The notes under the pieces are model-generated. The model was not told the DNA's origin. It ran no database searches and saw nothing but the letters and a program-made list of their open reading frames with translations. DNA of 64,000 nt from an uncultured Planctomycetota bacterium (GTDB lineage Bacteria > Planctomycetota > Planctomycetia > Isosphaerales > Isosphaeraceae). The stretch covers positions 3,456,001 through 3,520,000 of the forward strand of contig CAVTTN010000002.1 of the NCBI GenBank assembly GCA_963737655.1, read 5' to 3'. This document shows positions 1-64,000 of this stretch, one piece after another (positions within the stretch are counted from its first letter, which is position 1; each line of letters starts with the position of its first letter). The translations under genes and the position numbers were made by a program.

Positions 1-1143
1 CTCGACGACGATCAGGTTCGCCACCGAGCCCAGGACCGTCAGGTTCCCGGCCAGGGTGCTGGACATGGCCAGGGCGAGCCAGGCCGTTTCCTTCTGAGGC
101 ATGACCTTCATCAACGGCTCGAACAGGAGGACGGCCGGGACGTTGGAGACGAGGTTCGAAAGCGCCGCCGAGAGCAGGCTGACCAGGACCACGGGCGAAT
201 CCAGGAGGGCCCGCCACCGGTCGATCCCCCAGGTGCGGACCACGTGGACCTCGAAGGCGTGGACCACCACGAACAGGCCGCAGAACATCACGAGCAACGG
301 CCAGTCCACGGCGCGGAACGCCCTCTCGGGCTTCACGCGGTCCACCAGGCAAACCGCCGCCGCGCCCAGGGCCACGGTCGCGATCGGCCATCCGGCGAAG
401 AACAGGCCGATGGTCGCCAGGGTCACCAGGACGCTCTTGATCAGCAACCCGCGGTGGACCCGGAACCTCGGGGCCCCGGCCGACGACGGGGCCGGGAGCT
501 CCGCGGCCATCTCGGCTCGATAGACGATCGCCACGATCAGGAAGTCCAGGACCAGCCCCACCAGCGCGATCGGCGCGAGCCGGGCCGAGAACCGCAAGTA
601 AGAGATCCCCGAGAGGCTCCCGATGATCACGTTCTGGGGATTGCCGGTGATCGTCGCCACCGAGCCGATGTTCGAGGCCGTCGCCAGCCCCACGAGATAC
701 GGGATCGGCGGCCGGCGCAGCCTCCGGCAGAGCACGACGACCAGGGGGGTCAAGGCCACGCAGACCACATCATTGACCAGGAATGCCGAGAGCCCGCCGG
801 ATAAGCCGACGATCACGGCCAGGAGCATCTTCGGGCCGGCGAACCGCTCCGCGATCCTCTCGGTGGCCAGGGCGAAGAACCCGGACATCTCCAGGTACGC
901 GACCAGGACCATCATGCCGAACAGGAGGAGGATCGTCCGGTAATCGACGGCTCCGGCGGCCTCCGGCAGGTCCAGGACGCCGAACGCCAGCATCGCGGAG
1001 GCGCCGACCAGGGCGATCGCGGGGCGGTCGAGCTTCAGGCCCGGCACCTTCCCGGCGGCGAGCCCGGCGTAGGTCAGGCCGAAGATCGTCGAGACCAGCG
1101 CGATCGAGGGCGAGGGGACGGGGTTTCCGACGGCGGTCGTCAC
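1..1143 (-). CDS. ArsB/NhaD-family (YbiR-like) anion permease, 3' end runs off the window
   Basis: Manual translation from GTG at 1143 (GGAGG upstream): VTTAVGNP...IFGLTYAGLAAGKVPGLKLDRPAIALVGA...NIGSVATITGNPQNVII...STLAGNLTVLGSVANLIVVE; hydrophobic, ArsB/NhaD motifs. Confidence 0.85.
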   Translation of the reverse strand, partial: MTTAVGNPVPSPSIALVSTIFGLTYAGLAAGKVPGLKLDRPAIALVGASAMLAFGVLDLPEAAGAVDYRTILLLFGMMVLVAYLEMSGFFALATERIAERFAGPKMLLAVIVGLSGGLSAFLVNDVVCVALTPLVVVLCRRLRRPPIPYLVGLATASNIGSVATITGNPQNVIIGSLSGISYLRFSARLAPIALVGLVLDFLIVAIVYRAEMAAELPAPSSAGAPRFRVHRGLLIKSVLVTLATIGLFFAGWPIATVALGAAAVCLVDRVKPERAFRAVDWPLLVMFCGLFVVVHAFEVHVVRTWGIDRWRALLDSPVVLVSLLSAALSNLVSNVPAVLLFEPLMKVMPQKETAWLALAMSSTLAGNLTVLGSVANLIVVE

Positions 1144-1183
1144 GAGAGGGGGCCTCCGGGTCGGTTCGGGCGTCATCCGCAAA

Positions 1184-2429
1184 TCAGGGAGAGGTGGAGA
1201 GGTCCGAGACCAATCCCATCGGCTCGACCTCGCCCCGAGCATCCACCTCGCGATGGCTCGGGCGGGTCTCGGGGACGAGGATCGCGAGGATCGCCAGGCC
1301 CACGACGCCGACCCCCGCCAGGACGCCGAACGTCGCGCGATACCCGAGAGGGCCGACGAGGAACCCCGAGGCGAACGGCCCGAGCGCCGAGCCGAAGACG
1401 AGCGAGCAGCCCACGATCGCCTGGGCCTCGCCCGATCGGCGAGGGTCGCCCAGCCGGTCGGTCACCCACGCGGCGGCGATCACCGCGAAGATGCCGTTGC
1501 TCAGGCCGTCGAGCGCCTGGTTGGCCACGATCACCCACGGCCCCGGTGCCGCCCCGACGATCGCGAGCCGGATCGCCATGATGGTCCATCCCGCGATCAA
1601 CAACGGCTTCCGGCCGATCCGATCGGCCAGCCACCCGGCGGGCCAGACGACCAGCATCCAGGCGACCATGCTCACGACGAACGCCAGTCCGAGCATCCAT
1701 TCCGGGGCCCCGAGCGTTCGTTTCAGGAACAGGCCGAGATACACGCCCCCGGGCGCATTGGCCGCGTGGTAGAGGACCATCGCCGCCACGAACGCCCAGA
1801 GGCCCGGGTCCCGGAGCGAAGCGGCCCCGGGAGCATCGTCCTTCCGGACTTCGGCCGACGGGCGTTCGTGGGTCTTGTCTTCATGGATGAGCCAGGCGAA
1901 ACCGAGGGCCATCGCCTGGAAGACGGCGATCGGTCCGAGGATCGACGCGACCCCGAACCGCTTCGAGATCACCATCCCGAGGATCGCCACCAGGATGATT
2001 CCCAACGGCTTCCAGAAACGCAAGGAGCCGAGCTCGGCCCCCACGCGGTCGGGGTCGGCCAGGGCGGTGGCCTCGGCCCCGGAGAGGCTTTCGACGACGG
2101 CCCGGCCAAGCCCGTTCTCGGCGAACAGGATGACGAGGAGCCCGAGGGCGATCGTCCCCTCGGCCCGGGGCAGGAGGAACGTCGCCACCGCCACGACGGC
2201 CAGGGCCGCCAGGAGGAACGGCTTGCGCAGTCCCCATCCGATCGGACCACAGCCCGACCGGGAACTGGGCGAGCCCGGCCAGGGCGGCGAGCGTCGAGAC
2301 GTTGGCGATGGCCTGGTCGCTCATCCCCTTGTCGCCGAGGAACAGCGGAAGATAGGGCAAGGTAAACCCGATCGCCGCCATCCCCAGGAAGTAGGCGCCG
2401 TAAAGGCCGATCCGATTGCGAAGGTCCAT
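1184..2429 (-). CDS. MFS transporter (frameshift near 2230)
   Basis: N-half MDLRNRIGLYGAYFLGMAAIGFTLPYLPLFL...GLWSDRMG joins ORF 1184..2194 with GWLADRIGRK (MFS motif A). Confidence 0.85.
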
Positions 2430-2555
2430 CGCGAGCGATCCTTGAGGACAGGGGAATCTCGGCCGGATTGGCCCCGGGAGCGGTGTGAGGCGATCCCCGG
2501 AGAGGCACGCCCACCAGGGCGTGGTCATGCCTCCCGGGACGATGGGGAGCGGGAG

Positions 2556-3341
2556 TCAGTCGATCGGAGGGGGAAGGTCGTCACCCTTCACGTCGCGAGG
2601 GGGCGGGCCGTCCTTGGGTCGGGGCCGTTTCTCCGGTTCCCCGGCTTCGCGATCGGGCTTGCGCTTCTCCTTCGGCTCGGGTCCGCGATCGGCCGCCTGG
2701 GCGAGGTGCTCGGGGACGTGGGTGATCGCCTCGGCGGCCCGGGCCAGCTCGCCCCCTCGGTCGTCGCGATGGGCGGCGATGTCCTGGCGGGCGGCGTTGT
2801 AGAGGTCTCGGGCGGCGTCGAAATAGAACGTCTCCTCGGGCCCGGAATGATCGTCGCGAAGCTCGCTGATCCGTTCGTGGGCCCTCTTCAGGTCGCGGCG
2901 GGCCCGCTCGGAGGAGTCCTCGGGGCCTCCGGGGCCGGGAGGGGGCGGCAGGTCGGGGTCGTGGCGGTCGAGCTTCGCGGCGTTTCCGGCGTGATCGACG
3001 GTCCTCGCCAGGTCGTGGGCCGCGAGGGCGAGCTCGCGGGCCTCTCGCTCCTCGCCGGCCCGGTGGGCGTCCAGGGCCCGGCGGTAGAGGCGGGCCGCCC
3101 GGTCGGACCAATCGCGGAGCCTCTCCTCGGAGCGCCCCCCGGGGGGCAGGTCCGACTTGACCCGGCGGATCAGGTCATACGCCTTGCGGAGCTCCCCCTC
3201 CCCGCCCTTCTTGGCCTCGTCCTTCTTCTTCTTTTCCTTCGAGGGCGGCGGGCCGTCGGGCGAGGCCGGCGACGGCTCGACCATCCCGAGGAGGCCGAGC
3301 CCCAGCAGCGACGAGATGCCCATGATGAACCATTTTCCCAT
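2556..3341 (-). CDS. Secreted helical protein with two internal repeats and Pro-rich linkers
   Basis: Signal-like N-terminus (MGKWFIMGISSLLGLGLLG); two repeats ELRKAYDLI...AARLYRRA...RELALAAH and DLKRAHERI...AARDLYNAA...GELARAAE. Confidence 0.75.
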   Translation of the reverse strand: MGKWFIMGISSLLGLGLLGMVEPSPASPDGPPPSKEKKKKDEAKKGGEGELRKAYDLIRRVKSDLPPGGRSEERLRDWSDRAARLYRRALDAHRAGEEREARELALAAHDLARTVDHAGNAAKLDRHDPDLPPPPGPGGPEDSSERARRDLKRAHERISELRDDHSGPEETFYFDAARDLYNAARQDIAAHRDDRGGELARAAEAITHVPEHLAQAADRGPEPKEKRKPDREAGEPEKRPRPKDGPPPRDVKGDDLPPPID

Positions 3342-3413
3342 GGCGGAATTCCTCCCAAACGTGAGCGAGATCGGACCGGCCGTCCCTCGACCGATCCGCC
3401 GCTCTCACACCAA

Positions 3414-3429
3414 AGCACCGGCGATGCCA
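3414..3429 (-). promoter_or_regulatory. sigma-54 (-24/-12) promoter for 2556..3341
   Basis: Minus strand TGGCATC-GCCG-GTGCT fits TGGCAC-N5-TTGC with GG-N10-GC spacing; divergent from an NtrC-type activator. Confidence 0.7.
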
Positions 3430-3575
3430 GAGGGCCGAATCGGCGGTTTTTCGGCGGTTTCGGGCGGGTTGAACCGAGAACACGGGCACGATCCCCCCGC
3501 CGTCCCGGGGGCTTCCCGCCCAGAGCGGCCCGGCGATTGCAGCCGAACGACTCGGCCTCTTCCGAAGGAGGGAGC

Positions 3576-4962
3576 GTGGGCGAGTCGGGACGATTCCGGG
3601 TGCCGTTGACGGCGAGGATCGGGGCGGTCGCGCTCCTGTTCGTGGCCGCATGCGCCATTCTCTGGTGGACCGGAGGCGCGGTCGTCGAGCGAGAGCGGCG
3701 ACGGGCCGAGGCCCAGGCCACGCTCGCCTCGGTCGGCCGGGCGATGGAAGAGCGAGGCCGGGCCGTCCTGGCATCCGTCCCCGACTTCCCTCAATACATG
3801 GGTGAACCCGAATGGAAAGCGCTCGGGGAGAGGCTCGGCGCCGAGGCCCGCCTCGTCCTGGCCGGACATCCGGAGGTGGAAGGCGGCTTCTATGCCCGCG
3901 TCCTCGGCGACCGTCGGTTCCTGCCCGAGCCCTCGGGGTCCGATTCCTCGGCGATCGACTCGGTGGAGACCCAGTCCGACGCCGCGATCCGCAAGAGGAA
4001 GACCCTGCTCGTCGTCGAGGCCATGCCGGGCCGCTCGGTGGCGATCCGCACCGCCCCGATCCGCGAGGGGGAGCGCGTGGTCGCCGCGACGTGGGCCACG
4101 ATCCCGCTCGACGACTCCGTCTTCGCCAATCGCTCGATCCTCGGCTATCGGCTGGCGGCGGTCCTGGCATTGTCGGGGATCGCGCTCTCGCTCCTGTTGA
4201 CGATCGGGCTGGCCCGGACGGTCCGCCGCCAGGCCGAGGAGAGGAACCGGCTCCAGGCCGACCTCCGCCGCAAGGAACGGCTCGCCTCCCTCGGCAAATT
4301 GCTGGCGGGTGTGGCCCACGAGGTCCGCAACCCCCTGGCCGGCATCCGATCGACGGTCCAGCTCTGGCAGAGGGGGGCCGAGCCGTCGGACGAGGCGTTC
4401 GGCGGGCTGATCGATGAGGTGGATCGGCTCGAAGGGATCGTCTCGCGGCTCCTCCTGTTCTCGAAGGCCAACACCCACGAGACCGAACCCGGCGACCTCA
4501 ACGCCGTGGTGGCGGAGGCCGCGAGGCTGGCCCGGACCTCGGCCGATTCGATGGGCGTGGTCGTCGAGACGGACCTCGCCCCGGGGCCGATCCCGGTGGC
4601 GATGGCGAGCCCGGCCGTGATCCAGGTCTTCCGCAACCTCACCACCAACGCCTTGCAGATGATGCCCGAGGGGGGCGTCCTCACGCTGGCCACGAGGATC
4701 GACCCGGCCCGGGGGACGGCCGAGGCGAGCGTCCGGGACACCGGCACGGGGATCTCCTCGGAGGCGCTCAAGCATCTCTTCGAGCCGTTTTTCACCACGA
4801 GGGCCGAGGGGACCGGGCTCGGCCTGGCGATCGCCCGGGAAATCGCCCTGGCCCATCGCGGCGAGCTCCTCGGCCGAGAATCGACAGGACTCCCCCGGGG
4901 CGGTGTTCACCCTGCGGTTGCCGACGATCCCGACTTCCCGAGACGGAGACCCGAGCCGATGA
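3576..4962 (+). CDS. Membrane sensor histidine kinase (frameshift near 4875)
   Basis: GTG after GAAGGAGG; two TM segments, H-box AGVAHEVRNPL, N-box NLTTNA, DTGTGI, FFTT, GTGLGL; corrected C-terminus GAVFTLRLP ends at a TGA overlapping the next ATG (ATGA). Confidence 0.9.
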
Positions 4963-6355
4963 CCGACCCGCCGACGATCCTCGTCGCCGACGACGACCGG
5001 ACGATCCGCCGGAACCTCGTCCAGTTGATGACGATGGAAGGGTTCCGCGCCCTGGAAGCGGCCGACGGCCTCGAAGCCCTCGCCGCCATCCGGACCGAGA
5101 GGCCCGATGCCGTCCTGCTCGACCTGAAGATGCCCGGTCGCGACGGCCTGGAAGTTCTCGGCGCCCTGGGTTCGGAGCTCAAGGATCTGCCGGTGATCGT
5201 GGTCACGGCCTTCGGAGGCTCCGCGGCGGCCATCGAGGCGATCCGCCGAGGGGCCTATGACTACCTGACGAAGCCGTTCGACCTCGACGAAGTCCTGATC
5301 ACGCTCCGCCGGGCCCTCCGTCAGCGGGAACTCGCCCGGGAGCTGGCCGAGCTTCGCGCCGGACTCCGGCGCCGGCCGAGCCCCGTCATCCCGGGGGCGA
5401 GCCCGAGATGGTCGGCTCGTCTCCGGCGATCCGGGAGGTCTTCAAGGCGATCGGCCGGGCCGCGGCGACCGATGTCCCGGTGCTGATTTTGGGCGAGAGC
5501 GGCACGGGCAAGGAGCTGGCCGCCGGGGCCCTCCATCGCCATTCCCCGCGGGCGTCCGGCCCGATGGTGAAGGTCAATTGCGCGGCCCTGCCGGAGACCC
5601 TGATCGAGTCCGAGCTGTTCGGCCACGAGAAGGGCGCCTTCACCGGGGCCGACCGCCAGAAGCCGGGTCGGTTCGAACGGGCCGGAGGCGGGACGATCTT
5701 CCTCGACGAGGTGGGCGAAATCCCCCCGAGCGTCCAGGCGAAGCTCTTGAGGGTCCTCCAGCAGCACGAATTCGAGCGAGTCGGGGGCACCGAGACGCTC
5801 CGCACCGAGGCCCGGGTCGTCGCCGCGACCCATCGCGACCTGCCAAAGGAGGTCGCCGCGGGCCGGTTCCGCGAGGATTTGTACTATCGCTTGAACGTGA
5901 TGACGATCACGATCCCGCCGCTTCGCGAACGGCCCGAGGACCTGGGAATCCTCTGCGAGCACATCCTCCGAGGGCTGGAACGGCGGTATGGATGGGACCG
6001 CCTGGCGATCTCGCCCGAGGCGATGGCGGCGATCGGCGGGGCACCCTGGCCGGGGAACGTCCGGCAACTGGAGAATGCCCTGGCCCGGGCGGCCGTCGCC
6101 GCGAGAGGGCGGGTGATCCTCCCCGAGCATCTCGACCCCGCCGGGCCCGCGGCCTCGCCCAGCCTCCCCGGCGGTTCCCGGCCCGACGATCCCCCCCTGC
6201 CCCTCCGCGCCGTCCTGGCCGAGGTGGAGCGCCGGACCATCCAGGACGCCCTCTCGTCCTGCGAGGGCAACCGCACCCGGGCCGCGAAGCGTCTCGGGAT
6301 CAGCCGTCGGCAATTGTTCGACAAGGTGAAGGAATACGACCTCCACGTCCCCTGA
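4959..6355 (+). CDS. sigma-54-dependent NtrC-family response regulator (frameshift near 5350-5400)
   Basis: Receiver ILVADDD...LLDLKMP...KPFD; AAA+ [29 protein letters not shown]; Fis-type [17 protein letters not shown]. Confidence 0.92.
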
Positions 6356-6436
6356 TCGGAATCCGGCGAACTCCCGGGCTTCGCTCGGTGTCCCTCCCCT
6401 CGTGAGATCCGTCCCCCGCTTCGAAGGAGGCCGACC

Positions 6437-6490
6437 ATGAGTGCGACGAGTCCGCGTCCCTCGCCATCTCCTCACCTTCCCCATCCCTGA
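6437..6490 (+). CDS. Putative leader peptide (17 aa, MSATSPRPSPSPHLPHP)
   Basis: Strong SD GAAGGAGG 6 nt before the ATG; stop codon overlaps the 5' arm of a hairpin. Confidence 0.4.
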   Translation: MSATSPRPSPSPHLPHP

Positions 6491-6529
6491 CGGCGCCTCG
6501 GTCGAGGTGCCGTCTTCCCTCCCTTTTTT
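6489..6529 (+). terminator. Hairpin plus pyrimidine/U tract upstream of the RbfA-like gene (attenuator or terminator)
   Basis: GACGGCGCCTC/GAGGTGCCGTC 11-bp stem followed by TTCCCTCCCTTTTTT. Confidence 0.5.
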
Positions 6530-6537
6530 GGGTGGTT

Positions 6538-6949
6538 ATGACCCCTCGAAAGCCCTCGAAGAAGCTCCTTCGCTCCCTGTGCGGCTCGGTCGGCCCCGAC
6601 GATGGCCAGGACCCTCGATTCGACTCGCGAGGCGGCCGAGCGAAGGGGGATCGCAAGGCCCGACAACTCTGCGCCCCAGGCCGCCCAGGCGATCCAGCTC
6701 GCCCTGGCCGACTCTCCGGGCGAGGATTGGCTCCTCGGCCTGATCGTGGCCCGGGTCGATCCGGCGCCCGACTCGTCGCGGCTGCTCGTGACGGTCCAGG
6801 CGTTCGACGACCGATTGCGAGGCGATCCCTCGGCCGTCCTCGACCATCTGGAACGGGCGACGCCCCGGCTCCGCCTGGCCGTGGCCTCGGCGACGACCCG
6901 CCGCAAGGCCCCCAGCCTCGCGTTTCGGATCGCCTTGACCCCGGGATAA
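6538..6949 (+). CDS. RbfA-like protein (paralogue with N-terminal LC..GPDDG.DPR extension; frameshift near 6675)
   Basis: MTPRKPSKKLLRSLCGSVGPDDGQDPR...RKARQLCA then AIQLAL...VARVDPAPDSSRLLVTV...LRLAVASATTRRKAPSLAF resembles the RbfA KH-like fold. Confidence 0.75.
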
Positions 6950-7000
6950 GCCCCATCCGCCGCGCTCTTCGCCGCCTCCGGGCCTTGCCCAAGGGCGACC

Positions 7001-7025
7001 ATGTCAATAAGATTGATTGGGATTT
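7001..7025. promoter_or_regulatory. AT-rich imperfect palindrome, possible Rrf2 autoregulatory operator
   Basis: ATGTCAAT-N7-ATTGGGAT (6/8 inverted match) about 40 bp upstream of the Rrf2 gene. Confidence 0.35.
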
Positions 7026-7063
7026 GCGACCTCGCGGAAAGGGACGGCGCCGGTGGCCCGATC

Positions 7064-7474
7064 ATGAAGATCTCCGCGAAGGCCGAATACGCGTGCCTGG
7101 CGATCCTCGCCCTGGCGAGGACCGGCGCCGACAGCGCCCCGGTGCGGATCCGGGACATCGCCGAGGAGCACGGCATCCCGGAGCGTTACCTCGTCCAGAT
7201 CCTCCTCCAGTTGAAGGGGGCGGGCCTGGTCTTCAGCAGTCGGGGGGCCTCGGGCGGCTACCGATTGGCCCGGTCCGCCGACCAGATTTCGCTCCGGGAC
7301 GTCCTCTCGGCGATCGACGGGCCGGGCGACCCGCCCAAGGAGCCGACCCTGCCCGGGGCCCGCGTCCTGAACCACGTCCTCGAAGAGATCCGGGCCGCCG
7401 AGAAGGCCGTTTTGGACCGGACCTCGATCGCCCAGCTCGCCGGCAAGATGGGCGGGCCGGATTGGGTCATTTGA
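7064..7474 (+). CDS. Rrf2-family transcriptional regulator (CymR-like, no Fe-S Cys cluster)
   Basis: MKISAKAEYACLAIL...YLVQILLQLKGAGLVFSSRGASGGYRLAR. Confidence 0.92.
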   Translation: MKISAKAEYACLAILALARTGADSAPVRIRDIAEEHGIPERYLVQILLQLKGAGLVFSSRGASGGYRLARSADQISLRDVLSAIDGPGDPPKEPTLPGARVLNHVLEEIRAAEKAVLDRTSIAQLAGKMGGPDWVI

Positions 7475-8379
7475 CCGGGCGTTCCGGCACGTCGATCGTC
7501 ACCTCCACCCTCTGACCGAGCTTCAGGGGGGTCGGCGACGCGAATGCGATCTTGACCGGCAGGACCCGGGCGTCAATCGGGCGACCCGGGTCCTCGGGCC
7601 TCATCTTCCGGCCCACCACCGAATCGGGAATCTCCTCGATCGAGCCCAGCCAGTCGGACCGATATCCTTCGGCCGTGATCCGGACCGGGGCCCCGAGGCC
7701 ACCCGGGCGGTGTCGAACTCGTCCACCTCGGCCTCGACTCGAAGCCGGGTCAGGTCCGCGATCGTGACGATCCGGGAGGCGGCGTCGAGGGTCTCTCCGG
7801 GATGGACGTGCCGGGCGAGGACCACCCCATCGATGGGCGCCACGATCCGAGTCTTGGCGATCAGGGCGTCGAAGCGATCTCGCGAGGCCAGGGCGGCGAG
7901 ACGGCGGGCCCGGGCCGCGTCCAGCCCTCGTCGGTGGTTGTCCAGCGCCTGGGTGGTGCCGGAGTGCCGGGCCAGGAGCTGCCGTTCGCGGAGGCTCTCC
8001 CGCTCGTAGAACGCGATGTCGGCGTCGGCCTCCGCGGCCCTCGCCTCGGCCTCGGCCCGGGAGGCGCGGAGGTCATCGGACCGGAGTTCGGCGATCATGT
8101 CGCCCCGCTTCACCACGCTCTTCTCCTCGACCGGCAGGCGAACAATCAGCCCGGAGACCTCGGTGCCGACGACGACCTCGGCCCCGGGATAGGCGACGAC
8201 CCGACCCTCGGCCGTGACCGTGGGCCGGATCGGGACGGCCGGCGCCGGGGCGTTCGGGTCTCGGCGGCGCCGAGGCGGAGGCCCTCCGGACGAAAACCGG
8301 CGTTCCACGCCGCCCCGGCCGCCAGGGCCAGGCCCAGGGCCGGGACGATTACGCGACGCGCGAGCATCTTCAGGAACAT
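7467..8379 (-). CDS. HlyD/DevB-type membrane fusion protein (frameshifts near 8300 and 7700)
   Basis: AEGRVVAYPGAEVVVGTEVSG, coiled coil, IVAPIDGVVL, EVDEFD, C-terminus LKLGQRVEVTID. Confidence 0.85.
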
Positions 8380-8404
8380 CGAAATCCCCCCCATGGTCGA
8401 TCGC

Positions 8405-9076
8405 TCAGTTCGAGACCACCCCGTCGGAGATCGTCAGGACGCGGTCGCTGACGGCCCGGACCTTGGGATCGTGAGTCACGATCAGCAAGGCCCGCCCCCT
8501 GTCCTTCGCCAGCTCCCGGAAGAGTTCGAGGACCTGCGCGCCCACCTGCGTGTCGAGGTTCGCGGTCGGTTCGTCGGCGAGGATCGCGGGGGCGTCGCCG
8601 GCCAGGGCCCGGGCGATCGCGACCCGCTGTTTCTGCCCCCCGGAGAGGTCCCGAGGGAGGAAGTTGGCGCGATCGGAGAGGCCCACGGCATCCAGCAGTC
8701 CCAGCGCCTCGGACCTCGCCCGGGAGCCTCGAAAACCCTTCAAATTCAGGGCATATTCGACGTTCTCCCGGGCCGAGAGGGCGGGGAACAGGTGGAATTG
8801 CTGGAAGACGAAGCCGATCGACTCGCGGCGGACCCGGGGCAGGTCTTCCGGCCGGCCCGGATCGACATCCTTCCCGGCGATTCGGACCCGGCCGGAACTC
8901 GGCGTGAGCATGCAGCCGAGGATGGTCAACAACGTCGTCTTGCCCGATCCCGAGGGACCCTCCAGGGCCACGATCTCGCCGCGATCGACCGAGAGCGAGG
9001 CGCCCTTGAGGACGCTCACCGTCTCGGCCCCCTCGCGGAACGTCTTGGTCACGTCCTCCGCCTCGATCACGGCCAT
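8405..9076 (-). CDS. ABC transporter ATP-binding protein (LolD/DevA/MacB-like)
   Basis: GPSGSGKTT, LSGGQKQRVAIARAL, LADEPTANLD. Confidence 0.95.
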   Translation of the reverse strand: MAVIEAEDVTKTFREGAETVSVLKGASLSVDRGEIVALEGPSGSGKTTLLTILGCMLTPSSGRVRIAGKDVDPGRPEDLPRVRRESIGFVFQQFHLFPALSARENVEYALNLKGFRGSRARSEALGLLDAVGLSDRANFLPRDLSGGQKQRVAIARALAGDAPAILADEPTANLDTQVGAQVLELFRELAKDRGRALLIVTHDPKVRAVSDRVLTISDGVVSN

Positions 9077-9108
9077 GATCCGACCCCCGTTTCCCCGGTG
9101 AACACCGA

Positions 9109-10092
9109 TCACGCGACGAGGGTCCCCGCGGCGACGAGCCAGCGATGGCATTCCTCGAACATGTCTCGGAGCGGGACCGTCCGGTATCCCAGCTCGCGGA
9201 CGGCCTTCGCCGAGATGCAGACCTGCTCGGCCGAGAGCATGGCGGCGATCTCGGGAGTGATGTCCGGCTCCTTGCGGGTGATCCGCGAGGCCCAGTCCAT
9301 CACCTTCGCCGCCGCCTTGACCAGGACGGCGGGCGCCGGCCGCTTCGGGACGGGCTTGCCGATCAGCTCGCCGATGATCGTCACGGCATCGAGGTAACGG
9401 GCGTCCGTCCCCCCCAGGAGGTAATTCTCGCCGGTCTTGCCCCGAGTCACGGCCGCCACCAGCGCCTCGGCCACGGCGGCTCCCGAGCAGAACGACGACC
9501 GGCCCGGGGGGACGGCCGGCAGCTTTCCGTCCCGAATCAAGGTAAACAGACGTGCCCAGTTGTTCTTGTCGTACTTGCCCACGATGTTCGCCGGGTTGAG
9601 GATCACGGCGTCCAGCCCCCGGGCGATCCCGTCGCGGACTTCTTCCTCGGCCAACGCCTTGGTCCGGTAATAATTGATCCAAGAGCTCCGGCCGAGCTGG
9701 GGCGCCGATTCGTCGAAGGGCGGCTGGAACCCGTAGACCGCGATCGAGGAGACGTGGAGGAACCGCTTCGCCCCCTTCGCCATCGCGGCCGAGACGGCAT
9801 GACGCGTCCCCTCGACATTCGTCCGGGTCTGCCGGGCGTTCTTCGGCGTCCAGAAGCTGACGTCGGCCGCGACGTGGAAGAAGGCATCAAGGCCGTCGGG
9901 CGTTGCCGAGAGCAACGACGGCGCGTCCTCGATGGTCCCCACGACCCTCCGGGCCGGGTAGCGGGAGAGGCCCGAGACGTCGGACGAGGGCCGGTGGAGC
10001 GCCGTGACCTCCCAGCCCGCGGCGATCAGCGTTTCGACCAGGTTCAGGCCCAGGAACCCGGTGGCTCCCGTCACGAACGCCCTGCGACTCAT
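9109..10092 (-). CDS. NAD-dependent epimerase/dehydratase (extended SDR, HpnA/dihydroflavonol-reductase-like)
   Basis: VTGATGFLG, HVSSIAVYG, YYRTK (YxxxK). Confidence 0.9.
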   Translation of the reverse strand: MSRRAFVTGATGFLGLNLVETLIAAGWEVTALHRPSSDVSGLSRYPARRVVGTIEDAPSLLSATPDGLDAFFHVAADVSFWTPKNARQTRTNVEGTRHAVSAAMAKGAKRFLHVSSIAVYGFQPPFDESAPQLGRSSWINYYRTKALAEEEVRDGIARGLDAVILNPANIVGKYDKNNWARLFTLIRDGKLPAVPPGRSSFCSGAAVAEALVAAVTRGKTGENYLLGGTDARYLDAVTIIGELIGKPVPKRPAPAVLVKAAAKVMDWASRITRKEPDITPEIAAMLSAEQVCISAKAVRELGYRTVPLRDMFEECHRWLVAAGTLVA

Positions 10093-10124
10093 CGACGGAC
10101 CCTCCTTCCTCGCTCATGGGGAGA

Positions 10125-11252
10125 TCAGCCGCGGAACACCAGGGCCGGGTCGAGCGAGGCGACCTTGCGGAACGAGACCGCCGAGGCCCCCACGCACAAC
10201 ACCAGGGTGCCCAGGAACACGACGACCGACAGGCTCGGGGCGATCTTCAGGCGAAGGTCGATCGACGCCATCAGCGGCCTCAGGGCGTACGCCATTCCCG
10301 CCCCGAGCACGAAGCCCACGACCGCCGCGAACGCCGCTTGCTTCGCCACGATCGCGAAGATGTCCGCGTTGGTCCCGCCGATCGCCTTGACGGTGGCGAA
10401 TTCCTTGATGTGCTCCATCGTCGACGTGTAGAGGGTCTGCGCCACCACGACCACGCCGACGAGCCCGCCGAGGAAGACGGTCATGATCATGTTCAGGCCG
10501 AGCCCGGTGTTGTCGGTCCAGTAATTGCGCGACCGGGTCGCCCACTCGGTTTTCGAACGGACGTCGTTGTACGGGAGCCTCCGGCGGATCTCGTCGCGGA
10601 CGGCCCGGGGATCGGCACCGGGCGAGAGCTTCACGAGGACGTAGGTCGTCCGGTTGTGGAGCTCCTGTCGCATCAGGGACTGCGCCACGCGATAATCCAT
10701 GAAGGCGACGGGGTTCGTGGTGAACGAGCGGGCCCCTCGGGTCCGGCCGAGGATCTTGAGCCTCTGGCCCGAGATCTCGCGGTAATCGCCGTCGGCGAAG
10801 TCGCCGAACCTCTTCTTCGCGGACTCGTCCAGAAGGACGTATTTCCCCCGGCGGAGGTCGCGAGGGTCGCCGGAGATCGTCTCCCACGGCAGTCCCCAGC
10901 GGCCGAAGTCTTCGAGGGCGTACACCACCACGTTCTCGGTCACTCCGGTGGGCAGCGCCACCCGGGCGAACCAGACGATCAGGTTGTCGGCCCTCTCGAC
11001 GCCGGGGATCGAGCGGACCCGGTGGACCATCTGTTCGCTGAACGTGTTCGAGAAGTCCACATTCGGCGTGTTCCTCGCCGTGACCCAGAGGTCGGCGGCC
11101 GTCGACTCGATCGTCACCGAGGCGTTGGAGAGCAGGCCCTCGAACAGGCCCACCTGCACGAAAACCAGGGTCACCGCGAAGGCGACGCCCGAGACCGTGA
11201 TCCCGAATCGGGTCAGGTCATGGAGCAAGATCTTCCGGGCGAGATCGACCAT
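10125..11252 (-). CDS. ABC transporter permease (FtsX/DevC-like)
   Basis: N-terminal TM, periplasmic ADLWV domain, EHIKEFATVKAIG, C-terminal LDPALVFRG. Confidence 0.9.
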   Translation of the reverse strand: MVDLARKILLHDLTRFGITVSGVAFAVTLVFVQVGLFEGLLSNASVTIESTAADLWVTARNTPNVDFSNTFSEQMVHRVRSIPGVERADNLIVWFARVALPTGVTENVVVYALEDFGRWGLPWETISGDPRDLRRGKYVLLDESAKKRFGDFADGDYREISGQRLKILGRTRGARSFTTNPVAFMDYRVAQSLMRQELHNRTTYVLVKLSPGADPRAVRDEIRRRLPYNDVRSKTEWATRSRNYWTDNTGLGLNMIMTVFLGGLVGVVVVAQTLYTSTMEHIKEFATVKAIGGTNADIFAIVAKQAAFAAVVGFVLGAGMAYALRPLMASIDLRLKIAPSLSVVVFLGTLVLCVGASAVSFRKVASLDPALVFRG

Positions 11253-11273
11253 CGGTCGGGCCTCCATCCGTCG

Positions 11274-11900
11274 TCAATCCGCGACCAGCCCGCGGAGCAG
11301 GGCAGCGGACGACACCCAGGCGGCGAGTTCGATGGGCCGCCAGTCGAACCAGGGGTCGTGCTTGTGGGTCATGTGCAGGGCCACGAGGCCGTGGGCGGCC
11401 GACCAGACGACCTGGGCGATCAGGTCGGCATCGTGCAGGTCGGGCCGGAACCGGCCGGCGGCCAGCGCTTCGGCCACCGTGGCGCGGAGGAAGGCGTAGG
11501 CGTCCTGATCGGGGTTGCCCCGGTCGATCTGGCTGTTCAGGACGGCTTTCTCCGGCTTCGTCGTCAGGAACATCAGCCGGTACGAACTCGGGTGGGTCAT
11601 CGCGAACTCCACGTAGATCCGTCCCAGCTCGCGGAGCCGCTCGATCGGGTCGCGGACCTTGGCCAGCTTCGCGAACGATTGCTGCAGGGCCGAGAAGTCG
11701 GCGTCGCAGATCTCCCGGAACAGCGCGTCCTTGTCCTCGAAGTGGGTGTAGAGGGCCGCCGCCGTGTAGTCGATCTTCCGGGCGATCTGCCTCATGCTCA
11801 CCGCCTCGAACCCCCTCTCGATGAAGAGCTCCCTCGCCGCGTCCAGGATCTTGCCCCGGACGGCGTCCTTCTCCTTCTGGCGTCGTTCCTTGCTGGGCAT
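11274..11900 (-). CDS. TetR/AcrR-family regulator
   Basis: ILDAARELFIERGFEAVSMRQIARKIDYTAAALYTHFEDKDAL. Confidence 0.95.
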   Translation of the reverse strand: MPSKERRQKEKDAVRGKILDAARELFIERGFEAVSMRQIARKIDYTAAALYTHFEDKDALFREICDADFSALQQSFAKLAKVRDPIERLRELGRIYVEFAMTHPSSYRLMFLTTKPEKAVLNSQIDRGNPDQDAYAFLRATVAEALAAGRFRPDLHDADLIAQVVWSAAHGLVALHMTHKHDPWFDWRPIELAAWVSSAALLRGLVAD

Positions 11901-11914
11901 AACATCGTCCGTTC

Positions 11915-11955
11915 GGTGAACAGTGTTAATTTAACTTCCGTCGTTTAGAAATCAA
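11915..11955 (-). promoter_or_regulatory. sigma-70-like promoter with TetR-type operator
   Basis: Minus strand TTGATT-N16-TAAATT followed immediately by palindrome AACA-C-TGTT (11919-11927). Confidence 0.55.
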
Positions 11956-12053
11956 GAGGGGGCCGCGCGGAATTCTCGGAGGCGGGTCGGCTGGCGGCGA
12001 TCCGGGCGGGTAAGCTGGGACGGTCGTTCCACCCTGGGCCCGAGAACCCGCCG

Positions 12054-13368
12054 ATGGCCGCCTCCCGGACCCGAAGCCTGTTCGACGACGACGACCAGCC
12101 GTCGCCGGTGGCGGCCGACGCCCCCCTGGCCGATCGGATGAGGCCGAGGACCCTGGAGGAGTTCGTCGGGCAAGCCCACCTGGTCGGCCCCGGCCGGCTC
12201 GTCCGGCGGCTGATCGAGGGCGGAGGGCCGTTGCCGTCCCTCATCTTGTGGGGAGGCCCGGGGACGGGCAAGACCACGCTGGGCCGACTCCTGGCCGAGC
12301 GGTCCGGCGCGCGGTTCGCGCCCCTGTCGGCCGTCCTGGCGGGCGTGAAGGAGCTCCGAGAGAGGATCGAGGAGGCGAGGGAGGCCCGGCGGCGAGGCGG
12401 CCGGACCGTTTTGTTCGTCGATGAGATCCATCGATTCAACAAGTCTCAGCAAGACGCGCTCCTGCCGGCCGTCGAGGACGGCACCGTCACCCTGATCGGC
12501 GCCACCACGGAAAACCCCTCGTTCGAGGTCAACGCCGCCCTGCTGTCCAGGTCGAGGGTCCTCACCCTCCAGCCGTTGACCGGCGAGGACGTCGCCGAGA
12601 TCCTCCGTCGGGCGATCGCCGACGCCGATCGAGGGGCTCGCGGCCTTCGGGCCGAAGGTTTTGGCCGAGGATCTTGCCCGTCTGGCGACGGCCTCGGGCG
12701 GGGATGCGCGGGTGGCGCTCACGGCCCTGGAAACGGCCGTCCTGGCCGCCCCGACCGCGGCCGACGGTTCCCGGACCGTCGATCGCGAGGCCCTGGCCGA
12801 GGCGATGGGCCGGGCTCGGTTCGCCTATGACAAGGGGGGCGAGGACCATTACAACCTCGCCTCGGCCCTGATCAAGTCGCTGCGAAACTCGGACGCGAAC
12901 GCCGGACTCTACTGGCTCGCCCGGTTGATCGAGGGCGGGGCCGACCCGGTGTTCATCGCCAGACGACTCTGCATCCTCGCCTCGGAGGACATCGGCCTTG
13001 CCGACCCGGCCGCGATGGTCCAGGCCGCCTCGGCGGCCCAGATCGTCCAGATGATCGGCCTGCCCGAAGGGCTCTATCCGCTCTCCCAGGCGACGGTTTA
13101 CCTGGCCAGGGCCCCCAAGTCCAACGCCCTGAAAACCGCCTACTTCGCCGCCGCCGAGGACGCCGCCGAGACGGCCAGGGAACCCGTCCCGCTCCACCTT
13201 CGCAACGCGGTGACGAATCTCATGAAGGCCGAGGGGTACGGGCAAGGATACCGATACGTCCACGACGACCCGGCCGCCCGGGGCGAGATGACTTGCCTCC
13301 CCGAGCGGCTCGCGGGCCGCGAGTATCTGCGATCGGAGGCCGACGACGCCAGTGTCGGAGGGGGATGA
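12054..13368 (+). CDS. rarA: Replication-associated recombination protein A (MgsA/RarA); frameshift near 12630-12660
   Basis: [76 protein letters not shown]. Confidence 0.95.
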
Positions 13369-13497
13369 GCCCGCCCTGAGGCGTCGTAACGGCGATTGCC
13401 GAGATTGTGATCTTTCCGGAAAGGAACCTCGATCGGCGATCGCGGACCCGACGGGAACCAGGGCACTTCCTCGAGGGGAACGGGCCGCGCTCTCCGA

Positions 13498-16400
13498 TCA
13501 GGCGGGGGGTTCCTTCCAGAAGCCCTCCCGAGGAGCCGGCTTCCGCCCCGACAGGAACCGACCGGCTTTCTGGAGCAACCCCTCCACCGGCAGGGGCGGC
13601 GAGTACTTCCTCAGGTCGTCGGCCAGTTCCTTGGCCGTCGCATAACGACGCGATGGGTCGCTCACCAACGCCTTCTTGCAGACCTCCTCCAGGTCCGAGG
13701 GGACGGCCGGATGGACCTGGCGGGCGGGCCTGGCCTCGCCGACCATGATCGACTTGCAGATCTCCATCGGGCTCGAGCCCGGGAATGGCCAGTCCCCGGT
13801 CAGGGTCGTGAAGAGGATCACCCCGAGGGCGAACATGTCGTTCGAAACGCTCTGGGCCGTCCCGCCCTTCCAGACCTCAGGCGCGATGTAATGGGGGGTG
13901 CCGGAGATCATGCCCTCGGGGGACAGGAACGGGGCGAACCCCGAGAGCATGACCGAGCCGTCCTCCCCGATCAGGACGTTCCTCGTCTTCAGATTGCCGT
14001 GGATCAGCCCGCGAACGTGGCAGGAATGGACGATTTCGGCCAGGCGCGCCACGATGTCGGCGGCCCGGGCCGGTTCGAGCCGTTTTCCTCCTTCGAGGAG
14101 GTCCGCCAGGCTCGGCCACGGCAGATGCCGGGAGACCAGGAAGAGGCAGCCGTCGCCGGGGATCACTTCGAGGATCGGCATGAGGCCCGGGAGGTTGTCC
14201 TTCGAAAGCAACTCGACCCGGCGAATCAGAGAGGACTCGACCGACGGGTCGGCGGGCCGGGGGTACGAGCGGATCTCGACCTCGAAGCCCCGAGAAGGGT
14301 CGAACCCCTTGTATTTCGTGCCGATCCCGCCCCGGCCCACGACCTCCAGGCGATCGAACCGAGGGAGAGGGGGCACGGACCGGTCGATGCGTCCGGAGAT
14401 CTTCGGCGCCGGTTCCTGCGAGGCCGGGCGAATGGAGTCGAAGTCGTCGATCGTGTCGCCCAAGGAGCTGGAGTTCGTCGTCGGCACCGAAGGGGGAGGA
14501 GTCGAAGGCGGAGGGGCCGACCGCGGAGAGGCGGCCGGGGCGGGGAGGAACGCATCGAGGAATCGGGCGATCCCGAAATCCAGGAGCGAACCCCCACCTC
14601 CCAGGGCCCTGGACGGGCTGGAGAGGAACGACGCGCTCGATTCCGGGGCCCGGTAGCGGGGCATGGTCCGCGTCACAAGAGACGCCTCCGCCGGAGCTTC
14701 CACCGGCTGGGTGACCCGGAGGACCCGGCCGCCTGGATTCACGGTCTGGGAACGATCGATCGCCACGAACGCCGTGAAGCGGCAAAGAACCCCGTATTTC
14801 AGGCTCGTTTCGACGATCGTCCGCTCCAGGGCCCGGCGGTCTTCTCGGCCGATGGCGAAGCGGTCTTCGAGCTCTCGAACCTTCAGGCGGGCCCAGGCCG
14901 AAGCAACCGCCGGATTGGTTCGGATCGAGCCTGGGACCTGCTCTCGCCACGGCTCGCCCCGACCATCGAGGGCCGCCACGGCGATCGAACCCGGAGGACG
15001 CCCCAGGAATCGTCCCAGGATCAGCGCAGGGACGCCGGGGACGAGGTGGAGCCGGCCTCCCGGGACGACCGAATCGGCCTCGATCTCCCCTCCGATCGCT
15101 TCGAGCCTCAGGTCGGACAGGACCGGCGGGCCGATCCGCCGGCGGATGGTGTCGAGGACCTCGTCGAGCCGGTCCTCGGACTCCACGATCTCGCACGAGC
15201 CTCCGCCCAGGCCCGCCAGGCGGTGGAGGAACCCCTCGTTCACCGCCAGGTCGATCCCCAGGGCAAAGACCCGGACGCCTTCCAGCATCGGGGCGAGCGA
15301 TCGCAGGACCTGGTCCTCGTTGCCGATCTGGCCGTCGGTCACGAGGACGAGGAGGCGGTCCCGTCCCGGATCGTTTCGGGCCAGCTCGCGGGCCGCGGCG
15401 ACCAGGGCCGGGGCCATCTCGGTTCCTCCGTCGGCGCCCAGGTCGGCGAGGAACTCGACGGCGGCGAACCTCTGGCGATCTCCGGCCGGGACGAGCGACG
15501 GCCCCGCCTTCGGGGTCTGGATCGACCCGCTGAAGGCGATCAGTCCGAAGCGGTCCGGCTCGGCCAGGGAATCGATCATCCGGGCCATCGCCCGCCGGGC
15601 CGCCACGATCTTCCAGCCGTCCATGCTGCCGGATCGGTCGAGGACGAACATCACGTCCCTCGGCTTCCGGGCCGATCGCGGGCCGATGGCCGGGGGGATC
15701 ACCGTCAGGGCGAACGTCCCTCCCGAGACCGACTCGGGATGGACCGTCAGGGCCGACGCGATGCCCTCGCCCCCGAGGCGGAACCGCAGCACGAAGTCGC
15801 GATCGAGCCGGGCGTCCGGGTTCAGACGCACTCGAAACGCGCCGTCGATCTCCTCGGTGGTCGTCCCGAGAAGGCTCGAACGGAGGTCATCGACGGCCCC
15901 TCCCGACGAGTGGACGTCGATCGTCAGGGAGAGCCGGACCGGGTCGCGAAACCCGGGAAGGAGGACCGGAGGAGAGATCCGCGACGCATCGGGCACGGCG
16001 TCGGTGTCGATCGCCTGGCCGTCGCCGACCGGGTCGCCGGGCAAGGGCGTGCCGGGGATGTATCGGGGAGCGACGACCAGGGGGAACCGGAACGTGACCT
16101 CGCCGTCCTGATACGGCAGGACGCCGGCCATGGTGAACTCGATCTGGGCCTCTTCGCCCGGCATCAGGTTCCCCGCGCGGAGGGTGAAGACGCCCGGCCT
16201 CTCCTCCTCGGCGATCGAGGCCCGTCGCCCTTCGTCCAGGGCGGCCTCGTAGTCGCGACGCGCCTTGCCCCTCTCTTCCAGGAGCCCGTCGATGACCCGT
16301 CCGTTGACGACCATCCGGAAGCCGAGGACGGCCGCTCGATCGGGCAAGGGGAAAATATAGGTGGCTTCGAGAGCTTCGTCGGTCCCGTTGACGAACGTCT

Positions 16401-16563
16401 GGCGGAGGACGACCTGCGCGAGGAGGCCGTCGATCCGCCCCTCGATGCTCATGGCCTTCAGGGGCAGGTGGCCTCGGGCGGTCGCCAGGGCGCCGAAGCC
16501 CCGGTCGAGCCGTTCGGCCTCGGATCGGTCCTCGTCGTCGAGAAGGGGCAGCGGCCTGGTCAT
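13498..16563 (-). CDS. VIT + vWA domain protein fused to a C-terminal Ser/Thr pseudokinase domain
   Basis: VIT: QTFVN...LEATYIFPLP; vWA MIDAS DRSGS, GGTE, VTDG; Pro/Ser linker; kinase fold GRGGIG, HGNLKTRN, GTPHYIAPE, DMFALG. Confidence 0.9.
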   Translation of the reverse strand: MTRPLPLLDDEDRSEAERLDRGFGALATARGHLPLKAMSIEGRIDGLLAQVVLRQTFVNGTDEALEATYIFPLPDRAAVLGFRMVVNGRVIDGLLEERGKARRDYEAALDEGRRASIAEEERPGVFTLRAGNLMPGEEAQIEFTMAGVLPYQDGEVTFRFPLVVAPRYIPGTPLPGDPVGDGQAIDTDAVPDASRISPPVLLPGFRDPVRLSLTIDVHSSGGAVDDLRSSLLGTTTEEIDGAFRVRLNPDARLDRDFVLRFRLGGEGIASALTVHPESVSGGTFALTVIPPAIGPRSARKPRDVMFVLDRSGSMDGWKIVAARRAMARMIDSLAEPDRFGLIAFSGSIQTPKAGPSLVPAGDRQRFAAVEFLADLGADGGTEMAPALVAAARELARNDPGRDRLLVLVTDGQIGNEDQVLRSLAPMLEGVRVFALGIDLAVNEGFLHRLAGLGGGSCEIVESEDRLDEVLDTIRRRIGPPVLSDLRLEAIGGEIEADSVVPGGRLHLVPGVPALILGRFLGRPPGSIAVAALDGRGEPWREQVPGSIRTNPAVASAWARLKVRELEDRFAIGREDRRALERTIVETSLKYGVLCRFTAFVAIDRSQTVNPGGRVLRVTQPVEAPAEASLVTRTMPRYRAPESSASFLSSPSRALGGGGSLLDFGIARFLDAFLPAPAASPRSAPPPSTPPPSVPTTNSSSLGDTIDDFDSIRPASQEPAPKISGRIDRSVPPLPRFDRLEVVGRGGIGTKYKGFDPSRGFEVEIRSYPRPADPSVESSLIRRVELLSKDNLPGLMPILEVIPGDGCLFLVSRHLPWPSLADLLEGGKRLEPARAADIVARLAEIVHSCHVRGLIHGNLKTRNVLIGEDGSVMLSGFAPFLSPEGMISGTPHYIAPEVWKGGTAQSVSNDMFALGVILFTTLTGDWPFPGSSPMEICKSIMVGEARPARQVHPAVPSDLEEVCKKALVSDPSRRYATAKELADDLRKYSPPLPVEGLLQKAGRFLSGRKPAPREGFWKEPPA

Positions 16564-17123
16564 CGCTCGACTCCCGGGCGGTGGGGGATCAGTCCTCGGA
16601 GCTTCAAGAATTCCAGCAACGGGGCCGCCGCAAGCCGGATGACTCGCAAGTCCTCCGAGTCGAGCGGGCGCTGAGACGGGAAGGACACTGTCACGTCGGA
16701 CCCGAGATCGATCGTCCGTGACGAGGCCGAGGCGGGCGGCTCCGCCTCCGCAGGGCTCGGCGTCGGTGACGGGGGATCTTTCCAGAAGCTTCGGTCCCGA
16801 CCGGCCCGGGCCATCGTCTCCAGGGCCGAGCTGGAAAGGCCGATCAACTGCTCCTGGATCTCCGAGAGGCGTCTCCCCTCGGCCTGAAGCCGTTTGATCG
16901 AAACCAGTTGCAGCAAATGCCTCCGGCCATAGAGGGCCGTTCGGCCCCTCATCTCCGAGGGACGATCGAGCAGGCCGAGCGTCGTGTAATAGCGGATCGT
17001 CCGCAGGTCGGGGACATCGCGGACCCGTCCGCTGGGGACCCCCTCGTAGCCTTCCGAGAGCACCTCGGCGACCCGATCGCGGAGCTCGTCGATCGTCCAG
17101 AGGGCGGGTTCGTCGATCTTCAT
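16560..17123 (-). CDS. MerR-type HTH regulator, translationally coupled to the VIT-vWA gene
   Basis: PDLRTIRYYTTLGLLDRP...ALYGRRHLLQLVSIKRLQAEG; ATGA overlap with the downstream gene. Confidence 0.9.
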   Translation of the reverse strand: MKIDEPALWTIDELRDRVAEVLSEGYEGVPSGRVRDVPDLRTIRYYTTLGLLDRPSEMRGRTALYGRRHLLQLVSIKRLQAEGRRLSEIQEQLIGLSSSALETMARAGRDRSFWKDPPSPTPSPAEAEPPASASSRTIDLGSDVTVSFPSQRPLDSEDLRVIRLAAAPLLEFLKLRGLIPHRPGVER

Positions 17124-17158
17124 GACAGTGTTATACGGGCGTCATGCAACACTGTCAA
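17123..17158 (-). promoter_or_regulatory. Near-consensus sigma-70 promoter giving a leaderless mRNA, overlapped by a 10-bp inverted repeat
   Basis: Minus strand TTGACA-N17-TATAAC-N6-ATG; TGACAGTGTT (17123-17132) and AACACTGTCA (17148-17157). Confidence 0.8.
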
Positions 17159-17296
17159 GGAGGACGTCGGCGGGATTTTCGGCCTCACGACGCGAAACCG
17201 CGAACCGTCCCCGGGAGGCCAGAAGGCGCTCCGGGGACGGTTCGCGGTTTCCTGGGATCGATTCGGAAGCAGGACCCGGCTTGGGGCCGCCGTCTC

Positions 17297-18652
17297 TCAG
17301 GCGAGCTCGGCGAGGGCGGCGTCGACGATCGCCTCGTGGGCCGCCGCCTTGAGGTTCCTGGTCGTCACCTGGAGCTTGACCGTCTTGGCGTGCACGACCT
17401 TCTTGACGACCTTCTTCTTGTGGTGCTTCTTCGTCGCGGTCGCGGCGGTCGAGGCCGGCGCGGTGACCGTGGAAGAGGTGGGCGTCGAGGTGGTCGTGAC
17501 GGCCACCAGGTCGTTCACCAGGGCGGTGCCGTTGGGCGTGCCCAGGCCGTTCGAGGTGCTCGCCGAGGTCGTCGCGGCCGTGGTGGCGAACGGGAAGAAG
17601 ATGGGGAAGGAGCCTCCCCAGACATAGCCGCCATAGCCGCCGGAGCTGGTGGCCTGAGACACGGAGTTGTAGTCGGTCGAGGCGACCGCATACAGGGCCG
17701 GCAGGGTCTGCGAGGGGCCGTCGAGGCTGGACTGGCCGGCGAAGTAACGGCCCTCGTCGGCGATGGCGACGATCGCCGCCCAGGCCGGCGAGCCGAGGCT
17801 GGTCCCGCCCACGGTCCTCCAGCCGCTCTGGCCGTTGGTGCTGGACGTCGAATAGACCGAGACGCCGGTCCGGGGGTCGGCCACGAACGAGACGTCCGGC
17901 GTGCTCCTCTGCCCGGTGGACTGGACTTTGCTTTGATAGCTCGGCTCGGCCTCGAACTGGCTGTAGCCGCCCCCGCTGCTGGACCAGGCCGTCTCCGAGG
18001 CGATCGCCCCGGTGCTGTCCAGGTTCAGCGTCGTCCCGCCGACGGAAAGCACATTGGGCGAGGCCGCCGGCCACTCGGCGCCGGCCTGGATGCCGCTGTC
18101 GCCGCTGGCGGCGACGAAGGTGATCGGCGTATGACCGGCCGGCGTGGTGAAGTAGGAATCATAGGCCGTCTCGCCCGAGAATTCGGGGAATCCCCAGCTC
18201 ATCGAGACGGTCGAGACGCCCGGCGTGTTCCGGGCCGTGTTGAGGGCCGACATGAGGTCCGGCAGGCTCTCCGACGCCGCCTCGACCACCAGGATCTTGG
18301 CCCCGGGAGCGATCGCGTGGGCCCACTCGACGTCCAGCTCCTCCTCGCCGGACCAGCCCACGTCGGTATTGTTGCCCGCCTGGTTCACCACGGTCAAAGA
18401 CGGTGTCGGCAGTCCGTAGGCCGAATCGAAGACTTGCAAGTTCGCGGCGAGGTTCGGGTCGTGGTAGGCCTCGATCAGGGCGATCGTCTGGCCCGCCCCA
18501 TCCCCTTTCACGGCCCCGCTCGACGAGTTGAAAACGATGGCGTCCAGGCCGTAGGCGTGGGTGATCTGGGCCGGGGACAGCCCGGAGAGCAAGCATCGAT
18601 CATCCAGACGATCGACGTCCGGACGCAGAACGCGGCGTCGGGTGGGGGACAT
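17297..18652 (-). CDS. Secreted S53 (sedolisin/kumamolisin-like) peptidase
   Basis: LDDRCLLS N-terminal motif; EEELDVE, SMSWG, ASGDSG, PDVS, GGTSL catalytic motifs. Confidence 0.9.
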   Translation of the reverse strand: MSPTRRRVLRPDVDRLDDRCLLSGLSPAQITHAYGLDAIVFNSSSGAVKGDGAGQTIALIEAYHDPNLAANLQVFDSAYGLPTPSLTVVNQAGNNTDVGWSGEEELDVEWAHAIAPGAKILVVEAASESLPDLMSALNTARNTPGVSTVSMSWGFPEFSGETAYDSYFTTPAGHTPITFVAASGDSGIQAGAEWPAASPNVLSVGGTTLNLDSTGAIASETAWSSSGGGYSQFEAEPSYQSKVQSTGQRSTPDVSFVADPRTGVSVYSTSSTNGQSGWRTVGGTSLGSPAWAAIVAIADEGRYFAGQSSLDGPSQTLPALYAVASTDYNSVSQATSSGGYGGYVWGGSFPIFFPFATTAATTSASTSNGLGTPNGTALVNDLVAVTTTSTPTSSTVTAPASTAATATKKHHKKKVVKKVVHAKTVKLQVTTRNLKAAAHEAIVDAALAELA

Positions 18653-18880
18653 GGATTCGTCCGACGGGAGCTCAGGGATGGAGGGACCGTCCATGGTGCC
18701 GGGCGACAATCCGTCGAGCTACGATATCTTAGCGTCCTCCCGCCGGCCCTGCGCGCGCCTTTCTGAGATTCCCGCGCGATCGCATGAGAGGATGGGCAAA
18801 CACGGAAGAGTCGGCGGGCGATGCCGAGCCGGTCGGGCGGCCGAGACCGCCTCGAACCGACCCGGACGACCCTCAAGACC

Positions 18881-19900
18881 TCACCAACCCTTCCCCTTGG
18901 TCGTCAGCCGAACCCGGCCAATGTACATATCGGCGGTGATAAACAAGGTCGATCCGTCCTCGCCCCAGCCGCAATTCGCCGTGGCCTGGCCGGTGGCGAA
19001 CGTCCCGAGGTGGGTGCCGTCGGGCGCGAAGACCAGGACGCCCCCGGGGCCCGTGGCGAAGAGGTTGCCGTCGCGGTCCACCTTCATGCCGTCGGGGAGG
19101 CCCGGCTTCGACCCCACGTCCCTGGTCACGTCGGCGAACACCCGGCCGGGGCCGACCGAGCCGTCGTCCTTCAGGGGGAACGCCATCCAGATCGCCTTCT
19201 TGGGGTCGGAATTGGCGACGTAGAGCGTCGTTTCGTTGGGGGAGAGCGCGATCCCGTTGGGGAAGGTCATCTCCTTGGTCACGAGCGAGACCTTGCCGTC
19301 GGCGCCGATCCGGTAGACGCCGTTGTAGGGGATCTCCTTGGCGGGATCGGCGTTGTTCTTGACGAGTCCGTAGGGCGGGTCGGTGAAGAAGAAGTCGCCT
19401 TTGGATCGGAACGTGCCGTCATTGGGGCTGTTGAACCGCTTGCCCTCGAAGCGGTCGGCCAGGGTCACGTACTGGCCATTCTTGCCGGCCCGGGCGACCC
19501 GGCGGTCGCCGTGCTGCATGAGGACGAGGTGGCCGTCGGGGTCGAGCGTCAGGCCGTTCGACCCCGGTTCGCCTTCCCGGCTCGGCCCGCCGGTGTAGCC
19601 GCTCGGGTGGAGGAAGACGTCCACCCCCTTGCCCTCCCTCCAGCGGTAGACGGTGTTCCGGGGGACGTCGGAGAACAGCAGCATGTCTTCCCCCTTGAGC
19701 CAGACCGGGCCCTCGGACCAGTCGAACCCCTCGGCGATCCGCTCGACCCGGGCGTCCCGGGGGACGATCTTGTCGAATCGCGGGTCGAGCCGCTCGATGG
19801 TGCCGAGAGAGGGAGAGGCCGCCTTCTCCTGGGCGATGGCCGAGGAGGCCACGGCGATCAGGAACAGGGGGACGAGGCCGGCGCGCAAGGTCGTTTTCAT
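18881..19900 (-). CDS. SMP-30/gluconolactonase/LRE family protein
   Basis: Signal peptide; WSEGPVW, GSNGL, FNSPND, PNGIALSP, PDGMKVD. Confidence 0.92.
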   Translation of the reverse strand: MKTTLRAGLVPLFLIAVASSAIAQEKAASPSLGTIERLDPRFDKIVPRDARVERIAEGFDWSEGPVWLKGEDMLLFSDVPRNTVYRWREGKGVDVFLHPSGYTGGPSREGEPGSNGLTLDPDGHLVLMQHGDRRVARAGKNGQYVTLADRFEGKRFNSPNDGTFRSKGDFFFTDPPYGLVKNNADPAKEIPYNGVYRIGADGKVSLVTKEMTFPNGIALSPNETTLYVANSDPKKAIWMAFPLKDDGSVGPGRVFADVTRDVGSKPGLPDGMKVDRDGNLFATGPGGVLVFAPDGTHLGTFATGQATANCGWGEDGSTLFITADMYIGRVRLTTKGKGW

Positions 19901-20140
19901 CGGGGAAGGCGCCTCGAAAAAGGGCAATCTGCGGGCGAGAAGCCGGAGAGAACCGGCCGGCACGACGCGATCAGGCTAATCGGCCCGGGGGCGGTCGGCA
20001 ACGGGGCCCCGTTCACCTCGCGACGCGGCCCGACCGCTTCCCACAAATTTCACTCCACGATCCCGGCGATCGAATCGTACTGGAGATCGGACCAATCTCG
20101 TGGGCCGCCCCGGCCCGTCCCACCGCCGAGGAGACCGACC

Positions 20141-22081
20141 ATGAACCGCCCGTCTCGTTCGTTCCTGGCCGTCCTGGTCGCGTCCCTGGCCCTCGTCGGG
20201 ATCGTGTTCGCCGCGGTGGCCGTCCCGGGCTTGCGGGCGAGGGTCTTCGGGCCGGCGAACCCGGCCGTCGGTCCCGGGTCCGAGGAGAGCGAACCCGATA
20301 CATACACCGTCGACATCACCGATTACAACCGACCGGCCGACGTCTTCCCGATGCTCGTGGATGACCGCATCGAGGACAAGACCCCGCCGTTCCTGCCCGA
20401 TCTGGTGGATCGCCGGCCGATGGAGGGCTGGCGGATCAACTCCAGCGCCGCCGTGATCCGCCTGGATTGCCCGCTGATCCGGCCGGACGTCGAGCCGGAG
20501 CTGGCCGTCCTCCATCCCTCGTACGCGGCGGCCGTAGCCGGGAAGTCCGGCGTGATTCCGTCGGTCAACGCGATCGACGGCAAGGCGAAGCGGTTCGATG
20601 ACGGCTTGTATGCCGCGATCGATCGGGCCTACTTCGTGGGTCAGGGCGAGCGGCTGAAATCGCTGGTGGCGATGTTCCGAACGCTCCATGATCGCGTCCC
20701 GAAGGACGGGCCGGCGGCCGAGTACCTCGCCGCGGGCCTGGAACTGGCCGGCGAGAAGGTGGCCGAATCCTCGTCGGCCGCGGTCAAGTCGCAAGTTTCG
20801 GAGTTCCTGGCCGACGAGGTCCAGTCGAAGCCGATCGGCGTCTATACCTGGGACGACACCCTCTCGCGGGTCTTCCGCACCCTCCGCTTCTTCTCCCGGC
20901 CGATCTCCGACCCGAAGGCCGCCCGGGGGCTGGCCGACGCCCTGAAGGCCGACCCGGCGCTCCTGGGCGAGTACCGGACGGCCCTGGCGTTCTATGCGAA
21001 GCTCTCGAACCCGCTCGTGGGCAAGAGCCCGGCCGACCTGATCGACGGCCCCGACGTGGACCTGGCGAGGGTCCGGGTCTCGCTGTTCCCGCCGTCGTCG
21101 TCGCGAGAGGCGGACCTGTTCATCAAGCTGTTCCCCCTCGTCTTGCCGGCCGACGTCGACCTGATGAAGGAGCTGATCGCGAAGATCCGATCGGGCGAGG
21201 TCGATCTGAAGCCCCGGAAGGACGGGGGCTGGTACGATTATCAGGTCTTCGCCCTCGAATCGCTCCTCCTGCCCGAACGGGGAGAGGAGAAGGCCAAGCT
21301 CCTCCTGACGAAGGCGTACAAGACGAGGATGCTCCAGGCCTTCCAGGCCCTCCTGACCAAGAGGCGAGAGACCCACGTCCGGCAGCTTGAGGTCAAGAGC
21401 GCCGCCGAAGCTGCTCCTCGCCCTCTTTCGAGGATCGACCCGAGGCTCCGGCTCGAACCGCTCCCGACTTATTACCTGAGGACCGCCCGCTCCTATGCCT
21501 TCCTCGCGAACTTCCTCGAATCGGCCGTCGGCCCGGCGACGTTGAAGGAGATCCGAGGACTCACCGAGAAGGGGCCGAGGGAGGCGACGCTCGCCGACGA
21601 ACTGCCGGCCATCCGCGACCTCTTCTACGGCCTCTTCTTCCTGAGCGCCGAGGACATCGGCATGGAGCCGAAGCTCCTGGACGGCGAGCCGGTGGACCGG
21701 GCGAAGTGCGAGAAGGCGGCGGAGAAATTCCTGGAATCGTGGAAGACCGACCCGGACCTCTCGGCCGATACCCGCGTGGCCGTGCCGATCTTCTTCGACG
21801 GCAATCGCCGGGTCACCCGGCTCTGGATGACGATCGGCGTCCGCCTGACCCAGCTCGACGTCCGCTATGCCAGAGGGCCGAAGGTCCGGCCCGTGGATTC
21901 GTCCGACGAGTGGACGGACGCGAAGGCGTCTCAACTCGGTCAGAGCGAGTACCTGATCCCCGTGGACGAATTCGCGGAGGTCGAGCTGGAGGGATCGCGA
22001 GTCCTCACCCGGGACGAGATTCGGGCGCTTTGCGACCGGATGAAAACGAAGGACGCCATCCTCAAGGCGTTGCGGAAGTGA
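20141..22081 (+). CDS. Membrane-anchored hypothetical protein (weak DUF3160-like resemblance)
   Basis: GGAG SD, N-terminal TM, 646-aa open frame with GC3-biased codons; family call tentative. Confidence 0.75.
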   Translation: MNRPSRSFLAVLVASLALVGIVFAAVAVPGLRARVFGPANPAVGPGSEESEPDTYTVDITDYNRPADVFPMLVDDRIEDKTPPFLPDLVDRRPMEGWRINSSAAVIRLDCPLIRPDVEPELAVLHPSYAAAVAGKSGVIPSVNAIDGKAKRFDDGLYAAIDRAYFVGQGERLKSLVAMFRTLHDRVPKDGPAAEYLAAGLELAGEKVAESSSAAVKSQVSEFLADEVQSKPIGVYTWDDTLSRVFRTLRFFSRPISDPKAARGLADALKADPALLGEYRTALAFYAKLSNPLVGKSPADLIDGPDVDLARVRVSLFPPSSSREADLFIKLFPLVLPADVDLMKELIAKIRSGEVDLKPRKDGGWYDYQVFALESLLLPERGEEKAKLLLTKAYKTRMLQAFQALLTKRRETHVRQLEVKSAAEAAPRPLSRIDPRLRLEPLPTYYLRTARSYAFLANFLESAVGPATLKEIRGLTEKGPREATLADELPAIRDLFYGLFFLSAEDIGMEPKLLDGEPVDRAKCEKAAEKFLESWKTDPDLSADTRVAVPIFFDGNRRVTRLWMTIGVRLTQLDVRYARGPKVRPVDSSDEWTDAKASQLGQSEYLIPVDEFAEVELEGSRVLTRDEIRALCDRMKTKDAILKALRK

Positions 22082-22202
22082 AGATTTCGTAAAGGATTCC
22101 GAAGCGGCCGGCCCTCGTCTTGACCGCCGGGGCCGGGGCCGGCTAGGGTCGAATCGATCGACCCGATCGACCGGGTCGGCTAGTCCCCGGGGCCGGCCTC
22201 CC

Positions 22203-23606
22203 ATGTCCTCGCTGTTCGATGGCTCGGTCGGCGGGGGGACGCTCGCGTTCCTGTTTCTCGCCCTGGGGATCGCCCTGGGGTTCGAGTTCGTGAACGGATT
22301 CCACGACACGGCCAACGCCGTGGCCACGGTCATCTACACGAGGTCGCTCTCGCCCCGGAAGGCGGTGATCTGGTCGGGCCTGTGCAACTTCGCCGGGGTG
22401 GCGCTGGGCGGGACGGCCGTGGCGTTCGGGATCGTGAATCTCCTGCCCGTGGACCTGCTCGTCAAGATCGGCTCGTACGCCGGGATGGAGATGGTCCTGG
22501 CCCTCCTGATCGCCGCCACGATCTGGAACCTCGGGACGTGGTGGCTCGGCCTCCCGGCGTCGAGTTCGCATACCCTGATCGGCGCGATCGTGGGGGTCGG
22601 ACTCGTCCACTCCTGGAGGACGGGCGTGCCGATCTCCGAGGGGGTGAACTGGAAGGCGGTCGGCGCGGTGGGGATGTCCCTGCTGATCTCGCCGATCGTC
22701 GGGTTCGTGGCTGCGGCGATCCTCCTTCGCGTCCTGAAGCGATTCGTGACCGACCCGAAGCTCTACGAGCCGGCCGCCGCCGACCAGCCCCCGCCGAAGT
22801 GGATTCGCGGGACCCTGATCGCGACGTGTACCGGGGTCAGCCTGGCCCACGGCTCGAACGACGGCCAGAAGGGGATCGGGATCGTCATGCTGATCCTGAT
22901 CGGGATCGTCCCCGCCCACTACCTGATCGACCCCGACGCCTCCGGCGAGAGCTTCCGCAAGGTGGCCGCCGCCGCCGGGGAGCTCGACGCGATGGTCAAG
23001 GCCCACGAGGGGGACGGGCACTCGCCGGACGTGCGCTCCGAGCTCCAGAACATCCAGGTCCTGCTCGAAGGTCGGGAACGGCCCGGGCAGATCCCGGAGA
23101 GCGATCGAAGGAGGGTCCGCTCGGCCGTCTTGAGGTCGGCCGAAGGGCTTCGCGACTGGGAAGAGGACCGAGCCGCGAGCCTCTCCGACCCCGACCGGGA
23201 GCGGGTCAAGGCCCTTCGAACGAGGCTCCTGGGCGTCGTGGAATACGCCCCGAAGTGGGTGATGGTGGCCGTGGCGACGGCCCTGGGGCTGGGGACGACG
23301 GTCGGCTGGAAGCGGATCGTCCAGACGGTCGGCGAGAAGATCGGCAAGTCTCACCTGTCGTATGCGCAAGGGGCCGCCGCAGAGATCGTGGCGATGACCA
23401 CGATCGGCCTGGCGGACTTCGGCGGGCTGCCCGTGAGCACGACTCACGTGCTCTCCTCCGGGGTGGCCGGGACGATGGCGGCCAATGGGTCGGGCCTCCA
23501 GTGGAACACGGTCCGCAACATCGCGCTGGCCTGGGTGCTCACGCTCCCTGCCGCGATGACGCTTTCCGGCGGCCTGTTCCTCCTGTTCCGTACCATCCTC
23601 GGCTAG
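22203..23606 (+). CDS. pit: PiT-family inorganic phosphate transporter
   Basis: NGFHDTANAVAT, PASSSH, AHGSNDGQK, PVSTTH. Confidence 0.95.
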   Translation: MSSLFDGSVGGGTLAFLFLALGIALGFEFVNGFHDTANAVATVIYTRSLSPRKAVIWSGLCNFAGVALGGTAVAFGIVNLLPVDLLVKIGSYAGMEMVLALLIAATIWNLGTWWLGLPASSSHTLIGAIVGVGLVHSWRTGVPISEGVNWKAVGAVGMSLLISPIVGFVAAAILLRVLKRFVTDPKLYEPAAADQPPPKWIRGTLIATCTGVSLAHGSNDGQKGIGIVMLILIGIVPAHYLIDPDASGESFRKVAAAAGELDAMVKAHEGDGHSPDVRSELQNIQVLLEGRERPGQIPESDRRRVRSAVLRSAEGLRDWEEDRAASLSDPDRERVKALRTRLLGVVEYAPKWVMVAVATALGLGTTVGWKRIVQTVGEKIGKSHLSYAQGAAAEIVAMTTIGLADFGGLPVSTTHVLSSGVAGTMAANGSGLQWNTVRNIALAWVLTLPAAMTLSGGLFLLFRTILG

Positions 23607-23746
23607 ATCCTTAGCGATTTCGCCCGAAATCGTCGGCACGAGGCCGATCGGCGACCTAGCCTTGGGACGGAGGGCGCTGCGGGCCTTCCCGAGCAGTGCG
23701 CCTCCCGCCCTGGCGGACGGGGCGGGTCCGCCGGAGGCCCAGGCCG

Positions 23747-25048
23747 ATGCGGTTTCTTCCCTGGAATCGGGGACGCGTGCCCTCACGCGCCCGAAGATCG
23801 ACCCGAGCGGTGGTCGGCCTGGAGCCGATGGCCCCGATCCTGCTCCTGACGGCCTCTCCGGCCGCCGTGGCACCCTCGGACGACGAGCAGCTCATGCTCG
23901 AACTGATCAACCGAGCGAGGGCCAACCCCCAGGCCGAGGGGCAACGGCTCGTGGGCCTCCTCCAGGCCGACCCAACCCTCCGGGCCGCGGCCGGCTCGCT
24001 GGACGTCTCCGCGTTCCTCCAGGAGATCGATTCGTACGGGCCTCGCCCCCCTCTGGCGTTCGACCCCCGACTGATCGCCGCCGCGAGGGACCGGGACGCG
24101 CTCATGCTCGCCGCCAACGCCCAGGAGCATTCGCCGTCCGGGGCCGTGGTCACGGGGGCCTCGGGATGGCTGGACTCCGATGGCCAGCCGTTCTTCCCGG
24201 CCGACGGCCAGTCCTGGACGGCCGCCGAGAACATTTTTGCCTATTCCGGCAACGTGGCCGATCGCTCGACCTCGCAGGTCGTCGAGTACTTCGAGGCCGC
24301 GTTCCTCCTGGACTGGGGCAACCCCGATTTCGGTCACCTGAAGAACCTGATGCTCCCGGGACCAAGCCAGGCCCAGGCCGAGGGGACCCTGCCGATCGCC
24401 GAGATCGGCATCGGCCTGCTGACCGGAGTCTCGCCGACGGCCCCTCCGCCCGCCTCGGCCGAGCTCGCCTCGAACGACGGCCTGAACGTCGGCCCGGACC
24501 TCGTGACCCAGGAATTCGCCTGGAGGAGAGGCGATCCCTTCTTGACCGGAGTGGCCTACCAGGACCGCGACGGAGGCGGATTTTACTCGCCCGGAGAGGG
24601 GCTCGGGGCGGTCACGATCTCGGCGGTGGGCCTTCACGGCGAGGGAACGTTCTCGACCACGACCTGGGACTCGGGCGGATACTCGCTCAAGCTCCCGGCG
24701 GGGACGTTCGCCGTGACCGCCTCGGGCGGGGCACTTTCCGCCCCCTCGACGACGACCGTGACGATCGGGACCGACAACGTCGGCTGGGACATCGTCGAGC
24801 CGAAAGCCCCGGCGATTCCTGCGTCGCCCGTCGTGGGCCTTCCCGCACCCTCGCCCGCCTCGACGCCAACCCCGGTCGCATCCACCCCCTCGAAGACCGT
24901 CGCGCCTTCCCCCTCGTCGAGCGTCTCGCCGCCCTCGGAGGTCGGGACCTCGAAGCGATCGGCGCATCCTGGCCGGAAGAAGGCCATCAGCCATCGCCCG
25001 AAGTGGTCCAGGTTGGCGAGTCTGGCAGCCCGAGTCCGCCCGGGGTGA
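23747..25048 (+). CDS. Secreted CAP/SCP-like protein with C-terminal beta-sandwich and Pro/Ser tail
   Basis: EQLMLELINRARANP, PLAFDPRL, AENI, GHLKNL, EIGIG, TQEF, FLTGVAYQD. Confidence 0.8.
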   Translation: MRFLPWNRGRVPSRARRSTRAVVGLEPMAPILLLTASPAAVAPSDDEQLMLELINRARANPQAEGQRLVGLLQADPTLRAAAGSLDVSAFLQEIDSYGPRPPLAFDPRLIAAARDRDALMLAANAQEHSPSGAVVTGASGWLDSDGQPFFPADGQSWTAAENIFAYSGNVADRSTSQVVEYFEAAFLLDWGNPDFGHLKNLMLPGPSQAQAEGTLPIAEIGIGLLTGVSPTAPPPASAELASNDGLNVGPDLVTQEFAWRRGDPFLTGVAYQDRDGGGFYSPGEGLGAVTISAVGLHGEGTFSTTTWDSGGYSLKLPAGTFAVTASGGALSAPSTTTVTIGTDNVGWDIVEPKAPAIPASPVVGLPAPSPASTPTPVASTPSKTVAPSPSSSVSPPSEVGTSKRSAHPGRKKAISHRPKWSRLASLAARVRPG

Positions 25049-26536
25049 GCCCGAGAGGGCTCGCGGGGTCGGGCCGGTTCGACCCGTCGAGGAGATAGCC
25101 CGAGGCAAGGCGGCCGAATTCCTCGACTTGCGACGCGATCCAGGCCTCCTCCTTGCCCAGGACCTCCGCGAGGATTCGGGCGACCTGGGGGGCGGCCTGG
25201 ATGGCGGCTCGGGCGTCGAGGAAGAGCCATCGAATCCGACGGGCCAGGACGTCCTCGACCGTCCTCGCCAGCTCGTCTCGGATGGCGCGGACCACCTGAT
25301 CGGGGAATTCAAGCTCCGGCCCGTCTTGCTGATGGAGAGGGAGCCGATCGGTGGTGCACGGGCGGGAGGGAAGGCCCGCGACCTGCGCCGCCAGGTCCAC
25401 GGCATCGCGAGCCATCACGCGATACGACGTCCATTTGCCCCCGGTGATCGTCACCAGGCCCGATCCGGCGGCCTCGACGAGGTGACCTCGCGAGAGGGAG
25501 GCGGTCCTCTCCCCGGCGGCCCCTCGGATCAGGGGACGCAGCCCGGCGAACACGCATTTCACGTCCGAGGGGTCGGGGCGGCGGCCCAGATAGCGGCCCA
25601 CGTGCTCGGAGAGGAACTCCACCTCCTCGGGCAAGGCCCGGGGCTCCGCCGAGACCGCCGAGACGGGCGTATCGGTCGTCCCGACGAGCGTCCGTCCCAG
25701 CCACGGGATCGCGAACAGGACCCGGCCATCGCTCGTCTTCGGCACCAGGACGGCCGTCTCTCCCGGGAGGAACGAGCGGTCCAGGACGAGATGGGCCCCC
25801 TGGCTCGGCGCGATCCTCGGCGACGAGGACGGGGAATCGAGCCGGCGGATTTCGTCGGCGAACACCCCGGCCGCGTTGATCAGGACTTTCGCCCGAACTT
25901 CCACCTCCTCGCCGGTCTCCGAGTCCCGGACGACCAGGCCCGAGAGCGTCTCCCCCTCTCGGAGGAGCCGGACCGCCGGCGCATGGTTCATCGCCAGGCC
26001 GCCGAGGTCGAAGAACGTCCTCAGCAGGGCGACGGCCATCCGGGAATCGTCGAACTGGCCGTCGTGATAGAGGACGCCGCCGCGAAGCCCCTGGGCCGAG
26101 AGCGTCGGGGCCCGTTCGATCGCCTCGGCCCGGCCGACTCCTCGCGACCATTCCCACCGGGAGCGGCCGGCGAGGAGGTCATAAGCCTTCAGCCCGAGCG
26201 AGTAATAGGGCCGGTCCAAAAAGGAATACGCCGGGATCAGGAAGGCGCGGTCGTGGACGATCCCGGCGCGTTCCGGCGGAGGATCTCCCGTTCGCGGAGG
26301 GCCTCGCGGACCAGCCCGACCCGACCCTGGGCGAGGTAGCGAACGCCTCCGTGGATCAGCTTGGTGCTCCGGCTGGAGGTGCCCTGGGCGAAGTCGCGGG
26401 CCTCGAACAGGACCGTCCGATAGCCGCGATTCGCCGAGTCGACGGCCGAGCCCAGCCCGGTGGCCCCCCCGCCGATGATGGCCACGTCCCATCGGGGCTC
26501 GTCGCGGAGGCGTTCCAGGATCGTCGATCGAAGCAC
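24987..26536 (-). CDS. glpD: FAD-dependent glycerol-3-phosphate dehydrogenase (frameshift near 26270)
   Basis: DVAIIGGGATGLG, GTSSRSTKLIHGGVRYL, DGQFDD, GTTD, FAGLRPL, GGKWTSYR. Confidence 0.92.
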
Positions 26537-26655
26537 GCGAGGCTCCCCGGGGGCCGTCCTCCCCGTCCGACCGCCGCGGGCCGGTTGAGGAGGCCGGGTG
26601 GTCATGCTACCGTCGGGGCAATCCCCCGGCCCAGCCCCTTCGAGAACAACCCCCG

Positions 26656-28716
26656 ATGATTCGCATCTTGGCGATTTTGCTCCTCGTCGCCGGCCCGGCC
26701 CTGGCCGACGGCCCGGCCGACAACGTCCCGGAGCAGTCCCGGCCGATCCCGCCGAAGGGCAAGCCCGTCCCCGAGGACCAGAGGAAGGCCCTCGAAGTCG
26801 GCCTGGCGAAGCTCGGCAAGGCCGTCGAGGCCCTCCACGCCTCGAACGACCCGAAGGTCGCCCGGCTGGTCCCGGACGTGGAGATCTACGAGAAATCCGT
26901 GCACTACGCCCTGGAATATGACGAATTCTACACGCCCGAAGAGGTCGTCACCGCGAAACGGATGCTCGACGAGGGCCTCGATCGCGCCAACGCCCTCCTG
27001 GAGAAGGGCGACGCCCCGTGGACCCGGGCCACCGGGACCGTCTGGCTCGCCTACCGCTCGAAGATTGACGGATCGGTCCAGCCCTACTCGTTGATCGTCC
27101 CCGAATCCTGGAACGCGCTTTCCCCCCATCGCCACCGGCTCGACGTCTGGTTCCACGGCCGGGGCGAAACCCGCACCGAGGTCTTCTTCTACAACGAGAG
27201 GAAGAAGGACCGGGGCGAGTTCACGCCCGAGGATGCATTCGTCCTCCACCCCTACGGCCGGTTCTGCAACGCGGCGAAGTTCGCCGGGGAAATCGACGCC
27301 CTGGAAGCGCTGGCCGACGTCCAGGCTCGCTACAAGATCGACGAGGACCGGGTCGCGGTCCGGGGATTTTCGATGGGAGGGGCCTCGACCTGGCATTTCG
27401 CGGTCCATTACGCCGACCGCTGGTTCGCGGCGAACCCCGGCGCGGGCTTCTCCGAGACGCCCCGTTTCCTGGACGTCTTCCAGAAGGAAAAACTGGAACC
27501 CGCCTGGTACGAAAAGGTCCTCTGGCACTGGTACGACTGCCCCGAGGTGGCGGTGAACCTCGCCCAGTGCCCGACCGTCGCCTACAGCGGGGAGATCGAC
27601 AACCAGAAGCAGGCGGCCGACGTGATGGCCGAGGCCCTGGAGAGGCTCGACATGCCGCTGACCCACATCATCGGCCCGAAAACCCCGCACCGCTACCATC
27701 CCGAGGCCAAGCAGGAGGTGGCTCGAAGGATGGAGGAGCTGGCCCGGATCGGCCGCGAGCGCGTCCCTCGTCGGGTCCGGTTCGTGACGTATAGCCTGCT
27801 CTACAACCGGATGGACTGGATCACCCTCGACGCGATGGACGAGCACTGGAAGCCGGCGAAAGCGTCGGCCCTGGTCGATCCCAGCGGCCGGCTTGACCCG
27901 GTGGTGGTGGTCCAGAACGTCCGCGCGTTCACCCTGGAAATGCCCACAGGGCTCTGCCCCCTGGATCGAGGCCGGCCGATCCAGGTCCACATCGCGGAAT
28001 CGTCGGAGAATGGCGACTCCGACGACGAGGGCACGCGGCTGACGGTGCCCGGACCCGAGACCGATCGCTCCTGGAAGGCCCGGTTTCACAAGGACGGCGA
28101 CGAGTGGAAGGTCGGCCCCCTGCCCGAGAACGGCCTCCGCAAGGTCCACGGGCTCCAGGGGCCGATCGACGACGCGTTCCTCGACCGCTTCACGTTCGTC
28201 ATGCCGTCGGGCCAGGGCGCCCATCCGAAGGTGGCGGCCTGGGTCGAGTCCGAACGGAACCGGGCGGTCCGTCGGTGGCGTTCCCAGATGCGAGGCGATG
28301 CTCACATCAAGCTCGACCGCGACGTGACCGACGCCGACATCGCCGCCGGCAACCTCGTGCTCTGGGGCGACCCGGAGAGCAACTCCGTTCTCAAGAAGAT
28401 CGCCGACAAGCTTCCCATCAAGTGGGACGGCGATCAGATCGTCGCCGGGGACCGGAAGTTCCCGGCCTCGGAGCACGTGCCGATTTTGGTCTATCCCAAC
28501 CCGCTGAACCCGAAGAAGTACGTCGTCCTGAACAGCGGGTTCACGTATCGCGAGTACGACGACCTGAACAACGCCAGGCAGGTGCCGAGGCTGCCGGACT
28601 GGGCGATCGTGGACGTGACCACCCCGCCCAATAGCCGTTTCCCCGGCAAGGTCGTCGATGCCGACTTCTTCGATGACTCCTGGGCGCTCAAGCCGCCTCA
28701 TCAGGCACATCCGTGA
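26656..28716 (+). CDS. Secreted alpha/beta-hydrolase (prolyl oligopeptidase/esterase-like)
   Basis: Signal peptide; WFHGRG, GFSMGG nucleophile elbow. Confidence 0.85.
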   Translation: MIRILAILLLVAGPALADGPADNVPEQSRPIPPKGKPVPEDQRKALEVGLAKLGKAVEALHASNDPKVARLVPDVEIYEKSVHYALEYDEFYTPEEVVTAKRMLDEGLDRANALLEKGDAPWTRATGTVWLAYRSKIDGSVQPYSLIVPESWNALSPHRHRLDVWFHGRGETRTEVFFYNERKKDRGEFTPEDAFVLHPYGRFCNAAKFAGEIDALEALADVQARYKIDEDRVAVRGFSMGGASTWHFAVHYADRWFAANPGAGFSETPRFLDVFQKEKLEPAWYEKVLWHWYDCPEVAVNLAQCPTVAYSGEIDNQKQAADVMAEALERLDMPLTHIIGPKTPHRYHPEAKQEVARRMEELARIGRERVPRRVRFVTYSLLYNRMDWITLDAMDEHWKPAKASALVDPSGRLDPVVVVQNVRAFTLEMPTGLCPLDRGRPIQVHIAESSENGDSDDEGTRLTVPGPETDRSWKARFHKDGDEWKVGPLPENGLRKVHGLQGPIDDAFLDRFTFVMPSGQGAHPKVAAWVESERNRAVRRWRSQMRGDAHIKLDRDVTDADIAAGNLVLWGDPESNSVLKKIADKLPIKWDGDQIVAGDRKFPASEHVPILVYPNPLNPKKYVVLNSGFTYREYDDLNNARQVPRLPDWAIVDVTTPPNSRFPGKVVDADFFDDSWALKPPHQAHP

Positions 28717-28808
28717 TCCGCGAGGCCGTGAAATCAACCCGGGAGGCCGGCCCTTTTCGATTGGTGCCGACGACCCGGGTGAATTCCTTTCCCACGATCG
28801 GGACCCTC

Positions 28809-30323
28809 TCACGGAGTCGTCGAGTTTGACGGCAGGCTCGACGTCGGGATCAAGGTCCCACTGCCCAGGCTGGCCGTGGAACTGCTGGTCAGGGTCGAGC
28901 CGGTGGCGGTCGTTCCGGTCGGGGTCGTGCCGGTGGAGGAGGTCGTCCCGGTCGTCGGGTTGGTCGTGGTGGCCCCGGTCCCGGTGCTATACGTGGTCGT
29001 TCCGGTCGCCGGGTTGGTCGTGCCGGTCCCCCCGTTGAGGATCGTCCCGACGGTCGTTCCGACCGTCGAGGCGCCGGAAGTCAATCCGTTAGCGGGATTG
29101 CCGATGCTCCCGGTCAATCCGGTGCTGCCATACGTCCCTCCGCCGATGGCCTGGAGGCCGGTGGAGGTCGAGCCGGGCGAGCCGATCGTGCCGACGGTGA
29201 CCGTGCCCGGCCCGCCGATGTACGAGGTGCTGTCGCCGTTCGTGGCGGTGTTGCTCGAGGACGAGGACGACGAGGTCGAAGAGGACGACGTCGAGGGCGT
29301 CAGGGTCGCCAGGGTGCCTCCCGGGGAGGCGCCGAACCGAGCCAGGAACTCGGGGGAGCTGAGGAACTGGTTGAGCACGGCCTTGCGGCTCAGGCCGCGC
29401 TGCATCTTGCCGGTCCAGAACGCGACGTCGCCCGCTGAGGGCCCGCGGTCGAGGACTTCGGCATACAGGGCATCGACGAACGCCGTCCGGGTGCGGTCGT
29501 TTCGGAACGCGGAGAGGGTGAAGGTGGGGGCAATTCCCCGGCCCTGGGCCGAGACGATCGGCGCTTGCGACCCGACGGACGCCCCGGCCAGGGCCGGCGA
29601 AGCGGTCGAGCCGTTCGAGGTGGTCAGGGAGGGCGTCGCCGCCTCCTGGCCGAGCTGGAGGAGGTCCCGACGGATCGCCTGCACCCCGACGCCTTTCCGG
29701 AGGAGTTTGGTGAAATGCGTCAGCTCGGAGGCCTGGGGATTGCGATCGAGGAGGCCGTTGAACAGGCCGATCACCCGGTTCTGGGCGGGGTTCGCCCCCA
29801 CGGAGACGCCGTTGGAGGGCGCCGAGGCCACGCCCGAGCCGGAAGCCGTCGAGGCCGTCCCCAAGAACCCGGCCAGCACGCTGCTCGCGACGGTCGTCCC
29901 CGAGCTCGTCCCCGAAGTACCGGAGGTCGTGGTCGTGGTGGAACCCGAAGGATCAAAAATACTCCCGGTCGCGCCGGCGTTGGTGAGGGCGGTGCCGCTG
30001 GTCACGAATGCGCCGGTGACCCCGGTGTCGGGCGTGCTGGTGTCCCCGGCGACGTTGCCTCCCACGCCGTTGGAGCCGAGGTCGCCGGCGGTTCCGGTGC
30101 CGGTGCCGGTGCCGGTCCCGTTGGGGATGATCCCGGTGCCGATGCTGGCGGTCGGGCTGGTCCCGGGGAAGCCGGTGGTGTTGCTCGTCTCGCCGTTGCC
30201 GATCGTGATCGTCGGGTAGGACGTCACAGGCGCGGGCGTGACCGTTGCGAGCAGAGCCCGGCCTTCCAGGGTTTCGAGCTTCAGGTCTCGGCGGCTGGTG
30301 GGCCGTGGGATGGACGTGTTCAT
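28809..30323 (-). CDS. Thr/Gly/Ser-rich secreted surface protein with DUF4214-like repeats
   Basis: MNTSIPR...LETLEGRALLA; FVDALYAEVLDRGP...FLSSPEF and LFNGLLDRNP repeats; low-complexity T/G/S. Confidence 0.8.
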   Translation of the reverse strand: MNTSIPRPTSRRDLKLETLEGRALLATVTPAPVTSYPTITIGNGETSNTTGFPGTSPTASIGTGIIPNGTGTGTGTGTAGDLGSNGVGGNVAGDTSTPDTGVTGAFVTSGTALTNAGATGSIFDPSGSTTTTTSGTSGTSSGTTVASSVLAGFLGTASTASGSGVASAPSNGVSVGANPAQNRVIGLFNGLLDRNPQASELTHFTKLLRKGVGVQAIRRDLLQLGQEAATPSLTTSNGSTASPALAGASVGSQAPIVSAQGRGIAPTFTLSAFRNDRTRTAFVDALYAEVLDRGPSAGDVAFWTGKMQRGLSRKAVLNQFLSSPEFLARFGASPGGTLATLTPSTSSSSTSSSSSSSNTATNGDSTSYIGGPGTVTVGTIGSPGSTSTGLQAIGGGTYGSTGLTGSIGNPANGLTSGASTVGTTVGTILNGGTGTTNPATGTTTYSTGTGATTTNPTTGTTSSTGTTPTGTTATGSTLTSSSTASLGSGTLIPTSSLPSNSTTP

Positions 30324-30452
30324 CTCGTCTCCGTGGAAAGACCCTCGACGCCCCTCGACGTTGGTCCTGGGGGCGTCTTGACCCGTTCTGCCTTGTCGCT
30401 GTCGGGGCCGATCGGTGGCTTGACCGATCGACCCTGGATGGGAAGTCTGAAA

Positions 30453-30468
30453 CGCAACGGGCGTGCCA
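30453..30468 (-). promoter_or_regulatory. sigma-54 promoter for the DUF4214 protein gene
   Basis: Minus strand TGGCACG-CCCG-TTGCG. Confidence 0.75.
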
Positions 30469-30602
30469 AACGTAAAGGGTTGCAAGAATGACGACGACCG
30501 TCCGGAGCCTCGGCGACCGATCCCGAAGGGGTTCCGGCTCCTCCGACGGCCGGGATGGTGTATAGTGATGGCTCGCCACCCCAGCCTCGCGGGCCCACGA
30601 CC

Positions 30603-31877
30603 ATGATCGACCCGACCGCCGACCGCAACCTGATCGAGGGGACCGCCCCGGCCTCGGGCGACGAGTATTCGATCTCCGTGGCCTCCCGGGTCCGCAACCT
30701 CCCGCCGTACCTGTTTGGCAAGATCAACGACCTGAAACAGAGGATGCGACGGGCCGGCCACGACGTGATCGACCTGGGGATGGGCAATCCGACCGACCCA
30801 CCTCACCCCACCATCATCGACAAGCTCTGCGAGGCCGCCCGGGACGACCGGAACCACCGCTACAGCGTGGCCGCCGGGGTCCTGAACCTCCGCCGCGAGG
30901 TCGCCAAGCGGTACGAGGCTCGGTTCGGGGCCTCGCTCGACCCCGACTCGGAGATCGTCGCGACGATCGGGTCGAAGGAGGGGTTCAGCCACATGTGCCT
31001 GGCCCTCCTCGGACCCGGAGACACCGCCTTGGTACCGGCGCCGACGTTCCCGATCCACGTCCACGCCATCGCCCTGGCCGACGCCAACGCCGTCGCCCTG
31101 GACGTCCGCGATTCCGACGCCTTCCTCGCCAACGTCGCCCGGATGTGCGAGAGCCTGTTCCCGAAGCCGAAGGTGCTCGTCCTGAACTACCCGCACAACC
31201 CCACGGGGAAGGTCGTCGATCGGGCGTTCTTCGAGGAAATCGTGAAGCTGGCCAGGCGATTCGGCTTCCTCGTGGTCCACGACTTCGCCTATGGCGACGT
31301 GAGCTTCGACGGCCACGAGGCGCCGAGCTTCCTCTCGGTGCCCGGCGCGAAGGAGGTGGGCGTCGAGTTCACGACGATGTCCAAGGGGTACAACATGGCG
31401 GGCTGGCGAGTGGGTTTCGCCGCCGGGCATCGCGAGATCATCCGGGCCCTGAAGACGATCAAGGGCTACTACGACTACGGGCTATTCCAGGCCGTCCAGA
31501 TCGCGGCGATCGTGGCCCTGAGGCACGGCGAGGACGCGAGGAAGGCCCAGGTGGCCGAATATCAGATGCGCCGGGACGTCCTGGTGGAGGGCCTCCACCG
31601 GATCGGCTGGGACGTGGAGACGCCCAGGGCCGGGATGTTCGCCTGGGCGAAGATCCCCGAGCCGTGGTCCTCCGCGATGGGCTCGATCGACTTCGCAATG
31701 AAGCTCCTGGAAGAGGCGGAGGTGGCGGTCAGCCCCGGTCGGGGGTTCGGCGAGCTGGGGGAGGGGTATCTGCGGCTCGCCCTGGTCGAGAACGACCAGA
31801 GGCTCCGCCAGGCGGTCCGTCAGATCGCCCGGGTCGGGAAACCGGACGGGAATCCCGGCCTCCGGGACCCCGCTTGA
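30603..31877 (+). CDS. Class I/II PLP aminotransferase (AlaC / LL-DAP aminotransferase-like)
   Basis: [43 protein letters not shown]. Confidence 0.93.
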
Positions 31878-31967
31878 CTCTGGCCGAAGGTCCCGATCTC
31901 CCGTATGTTCATCAGGATGGGCCGCCGGAGCCCTCTTGAACAGGGGCGGGACGTCGGAGGCGGGGCG

Positions 31968-33519
31968 ATGGACGACGGCTTGACCCGGGCTCTCGTGCAG
32001 CTCGCCTCGGCGATCGCCCGCCGCCTCGGCTCGGCGATCGCCGAGGACCCCGAGCTCCGAGAGGGGGTGCGGGCCCTGCTGGTGGCCCTGGGCGAACCGG
32101 GTCCGGTCTCGCCGGCGATCGTTCCGGCGGAGGTCCCGGTGCCGTCGCCTCCGCCGATCGCGGTCCCGGTGGATCGCTCTTCGGAATCGGCGGCTCCCGA
32201 AGCCCCGAGGGCCGTCGCGGTCCCCCTGCCCGAGCTGACGTTGGGCCGCACCCGGCCCTCGCCGGTCGAGCCGGCGCCGGCATCGCCCGAGAGGCCCTCG
32301 GCGCCCGATGCCGAGCTGCCGACGATCGAAGCCCACCTTCGCCTGAAGGCCGACGGCGCCCGGTGGGCCGCCAACCGCCGTCGCCTGATGGACCGCAAGG
32401 CCGATTTCCGGGAGGAGATCGCCCCGAACGACCGGGCCCTGAGCGATCGGAGCCGGGCACTGCCGGATTGCCACCTCTGGATGAACACGGCCAGCGCCCC
32501 GAGCCCGTCGACCCCTCGCGATGGGATGAGGTGGCCTCCGGCTTCGACACGGCCGCCGAGGGCGTGGCCCTGATCCGCGCCATGCTCGCCGACCCGACCC
32601 GAGATCGCGACGACTTCGCCCATGCCCTGGACCTCCTGGCCGAGCGCAATCGGCCGTCCGGGCCGTGGTCGATCGCGTGGGAGGCTCGCCCGACCCGGAC
32701 CAGTATCGCGCCTACGAGTGGCTCCGGGGCGCCGCGTGGCGAGAGCAGCACTTCATCCGCCGGTTCATGAAGCTGGACGACCCCGCCGACCCCTCGCGAT
32801 TGCCCCGCCTCGCCGCCGAGATCAAGGCCCTGGCCGAGCGCCGGGACCAGGCCGTGCTGAAGGCCAAGAAGAAGAAACAAAGGCTCCGCCAGCTCGATTA
32901 CCACGCCGGGCTGATCGCTCGGGGGTCCGACCCGCTGTACAACTGGGTGAAGGTGGCCGAGGCGGCCGGGGCCCTGGTCGGCGAGGGCGTTCCGCCCAGC
33001 GCGCCGGAGCTCCGCGAGCCTCTCCTGCCGATCATCGGCGACCTGCCCGACCTCGGCGAGCTGCCCGACGGGTTCGCCCGGATCCTCCGCGAGGTCGATC
33101 GATTCCTCGCGACTCGCCCCGCCTCGGCCGAGCCGACCCGGGACGCCGAGCCCTCGCCCGAAGTCCGCGAGGCCGCCGAGCTTCTCGCCGGCCGGTGCGT
33201 CGTCCTGATCGGCGGGGAGCCCCGTCCCGGGGCCCACGAGGCCCTGAAAGCCGCGTTTCGCCTCGATGACCTGGTCTGGGTCGGCACCCGCATCCATCAG
33301 TCGATCGAGGGGTTCGAGTCGATCGTCGCCCGGCCCGAAGTGGCCCTGGTCCTCCTGGCGATCCGCTGGTCGAGCCACTCGTTCGGCGACGTGAAGCGGT
33401 TTTGCGACCGGAATCAGAAGCCCCTGGTGCGCCTCCCCGCGGGATACCACCCGAATCAGGTGGCGACTCAAATCCTCTCGCAATGCAGCGAGCAGCTCCG
33501 CGCCGCCAATGCGTGCTGA
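31968..33519 (+). CDS. Helical hypothetical protein with C-terminal DUF2325-like domain (frameshifts near 32500 and 32650)
   Basis: Three consecutive ORF fragments join; C-terminus VLIGGEPRP...VLLAIRWSSHS...PLVRL is a DUF2325-like pattern. Confidence 0.65.
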
Positions 33520-33668
33520 GGCCGCCCCGAGGTTCGCCGAGGCCCGAGGGATCGTCGCAACCGAACTCCCCACGCGATGGGCCGTCTCGTCCTGCGAATC
33601 CATGGCCTCAAGAGCGGAAAAAATCTCGGAATTCGAGAGAAACACGCGAGAACCGGGGAGCTTCCCTC

Positions 33669-33701
33669 TTGACGGGAACCAATAAATCCTATAGATTTAT
33701 T
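33669..33701 (+). promoter_or_regulatory. sigma-70 promoter overlapped by a perfect palindrome
   Basis: TTGACG-N17-TAGATT; AATAAATC-CTATA-GATTTATT (33681-33701). Confidence 0.7.
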
Positions 33702-33702
33702 T

Positions 33703-33786
33703 GAACGGCTTAATCGGCCGTTCGGCCTCTTCTCTGTTCCGGCGCCAGCGCCCTCGACCTTCGGGTCGGGGGCGTTGGCGTTTTTT
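33703..33786 (+). ncRNA. Candidate small RNA or attenuated leader
   Basis: 5' hairpin, C/U-rich linker, 17-bp terminator stem with a cUUCGg loop and U6. Confidence 0.5.
33743..33786 (+). terminator. Intrinsic terminator
   Basis: CGCCAGCGCCCTCGACC-TTCG-GGTCGGGGGCGTTGGCG-TTTTTT. Confidence 0.85.
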
Positions 33787-33893
33787 CGCTGGCGACCGAT
33801 CTTCTCCCCTTGGCTCGGTCCTCTTGCCAGAACGGCCGGGAATGGCGACACTTCGGCCCGCCCGGGGAGTCCGGGCGGAAACGGAGGTCCGCC

Positions 33894-34907
33894 GTGAAGC
33901 GAAGGACGATGCTCGGCCTGGCCGCCGGCCTGGCGGTCGGCGGGATGTCCAGCCCCCGGGCCGCCGGGGAACCGGGAGGGCCGGGCGAGTCGGTCCTCGT
34001 CGTGGACAGCCTCGCCGGGTCCCTGCTGTTCCTGGAACCGAACAGCCTGGGCCGGACCGCCGAGGTCCGCCTCGGGCCCGGCCCGAGGGAGGTCGCCGTC
34101 TCGGCCGACGGCCTCAAGGCGTTCGTCCCCCTCTTCGGGACCTCCGACATGGGCCCGGGCGGCTTCCCCGGCCACGAGGTGGCCGTGGTGGACGTCCTCC
34201 GCAAGAGGCTCGCCGGTCGGATCTCGGTCCGGCCGTTCGCCGGCCCCCACGGGATCGCCATCGACCGCCAGGGGATGCTCTGGGTCACCTGCGGGGCGGA
34301 GGGAAGCCTCCTGGTGATCGACCCGGCGAAAAAGGCCGTGGTCCAGGCCGTCCCGGTCGGCGTGAAGGGGCCCCACCGGGTGGCGCTCTCGCCCGATGGC
34401 GCGAAGCTGTTCGCCGCCAACGGCGCCGGGTCGGTGATCTCGGTGGTGGACGTCGCCTCTCGACGGCTGGCCAAGGATATCCGCGTGCCCTCGGGTATCC
34501 TGGACCTGGCGATCTCGCCCGACGGCTCGATGCTCTTCGCTACCGACCTGAACCGGCCGTCTCTCTGGGCCATCGACGCGAAGGAAGATCGGCTGGTCCG
34601 CGAATTTACCCTCGACGAGCCGGCCGGGCGTCTCCGGGTCACGCCCGACGGCCGGGCCGTTTTGCTGACCCTGCCCGACTCGGGAGGCCTGGCGAAGCTG
34701 GACGTGACGACGCTCCGCCGGCTGGGGACGCTGCGAATCGGCCGGTTCCCCTCGGGCTTCGCGTTTTCGAGGGACGGCGCCTGGGCGTTTGTCGCGAGCC
34801 TCGGCTCCGGGACGATCACCGCGTTCGACCCGGTCTCCCTGCGAGTCCGAAAGACCGCGACGGCCGGCAAGGGGCCCGACGGCCTGGCGATCGTCGGCCC
34901 TCGCTGA
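33894..34907 (+). CDS. YncE/YVTN-type beta-propeller protein with Tat-like signal
   Basis: [12 protein letters not shown]; repeats [30 protein letters not shown]. Confidence 0.85.
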
Positions 34908-34969
34908 GCCGGGCCGGGCCGGGCCGTTGTGTCCGGGGCGTCCAGGGACGATAGTACAGGGGCCCTCCC

Positions 34970-37708
34970 ATGACGGGAGGGGCCCCGATCGACCCGAGGA
35001 CCCGAACCGTGCCCCTTCGCGACCAGACCGCCGAGGGTCGCCGACTGGCCGACAGCGTCGCCCGTCTGGCCGACTGGAAACACTGGGGGCCCTACGTGGC
35101 CGAGCGGGCCTGGGGGACGGTCCGCGAGGACTATTCTCCCGACGGCGAGGCCTGGCACTTCTTCCCCCACGACCAGGCCCGGAGCCGCGTCTATCGCTGG
35201 AACGAGGACGGCCTGGGCGGCTTCTGCAACCGCTTCCAGAACCTCTGCCTCGGCCTGGCCCTCTGGAATGAGCGCGACCCGATCCTCAAGGAGCGCCTCT
35301 TCGGCCTCTCCGGCCCGGAGGGGAACCACGGCGAGGACGTCAAGGAGTATTATCGCTACCTCGACGCCTCGCCGACCCACTCCTACATGAAAATGCTCTA
35401 CAAGTATCCCCAGGTGGAGTACCCCTATCAGAGGCTGATCGACGAATCGGCCCGGAGGGGACGCCGAGACCCCGAGTTCGAGCTGATCGACGCGATCGGC
35501 GACGCCTTCATCGCCGGTCAGTACTTCGACGTCTTCATCGAATACGCCAAGGCCGGCCCCGAGGACATCCTGGGCCGGATCACGGCGATCAACCGGGGCC
35601 CGGAGCCGGCCCCTCTCCACGTCCTGCCCCACGTCTGGTACCGCAACACCTGGTCCTGGGGCCACGACCCCCGCAAGCCCGAGCTGGCCGCCGACGGTCG
35701 ATCGGCGATCCGCACGGACCATCGCCACATCGGCCCCCGCTGGCTCTATCTCGACGACGGGCCCGAGGACCTCCTGTTCACCGACAACGAGACCAATCGC
35801 GAGAGGCTCCACGGCCTCCCCAACCCGTCGCCGTTCGTCAAGGACGGCATCCACGAGGCTGTGGTCCGTCGAAAGATGGAGAAGGTGAACCCGAAACGGA
35901 TCGGGACCAAGGCCGCGGCCCATTATCGGGCGAGGGTCGCCCCGGGGGCCGCGTTCGAGGTCCGATTCCGGTTCGTCGATCGCCCGATGGACCGGCCGTT
36001 CGGCGACTTCGAGGACGTGTTCGCGACGAGGATCGCCGAGGCCGACGAATTCCACGAGGCGATCCAGGGCCCCGGCCTCTCCGACGACGAAAGGCTCGTC
36101 CAGAGGCAGGCGCTGGCGGGCCTCTTGTGGTCGAAGCAGTTCTACCACTACAGCCAGGAGCTCTGGGCGGCCGGAGACCCGGCGTTCCCCCCTCCCCCGA
36201 AGGGCCGAGGCCGGGGCCGCAACGCCGGCTGGGGGCACTTCTACGCCCTGGACGTGTTGAGCGTCCCGGACAAGTGGGAATATCCCTGGTTCGCGGCCTG
36301 GGACACCGCGTTCCACTGCATCCCCCTGGCGATGGTCGATCCGGAGTGGTCCAAACGGCAGATCCTCCTGATGCTCCGCGAGTGGTACATGCACCCCAAC
36401 GGCCAGCTCTCGGCCTACGAGTGGGACTTTTCCGACGTGAACCCGCCGGTCCACGCGATGGCGGCGCGCCGGGTCTACGAGATGACCCGGGATGACAAGG
36501 GCCGGGGCGACGTCGATTTCCTCGAAGAAGTCTTCCACAAGCTCCTGCTGAACTTCACCTGGTGGGTGAACCGCAAGGACGCCGAAGGGCGAAACGCCTT
36601 CCAGGGCGGATTCCTGGGGCTGGACAACATCGGCGTGTTCGACCGCAGCAAGCCCCAGGGGCTGCCCGAAGGGGCCCGTCTCGAACAGGCCGACGGCACG
36701 GCGTGGATGGGGATGTTCTGCCTCGACATGCTGGCCATCGCCCTGGAGCTCTCGAAGTACCGCAAGGCGTACCAGGCCACCGCGACGAAGTTCTTCGAGC
36801 ACTTCGTGGCCATCGGCCACGCGATCAACGGCATCGGCGAGCAGACGGGGATGTGGGACGACGGCGACGGGTTCTATCACGACGTGATCCGCCACGCCGA
36901 CGGCTCGCTCGACCCGATCCGCCTGAAGTCGTTCGTGGGCCTGGTCCCCCTGTTCGCGGCCCTGCCGATCGAGCCCGGCCTGCCCGAACGCCTCCCGGAT
37001 TTCTGGAGGCGCGTCCAGTGGTATCAAAAATACCGGCCCATCCTCGAGGAGAACGCGAGGATGATGAGCGAGGTCGGCCCGGGGGGGAGCCGCCTGCTGT
37101 CGCTGGTCGATCCGGCGAAGCTCCGCGCCGTCCTGTCCCGGATGCTCGACCCCCGATGCTTCCTGTCCGAGTTCGGCCTCCGCTCGCTCTCCCGGGAGCA
37201 CGCCGACCGCCCGTTCGCCTGCAACGGCCAGTTCGTCAGCTACGAGCCGGCCGAGTCGGCCAGCCCGATCTACGGAGGGAACTCCAACTGGAGGGGGCCG
37301 GTCTGGTTCCCGGTCAACTTCCTGATGGTCGACGCCCTGCGATCCTATCACGCCTACTTCGGCGACTCCTTCCGGGTCGAGCTCCCGGCCGGATCGGGCC
37401 GGATGGCCACCCTGGGCGAGGCGTCGGACGACCTTTCCCGGCGCCTCCAGGCCATTTTCCTCCGGGACGAGGCGACCGGACGCCGAGCGGTCTTCGGCGG
37501 CAACGCCCTGTTCCAGGAAAGCTCCCTCTGGAAGGATTACGTCCCGTTCTACGAATACTTCCACGGCGAGATCGGCTGCGGACTGGGGGCCAGCCACCAG
37601 ACGGGCTGGACGGCCCTCGTGGCCGACCTGATCCGGCGGTCCCCTCGAAGGCCCGAATCGCCCCCGCCGGTCGAGTCTCCCCGACGCCCGGCGGCCGTCC
37701 AGGGCTGA
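34970..37708 (+). CDS. GH63/MGH1-like glycoside hydrolase
   Basis: [55 protein letters not shown]. Confidence 0.92.
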
Positions 37709-37714
37709 ACGCTG

Positions 37715-38395
37715 ATGGCCATCTGGGCGATTTCCGACCTCCACCTCTCGTTCGCGCGGGACGACCCCCGCGAACGCTTCGCCGGCCGGTGGAAGGACCA
37801 CGCCGAGACGATCGGCCGGAACTGGCGGGAGGCCGTCGGCCGTGACGACCTGGTCCTGGTCCCCGGAGACGTCTCGATGGCGAGGAACCATCGCGAGGTC
37901 CAGCCCGACCTGGCCTGGCTCGACCGCCTCCCGGGGATCAAGGTGCTCTCGCCCGGAAACCATGACGTCTGGTTCAACGCGGTCGCCAAGGTCCGGCCGA
38001 TCCTCCGCAAGACGCTCCGGGCCGTCGGCGGGGATGCGATCGAAGTCCCCGGCGCGATCATCTGCGGGACGAGGGGCGCGGCCCCGGACGACGATCCGGC
38101 CTTGCCCCGAGAGCTCGCCGCCCTGGATCGCGGCCTCGCCGGGGCGGTCGCGCTCCGAGACGGCCGGGACCTGCCCATCCTGGTCCTCTGGCACTACCCG
38201 CCGTTCGATCCCCACGGCTCGCCGGGCCCGGCCGTCTCGAAGATCGAATCCGCCGGTGCCTCGGCCTGCGTGTACGGCCACCTCCACGCCCTGGGCCAGT
38301 GGTCGAGGGCCGTCCAGGGGGTCGTCCGCGGGGTCCGCTATCACTGCGTGGCCGCCGACGCCGTCGGGTTCCGTCCCCTGGCCATCCGAGTCTGA
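37715..38395 (+). CDS. Calcineurin-like metallophosphoesterase
   Basis: SDLH, PGDVS, GNHD, HYPP, YGHLH. Confidence 0.93.
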   Translation: MAIWAISDLHLSFARDDPRERFAGRWKDHAETIGRNWREAVGRDDLVLVPGDVSMARNHREVQPDLAWLDRLPGIKVLSPGNHDVWFNAVAKVRPILRKTLRAVGGDAIEVPGAIICGTRGAAPDDDPALPRELAALDRGLAGAVALRDGRDLPILVLWHYPPFDPHGSPGPAVSKIESAGASACVYGHLHALGQWSRAVQGVVRGVRYHCVAADAVGFRPLAIRV

Positions 38396-38644
38396 ACGGA
38401 AGCTCAGGCCACAAGTCCGACCCTCGCCGCTTGCGAGGCTTGCCCGTCAAAATCCGAACAAATTCGCTCCCCGACGCGTTTTCCCGGGCCGGCTCGGCCG
38501 TCGATCTGGCAAAATGGTAAAGCCAGGAGAAATGACAGGGCATGCACGAGAGGGGGCCTTGTCCTGCTATTGCACGCATGATAGCATTTCGAGGCCAGAA
38601 GGACGATCGTCATCGCAACCGGGACTTCGAGGAGCTCTCCATCC

Positions 38645-40771
38645 ATGAATCCTGCCCAAGATCCGCGGCCGGGCCGGCCAAGAACGAGGACGTCCTCCTG
38701 GACGCCCCGGGCGGAGGCCCTGGAGGCCCGCGCCCTCCTCAACGGCGGGGGCTTCGACCCCAGCTTCGGCACCGACGGCCGGGTCTCGGTCCCGTTCGAC
38801 GTGGGACCGCCGAGCTTCACGTTCAACGGCGGGAGCACGGCCAACGCCGAGGTGATCCAGCCCGACGGCAAGATCCTCCTCTTCGGCACGGCCTCGACGA
38901 TCACCACGCTGACCCTGGGAGGCTCCCAGGGCGTTTTTGCCGTGGCCCGGTTGAACGCCGACGGCACTCCCGATAATACCTTCGGCACCGGCGGACGGGT
39001 CACCGTGCCGTTCCCCAATTCGGCCCACGGGACGGCGATCGCCTTGCAGAGCGATGGCAAGATCGTCCTGGCCGGTTACGACGGCCTGGCCTCGGCCTCT
39101 CCGCAGTTCTTCCAGCCCAACAAGTTCGCGGTGGCCCGGCTCAACGCCGACGGCTCGCTCGACACGACGTTCGCCGGGACGGGCACCGAGGAGTTCGCCG
39201 TCGGCGCCTCCAGCCTGGGCGACACGGCGGGCGGCGTCGTCGTCCAGCCCGACGGCAAGATCGTCCTGGCCGGCACCGAGGTCGTCGGCTCCGAGCAGGA
39301 TTTCGCCTTCGCCCGCCTCAATTCCGACGGCTCGTTCGACACCGGGTTCGGCGCGGGGGGTAACGGCAAGCTGCTGGTCCCGGTGGGCCCGACGGGGGCC
39401 TCGTTCGCCGGGGCCAACGCCGTGATCCTCGAAGGGACGAAGATCCTCGCCGCCGGCTCCGCCGCGACGACCGCCGACCCCTCGCGAAGCCAGGTCGCCT
39501 TCGCCCTGGTCCGCCTGAACCCCGACGGCTCGCCGGATACGACCTTCGGGGCGAACAAGGACGGCACGTCCACGATCGCCTTCAACACGGCGTATTCCAG
39601 CACGACCGGCAAGACCAACAGCCCCGGTTACGACGTCGCCAACGCCGTGACCCTGGACGCCTCGGGCCTGATCCTGGTGGCCGGCAAGGTCCAGTCCTAT
39701 AACGGGACGAACGATCCCAGCGTGTTCGACTTCGGGGTCGCCCGTCTGAATTCCGACGGCTCTCCCGATGGGAACTTCGGGGCCCGCAAGGACGGGACGG
39801 TCAACGTCCAGTTCCAGTACCTGGGCGTCCCGATCGCCTCGGCCAACTCGGTCCTCGTCCAGCCCGACGGCAAGGTGGTGCTCGTCGGGACGGCGGCCAA
39901 CACGACGCAGACGACCAGCTACAGCCAGTTCCAGGGCTTGCAGAGCAGCTCGCCGGTGACGAACGTCCTGGCGCTGGCCCGGCTGAACACCGACGGGTCG
40001 CCGGACACCACGTTCGGGACCGGAGGCCAGGTCGGATCGGCCTTCAACCTGCTGCCGAAGGCCAACTCGGGCCTGAACGCCGCGGCCCTGGATGCCTCCG
40101 GGAAGATCGTGGCGGCCGGCTCCGCGACCACGGACGTGGCCGGGGCCGCCCCCTCCGGCAACGAGATGGCGGCGGTTCGGATCCTGCCGGAAACCCCGAC
40201 GCCAACCCCGCCGCCTCCTCCGCCCCCGCCTCCTCCGCCGCCCCCGCCTCCGCCGCCGCCGCCGCCTCCTCCGCCGCCGCCGCCCCCTCCCCCTCCTCCG
40301 CCGCCGCCCCCTTCTCCGCCTCCGGCCACCATTCAGGCCGGGGTCCCCGAGAGCAAGTCCGGGATCGCCTCGGGCTTTCGCGTGTACTTCTCGTCCGCCC
40401 TGACGACGGCCTCGGCCCAGGACGTCTCGGCGTATCAGGTCATCCTGGCCGGGCCCGATCGCCGATTCGGGACGAAGGATGACCGCTCGGTGCCGATCAC
40501 CTCGGTGACCTATGACGCCGGGGCGTTGTCGGTGGCCCTTCACCTGAAGAAGAAGGTCAATCTTCACCAGCCGGTGGAGCTGATCGTCAACGGCTCCACG
40601 CTCGTGGACACCAACGGCAATCACCCGATCGGCTCGAACGGCCAGGCCGGCTCGACGTTCACCCAACTCTTCGGCCCGGCGCCCCGAGGTGCCAGCACCG
40701 CCCAGGTCCTTGCGGTCCATCCTCAAGGCCCGCGGGTCCGACCTCGAGCCCACCCCAATCGCCGACGGTGA
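38645..40771 (+). CDS. Secreted delta-60 repeat protein with poly-Pro linker
   Basis: LEARALL motif; repeated QPDGKI...ARLNADGSLDTTFG; 35 consecutive Pro. Confidence 0.9.
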   Translation: MNPAQDPRPGRPRTRTSSWTPRAEALEARALLNGGGFDPSFGTDGRVSVPFDVGPPSFTFNGGSTANAEVIQPDGKILLFGTASTITTLTLGGSQGVFAVARLNADGTPDNTFGTGGRVTVPFPNSAHGTAIALQSDGKIVLAGYDGLASASPQFFQPNKFAVARLNADGSLDTTFAGTGTEEFAVGASSLGDTAGGVVVQPDGKIVLAGTEVVGSEQDFAFARLNSDGSFDTGFGAGGNGKLLVPVGPTGASFAGANAVILEGTKILAAGSAATTADPSRSQVAFALVRLNPDGSPDTTFGANKDGTSTIAFNTAYSSTTGKTNSPGYDVANAVTLDASGLILVAGKVQSYNGTNDPSVFDFGVARLNSDGSPDGNFGARKDGTVNVQFQYLGVPIASANSVLVQPDGKVVLVGTAANTTQTTSYSQFQGLQSSSPVTNVLALARLNTDGSPDTTFGTGGQVGSAFNLLPKANSGLNAAALDASGKIVAAGSATTDVAGAAPSGNEMAAVRILPETPTPTPPPPPPPPPPPPPPPPPPPPPPPPPPPPPPPPPPPSPPPATIQAGVPESKSGIASGFRVYFSSALTTASAQDVSAYQVILAGPDRRFGTKDDRSVPITSVTYDAGALSVALHLKKKVNLHQPVELIVNGSTLVDTNGNHPIGSNGQAGSTFTQLFGPAPRGASTAQVLAVHPQGPRVRPRAHPNRRR
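40208..40324 (+). repeat. CCN trinucleotide tract encoding P35-S-P3
   Basis: Mixed CCG/CCT/CCC codons in frame. Confidence 0.9.
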
Positions 40772-40981
40772 GCGGGTGGCGTTCGCCGAAAGCCTCGTCA
40801 GCCGCCCGCCCATCAGGGCGGCTGACACTTCGACTTCCCCTTTTTTCAGGCCGCAGACCGGATCGGCGGTCGAGTTGACAGGCCCGCCCCGGGCCCCAAC
40901 CGGCCGCCGCCGGCTTTTTCATGTCGCAAGTTTCTTTCAAGAAAGGGTTTACGAGGCAAAACAGGAGTCAATGAAGTGCAA

Positions 40982-40997
40982 TGGCACGCCGGGTGCT
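40982..40997 (+). promoter_or_regulatory. sigma-54 promoter upstream of csrA
   Basis: TGGCACG-CCGG-GTGCT preceded by an A/T-rich tract. Confidence 0.65.
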
Positions 40998-41067
40998 TTA
41001 CCCAGGCTGCGACGGGGCACGAAAGACCGGCCCTTCGACTGACATCGAGACGCCAAAGGACACAACG

Positions 41068-41256
41068 ATGCTCGTTCTCAGCAGGAAGCTCGGGGAGAAG
41101 ATTGTCATCGGCGACAACATCGTGCTGACGGTCGTGAAGATCGATCGGAACCAGGTTCGCCTGGGGATCGAGGCGCCCGGCGACGTCCCGGTGTTCCGCG
41201 AGGAGATCCTCCCGGGGCGAGTCGCCTCGGCCGAAGACGCGATCCTCTCCCGCTAA
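41068..41256 (+). CDS. csrA: Carbon storage regulator
   Basis: MLVLSRKLGEKIVIGDNI...VRLGIEAPGDVPVFREEI. Confidence 0.96.
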   Translation: MLVLSRKLGEKIVIGDNIVLTVVKIDRNQVRLGIEAPGDVPVFREEILPGRVASAEDAILSR

Positions 41257-41276
41257 TCGAGCGAGGATCGGCGGGA

Positions 41277-42158
41277 TCAGGAGGCCGGACCGAACGGCCT
41301 CCCCGCCGGCCAGACCCGTCGGAGCGCCTCGGCCGTCCTCCTCGCGACGGTCTCCGGGGCTTGACCCGTCAGGGATCGGCACGACGCCAGGGGCTCGGCC
41401 GTGACCGGCCCGGTGTACCCATCGACGTCCAGGGCGGTCAGAAGCCCTCGGGAATCCACGATTCCGCGCTCTCCGGGGAGTCCTCGGACCGAATCGACGA
41501 GCGTCGAACGGTCTGCCCAGGCTCCGGGAGGCAAGTCCGCGACGTGGACCCACACCACCGAGTCGGCCCCCCAGGCCAGGCCCGCCGTCGTCGGCTCCCC
41601 GGCGGCGAAGAGGTGCCAGGAGTCCACCACGACGCCCACCGGCGATCCGGTCGCCCGTTCCAGGGCGTCGCGAAGCGGCCCGAGGTCGGCCAGCCGGTGA
41701 ACGAACGCGGCGTTCCGGCCCGGTCGCGAGGATTCCACCCCGATGACCTCCAGGCCCAGGCGGATGCCGAAGTCGGAGAGGGTCTCGACGATCGGTGCGA
41801 GGCGATCGAGGTGGAATGCGAACGTACCGGCCCGATCGAAACCGACCGGGCATTCTGGCAGGACCCACGTCCCCGTGCGGACCAGCCCCAGCGTCGAGGC
41901 GGCCTCGGCCACGCGGGGCAGCCTGGCCAGGCCCTCGGCGAAACCGGATCCCCTCCAATCGAACGGCATCGGGAACGCCCCGCCTCGGAGGCCGAGGTCG
42001 GTCATCCTCCTCGCCACGGTCGCCGCCGACTCGCCCGTCTCCAAAAGGTCGCGGACCATCACGTCCACTCCCGAGAACCCGGCCCCGGCGGCGACCTTCA
42101 GGGTCTCCTCGATCGAGAGCGAGAGCCCCAGGGCCCTGGCGTTGAAGCTCGGATACAT
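41277..42158 (-). CDS. Sugar phosphate isomerase/epimerase (xylose isomerase-like TIM barrel)
   Basis: AAGAGFSGVD, LGLEVIG, VDSWH, VHVAD, PGERG, VTAEP. Confidence 0.88.
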   Translation of the reverse strand: MYPSFNARALGLSLSIEETLKVAAGAGFSGVDVMVRDLLETGESAATVARRMTDLGLRGGAFPMPFDWRGSGFAEGLARLPRVAEAASTLGLVRTGTWVLPECPVGFDRAGTFAFHLDRLAPIVETLSDFGIRLGLEVIGVESSRPGRNAAFVHRLADLGPLRDALERATGSPVGVVVDSWHLFAAGEPTTAGLAWGADSVVWVHVADLPPGAWADRSTLVDSVRGLPGERGIVDSRGLLTALDVDGYTGPVTAEPLASCRSLTGQAPETVARRTAEALRRVWPAGRPFGPAS

Positions 42159-42478
42159 GGCGGCCCCCATATCAGATCGCCCCACCCTATCCATGGGGAA
42201 CGCGAGACGCCAGGAATTGCTCCTCGGTGAGTTCGATCGGCTCGATTCCGTCGAACGGCATCGCCCTCTTCCCGACTGCCGAGATCACGTAAGCCCAGCC
42301 TCTTCAGCCTCATCCGCGTATTCTGCGCCCGCAAACCGATCGATCAGTCCGATCGAGAGGGATCGGTGCCTCCTTGGCGCCGGCCGTGGGAAGCCCGAGA
42401 ATCACATCGCCCGAGGGCGGGGGGATGGGGCGGGGATCGCCATCCCGAAGGCTCTCGGACGAGGGCGGCGGGGGGCCG

Positions 42479-45190
42479 ATGGTCGCGACGTGGATCGAGG
42501 CGGCGGCGAAGGGTCGGCATGGCGGGGCAGTCCGGGCCGGGATGTGGTCGGTCGTGGTCGTCGGGACGCATCCGGTCGAGGCGGACCAGGAGGTCTGGCT
42601 CGACGTGTGGGCCGATGACGTCGCCCTGGGCCCGTTGCCCGCGTTCTGGCTGGAAAACAAGGGCGTGAACAGCTTCTGGCACGTCCCGATCTCGCCCCAG
42701 TCGGTGGGCACCCGGCTCCGCTACCGTTCCGTGGCCCGGCGATTCGGGGCCGAGCCGGTCGTCAGCCCGACCCAGGACGTGATCGTCCGCCCGAACTTGC
42801 CCGATCGCACCGAGGTCGTCGCCTCGGTCGCCCCGGAGGGCCTGGTGGGCAACCGGATGATGGCCGTCCGGGTGGATGGCCGGGGGGCGACCCACGACAT
42901 CTATTTCCCCACGGTCGGGCTCCATTCCGACGTCCGCCCGGCCGAGGGCGACCTGATGCAGAGTCGCTCCCACTTCCGAACGATCGTCGGGGGGCTGGCC
43001 GTCGGCCGGAGGCTGGATTGGTTCGCCGAGAGGCTGCCGTGGGAGGTGTTCCAGAGGTACCAGGGGGCCACGAACCTCCTGGTGACCGAGCTGAGATGGC
43101 GGCACGGGCCGATCCGGGTCCTCGCCACCGACTTCGTCGCCACCGGGCCGAACTTGCCGAGGACCGCCGGCGGGTCGGAGTCGCCGGGCCAGTATTTCAA
43201 GAGGTTCCGGATCACCAACGAGGCCGACGAGCCGAAACGGGCCCTGTTTGGGGTCTACATCCAGGCCGAGATCAACGGCGGGATCGGCGAGCCGGGCCTC
43301 TCCTGGCACGATGGCGACCGCACCCTCCTGGCCACCAATCGCGGCCACGGCCACGCCAACCGCAAGCTGGCCCGGGATGCGACGGTCGAGTTCGCCCTGG
43401 CCCTGGACGGCCGGGGGGAAGTCCAGTGCGAGCCGACCGGGCCGAATGAGGCGATCTTGCTCCGGCCGGTGGAGATCCCGGCCGGAGGCTCGGTCTCCGT
43501 GGACCTCCTGGTCAGCGGCGCCTTCACCGGCTGGCGAGGGGACAGCGGTACGTTTGAGCACTGGCTCCGCCCGGCCCTGGCGTGGTTCCGCTCGGCCGAC
43601 CTGGACGGCCTGGAGCAGGAGGCCGCGGCGACCTGGGATGCGTTCGTCGAGCCTTTGCCCACCCTGGCGTTCCCCCGGCCCGCCTACGCGGTCAGCCTCC
43701 GCCGGTCGGCCCTGGCGGCGGCCCTCCATGCCGATGCCAAGTGGGGCTCGATCGCCGCGGGCTTCGATCGCGGCCTGAACGCCTACTGCTGGCCTCGGGA
43801 CGCCATCTGGGCCGGCAACGCCATCGCTCGGGCGGGGCATCCCGAGATCGGCAAGGGCGTGTTCGAGTGGCTGAGCCGGGTCCGCGGCCACAGCCGGCCG
43901 TTCCTCTACTGGTTTCAGAAATACACGCTCGACGGCTGGCCCGAGTGGGAGACCCCGGGGCTGGACCAGACCGCGATGATCCCGTGGGGCCTGGAGGCGC
44001 ATTTTCGCCGGACCGGCGAGGAGGAATTCCTCGCGCAGAACTGGCAGGTGATCGACCAGGCGGCGGCCGTCTGCTCGGGACGCTCGGGCCATCCGGGCCT
44101 CCATCGGCTCGACGACCTGGAGCTGATCACCTCGGCGGGGATCTGGGATAATCGCTACGGGGCCTTCCTCTACTCGAACGCCTCGGCCGTGGCGGGGCTG
44201 CGCTCGGCCGCGCGCCTGGCCGAGATCCTCGATCGCCCGGCGGAAGCGGCCTCGTGGCAAGAGCTGGCCGATCGGACCTGGAACCAGGGCGTCCTGACCC
44301 ACCTGGTCATGGACGAGCTGGGAGGCCGGTTCCTGGAGGCCCGGCGATTGTCGATCCGCCGAGGGCTCTGGGCCGACCGGCCCGAGGACTGGATCGACCG
44401 CTCGGCCGCCGTGGACATCAGCTTGCTGGGCCCGGTCGTCCCGTTCGGCCTGATGCCGGCGGGCGACCCGAGGATGAGGAGGTCGGCCGAGGCGATCCTG
44501 CGATACAACGCCGCCGGGGGCGACCCGAACGCCCTGACCTGCTGGTCGCCCGACCCGGCCCGCCGGGACACCCGAGACGCCCCGAGCGAGGCCCATCAGC
44601 ACGACGCCTCCAGCCTGGCCACCCTTTGGATGGCCCGATACCTGATCGTCCTGGGCCGGGAGACCGGCGAGGGGCGGCACTGGAACCGCGCCCTGGCGAT
44701 GCTCGACGACATCCTCGGCCGGCTCGGCCCCCTCGGCCTCTCGCTGAAGAGTCCCGTCGGCCGGGACGGCCCTCCGGACGGCCTCCGACCGGCCCCGGGC
44801 GTCTGGGGGCTTCACGCGATGCTGGCCGATACCATGCTCGACCTCGCCGGGCTCGATTACGACGCCTCGATCGGGGCCCTGTCGCTGAGCCCGGCCCTGC
44901 CCCCGGCCTGGCCCCAGATCGGGCTTTCGGGCGCCTACGGATGCGGGTCGGTCGCCTATCGCCTGGAGAGGCCCGTCGGAGGGGTGGCCCACCGCCTGAC
45001 CCTGGAGACCGACCTCCACCGGTCCACGAACCTCAGGATCGACATCGCCTGCCCCGGCCTGCCCGACCTCGGACCCTGGCACTCGCGTCCCGAAAGCCCC
45101 CCCCCGGGCTTCGACCGGGTGAACCGTCGGCTGTCCTGGACGTTCGAGCTCCCCTCCGGCGTCTCCCGGCACGAATGGACCTGGGGATAG
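42479..45190 (+). CDS. GH15-like (glucoamylase/trehalase fold) protein
   Basis: GLVGN N-terminal domain, YCWPRDA, QKYTLDG, DQTA, DISLLG; catalytic motifs divergent. Confidence 0.75.
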   Translation: MVATWIEAAAKGRHGGAVRAGMWSVVVVGTHPVEADQEVWLDVWADDVALGPLPAFWLENKGVNSFWHVPISPQSVGTRLRYRSVARRFGAEPVVSPTQDVIVRPNLPDRTEVVASVAPEGLVGNRMMAVRVDGRGATHDIYFPTVGLHSDVRPAEGDLMQSRSHFRTIVGGLAVGRRLDWFAERLPWEVFQRYQGATNLLVTELRWRHGPIRVLATDFVATGPNLPRTAGGSESPGQYFKRFRITNEADEPKRALFGVYIQAEINGGIGEPGLSWHDGDRTLLATNRGHGHANRKLARDATVEFALALDGRGEVQCEPTGPNEAILLRPVEIPAGGSVSVDLLVSGAFTGWRGDSGTFEHWLRPALAWFRSADLDGLEQEAAATWDAFVEPLPTLAFPRPAYAVSLRRSALAAALHADAKWGSIAAGFDRGLNAYCWPRDAIWAGNAIARAGHPEIGKGVFEWLSRVRGHSRPFLYWFQKYTLDGWPEWETPGLDQTAMIPWGLEAHFRRTGEEEFLAQNWQVIDQAAAVCSGRSGHPGLHRLDDLELITSAGIWDNRYGAFLYSNASAVAGLRSAARLAEILDRPAEAASWQELADRTWNQGVLTHLVMDELGGRFLEARRLSIRRGLWADRPEDWIDRSAAVDISLLGPVVPFGLMPAGDPRMRRSAEAILRYNAAGGDPNALTCWSPDPARRDTRDAPSEAHQHDASSLATLWMARYLIVLGRETGEGRHWNRALAMLDDILGRLGPLGLSLKSPVGRDGPPDGLRPAPGVWGLHAMLADTMLDLAGLDYDASIGALSLSPALPPAWPQIGLSGAYGCGSVAYRLERPVGGVAHRLTLETDLHRSTNLRIDIACPGLPDLGPWHSRPESPPPGFDRVNRRLSWTFELPSGVSRHEWTWG

Positions 45191-45384
45191 GTCCCCTTCC
45201 AGGATGGCGACGTCGTCCGCTCGGCACGGCCGAGGGGATTTCACCGTCGCCGCGTTGCCGGTCGGTGCTGGCCCTCCATAATGAGGGATGAGGGCGGAGA
45301 TTTCCGTCATGTCGGAAATGTTTGCCCGGTCCGGGCGAATCGCCTGGTGGATCGGGATCGAGCCGCCAACCGGAAACTCCCCCC

Positions 45385-46143
45385 ATGCCCCTGACCACGA
45401 ATCCCCCGGGGATCGACCGGGTCGCCCCGACGCTCCGGCCCTCGGGCCGCCCGGTGATGCGTCAGGACTGGTCGCACCTGCTGTTCCTCCACTGGGAAGT
45501 CCCCGTCTCGGCCCTCCGCCCGATCGTTCCGCAGTCCCTGGAGATCGACACCTTCGAGGGCCGGGCGTTCGTCGGCCTCGTCCCGTTCGCCATGAGCGGG
45601 GTCCGGCCGCTGTGGAGCCCGGCCGTCCCGGGTCTGTCGCGGTTTTTGGAGGTGAACGTCCGAACGTATGTCCATTTCGAGGGCCGCGACCCGGGCGTGT
45701 GGTTCTTCAGCCTCGACGCCGCCAACCGGATTGCGGTGAATTTGGCCCGGACGTTCTGGAACCTCCCTTATTTTTACGCGAAGATGCGGATGGACCGGCC
45801 CTCGGGCGGCCCGATCCGTTACCGATCGACCCGGGTCGATCGGACCGCCGAGCCTCCCGGCTGCTCGATCGCCTATCGCCCCGACGGGACCCCCTCGGCC
45901 TCGGTGCCGAAGACCCTGGAACACTTCCTCGCGGAGCGGTACATCCTGTACACCTCGGGGCGCCGGGCCCTGCTCTCGGGAAGGGTCCACCACTCGGCCT
46001 ATCCCCTGCAACCGGCCCGGTTGGAGTCGCTGGAGGAGTCGCTGATCGGTGCCTCGGGGATCGAACGACCCGCCACCGACCCGCTGGCCCACTACGCCTG
46101 GGGGGTCCGGGTCCTGGTCTATCCGCTCCGCCCCGTCGTCTGA
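45385..46143 (+). CDS. YqjF/DUF2071 family protein
   Basis: MRQDWSHLLFLHW, EVNVRTYV, GVWFFSLDA, FLAERY. Confidence 0.92.
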   Translation: MPLTTNPPGIDRVAPTLRPSGRPVMRQDWSHLLFLHWEVPVSALRPIVPQSLEIDTFEGRAFVGLVPFAMSGVRPLWSPAVPGLSRFLEVNVRTYVHFEGRDPGVWFFSLDAANRIAVNLARTFWNLPYFYAKMRMDRPSGGPIRYRSTRVDRTAEPPGCSIAYRPDGTPSASVPKTLEHFLAERYILYTSGRRALLSGRVHHSAYPLQPARLESLEESLIGASGIERPATDPLAHYAWGVRVLVYPLRPVV

Positions 46144-46172
46144 TCACGCCCTCCACCGCCCAGGAGTTTTCG

Positions 46173-46727
46173 ATGTCGAACCCTTCAACGAACGCTTCCG
46201 ACCCGATCACGCCATTCCTGCTGACGTTGCGGATCATCTGGGGGGCCTTGCTGTTCGCTCCCCTGATGTTTCTGGGGATCGTTGTGGGCGTCATGCGTTC
46301 GGGCAAGATCCTGGCGGCCGATCCGTGGACTGTGACGATCCCTTTCGGGGTCCTGGCCCTGGCGATGAGCGCCGGTTGCCTCCTTCTCTCGGCTTTCCTT
46401 CCCGGGGTCCTCGTCACGAACGGCCGGAAGGCCCTGGCGTCTGGCAAGCCGATGAGTTCGGGTCGGACCCAGGGATTGCCGGATGGGGATTTCGGCGGGC
46501 TCCTGGCCCTTTACAATACGAAAACCATCGTGGCCCTGGCCCTGGTGGAAGGCGCGACGTTCTTCGATGTGATCGCCTTCATGCTCGAAGGCAAGGCCAT
46601 CGTTTTGGCGGCGGTCGTCCTCCTGGTGGCGGTCCAGGCCACACGGTTCCCCACCCGGACCGGGTTGGAATCATGGCTGGACGACCAGCACGCCCAGCTT
46701 CAGGCGGAGAGAGGCTCGATCGGATGA
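46173..46727 (+). CDS. Hypothetical 4-TM membrane protein
   Basis: CAGGAG SD; hydrophobic segments; ALVEG...FPT. Confidence 0.75.
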   Translation: MSNPSTNASDPITPFLLTLRIIWGALLFAPLMFLGIVVGVMRSGKILAADPWTVTIPFGVLALAMSAGCLLLSAFLPGVLVTNGRKALASGKPMSSGRTQGLPDGDFGGLLALYNTKTIVALALVEGATFFDVIAFMLEGKAIVLAAVVLLVAVQATRFPTRTGLESWLDDQHAQLQAERGSIG

Positions 46728-47119
46728 CCCCCGGCGTGATCGTCTTCGACGGCGTGTGCAACTTCTGCAACGCTTCGGTCAACTTCGTGATGAAGCACGA
46801 CCGCCGAGGCCGATTCCGGTTCGCCTCCAACCAGTCCGAGGCCGGCGGCGACCTGCTCCGCAGGTTCGGGATCGACCCGGGAGATGTCCGGACGGTCTAC
46901 CTGGTCGAAGGGGACCGGGTGTTTTCCCGATCCACGGCCGCCCTGAGGATCGCCCGGGGCCTGACGTTCCCCTGGAGCCTGGGCGTCGCGGGGATCGTGA
47001 TCCCCCGGCCGATCCGCGATTGGGTGTATGACCGGATCGCCGCCAACCGCTACAGATGGTTCGGGAAGACCGAGAGTTGCCGCCTGCCGACCGAGGCGGA
47101 GCGGGCCCGGTTCCTGTGA
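46724..47119 (+). CDS. DCC1-like thiol-disulfide oxidoreductase (DUF393)
   Basis: FDGVCNFC, RDWVYDRIAANRYRWFG. Confidence 0.93.
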   Translation: MTPGVIVFDGVCNFCNASVNFVMKHDRRGRFRFASNQSEAGGDLLRRFGIDPGDVRTVYLVEGDRVFSRSTAALRIARGLTFPWSLGVAGIVIPRPIRDWVYDRIAANRYRWFGKTESCRLPTEAERARFL

Positions 47120-47143
47120 GGGGGTCGTTCGGTCCCCGTTTCC

Positions 47144-48604
47144 TCACCCCTTGATGACGCCGACCGGCCGGAGCCTGGCCACTTTCTTGGAAATCCCGGC
47201 CCGGTCCACGACCTCAACCACCTGATCGACGTCCTTGTAAGCGGCCGGTTGCTCCTCGGCGAGCCCCTTGTGGCCCCTCGCCCGGGCGATGATTCCCAGC
47301 GCGTCGAGTTCCTTGTCGATCCGGCGATTTCCCGCCAGGCGGACGGCGGCGGTCCGGCTCATCATCCGGCCGGCCCCGTGGCAGGTGGTGCCGAACGATT
47401 GCTCCATGCTCCCGGGCAGGCCGGCGAGGACCCAACTGGCCGTCCCCATGCTCCCGGGGATGATCACCGGCTGGCCGATCCCCTGGTAGGCGTCGGGGAT
47501 CTCGGGATGGCCCGGAGGGAAGGCCCGTGTCGCGCCTTTGCGGTGGACGACCACGGTCTTGCAACACCCTCCGCCGACGTCGTGCTCCTCGAACTTGGCG
47601 ATGTTGTGGGCCACGTCGTACACTAGGTCCATCCCGAGCGATTCCCACGGCTTTTCGAACACCCGGGCGAAGACTTCTCGCGCCTGGTGGGTGAGCAATT
47701 GCCGGTTGCACCAGGCGTAATTGGCCGCCGACCTCATGGCCCCGAGATAGGCCTGACCCTCGGGGCTTCGCACCGGGGCGCAGGCGAGCTGCTTGTCGGG
47801 CAGGGTGAACCCGTACCGCTTCGGCGCCCCGGCGAAGGCGGCGAGGTTGTCCTCGCAGACCTGGTAGCCGAGCCCTCGCGACCCGGAATGGATCAACACC
47901 GTCATCTGCCCCTCGCGAAGGCCCATCACGGCCGCCGCCGTCTCGTCGATCACCCGGTCTACCACCTGAACTTCCAGGAAGTGGTTGCCCGAGCCGAGCG
48001 TGCCGCACTGGTCGAAACCGCGAGTATAGGCGCGATCGCTCACGCGGTCGGGGTCGGCGCCGTCCAGGCGCCCGCCGGCCTCGGTGAACAGCAGGTCGCG
48101 GGCGGTCCCGTAGCCGAGATCGACCACGAACTTCGAGCCCATCTCCATCAGCCGGGCCAGTTTCGGCTTGTCGAACTTGTAGTTCCCGCTCTGCCCGACC
48201 CCCGTGGGGACGTCGCGGAACATCTGGTCGATCAGCTCGCGGATTCGGGGCTTCACGTCGCCCCATTCGAGGTCGGTTCGGAGCAGGCGGACGCCGCAAT
48301 TGATGTCGTAGCCGACCCCTCCCGGCGAGATCACTCCGCCTTCCTCGGGGTCCGTGGCCGCGACCCCTCCGATCGCAAATCCATAGCCCCAGTGGATATC
48401 GGGCATGGCCAGGCTGGCCTTCTGGATGCCCGGCAGGGTGGCCACGTTCACGACCTGCTCGGGCCCCTGGTCCTTCTTGATCTGCTCGATCAGGGTGTCG
48501 TCGGCGAAGATGATCCCATCCACGCGCATGTCGTCGCGATAGGATTTGGGGATCTTCCACTGGCAGGGGCCGATGCGTTCGAGGGGCCCCTTATACTCGG
48601 CCAT
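47144..48604 (-). CDS. rtcB: RtcB RNA 3'-phosphate/5'-OH ligase
   Basis: PDIHWGYG, GYDINCG, GSGNHF, HSGSRG, HNIAK, HRKGAT, PGSMG, HGAGR, AYKD. Confidence 0.96.
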   Translation of the reverse strand: MAEYKGPLERIGPCQWKIPKSYRDDMRVDGIIFADDTLIEQIKKDQGPEQVVNVATLPGIQKASLAMPDIHWGYGFAIGGVAATDPEEGGVISPGGVGYDINCGVRLLRTDLEWGDVKPRIRELIDQMFRDVPTGVGQSGNYKFDKPKLARLMEMGSKFVVDLGYGTARDLLFTEAGGRLDGADPDRVSDRAYTRGFDQCGTLGSGNHFLEVQVVDRVIDETAAAVMGLREGQMTVLIHSGSRGLGYQVCEDNLAAFAGAPKRYGFTLPDKQLACAPVRSPEGQAYLGAMRSAANYAWCNRQLLTHQAREVFARVFEKPWESLGMDLVYDVAHNIAKFEEHDVGGGCCKTVVVHRKGATRAFPPGHPEIPDAYQGIGQPVIIPGSMGTASWVLAGLPGSMEQSFGTTCHGAGRMMSRTAAVRLAGNRRIDKELDALGIIARARGHKGLAEEQPAAYKDVDQVVEVVDRAGISKKVARLRPVGVIKG

Positions 48605-48706
48605 GATCGATGTCCTTCGGATCGTCTTCCTTCGATCGGCGATCGGCCCCGCGAAGGGCATGCCGACTAGCTCGGACACGGCCCCCGCGGCGAGGTTCGC
48701 CGTCGA

Positions 48707-49804
48707 TCACGGGCCGATCCGCTCGCCGGTCTCCCCATCGAACAGGCTCGCGCGAGCCAGGTCCAGGCTCAGGGGCACGCGGTCGCCCACCCGGGGGGCC
48801 GCGCCGGAGGCGGTCCTCAGCCGGATCGGGCGATCGCCGACGGACACCGTGACGAGCTGGTCGGGCCCCCGGGGTTCGATCCGCAAAACCTTGCCAGTCA
48901 GGGATTTCGGGTCGAACTCCCCCGAGATCGAGACCGCCTCGGGCCGGACGCCCAGCCAGACGGGCCGTCGCCTTGAGGATCTCTCGCGGCCCGGCAGGGG
49001 GAGGAACGTGGATGCCCCCTGATCGTCGGCCAACTCCACCCCCGGGCCCGTCTCGCCGCCGGCGATCTCCGCCCGGAGGAGGCCCATCGGCGGGTTGCCG
49101 ACGAACTCGGCCACGAACCGGGTCGCGGGGTCGCGATACAGGATTTGGGGAGAGTCGATCTGGGCGATCCGCCCGGAATCCATCACGGCCACGCGGTCGC
49201 CCAGGGCGAGCGCCTCTTCCTGGTCGTGGGTCACGAGGATGGTGGTGACCGGCATCCGGCGGCGGATCTCGGCGATTTCGTCGCGGAGGGCCGTCCGCAA
49301 CGGGGCGTCGAGGCTGGAGAACGGCTCATCGAGCAGCAGGACCTTCGGCCGCCTCGCCAGGGCCCGGCCCAGCGCCACCCTCTGCCTCTGCCCTCCGGAA
49401 AGCGCGTCGGGCCGTCTCCGAAGGACGGCGGAAAGCCCGAGGAGGCCCGCGATTTCCTCGACCCGCGGGGCGATCTCGGCCCGGGGATGCCTGCGGGCCC
49501 GGAGGCCGAAGGCGAGGTTCTCGAAGACGTCCAGATGGGGCAACGGCGTGGGGCCCTGGAAGACCATCGCCACGTCCCGCCGGTCGGGCGGGATCGCCGA
49601 AACGTCTTGACCGCCGATGCGGATCGACCCCGAATCGGCGGATTCCAGGCCCGAGACCAGGCGGAGGATCGTGGTCTTGCCCGATCCCGACGGGCCCAGG
49701 ATCGCCAGGAATTCGCCGTCCCCGATCGCGAGATCGACGCCCACCACGGCCTCGACCCCGCCCGGGTACGTCTTTCGGACCTGATCGAGATCCACCGTGG
49801 CCAA
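48707..49804 (-). CDS. Sugar-type ABC transporter ATP-binding protein (MalK/UgpC-like)
   Basis: GPSGSGKTT, LSGGQRQRVALGRAL, LDEPFSSLD, VTHDQEEA, TOBE-like tail. Confidence 0.93.
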   Translation of the reverse strand: MATVDLDQVRKTYPGGVEAVVGVDLAIGDGEFLAILGPSGSGKTTILRLVSGLESADSGSIRIGGQDVSAIPPDRRDVAMVFQGPTPLPHLDVFENLAFGLRARRHPRAEIAPRVEEIAGLLGLSAVLRRRPDALSGGQRQRVALGRALARRPKVLLLDEPFSSLDAPLRTALRDEIAEIRRRMPVTTILVTHDQEEALALGDRVAVMDSGRIAQIDSPQILYRDPATRFVAEFVGNPPMGLLRAEIAGGETGPGVELADDQGASTFLPLPGRERSSRRRPVWLGVRPEAVSISGEFDPKSLTGKVLRIEPRGPDQLVTVSVGDRPIRLRTASGAAPRVGDRVPLSLDLARASLFDGETGERIGP

Positions 49805-50346
49805 GGCTTCGACCTCCCAACGAACAGTCTACCGCGACGGCGAGGACTCCGCGAGGCGCCCGGATGCCGAAATGCCCGGGATCGAGACGCGGCACGACGC
49901 CGGACGCTTCTTACCTCGGATCATCGCGAGCGAGGCCCTCGACGATCACCGAATCCGCGGCTCGCGGGCTTCGCGCATTCCTGATCCACATATTGCAAGT
50001 TTTACAGTTTTTGTTTCGTGGATCTTGCACGGGCGCGCGCAATTTGCAACAAAGATGGCGCAATCCGGGCCGAATCGTGCTCAAGATGACTCGCCGCATC
50101 CTCTTGCAAATCGAGACCTTGCAGATTTTATAGCAAAATTTGCCGACGTGATCCGATCTACGTGCGCACGAGTCGTTGCGTGCCGGAATCCAGCCTGATT
50201 CCCGACCTTTTCGCGCAATCTCGACGAAAAGTGGAGTCAACTTTGTTGCGATCGAGGCTTGCCTGCATTTTATTGCAAATATTATTGATGAATTTCTCAC
50301 ATGATAATCTTCTTGAAGAGGGCGGCCGTCCAAGACCGTCAGCGGT

Positions 50347-50467
50347 GGTCCTTGCTCCACCACGGAGTCACCAGGGGCACGAAGGAAGACACAAAGAAGA
50401 TTGGAAGGCAGCGACATCTTTGTGTCTTCCTTCGTGCCCCTGGTGACTCCGTGGTGGAGCAAGGACC
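50347..50467. repeat. Long palindromic repeat element, copy 1 (51-bp perfect arms, 19-nt loop)
   Basis: 50347-50397 is the exact reverse complement of 50417-50467; core CACCACGGAGTCAC...GTGACTCCGTGGTG. Confidence 0.9.
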
Positions 50468-50603
50468 GCCTCCCTGATCGGCCCGGTCCGCCCATTCTTC
50501 CCAGTCTGACACCTACAGAGCGTCGTCGAATCCGATGGACCCTCTCCGCCCGGGGTGGTCTAATGGGGGCATCGCCCGACGGCCGGCCCCGAGGACGCCC
50601 ATC

Positions 50604-52916
50604 ATGCCGAGGAACCCCTGGAGGATCGCCCTGGCCGTGCTGGCCGCGACCCTGGCGGCGAGGGCGGACGGTCCATCGGCCCCCTCCGATCGGTTCTCGG
50701 ACGACCAGAAGAGGCACTGGGCGTTCCAGCCGGTCCGGCGGCCGGATTTGCCGGACGTCGTTCAGAAAACCTGGGTTCGGAACCCGATCGACCGCTTCAT
50801 CCGGGCGGCGAACGAGGGGCTCGGGTTCCCCCAGGCGCCGGAGGCCGACCGCCGGACCCTGATCCGCCGGGTCTTCGCCGACCTGATCGGCCTGCCGCCG
50901 TCGCCGGAGGAGGTCCGGGCGTTCGTCGAGGACCCCGACCCGCTCGCGTACGAGGCGCTCGTCGATCGCCTGCTCGCCTCCCCGGCCTTCGGCGAGCGGT
51001 GGGCCCAGCACTGGCTGGACCTGGCCCATTACGCCGATTCGAACGGCTTCGAGCTGGACGCCGATCGTCCCGACATGTGGCGATATCGCGACTGGCTGAT
51101 CCAGGCCCTGAACGACGACATGCCGTATGACCGATTCGTGACCCTCCAGGTCGCCGGGGAGGAGGCCGAGCCCGGTTCGGTCGAGGCGTCGATCGCCTCG
51201 GGATTCTGCCGGGCGGGGCCTCGCGAGGTCGTCTCCGGGAACATCGATCCCGACGTGAAGCGGCAATCCGAGTTGACCGAGATCACCGGGACCGTCGGCT
51301 CGACGTTCCTGGGGCTCACGGTCGGCTGCGCCCGGTGCCACGACCACAAGTTCGACCCCCTGCCCTCCGCCGATTATTACGGCCTCCAGGCCTTCTTCGC
51401 CGGTTCGCGGATGGTCGAGAAGGACATCGCCACCGACGCCGAGAAAACGGCGTTCGCCCGGGCCGAGGCAGTTGCGAACGAGCGGCTTGCACCCTTGAAG
51501 GCGCAGATCGGCGAGCTCGAGGCGCCCTACCGGGCCGCCCTGCGACGGCACAAGGAGGCGATGCTGACGCCCCTCGAACGGGCCGTCGTGGCGATCCCGG
51601 AGAAGAAGCGGACGCCGGAGCAGAAGAAGAGGGCCCAGGGCGTTCAGAAGGCCCTGAACGTGACGTGGGAAGAGGTCGCGGCGGCCGTCGCCGAGGACCC
51701 CGAGGACCACGCCGCCCGCGAGTGGCTGAAGCGAGAGATCAGCCAGATCCAGGAGTCCATGCCGCCCCCTCCGCCGAAGGCCGAGGCCCTGATCGACGAG
51801 GGCGACCACATCCCCGAGACGTTCATCCTGAAACGCGGCGACCCCCGGGCGAAGGGCCCGAAGGTCGATCCCCACCCCTTGCGGATCGCCCTGGCCAGCC
51901 AGCCCGACGACGCCTTCCCGCCGGTGGTCGAGCGATCGGAACGGACGAGCGGGCGACGCCTCGCCCTGGCCCGATGGCTGACCCGGCCCGACAACCCGCT
52001 GACGCCTCGGGTGATCGTCAACCGCCTCTGGCAGGGGCATTTCGGCCGGGGGATCGTGGCCTCCTCCAGCGATTTCGGCCTGAGGGGCGAGCTGCCGAGC
52101 CACCCGGAGCTCCTGGATTATCTCGCCTCCGAGCTCGTCGCCGGCGGTTGGCGGCTCAAGCCGATCCATCGCCTGATGGTCACGTCGGCCACCTATCGGC
52201 AGGCGACCAGACTCCCGGACGGGGCGGCCCGCAAGCCGTCGGAGGACGACCCGGAGGATGCGTACCTGTGGACGATGCCGCGACGGAGGATGGACGCGGA
52301 GGCGATCCGCGATGCGTTCCTCGTCGCCTCCGGCGAGCTGAACCCGAAGCGAGGCGGGCCGGGGGTCCGTCCGCCGATCGAGCCCGAGGTGGAAGACCTG
52401 ATCTTCACCGAGGCGGAGGTGGTGGACCTCTGGCCCGAGGCGGCCGACCGCTCGGAGCACCTCCGCCGGTCGATCTACCTGTTCCGCAAGAGGAACGTCC
52501 GCGACCCGATGTTCGACGCCTTCGACGCGCCCGACCGCCAGACCGCATGCCCCTCGCGGAACCGCAGCGTCCACGCCTTGCAGCCCCTGATCCTGCTGAA
52601 CGGCCGGTTCGCCCTGGACCGCGCCCGGGGACTCGCCGGACGAGTGTTCCGCGAAGCATCGGGCTCGGACGATTCCCGGCTCGATCGGCTCTCCAGGATC
52701 GTCGTGGCCCGGTCGCCGAGCCCGTCGGAACGGTCCCGATCGCTCGAATTCCTCGACTCGCAGGCGAAATTCCTCCGCGACGAACGGGCCCGGACCGGCC
52801 GACCCCTGGCCCGTCCCTCGTTCGCCCCGGCGACGATCGACGAGGCCCGGCTCGCGGCTTGGGTCGACCTGGCCCTGGCGATGCTGAATCGCGATGAGTT
52901 CTTGACCGTCCCTTGA
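50604..52916 (+). CDS. DUF1549/DUF1553 (PSCyt2/PSD1) planctomycete protein
   Basis: [69 protein letters not shown]. Confidence 0.95.
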
Positions 52917-52931
52917 GGCCGTTTTGGAGAC

Positions 52932-53032
52932 TCACCACGGAGTCACGAAGGGCACGGAGGAAGACACGAAGAAGTCGCGGACTCCCGAATGTCTTTGTGT
53001 CTTGCTCCGTGCCCTTCGTGACTTCGTGGTGA
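52932..53032. repeat. Long palindromic repeat element, copy 2 (41-bp arms, 19-nt loop)
   Basis: 52932-52972 pairs with 52992-53032 (2 G-U, 1 mismatch); homologous to copy 1. Confidence 0.9.
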
Positions 53033-53106
53033 AACCGACGGGTCCCCGAGCGAGTGGCTCTCGACAAGAATCCCCCGACCCATGGTTTCCAGGAGCGACG
53101 AACCCG

Positions 53107-54558
53107 ATGAGCCGCCCTCGATGCCCCGGCCCCGGGACGATCCGCCCTTCCTCCCGCCGCGACTTCCTCAAGGGCCTCGGCGGAGGGTTCGGCCTGCTCG
53201 GCCTGGCGGACTTGCTCGCTCGCGAATCGGTGGCCTCCGAGGCCGCGTCCTCGAACCCCCTGGCCGCGAAGCCCCCGCACTTCCCGGCGAAGGCGAAGCG
53301 GTGCATCTTCCTGTTCATGGTCGGCGGGCCGAGCCAGGTGGACCTTTTCGATCCGAAACCCGAGCTCACCAAGCTCGACGGCAAGCGCCTGCCCGAGAGC
53401 TTCGGGGGCATCCACAGCCAGTTCCTCGAAGGCGACCCGCTCTGCCTCGGCAGCCACCGGAAATGGTCGAAATGCGGCGAGTCCGGGCTCGACATGTCGG
53501 ACCTGGTCCCGAGCCTCCACCCCCTGGCCGATGACCTGGCGATGATCCGGTCGTGCGTGGCGGACAGCGTCGTTCACGCGCCGGCACATTACCAGATGAA
53601 CACGGGCCGCGTCTTCATGGGCTACCCGTCGCTGGGGAGCTGGGCGACTTACGGGCTGGGCTCGGAGAGCGAAAACCTGCCCGCGTTCGTGGTGATGACC
53701 CAGCCCGAGGGCACTCCCGAAGGGGGGGCGCCGTGCTGGGGGTCGGGCTTCCTGCCGGCGGCCCACCAGGGGACTCGGTTCCTCCCCGGCCCGTCGCCGA
53801 TCGTGAACCTCCGGCCCGGGGCGCCCGGCTTCACCCTCCCCCAGCAGAGGAGGACCCTGGACCTCCTCCGCGACCTCGACCACGAGGGCACACCCGCCGA
53901 GGACCCGGCGATTGCCGCCAGGATCGCCTCGTATGAACTCGCGTTCCGGATGCAGAGCGAGGCGCCCGACGCCGTCGACCTGGCCCGCGAGACCGCCGAG
54001 ACCCGCCGGCTTTACGGCCTGGATGACCCGAAGACCGAGGACTTCGGCACGCGATGCCTCCTCGCCCGCCGCCTGGTGGAGCGGGGCGTGAGGTTCGTCC
54101 AGGTCTATTCGGGAGGAGGCCCCGTCGCCACTCAGTGGGACGCCCACGACGACGTGGACGCCAATCATGAGCACATGAGCGGCCGGACCGATCGGCCCGT
54201 CGCGGCCCTCCTGACCGACCTGAAGCGCCGCGGCCTGCTCGACGAAACCCTGGTCGTCTGGGGGGGCGAGTTCGGCCGGACTCCGGTCAGCCAGGGGGGC
54301 AGCCGAGGGCGGGACCACAACGCCACCGGCTTCACCATGTGGATGGCCGGCGCCGGGATCAAGGGCGGGACCGTCCACGGCGCCACCGACGAGATCGGCC
54401 TGAATGCCATCGAGGGCCGGGCCCACATCAACGACCTCCACGCCACGATCCTCCACCTGATGGGCCTGGACCACAAGAAGCTCACATTCCTCCACAACGG
54501 CCGGGACGAGCGGCTCACCGACGTGGGCGGGAAGGTGATCACGCCGATCCTGGCCTGA
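53107..54558 (+). CDS. DUF1501 family protein with Tat signal
   Basis: [38 protein letters not shown]. Confidence 0.95.
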
Positions 54559-54720
54559 TCGGCCCCTCGCTCTCGGACGAAGGAGCCGAGTTTCGGTTTC
54601 GTCCGACGTTTCTCCGAGGCTCCGTCTTGACCGTCGATTTTCTTCACGGTCAAATCAGCCTGATTTGACGACCCTGATGACGCTGTTGAGACCTTCGTGG
54701 CGATCGAAAGGCGGGTGTCC

Positions 54721-56069
54721 GTGACCAGGCCGTCGGGGGATCGTGACGGCGAGGATCGGTCCGGGTCGCTCCTTCGGAAGATCCAGGGCGGATCGGCGCG
54801 GGTGGGGATCATCGGCCTGGGCTATGTGGGCCTCCCTCTGGGCCGGGCGTTCGTCGAGCGAGGGATTTCCGTCCTGGGTTTTGACGTCGATCCGGCGAAG
54901 GTCCGGCGTCTGGAGGCGGGCGAGAGCTACATCGGCCATCTCTCCGACGACGTGATCCGCTCCATGACCGCCTCGGGGTTCGAGGCGACCGATCGGTTCG
55001 ACCGCCTGGGCGAGCCCGACGCCATCCTGATCTGCGTGCCCACGCCCCTGACCGATTCGCGAGACCCGGACCTCTCGTTCGTGGTCGAATCGACCCGGGC
55101 CATCGCCGAGAGCCTCCGGCCGGGTCAGTTGATCGTCCTGGAGAGCACGACCTATCCCGGGACGACCCGCGAGGTTGTCCTGCCGATCCTGGAATCGTCG
55201 GGCTTGAGGCTGGGCGAGGATTTCTTCCTGGCGTTCAGCCCCGAGCGTGAGGACCCGGGGAACCCGAAATTCTCGGCCCCGACGATCCCGAAGGTCGTCG
55301 GCGGGATCGACCCGGCGAGCCTCGAACTGGCCTCCGCTCTGTACGCCCGGATCGTGGTGAAGGTCGTCCCGGTCTCCTCGACCGAGGTCGCCGAGGCGTG
55401 CAAGATCCTCGAAAACACCTACCGAGCGGTGAATATCGCGTTGGTGAACGAGCTGAAGGTCCTTTACGACCGGATGGGCGTGGACGTCTGGGAGGTGATC
55501 GAGGCGGCGAAGACCAAGCCGTTCGGTTTTCAGGCGTTCTATCCGGGTCCGGGCCTGGGCGGCCACTGCATCCCCATCGACCCGTTCTACCTGACGTGGG
55601 TGGCGAGGAAACATGGCCTCTCGACCCGCTTCATCGAGCTGGCCGGCGAGATCAACACGGGGATGCCCCTGTACGTCGTGGGCAAGGTCGCCGACGCCCT
55701 GAACGACCGGGGCCGGGCCGTGAAGGGCAGCCGGATCCTCCTCCTGGGGATGGCGTACAAGAGGGACGTGGACGACGTCCGCGAGTCTCCCGGCCTGGAA
55801 TTGATGGACCTCCTGGCGAGGAAGGGGGCCCTGGTGGATTATCACGATCCGCACGTCCCGGAGCTTCGACCGACCCGCCACTTCCCCTCGCTGTCCCGGG
55901 CCCGAGTCGAGTTGTCGGCCGAGGTCCTGCAATCCTCCGATTGCGTGATCATCGTGACCGATCACTCGTCGTACGACTGGCCGATGGTCGTGGAGAACGC
56001 GGCCCTGGTGATCGACACGAGGAATGCGACCCGAGGGTCTCGGGCCCGGCGACGATCGTCCGGGCCTGA
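54721..56069 (+). CDS. UDP-N-acetyl-hexosamine dehydrogenase (WbpA/WecC/TviB family); frameshift near 56040
   Basis: GLGYVGLP, CVPTP, LESTTYPGTT, SPEREDPG, KILENTYR, GGHCIPIDP, YKRDVDDVRESP; probable true end ...ATIVRA*. Confidence 0.92.
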
Positions 56070-56107
56070 ACCGGCGAGGTGTAGCTCTGGAATCCGGATC
56101 GTCCAAA

Positions 56108-56218
56108 GGGTGCCCCCGGTTCTTGAACCGGGGCGTCGCAGCCGCAAGAGGCCCAGCAGAACGGCCCGGAACGACCTCTTGCGGCCGCGCCGCCCCGGTT
56201 CAAGAACCGGGGGCACCC
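56108..56218. repeat. REP doublet (REPIN/BIME-like)
   Basis: 44-bp inverted arms (56108-56151, 56175-56218, 2 mismatches), each with internal hairpin CCCCGGTTC-TT/AA-GAACCGGGG. Confidence 0.85.
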
Positions 56219-56419
56219 GAAAAACTCCGGAATCGAGAGCTAGACCCGAAGCAGCCCTGGCCCCGTCGGCAAAGGATGGCGACCTTGACGGCTCGGTTGC
56301 CGATCCTAGACTATGGGATGCGTCTTCGGGGGCGAAGGGGGCGGACTTGGGCGTTCGCCGTCTTTTTTTCGCCGATTCGGGACGCGCTCGCGAACTCTCC
56401 GCCGGGGCGGGACGTAGCC

Positions 56420-57049
56420 ATGATGAAGGCCCTCGGTGTCGTGGACGACCTGGATCACGTCTCGGACGAGGTCTTGCTCGGCCGCTACCGAGACGAGGGC
56501 CGGACCGCCGACTTCGATGCCCTCGTGCATCGATACGAGAAGGAATTATATCGGTATCTCGCCCGCTACACCGGAGACTCGGCGCTCGCCGAGGACGTGT
56601 TCCAGAACACGTTCCTCCAGGTCCACCTGAAGAAAGGCCTGTATGAGGATGGCCGCCCGGTCCGCCCCTGGCTCTACTCGATCGCGACCCACCAGGCCGT
56701 CGACGCCCTCCGCAAGGCGGGCCGGCACCCGACGATCAGCCTGGACGTCCGGGGAGGATCGGGAGGCGGGGACTCCGAGCCGAGCGCCCTGGTGGACCTG
56801 CTCGTCAGCGACGTCGAGGGGCCCCTCGCCGAACTCCAGGGCGAGGAGCGCAAGGAGTGGGTCCGCCAGGCCATCGAGAAACTGCCCGAATCCCTCCGCC
56901 AGACGCTGATCCTCGCCTATTTTCAGGATTTGAAATATCGGGAAATCGCCGAGATCCAGAAGATCCCGGTCGGAACCGTCAAGTCCCGCCTCCACGCCGC
57001 CCTGGCCAAGCTGCTCGAGATGGCCCGGGGGTCTCACCAGGACGAATGA
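56420..57049 (+). CDS. ECF sigma-70 factor
   Basis: SDEVLL, LAEDVFQNTF, WLYSIA, YREIAE...GTVKSRLH; possible own promoter GAACT-N16-CGTA at 56392-56416. Confidence 0.95.
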   Translation: MMKALGVVDDLDHVSDEVLLGRYRDEGRTADFDALVHRYEKELYRYLARYTGDSALAEDVFQNTFLQVHLKKGLYEDGRPVRPWLYSIATHQAVDALRKAGRHPTISLDVRGGSGGGDSEPSALVDLLVSDVEGPLAELQGEERKEWVRQAIEKLPESLRQTLILAYFQDLKYREIAEIQKIPVGTVKSRLHAALAKLLEMARGSHQDE

Positions 57050-57071
57050 GAGAGAAAGAGCGAGTGATCCC

Positions 57072-58016
57072 ATGAACGCCCAAGACATGCTGGATTACAC
57101 GTTCGGACAGCTCGACGCCCCCCGTCGGGATCTCTTCGAACAGGCCATGGCCGACGACCCGGAACTCGCGGAGAAGGTGGCCCGGCTCGGCCGGTCGGTG
57201 TCCAGCCTGGTCGATGACGGCGAGGAGATCGAGCCGCCGTCGGACCTGGCCGAGAACACCCTGGCCCTCGTGGCCCGGCGGAGGCAGCGGCCGGCGATCC
57301 TCGATTTCGTCCCGACCCGCGTGCCGTTTCGCTGGCAGGATGTCGCCGTGGCCGCCACCGTCCTGATCGCCAGCCTCGCCACCCTGGGCGTCCCCCTGCT
57401 CCGGTCCCGCGCCAGGATGGCCCAGGCCGCCTGCGCCTTCAACCTCGGCCGGCTGGGCGTGGGCCTCTCGAAGTACGCCGCCACCAACGGCTCGTACCCC
57501 CTGGTCGAGGCGTCGCTGCCGGCCGGGGCCTACGGCGTGATGCTCCACGAGGCCCACGACCTGCCCGATCCCTCGGTCTTGCAGTGCCCGTGTACCGGCA
57601 AGGACCAGGTCAGGAAGAACCTGCCGGACATCCAGCACTTCCGCGAGATGGCCTGCGACTCCCCGGCCGCCTGCCGGACCCTGGTCGAGGGGCATTACGC
57701 CTACCACGTCGGCTACCGGGACCGCTCGGGCAAGCTCTCCGCCGTCCCCGACGCCGCCGACTCCCACCTGCCGATCGCCGCCGACGACCCGCCCCACTCC
57801 GACGACGGCGTGATGCTCGTCGGCAACAGCCCCAACCACGGAGGGGCCGGTCAGAACGTCCTGTACGGAGACGGCCACGTCGCCTGGAAGAGGACGCGGT
57901 GGGTCAGCGACCAGGACAAGGACCTCTATCTCAACGAGGCCGACCGCCCCGCCCCCGGACTCCACCCCGCCGACTCCGCCCTGATCCCCAGCGCCCTGCC
58001 GGTCAAGGACCGCTGA
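57072..58016 (+). CDS. Putative anti-sigma factor with TM helix and DUF1559/H-X9-DG-like extracytoplasmic domain
   Basis: MLDYTFGQLD...PPSDLAE anti-sigma-like N-terminus; TM; CAFNLGRLGVGLSKYA; NHGGAGQNVLYGDGHV. Confidence 0.8.
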   Translation: MNAQDMLDYTFGQLDAPRRDLFEQAMADDPELAEKVARLGRSVSSLVDDGEEIEPPSDLAENTLALVARRRQRPAILDFVPTRVPFRWQDVAVAATVLIASLATLGVPLLRSRARMAQAACAFNLGRLGVGLSKYAATNGSYPLVEASLPAGAYGVMLHEAHDLPDPSVLQCPCTGKDQVRKNLPDIQHFREMACDSPAACRTLVEGHYAYHVGYRDRSGKLSAVPDAADSHLPIAADDPPHSDDGVMLVGNSPNHGGAGQNVLYGDGHVAWKRTRWVSDQDKDLYLNEADRPAPGLHPADSALIPSALPVKDR

Positions 58017-58045
58017 GCGGGCGAAGGTCCATCCGAAGCTGAAGA

Positions 58046-58097
58046 GAATGCCGTCGGCCCATGTTTTCTGTCATGAAAACATGGGCCGACGGCATTC
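58046..58097. terminator. 23-bp perfect inverted repeat between convergent genes (bidirectional terminator or REP)
   Basis: GAATGCCGTCGGCCCATGTTTTC-TGTCAT-GAAAACATGGGCCGACGGCATTC. Confidence 0.7.
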
Positions 58098-58120
58098 ACT
58101 TTTCAGGTGCTCGTATTTTT

Positions 58121-58948
58121 CTACAGAGCCGCTCCCGACCCCTTGTCCGCTCCCTGCTCCGAACCTCGCTCGACGCGGGCCTGTCGGCGCCGACGGGCTT
58201 GGTTCAGCAGGGCGAGGCCGCCGAGGCCGAGCAGGGCCAGCGACCCGGGCTCGGGGACGGCGCTGGTGTGGATCACGAGTCGGCGGATGCCCGAGGCGCT
58301 GCTCCCGGAGAAGATCCCCAGCTCGTTGACGCTAATGCCGGGAATGCTCGTGAAGTCGATGGCGCCGCCGACCGCGAACGACTGCCCCTCGTGGGCGGTG
58401 ATCGAGGTGATCGCCGCCGCGTTGAGGTTGATCGAGAGCGTCGTGTTGTCGTCCGCCGCCGTGACGACCGTGGTCCCGAGGAGCGTCCCGTCGCCGAGGT
58501 CGTTGTACCGCGAGAGGAGCGCGGAGTAGCCAGCATCGCCTTGCTTGAGGCTGACGTCCGCGGGCAACGATGACGCGTCCTGGGAGGCGTCATGGAGCCG
58601 ATAGGTCGCCGAGGTGAAGGCGTTGCTGGGATAGGTAAAGAACCCGGCCGAGGGTTCGGACAGTTCGAGCGTCACCCCGGTCACGGTACCCGTGACCTGG
58701 GAGAGATCGAACACGAAGAAGTTGCGGAACTCATTGTAACCGAGGCCGACCGAGGTCGCGTCCTGCGCGGCGGCCCCATAGGCATCCGTCGCTGCCGTTA
58801 CCTGTGCCGGGAATGACCCGCCGAATAATGCATCCCGATGAGAATAATTCCCCGAGGTGGTCGCGTTGATCGTGTAGTCCGCCTGCGCGGATGCGTGCAG
58901 ACAGGCCATCAGGGCGGCGAACGTGCCGGCGAAGACGATCCTTCTCAT
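58121..58948 (-). CDS. PEP-CTERM sorting-domain surface protein
   Basis: Signal peptide ...ASAQA; C-terminal AVPEPGSLALLGLGGLALL followed by RRRR. Confidence 0.92.
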   Translation of the reverse strand: MRRIVFAGTFAALMACLHASAQADYTINATTSGNYSHRDALFGGSFPAQVTAATDAYGAAAQDATSVGLGYNEFRNFFVFDLSQVTGTVTGVTLELSEPSAGFFTYPSNAFTSATYRLHDASQDASSLPADVSLKQGDAGYSALLSRYNDLGDGTLLGTTVVTAADDNTTLSINLNAAAITSITAHEGQSFAVGGAIDFTSIPGISVNELGIFSGSSASGIRRLVIHTSAVPEPGSLALLGLGGLALLNQARRRRQARVERGSEQGADKGSGAAL

Positions 58949-59247
58949 GGGGGGGATCCTCGGTGAGTGCGATGCGAGTTCGGAGTCTTCTTCAACGACC
59001 CAACACCGGGTCGAGGCGAGACGACGGAAGTGTCTTTCCGCCGCCTCACGGCCAAGCTCAGCGGGCCGGCCCGCCGAACGAGCGTTGGCCGCACGACGAA
59101 CGCCGCGGCCTTGCGGCGCAAGCCGTCGGATATCCGCCGGGTTGACGCGGCGGTATTCCTGTGGCTGAATGCTAGCCGTATCGCGGCAATGCGGCCTATT
59201 CCCTAATCCTGGGGATGCGGCCTCCTTTAAGGAATGGACCTATTTCG

Positions 59248-60066
59248 ATGTCAAAGTCGTCGAGCCTGCGCGTTTCGGATTGCCGGCGGATCCAGCACCT
59301 CGTGGGCGAGTGTCGAGAGCTCGGCGTCGGGGTCGAAGCGTGGCAGTTGCACCTGCTCGCGGGCCTGAGCGACCTGACCGGCGGGCTCCTGGGCTTCTGC
59401 GGCGAACTGGCGGACTTCCGTGGGACGCAGCTCAAGTTTCTCGGCATGACCGACCGTGGCTGGGCCTTCGATTCCGACCGGGCGCAGTACTTAGCCGGGC
59501 TCGCGTACTTCCTGCAGGAGCCGGGGGCCGCGTCCACCCTGGCCGCCTATAAGCGCGGGTCGATCGCGGAGGACGGCGTCTGCCTCGCGAAGTCGGACCT
59601 GTTCACCGCCCGCGAATGGGTGAGCACGCCGGATTATGAACTCGTCCTCCGCCCGATCCGGGTGAAGGACGTCCTCTGGTGCATCCGAACGATCCCGGGG
59701 GCCGACGACGAGGCGTCGATCGGGCTGGTGCTGCACCGACACCTCGGAGAGCGAGGCTTCGGCGCGTGGGACAAGGCCGTGGTGTCCGAGACGCTGGAGG
59801 CCCTGGCCCCGCTGGTCGGCGGGCCGTTGGCCCGGTTCGCCGATCCGTCCGTAGCGGCGCTGGCCCCGCGCGTGCGGGCGGTCCTGCGTTGCCTGCTGGA
59901 GGGCGACAGCGACAAGCAGATCGCGGCCCGACTGCGACTGAGCCCTCACACCGTGAACCAGTACACGAAGGCCATCTACCGGCACTTCCGTGCGAGGGGC
60001 CGCACCGACTTGATGGCGACGTGGATTCGCCGGGGTTGGAGCCTCCAAGCCGTCCCGACCGGCTGA
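59248..60066 (+). CDS. LuxR-type C-terminal HTH regulator with GAF-like N-terminus
   Basis: LAPRVRAVLRCLLEGDSDKQIAARLRLSPHTVNQYTKAIYRHF. Confidence 0.9.
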   Translation: MSKSSSLRVSDCRRIQHLVGECRELGVGVEAWQLHLLAGLSDLTGGLLGFCGELADFRGTQLKFLGMTDRGWAFDSDRAQYLAGLAYFLQEPGAASTLAAYKRGSIAEDGVCLAKSDLFTAREWVSTPDYELVLRPIRVKDVLWCIRTIPGADDEASIGLVLHRHLGERGFGAWDKAVVSETLEALAPLVGGPLARFADPSVAALAPRVRAVLRCLLEGDSDKQIAARLRLSPHTVNQYTKAIYRHFRARGRTDLMATWIRRGWSLQAVPTG

Positions 60067-60080
60067 GGGACGGGGAAAGA

Positions 60081-60129
60081 GGTCAGGAGCCGAAAACAGG
60101 TTTATTTAGGCCCGAATTCGGCTCCTGAC
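60081..60129 (+). repeat. REP-like palindrome, left boundary of cassette
   Basis: GGTCAGGAGCCGAA-N21-TTCGGCTCCTGACC hairpin; 40/49 identical to the inverted copy at 62161-62209. Confidence 0.8.
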
Positions 60130-60140
60130 CCCTTTTCTCC

Positions 60141-61222
60141 TCACGGCTTATCGTAGTCCAAGATCAGCTTGCCGCTAGACCACTTGGCACGGAGGCCCGA
60201 CGAGTTCCGAACGACTACTCAATCTCGTCTGGGATTGCCAGGCTGGGCTCCAACGCCTTGGGGGCCGGGTCGAAATGGATGTCGCTCAGCGTCCCTTCGT
60301 GATGACGCTGATACTCCGACCCGCCCTCGTACAGAAACCGCGTGTGGCGGGTATAGCCAACGATCATGGGCCGACCCGCAACCATGCCTATGCGATAATC
60401 AAGTTGGATGTCCATGCCGCGCATCGGCAATTTGGGATATGGGCCGCTATCGGACTTGGGAGCCTTGAGGGTCCCCATGCGGACTTTGTCGATCAAGTCC
60501 GCTTCGCCCTTGACGAGTCGCATGCGAATCGGCGCGAAGGATGCGGCGGGGTCAAGCCACAGCGTGACCCGGCCATGGGCCGTCACACCTTCGAGAACGT
60601 GACAGGGCCTCCCCGCCAACACGTCAGCCCGAGTTGTCAGCCGTGTCGCCGAGTCGCGTAGGAGGTCAGTGACAGTCAGGCGGTCCGAGTGGAGGTATCC
60701 ATACAAGTTGCAGGACTCGTCCTGAGTCTTATACTCGCTGGCTGATGTGGGTCGCTCGGCATCGACCTCTGCCACCACCATTGTCTCAATGCGGCCGCGC
60801 ATACCGGATCGAAGGAGCTTCTCCGCTCCGGCCTCGTCAATCTCGGCCAATTCTTGGGTTGTGCGATCCACGCGATTTACATAAATGTACGTCTTCCCGT
60901 CGAAGGTTTTCTCCGACTCCGTCTCAATTGGAGTCTTGAGGTTCTTGAGATTGCCGACGCCGACAGCATGCATTCGGCACCGCCACCGGGCACCCGATTT
61001 CACGAACGTGCCTTCCAGCAGGTTAGTCCACGTCCAGTCGGGGAAAGCGCCGCCCTTCGAGGTGATTCTTTCCACCAACCGATATTGGATCCTCTCCAAG
61101 CTATCCGTGTATCGGGCGTAATGCTCGATCAAATCGCGGGTAGATGGGTCCGCCGCAACGCCCCGCCGCGGATCGATGCCCAATCCCACGAGCGCGAGGA
61201 TCAACCACGCGTGCCTCTTCAA
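60141..61222 (-). CDS. Secreted hypothetical protein (beta-rich, possibly LolA-like fold); frameshift near 60220
   Basis: GGGAGG SD + TTG; signal peptide; CHVLEG...TLWLDP pattern; shifted frame gives VVVRNSSGLRAKWSSGKLILDYDKP*. Confidence 0.7.
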
Positions 61223-61287
61223 GTCCAGCCTCCCGTGTCAGGAGCCGCGGGAACGTTCTCGCCGCAGGGAAGATCACTGTGGCTCTC

Positions 61288-61651
61288 TCATGTGCAACCC
61301 GCCTACAATAGTATTGGCTATAAGCCGACAGGCAGGCACCGCTCCCAATCGGGCATTGGTTCATCCCCATTGAGTGAGTGCAGGCGAAAGTCGTGCCCGA
61401 CGTGCAGCCTGTGTAATAACTGTCGCACGTGCGATCAGGTGCAGACTCGCACTTGACACTGCCGTTGCTCAGACAGTCACAATCACCACCGCCAATGTGG
61501 CCGGCCCCGGCCAACCGCGGCCCGATCCCGAGCTAAGCCCACGGCCCTCCGGCGTGGCTGGCGTGACCCCCGACTGCCATGAGCGTCGCGATCACGGCCA
61601 TGAACACTGCCAGCGATGCGAACTGCGTGAGGATCCAATTCTTCGTCGCAC
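61288..61651 (-). CDS. Small Cys-rich secreted peptide gene, disrupted by errors or decay
   Basis: AGGAGG + GTG at 61651; hydrophobic leader ILTQFASLAVFMAVIATLMAVG; in-frame TAG; core GGG-DCDC...C x9, with a 10th Cys if one base is restored. Confidence 0.5.
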
Positions 61652-61804
61652 TGGCCTCCTACACCTTGCTCTAGGGTGTCCGGGCTTCGGATCGGTCGGC
61701 CACGTCAGAACCATGGACCACGAAGGCTCAGCCCAACATATCATCCGGGATTTCCCGGATGGGTCTTAGCCTGCGCGTCGGCGACCTCGCACAGGTCTCC
61801 TAAA

Positions 61805-61839
61805 CTTGTATTTATTACAAGGGCCAATGCCTCTGTCAA
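61805..61839 (-). promoter_or_regulatory. sigma-70-like promoter with palindrome driving the cassette genes
   Basis: Minus strand TTGACA-N16-TAATAA; CTTGTA-N5-TACAAG at 61805-61821. Confidence 0.5.
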
Positions 61840-61864
61840 GGGGTAAGCGGGGGGAGAAAATCAA

Positions 61865-62148
61865 GGCGTGAAAGGGGACGAAGGCGTGAAAGGGGACGAA
61901 GGCGTGAAAGGGGACGGGCGTGAAAGGGGACGGAGAGAATTATGCTCTGGGAAGGCGTGGAAGGGGACGGAGAGAATTATGAGGCGTGAAAGGGGACGGA
62001 GAGGAGGCGTGAAAGGGGACGGAGGAGGCGTGAAAGGGGACGGAGAGAAATATGCTCTGGAAGGTTGGGGGGGAGAAAAGGGGAGGGGGGAGAAAAGGGG
62101 ACGGGGGGAATTCTCAGCGGGGGAGAAAAGGGGACGGAGGAAATTCTT
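61865..62148 (+). repeat. Nested direct-repeat array GGCGTGAAAGGGGACG x8 plus AGAAAAGGGGA[C/G]GG x3
   Basis: Copies start at 61865, 61883, 61901, 61917, 61954, 61983, 62006, 62027 with variable 3' extensions (GAGAGAATTATGCTCTGG). Confidence 0.9.
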
Positions 62149-62160
62149 AGGAGGAAAAAA

Positions 62161-62209
62161 GTTGGGAGTCGAAATTACGCCTAAATAAACCTATTTTCAG
62201 CTCCTGACC
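62161..62209 (-). repeat. REP-like element, right boundary of cassette (inverted relative to 60081-60129)
   Basis: Reverse complement GGTCAGGAGCTGAAAATAGGTTTATTTAGGCGTAATTTCGACTCCCAAC. Confidence 0.75.
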
Positions 62210-62265
62210 CATCTCCCCCCTGTCGTCATCCGGGCGACCTCTGGATGATGTGAATCACGATCTCC

Positions 62266-62781
62266 TCAGGACCGCATCCGGTCGTACAGGAGGATGGCCA
62301 GCATGGACTTGGCGTCCTCGATCCGGCCGTCTCGGGCCATTTCGACGACCTCCGCCCAGGGGATCACGATCGGTTCGAGCCTCTCGTCGGGCTGGTGATC
62401 GGTCGGCCCCGGGGTGAGGTCTTCGCACACGTAGAGATACATCCGCTCGTTCATGACGCCCGGGGAGACCCACCATTCGGCGATCCGGGCGACTCGGCCG
62501 GCGGAGTATCCCGTTTCCTCGCGGAGTTCCCTCGGGGCGGTCTCGTCGGGCGATTCCCCGGCGTCGATCGTCCCGGCGGGCACTTCCAGGAGGGTCCGGT
62601 CCACGGCGTATCGGCCGTTCTTGACCAGGCAGACGTGGTCGCGATCGACCATCGGCAAGAGGGCGACGGCTCCGCGATGGAGGACGACCTCGCGGGTTGC
62701 GAACGAGCCATCGCCAGAAGGAACGTCCTGGAGGGCCAGGTCGATCTTCTTGCCTCGGTAGATCACCCGACGATCGCTCAT
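62266..62781 (-). CDS. Nudix hydrolase (ADP-ribose pyrophosphatase-like)
   Basis: LEVPAGTIDAGESPDETAPRELREETGY Nudix box; SPG; IEDAKS. Confidence 0.93.
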   Translation of the reverse strand: MSDRRVIYRGKKIDLALQDVPSGDGSFATREVVLHRGAVALLPMVDRDHVCLVKNGRYAVDRTLLEVPAGTIDAGESPDETAPRELREETGYSAGRVARIAEWWVSPGVMNERMYLYVCEDLTPGPTDHQPDERLEPIVIPWAEVVEMARDGRIEDAKSMLAILLYDRMRS

Positions 62782-63960
62782 GAAAGTCCCTCTTCCCGGC
62801 GATGGGCGCGCCATCCCGCCTCGAAGCGGTCCAGGGCGTCCCGGAGGATCGGCTCCTCGACGGCGAAGCAGAGACGGACGTGCCCTTCCCCGCCCTCGCC
62901 GAAGGCCGAGCCCGGGGCCAACCCCACGCCGAATTCTCTGACCAATCGGTCGCAGAACGCATAAGAGTCGGCCAGGCCGATGAGCCGGGGGAAGACGTAG
63001 AAGGCCCCGGAGGGTCGGGGAAGCTCGACGCCGACGATCCTGGCCATCCGATCCAGGACGATCCCCAGGTGCCTTCGATAGCGAGCCTGGGACTCGGCGA
63101 TGAACGGCTCGCCGTCGCGGAGGGCCACCTTCGCGGCTTCCTGGACGACTCCGGGGGCGTTGCTGACCACGAATTCCTGGAGGTGCGTCATCGGCCGGGC
63201 CAGCGACGGCGGCGCCACCGCGTAGCCGATCCGCCAGCCGGTCATCCGGTACGCCTTGGAGAAGCTCTGGGCGACGATCAGGCGATCCCGGAGCGCCTCG
63301 CACCGGAACGGCGACGGCGCGACGGGCCGGTCGAAGACGATCCGCTCGTACACGCCGTCGGCGAGGAGCCAGAGGCCGTGCCTCTCGCACAACTGGGCCA
63401 GGCGGTCCCAGTCCTCGGCCGAGGCCATCCACCCGGTCGGGTTGCCGGGGCTGGCCACGGCGATCAACCGGGAATCGGGCCGGACGGCCGCTTCCAGGCG
63501 GTCGAAATCGAGTTGATAGCCGTCGGGATGGAAGTCCAGGGGGAACTCGATCGCCTCGGCCCCGGTCACGCGGACGGCCGCGGCGGTATTCGGCCAGCTC
63601 GGCGTGATCACCAGGGCGGACGTCCCGGGTCCGAGCGTCGCCTGATAGGCCAGGACGATCGCGTTCATCCCGCTCGACGTGAGGATGACCTGACGGTCGG
63701 GGTCGATGGCGACGCCGTGGAGCATCGCCAGGTGGTCGGCGACGACCCGGCGGACTTCGGGATAGCCGGCGTTGGGCGTGTAGTAGGTGCGGTTGGCCTC
63801 GATGGCCCGGTGGGCGGCGTCCTTGATGAAATCGGGGGTGGGGAGCGTGTCCTCGCCCACGAACAGGCGGAGAGTGCCGGGGTGCTCGTCGGCCACCTCG
63901 GCGATGGCGCAGGATTTTTGAGGGGGGGATGTCGGTCGAGGGACTGAGCCGGGGCGTCAT
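62778..63960 (-). CDS. Class I PLP aminotransferase (aspartate aminotransferase-like); frameshift near 63910
   Basis: YTPNAG, SPGNPTG, ADGVYE, SFSKAYRMTGWRIG, GAFY, APGSAFG. Confidence 0.92.
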
Positions 63961-64000
63961 CGCTCGTCCGCCTTCTCCCGGGGGACCAGTCGGCACATCA

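Follow-up and report, generated by a model that had tools for sequence, protein, structure and literature searches.

Why a bacterium should keep a kinase-like domain that has lost catalytic residues, at the end of a VIT-vWA protein and next to a MerR-type regulator, is the question raised by two genes on the minus strand of the window (the whole 64,000-nucleotide stretch of DNA that was analyzed). As described in the first-pass annotation, these are a merR-type gene (17123..16560, 187 aa) and a VIT-vWA-kinase gene (16563..13498, 1021 aa), which overlap in the sequence ATGA at 16563-16560. The translational coupling proposed from this overlap was borne out, with the genes coupled in 59 of 64 loci. 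An assembly artefact as the source of the fusion was ruled out, since independent full-length homologues exist and G001 has the genes arranged in the same way.

A widespread two-gene unit

The conserved unit consists of merR and the VIT-vWA core and is present in Actinomycetota, Myxococcota and Planctomycetota. Clustering of the open reading frames of 106 loci returned the two core genes as the only ones common to different lineages, with no third gene shared across them. In Actinomadura and Actinophytocola, the copies lie in stable genus-level neighborhoods without obvious defense islands, which counts against the bait-and-trap reading considered below. The metagenome scan added at least two loci, both uninformative, and the plasmid collection gave two matches, to the core only, the better of which is an 11.9-Mb record; for MerR, no phage match was found. 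This widespread unit was not found described in the literature searched: the search for the gene pair or its operator, which covered the main texts of openly accessible papers, returned nothing relevant.

Architecture of the large protein

The N-terminal part of the large protein (residues 1–625; 14689..16563, minus strand) is an ITIH/PARP4-like VIT-vWA-hybrid core, as indicated by Pfam, alignments and structure. Pfam placed the VIT domain at residues 35–144 (E 1e-31) and the VWA domain at residues 303–459, and the core matched the ITIH4 profile with an E of 8.5e-44. The MIDAS, described earlier as intact, is indeed complete (D309-x-S311-x-S313, T381 and D410) and shows no variation across two alignments (103 and 79 sequences), giving the combination of VIT, vWA and hybrid core with a DxSxS/T/D MIDAS that is typical of ITIH/PARP4. 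Neither a signal peptide nor a transmembrane segment was found in the protein, and assignment to the marine proteobacterial sortase targets (TIGR03788), which have a signal peptide and an LPxTG anchor, was rejected on this ground and on the score (369 bits versus a cut-off of 552 bits).

The core is followed by a hypervariable, disordered linker (residues 626–732; 14368..14688, minus strand; pLDDT <50), whose Pro-Ser character was confirmed by its composition (16.8% Pro and 17.8% Ser). The median Pro content of the linker is 16.2% over 85 proteins, and, as in the ITIH4 type, a Pro-rich flexible region thus separates the core from the C-terminal domain. A linker with 16.8% Pro is no specific evidence for a trap. 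The scan of the linkers for amphipathic helices gave only a modest excess over shuffles.

The C-terminal tail (13498..13596, minus strand) is a candidate membrane anchor or docking motif, as judged from homologue conservation. It contains a basic amphipathic helix, GLLQKAGRFL (13581-13552), and a REGFWK motif (13530-13513). FW[KR] occurs in the final 25 residues of 98 of the 120 homologues, and the 85 complete merR-linked large proteins comprise 75 with FW, 5 with a transmembrane segment and 5 with neither. A basic-x-x-FW motif lies in the MerR linker as well (F113 and W114; 16779..16799, minus strand), with FW present in 64 of 69 MerR proteins, so this motif is common to MerR and the large protein. 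AF2 predicted docking neither of the FWK tail onto its own core nor of the MerR FW motif in the monomer, and the literature search on the membrane motif returned nothing relevant.

Between the Pro-rich linker and the FWK tail lies a slot that is occupied differently across the family. In most loci it holds a helical bundle; this bundle has no recognizable host look-alike, an observation that counts against bait-and-trap. Other occupants are PP2C pieces (a permuted PP2C; L007 and L013), DUF4349 (L024 and L067) and, in L132, a piece that we take to be GspE-like from its motif. A fused kinase was present in none of 76 GTDB loci. The kinase, which the first-pass annotation treated as a defining part of the system, is instead what one planctomycete lineage carries in this variable slot.

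The kinase domain and its evolution

In the window, the slot (residues 733–989; 13597..14367, minus strand) is filled by a domain with a Hanks-type kinase fold: Pfam assigned Pkinase to residues 737–978 (E 1e-25), the AlphaFold model is folded with a pLDDT of ∼90, and Foldseek matched the domain to PknB with an rmsd of 2.4–6 Å. Judged against a profile of the canonical kinases of the host, whose genome contains at least 73 canonical kinase domains, the β3 Lys is replaced by R, the αC Glu by R, the HRD Asp by N and the DFG Asp by G. The earlier claim that every catalytic landmark is altered holds for these positions and fails for the Gly loop and for H855, K859 and N862 of the catalytic loop, which are kept. 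With all four of the replaced residues missing, an active Hanks-type kinase was rejected for the window copy. The fold is kept and all three of K/D/D are absent, where the loss of one is enough to class a domain as a pseudokinase, and the window kinase is predicted from these residues to be catalytically dead. ESM Atlas returned generic kinase clusters and PADLOC generic kinase matches only; the known defense kinases PD-T4-6, MADS6 and PglW were rejected, as they matched in the kinase domain only and their partner genes were absent.

Of the 120 best homologues, 104 carry kinase sequence. In 99 of these fusions one or more of K/D/D are missing; the remaining five (P0016, P0020, P0024, P0028 and P0033) keep K+D+D and have all lost the catalytic-loop Asn, and K+D+D+N is kept in 0/104. 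The check, proposed earlier, of whether loss of K/D/D is conserved gave a positive answer in part, in that loss of catalytic residues is family-wide, and the substitutions are clade-specific with no single conserved set. The N-lobe is kept in 89 of 104 fusions and lost in 15, in several separate branches, and little more than αF–αI is left in P0105. A single origin of the fusion was not rejected (AU 0.75). The family adds ∼100 bacterial pseudokinases, probably of single origin, in which loss is graded from near-intact (K+D+D) to C-lobe only.

The dN/dS of the kinase was 0.50 (95% CI 0.35–0.71) and 0.43 (0.27–0.67), approximately twice the medians of active kinase orthologues (0.24, n = 15, and 0.18, n = 9). 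The dN/dS check proposed in the first-pass annotation thus points to purifying but relaxed selection. Neutral decay was rejected, as both intervals exclude 1; this result and the complete absence of K+D+D+N also speak against the possibility, raised earlier, that close homologues are intact and this copy evolves neutrally. No segment had a dN/dS significantly >1, with most pairs near dS saturation and only one clearly unsaturated.

Among close pairs, the catalytic/activation segment changes fastest, with 55% identity at core identities of ≥95%, versus 72–79% for other parts of the kinase. In P0041, P0046 and P0052, the segment from the catalytic loop to αG is 34–37% identical to alleles with 97–99% identical cores, and 53–56% identical to the distant P0093 (AU p 0.003, for a group picked after the data were seen). 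One clade has swapped the substrate-facing kinase segment between near-identical cores; the mosaic alleles are from metagenome assemblies of this one clade, and clustering at 90% favors divergent pairs.

The MerR-type regulator and its putative operator

The regulator, identified by Pfam (MerR_1, E 8e-9) and structure prediction, is composed of a winged HTH (residues ∼8–105), a flexible linker with RDRSFWK (residues 109–115) and a small C-terminal domain with a β-hairpin and a helix (residues ∼135–176), for which ESM Atlas gave only leads below 0.9. A classical metal-sensing MerR activator was rejected: P0002 has no Cys, a short helix followed by the flexible linker stands in place of the long dimerisation helix, NCBIfam scores are far under the cut-offs, and the promoter spacer in the window is 17 bp versus 19 bp. 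The winged-HTH fold is the same as that of GlnR, TnrA, CvkR and CarA (VIA Z of 9.1, 8.8, 7.8 and 6.7, respectively; rmsd of 2.1–2.7 Å across 76–79 residues). GlnR/TnrA and CarA are MerR-like repressors under the control of a partner protein, and CvkR was grouped with them. Unlike these proteins, the window MerR has another C-terminal domain and the FW linker motif, and its system has an 11-bp palindrome that is repeated at 13–14 or 22–26 bp.

A leaderless promoter/operator, conserved ahead of merR in related loci, is predicted from the sequence at 17123..17158 (minus strand). It comprises a -35 element TTGACA (17158-17153), a -10-like element TATAAC (17135-17130) and two palindromic boxes, TGACAGTGTTG (17157-17147) and TAACACTGTCA (17133-17123), the last base of the latter being the A of ATG, so the box consensus TGACA[G/C]TGTCA covers the predicted promoter. 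The consensus promoter scan called no sigma-70 site here because the -10 element lacks its last T. In the host genome, the promoter boxes are the sole pair with ≤2 mismatches and 10–30 bp apart, and the search for a wider regulon yielded, apart from one pair, only five single one-mismatch boxes, three of which lie distant from the locus. A third operator-like box, TGACAGTGTCC (16683..16693, minus strand), located within the merR coding sequence ∼120 bp ahead of the large gene, is a candidate auxiliary operator. Such an internal box is carried by 27 of the 85 merR genes, where synonymous resampling predicts 1.95, and by none of 20 further planctomycete loci. The conserved palindromes on the promoter agree with the autoregulation suggested earlier and make it likely that MerR represses its own promoter.

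A contact between MerR and the core is weakly suggested by structure prediction. The ipSAE was 0.39 versus 0.00 for the best control; among 157 solved pairs, 116 attained this ipSAE mark, as did 2 among 215 mismatched ones, but only 18 of the solved pairs and both mismatches did so at ≤0.60. The runs agreed in at least 65% of contacts, with a partner pLDDT of 61–67. The operator boxes, the FW motif common to both proteins and the slot swapping were all absent from the first-pass annotation.

Comparison with known systems

MoxR-vWA ternary systems of the VMAP type resemble the present unit in having a vWA protein with a variable, host-borrowed and often inactive C-terminal module, and in their host range (actinobacteria, planctomycetes and deltaproteobacteria; accessible text of PMC7159879). 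Their modules include Ser/Thr kinases with disrupted catalytic residues, and a decoy role has been proposed for such dead kinases of host origin in fusion with vWA proteins (Kaur et al. 2020, PMC7159879, same text). Membership in these systems was rejected on the clustering of the 106 loci, which gave, beside the two core genes, no gene shared across lineages that could be a linked MoxR ATPase or a VMAP/iSTAND/FtsH third gene. Unlike in MoxR-vWA systems, the core is VIT-vWA-hybrid and is paired with a MerR that has an operator of its own; neither VIT nor MerR appears as a word in the main text of PMC7159879.

The human ITIH4 and ITIH1 heavy chains (PDB 9c4f and 6fpy) and the VIT-vWA region of PARP4 (11jf) have a homologous core with an intact MIDAS, followed by a Pro-rich linker and a separate C-terminal domain. 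According to the accessible part of PMC7793589, ITIH4 is a MIDAS-dependent bait-and-trap for proteases that acts once it has been cut within a region of 17.3% Pro. Unlike ITIH4, the window protein is bacterial, has no signal peptide, is coupled to a transcription factor and carries a kinase in place of the β-propeller. VWA5A/BCSC-1 and Dictyostelium Vwa1 are cytoplasmic VIT-vWA proteins with a conserved MIDAS that act through protein contacts; the accessible part of PMC10539598 mentions bacterial relatives of VIT-vWFA proteins and notes no MerR partner or pseudokinase for VWA5A/BCSC-1 and Vwa1. In Sulfolobus ArnA-ArnB (PDB 8s05), a scaffold of vWA, β-sandwich and helical C-terminus controls gene expression with its partner; unlike the window protein, ArnB has no VIT, its partner is an FHA protein and separate active kinases regulate it (accessible part of PMC6509490).

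Candidate functions of the gene pair

The dead kinase is kept by selection in a slot that other lineages fill otherwise, and is therefore likely to be a binding bait; the order of core, Pro-rich linker and C-terminal domain parallels ITIH4, which we count in favor of a trap. The best explanation, held with slightly less than even confidence, is a self-repressed, ITIH4-like intracellular bait-and-trap scaffold with the predicted-dead kinase as its bait. The fast change of the catalytic/activation segment, the segment exchange in one clade, the varied slot occupants and the decoys proposed for MoxR-vWA systems are further points in its favor; the lack of any dN/dS significantly >1, the loss of the N-lobe in part of the fusions, the absence of a shared third gene and the purely generic PADLOC matches weigh against it. 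MerR would bind the TGACA[G/C]TGTCA boxes across -35 and -10/+1 and hold the operon low, and the large protein would be tethered at the inner membrane by its FWK tail. Some protein directed at the many Ser/Thr kinases of the host (an effector or protease of a phage or competitor, or alternatively a host kinase partner) would engage the kinase copy or cut the linker, the MIDAS core would then clamp the engaged protein, and the MerR-core contact may pass the clamped state to the promoter. Should the trap reading be correct, the core known from human ITIH4, PARP4 and VWA5A would be connected with a surveillance function in bacteria.

On the main rival explanation, the kinase is a structural passenger, captured once from the host, of which the helical C-lobe replaces the ancestral bundle as a spacer presenting the FWK tail and the rest decays under relaxed selection. 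We regard this as rather unlikely, albeit of appreciable weight: it would account for conservation that is confined to αE, αF and αH–αI, for the separate N-lobe losses, the raised dN/dS, the clade-dependent catalytic-site substitutions and the unrejected single origin, and the P0105 remnant is as compatible with a spacer as with a bait. However, a spacer has no need of exchange at exactly the substrate-facing segment, nor of repeated capture of signaling/motor-type domains in one slot, and most fusions keep an N-lobe, with a dN/dS of 0.35–0.38 in two pairs. A pseudokinase that pairs with or is phosphorylated by active host Ser/Thr kinases, and links phosphorylation state to MerR release in an ArnA-ArnB-like manner, is distinctly unlikely. 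The abundance of host kinases, the PP2C of Gemmata in the same slot, the Ser-rich linker and the structural match to ArnB (Foldseek), which binds its partner via a phosphorylated C-terminus (accessible part of PMC6509490), are in its favor. Against it, an activation-segment Thr is present in 39% of the fusions versus 95% of host kinases, αG is not conserved and most family members have no kinase. The N-lobe, which is the dimer surface in PknB, is also dispensable. Neutral decay or a still-active kinase is highly improbable: the five K+D+D copies and frameshifts in or ahead of the kinase in several relatives would fit it, but those five copies lack the catalytic-loop Asn, the window copy has none of K/D/D, the dN/dS intervals exclude 1, and the frameshifts also strike the conserved core in those assemblies, which suggests assembly indels.

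An unlikely reading with wider consequences is a bacterial integrated-decoy receptor, in which a membrane-tethered MIDAS clamp would show exchangeable copies of host targets and, with the attacker captured, the FW motif would lift repression of the operon. If true, the ITIH4 trap mechanism would go back to bacteria, and the slots would form a readable catalogue of phage or competitor effector targets. For direct testing, the system offers a precise candidate operator, a candidate docking/anchoring motif and, at a single slot, a series of natural swaps. On the integrated-decoy reading, the exchangeable copy in the window would be the substrate face of the kinase, recombining between alleles.

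Gene pair and domain organization

Both reading frames of the pair, the VIT-vWA-kinase protein (1021 aa; 13498–16563, minus strand) and its MerR-type regulator (187 aa; 16560–17123, minus strand), are present in the window sequence with their ATGA overlap and the motifs quoted in the first-pass annotation, and Pfam recovered the domains claimed there (VIT, VWA, Pkinase and MerR_1). The MIDAS is likewise intact, with D309, S311, S313, T381 and D410 unchanged throughout two alignments (103 and 79 sequences). The annotation had described every catalytic landmark of the kinase as altered; this is correct for the β3 Lys (Arg), αC Glu (Arg), catalytic Asp (Asn) and DFG Asp (Gly), but the His, Lys and Asn of the catalytic loop are retained, as is the Gly loop. 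AlphaFold2 predicted the VIT-vWA-hybrid core (residues 1–625) and the kinase with confidence, the intervening linker (residues 616–726) and the tail being disordered. The large protein matched ITIH1 and PknB in Foldseek, and PARP4 (E = 5e-57) and ITIH4 (E = 8.5e-44) in profile searches; the closest named homologs among the matches listed are labeled Isosphaeraceae, which is therefore the probable family of the host. An Asp/Pro-rich core loop (residues 163–207; window 15943–16077) is highly conserved and predicted to be disordered, and may fold upon contact with a partner or metal. Elsewhere the host genome encodes another, distant VIT-vWA protein, which bears a signal peptide and is of the exported type (G000:C2:5169640–5171322, minus strand).

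Distribution of the unit

In 76 GTDB loci from Actinomycetota, Myxococcota, Gemmataceae, Entotheonella and others, merR lies directly upstream in 68; of the remaining eight, five end <400 bp from a contig edge and three are divergent homologs. The 4-bp stop/start overlap is found in 59 of 64 resolvable loci, and no third gene common to different lineages was found. MerR matches occur in 29 of 151 related genomes, core matches in 32 of 121 family genomes, and matches in 21 of 401 genomes of a phylum sample. Among 29 fetched loci, several of them truncated or frameshifted, the core adjoins merR in 28. Kinase sequence directly follows the core in 16 of these 29; no kinase fusion occurs in the 76 GTDB loci. 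The kinase-bearing merR/VIT-vWA system is real. In one locus (L126), merR has no VIT gene alongside and is followed by recombinase-like sequence, and in another (L125, near 11156–11403) an additional frameshifted merR fragment lies close to an intact operon.

Kinase and other slot contents

A protein search gave 4010 matches among 8000 scored candidates; in the best 120 listed, a set biased to full-length fusions, 104 contain kinase sequence (103 by phmmer, plus P0119). Judged by a profile built from 73 canonical kinase domains of the host, these 104 listed homologs retain none (35), one (34), two (30) or all three (5) of the β3 Lys, catalytic Asp and DFG Asp, and 15 lack the N-lobe. None keeps all three together with the catalytic Asn. 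The substitutions vary by clade. In a FastTree phylogeny of 149 cores, kinase bearers form one clade (support 0.80, arbitrary root), which includes four members with no detected kinase domain and is nested within helical-tail planctomycete-type forms. A single kinase origin relative to host kinases was not rejected (AU 0.75; 30 fusion rows, 65 host rows, 125 columns). One homolog (L115:1248–4343) carries in its linker a duplicate of the activation segment through the APE motif.

Across 53 pairs with cores ≥95% identical, mostly from one clade and with 90% clustering favoring divergent pairs, identity is 55% in the catalytic/activation segment and 72–79% in other kinase parts. Within that clade, ∼100 residues of P0041, P0046 and P0052, from the catalytic loop to αG, are 34–37% identical to alleles with 97–99% identical cores and 53–56% identical to the distant P0093, αH–αI remaining 94–96% identical. 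This pattern (AU p 0.003, for a group picked after the data were seen) indicates a putative segment exchange; chimeric assembly could also have produced such mosaic segments.

In most members, a helical bundle fills the slot that lies after the Pro-rich linker and before the tail. The slot holds a circularly permuted PP2C phosphatase, the C-terminal half preceding the N-terminal half, in Gemmata (L007:5001–8006 and L013:5001–8051) and L122, with acidic metal-binding motifs that we take to be intact, DUF4349 in Mycobacterium (L024 and L067), and a short kinase remnant with a helical-repeat region in P0088. In L132 (1024–3828, minus strand), which is without the FW tail, the slot presumably contains a GspE/PilB-like N-terminal fragment ending ahead of the ATPase core.

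C-terminal tail and predicted MerR–core contact

A C-terminal basic-x-x-FW[KR] motif is found in 98 of the best 120 listed homologs, and FW also occurs in the otherwise variable linker of 64 of 69 MerR proteins. A distant subfamily (L290–L297) has a short MerR without the FW linker, and its tails read, for instance, FWE or WWAFWE. Of 85 complete proteins linked to merR, 75 have the FW end, five from two separate lineages (L024 and L067 of Mycobacterium, L280, L284 and L287) have a transmembrane helix in its place, and five have neither. Because of this replacement, and because one kinase clade without FWK acquired GWF/GWL just upstream, the comparison favors a tail that would act as a membrane anchor; alternatively, it may dock into a pocket.

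The predicted MerR–core complex is a weak pass (ipSAE 0.39 versus 0.00 for the best control; partner pLDDT 61–67), with at least 65% of contacts shared between runs and no interface given. Passes at this level were obtained for 18 of 157 solved complexes and for both of the two mismatched pairs (of 215) that passed at all; such a pass has a better chance of being wrong than right, except where the contact is likely beforehand. Translational coupling of the genes raises that prior.

Predicted promoter and operator-like boxes

In each of the 69 loci examined, the merR start follows a TTGACA by 35–39 bp, implying that the transcript is leaderless. The palindrome TGACA[G/C]TGTCA on the –35 element is exact in 75 and within one mismatch in 87 of 96 parsed upstream regions (two more were unparsable), part of this first box matching by construction as regions were found via TTGACA. 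A further box with up to three mismatches, a lenient count without a null, occurs in 95 of the 96, usually at +13/14 and at +22 to +26 in the window's family. Apart from the pair in the window, the 7.6-Mb host genome has no such pair of boxes; three lone boxes with one mismatch each lie at G000:C2:4594339, 4614964 and 4653800. A box also occurs, in two reading frames, inside 27 of 85 merR coding sequences (window copy at 16683–16693), versus 1.95 on average and at most 4 when the sequences were synonymously resampled 40 times; core genes gave four matches in 152 kb. These 27 come mostly from related Pseudonocardiaceae, and none of 20 further planctomycete loci has an internal box. We infer that MerR binds these boxes. 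In L290–L297, the operator repeats differ and are TACAG/CTGTA-rich.

Proposed role of the kinase

Nei–Gojobori dN/dS of the kinase is 0.50 (0.35–0.71) between the window and G001, at a dS of 0.98 that is near saturation, and 0.43 (0.27–0.67) between the related genomes G153 and G154 (dS 0.25); the corresponding core values are 0.27 and 0.20, and medians for active kinases (reciprocal-best, >60% identity) are 0.24 (15/19 pairs) and 0.18 (9/12 pairs). Both kinase intervals lie below 1, and neutral evolution was not seen: the domain is kept by selection, though relaxed. That it is decaying or still active is very improbable.

By analogy, we tentatively favor a self-repressed bait-and-trap scaffold in which the dead kinase would serve as bait. 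This is because ITIH4, whose parts are in the same order as in the window protein, traps proteases via its MIDAS once it has been cleaved in a Pro-rich region (PMC7793589), and because in MoxR-vWA systems dead host enzymes, inactive kinases among them, are fused to vWA proteins as proposed decoys (PMC7159879). In the fusions, αE, the PE motif, αF and αH–αI are conserved, and the activation-segment Thr is retained in 39%. A structural spacer is the main rival reading and somewhat less likely than the bait; a regulator of host kinases seems improbable. The unit does not belong to the VMAP systems, but its slot logic is alike, and the window MerR falls outside the metal-sensing MerR group. In the literature searched, nothing relevant turned up on the pair or its operator; the supplements of PMC7159879 may list such architectures.

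Neighboring genes

The upstream ORF (window 17297–18709, minus strand), whose presence beside the operon is not conserved, had no Pfam match at E 0.01; it carries what we take to be peptidase motifs of the sedolisin/S53 kind, along with an export motif of planctomycete type. On the other side, rarA/mgsA (window 12054–13368, plus strand) is split over two frames near 12660–12830, reflecting either a sequencing indel or a pseudogene.
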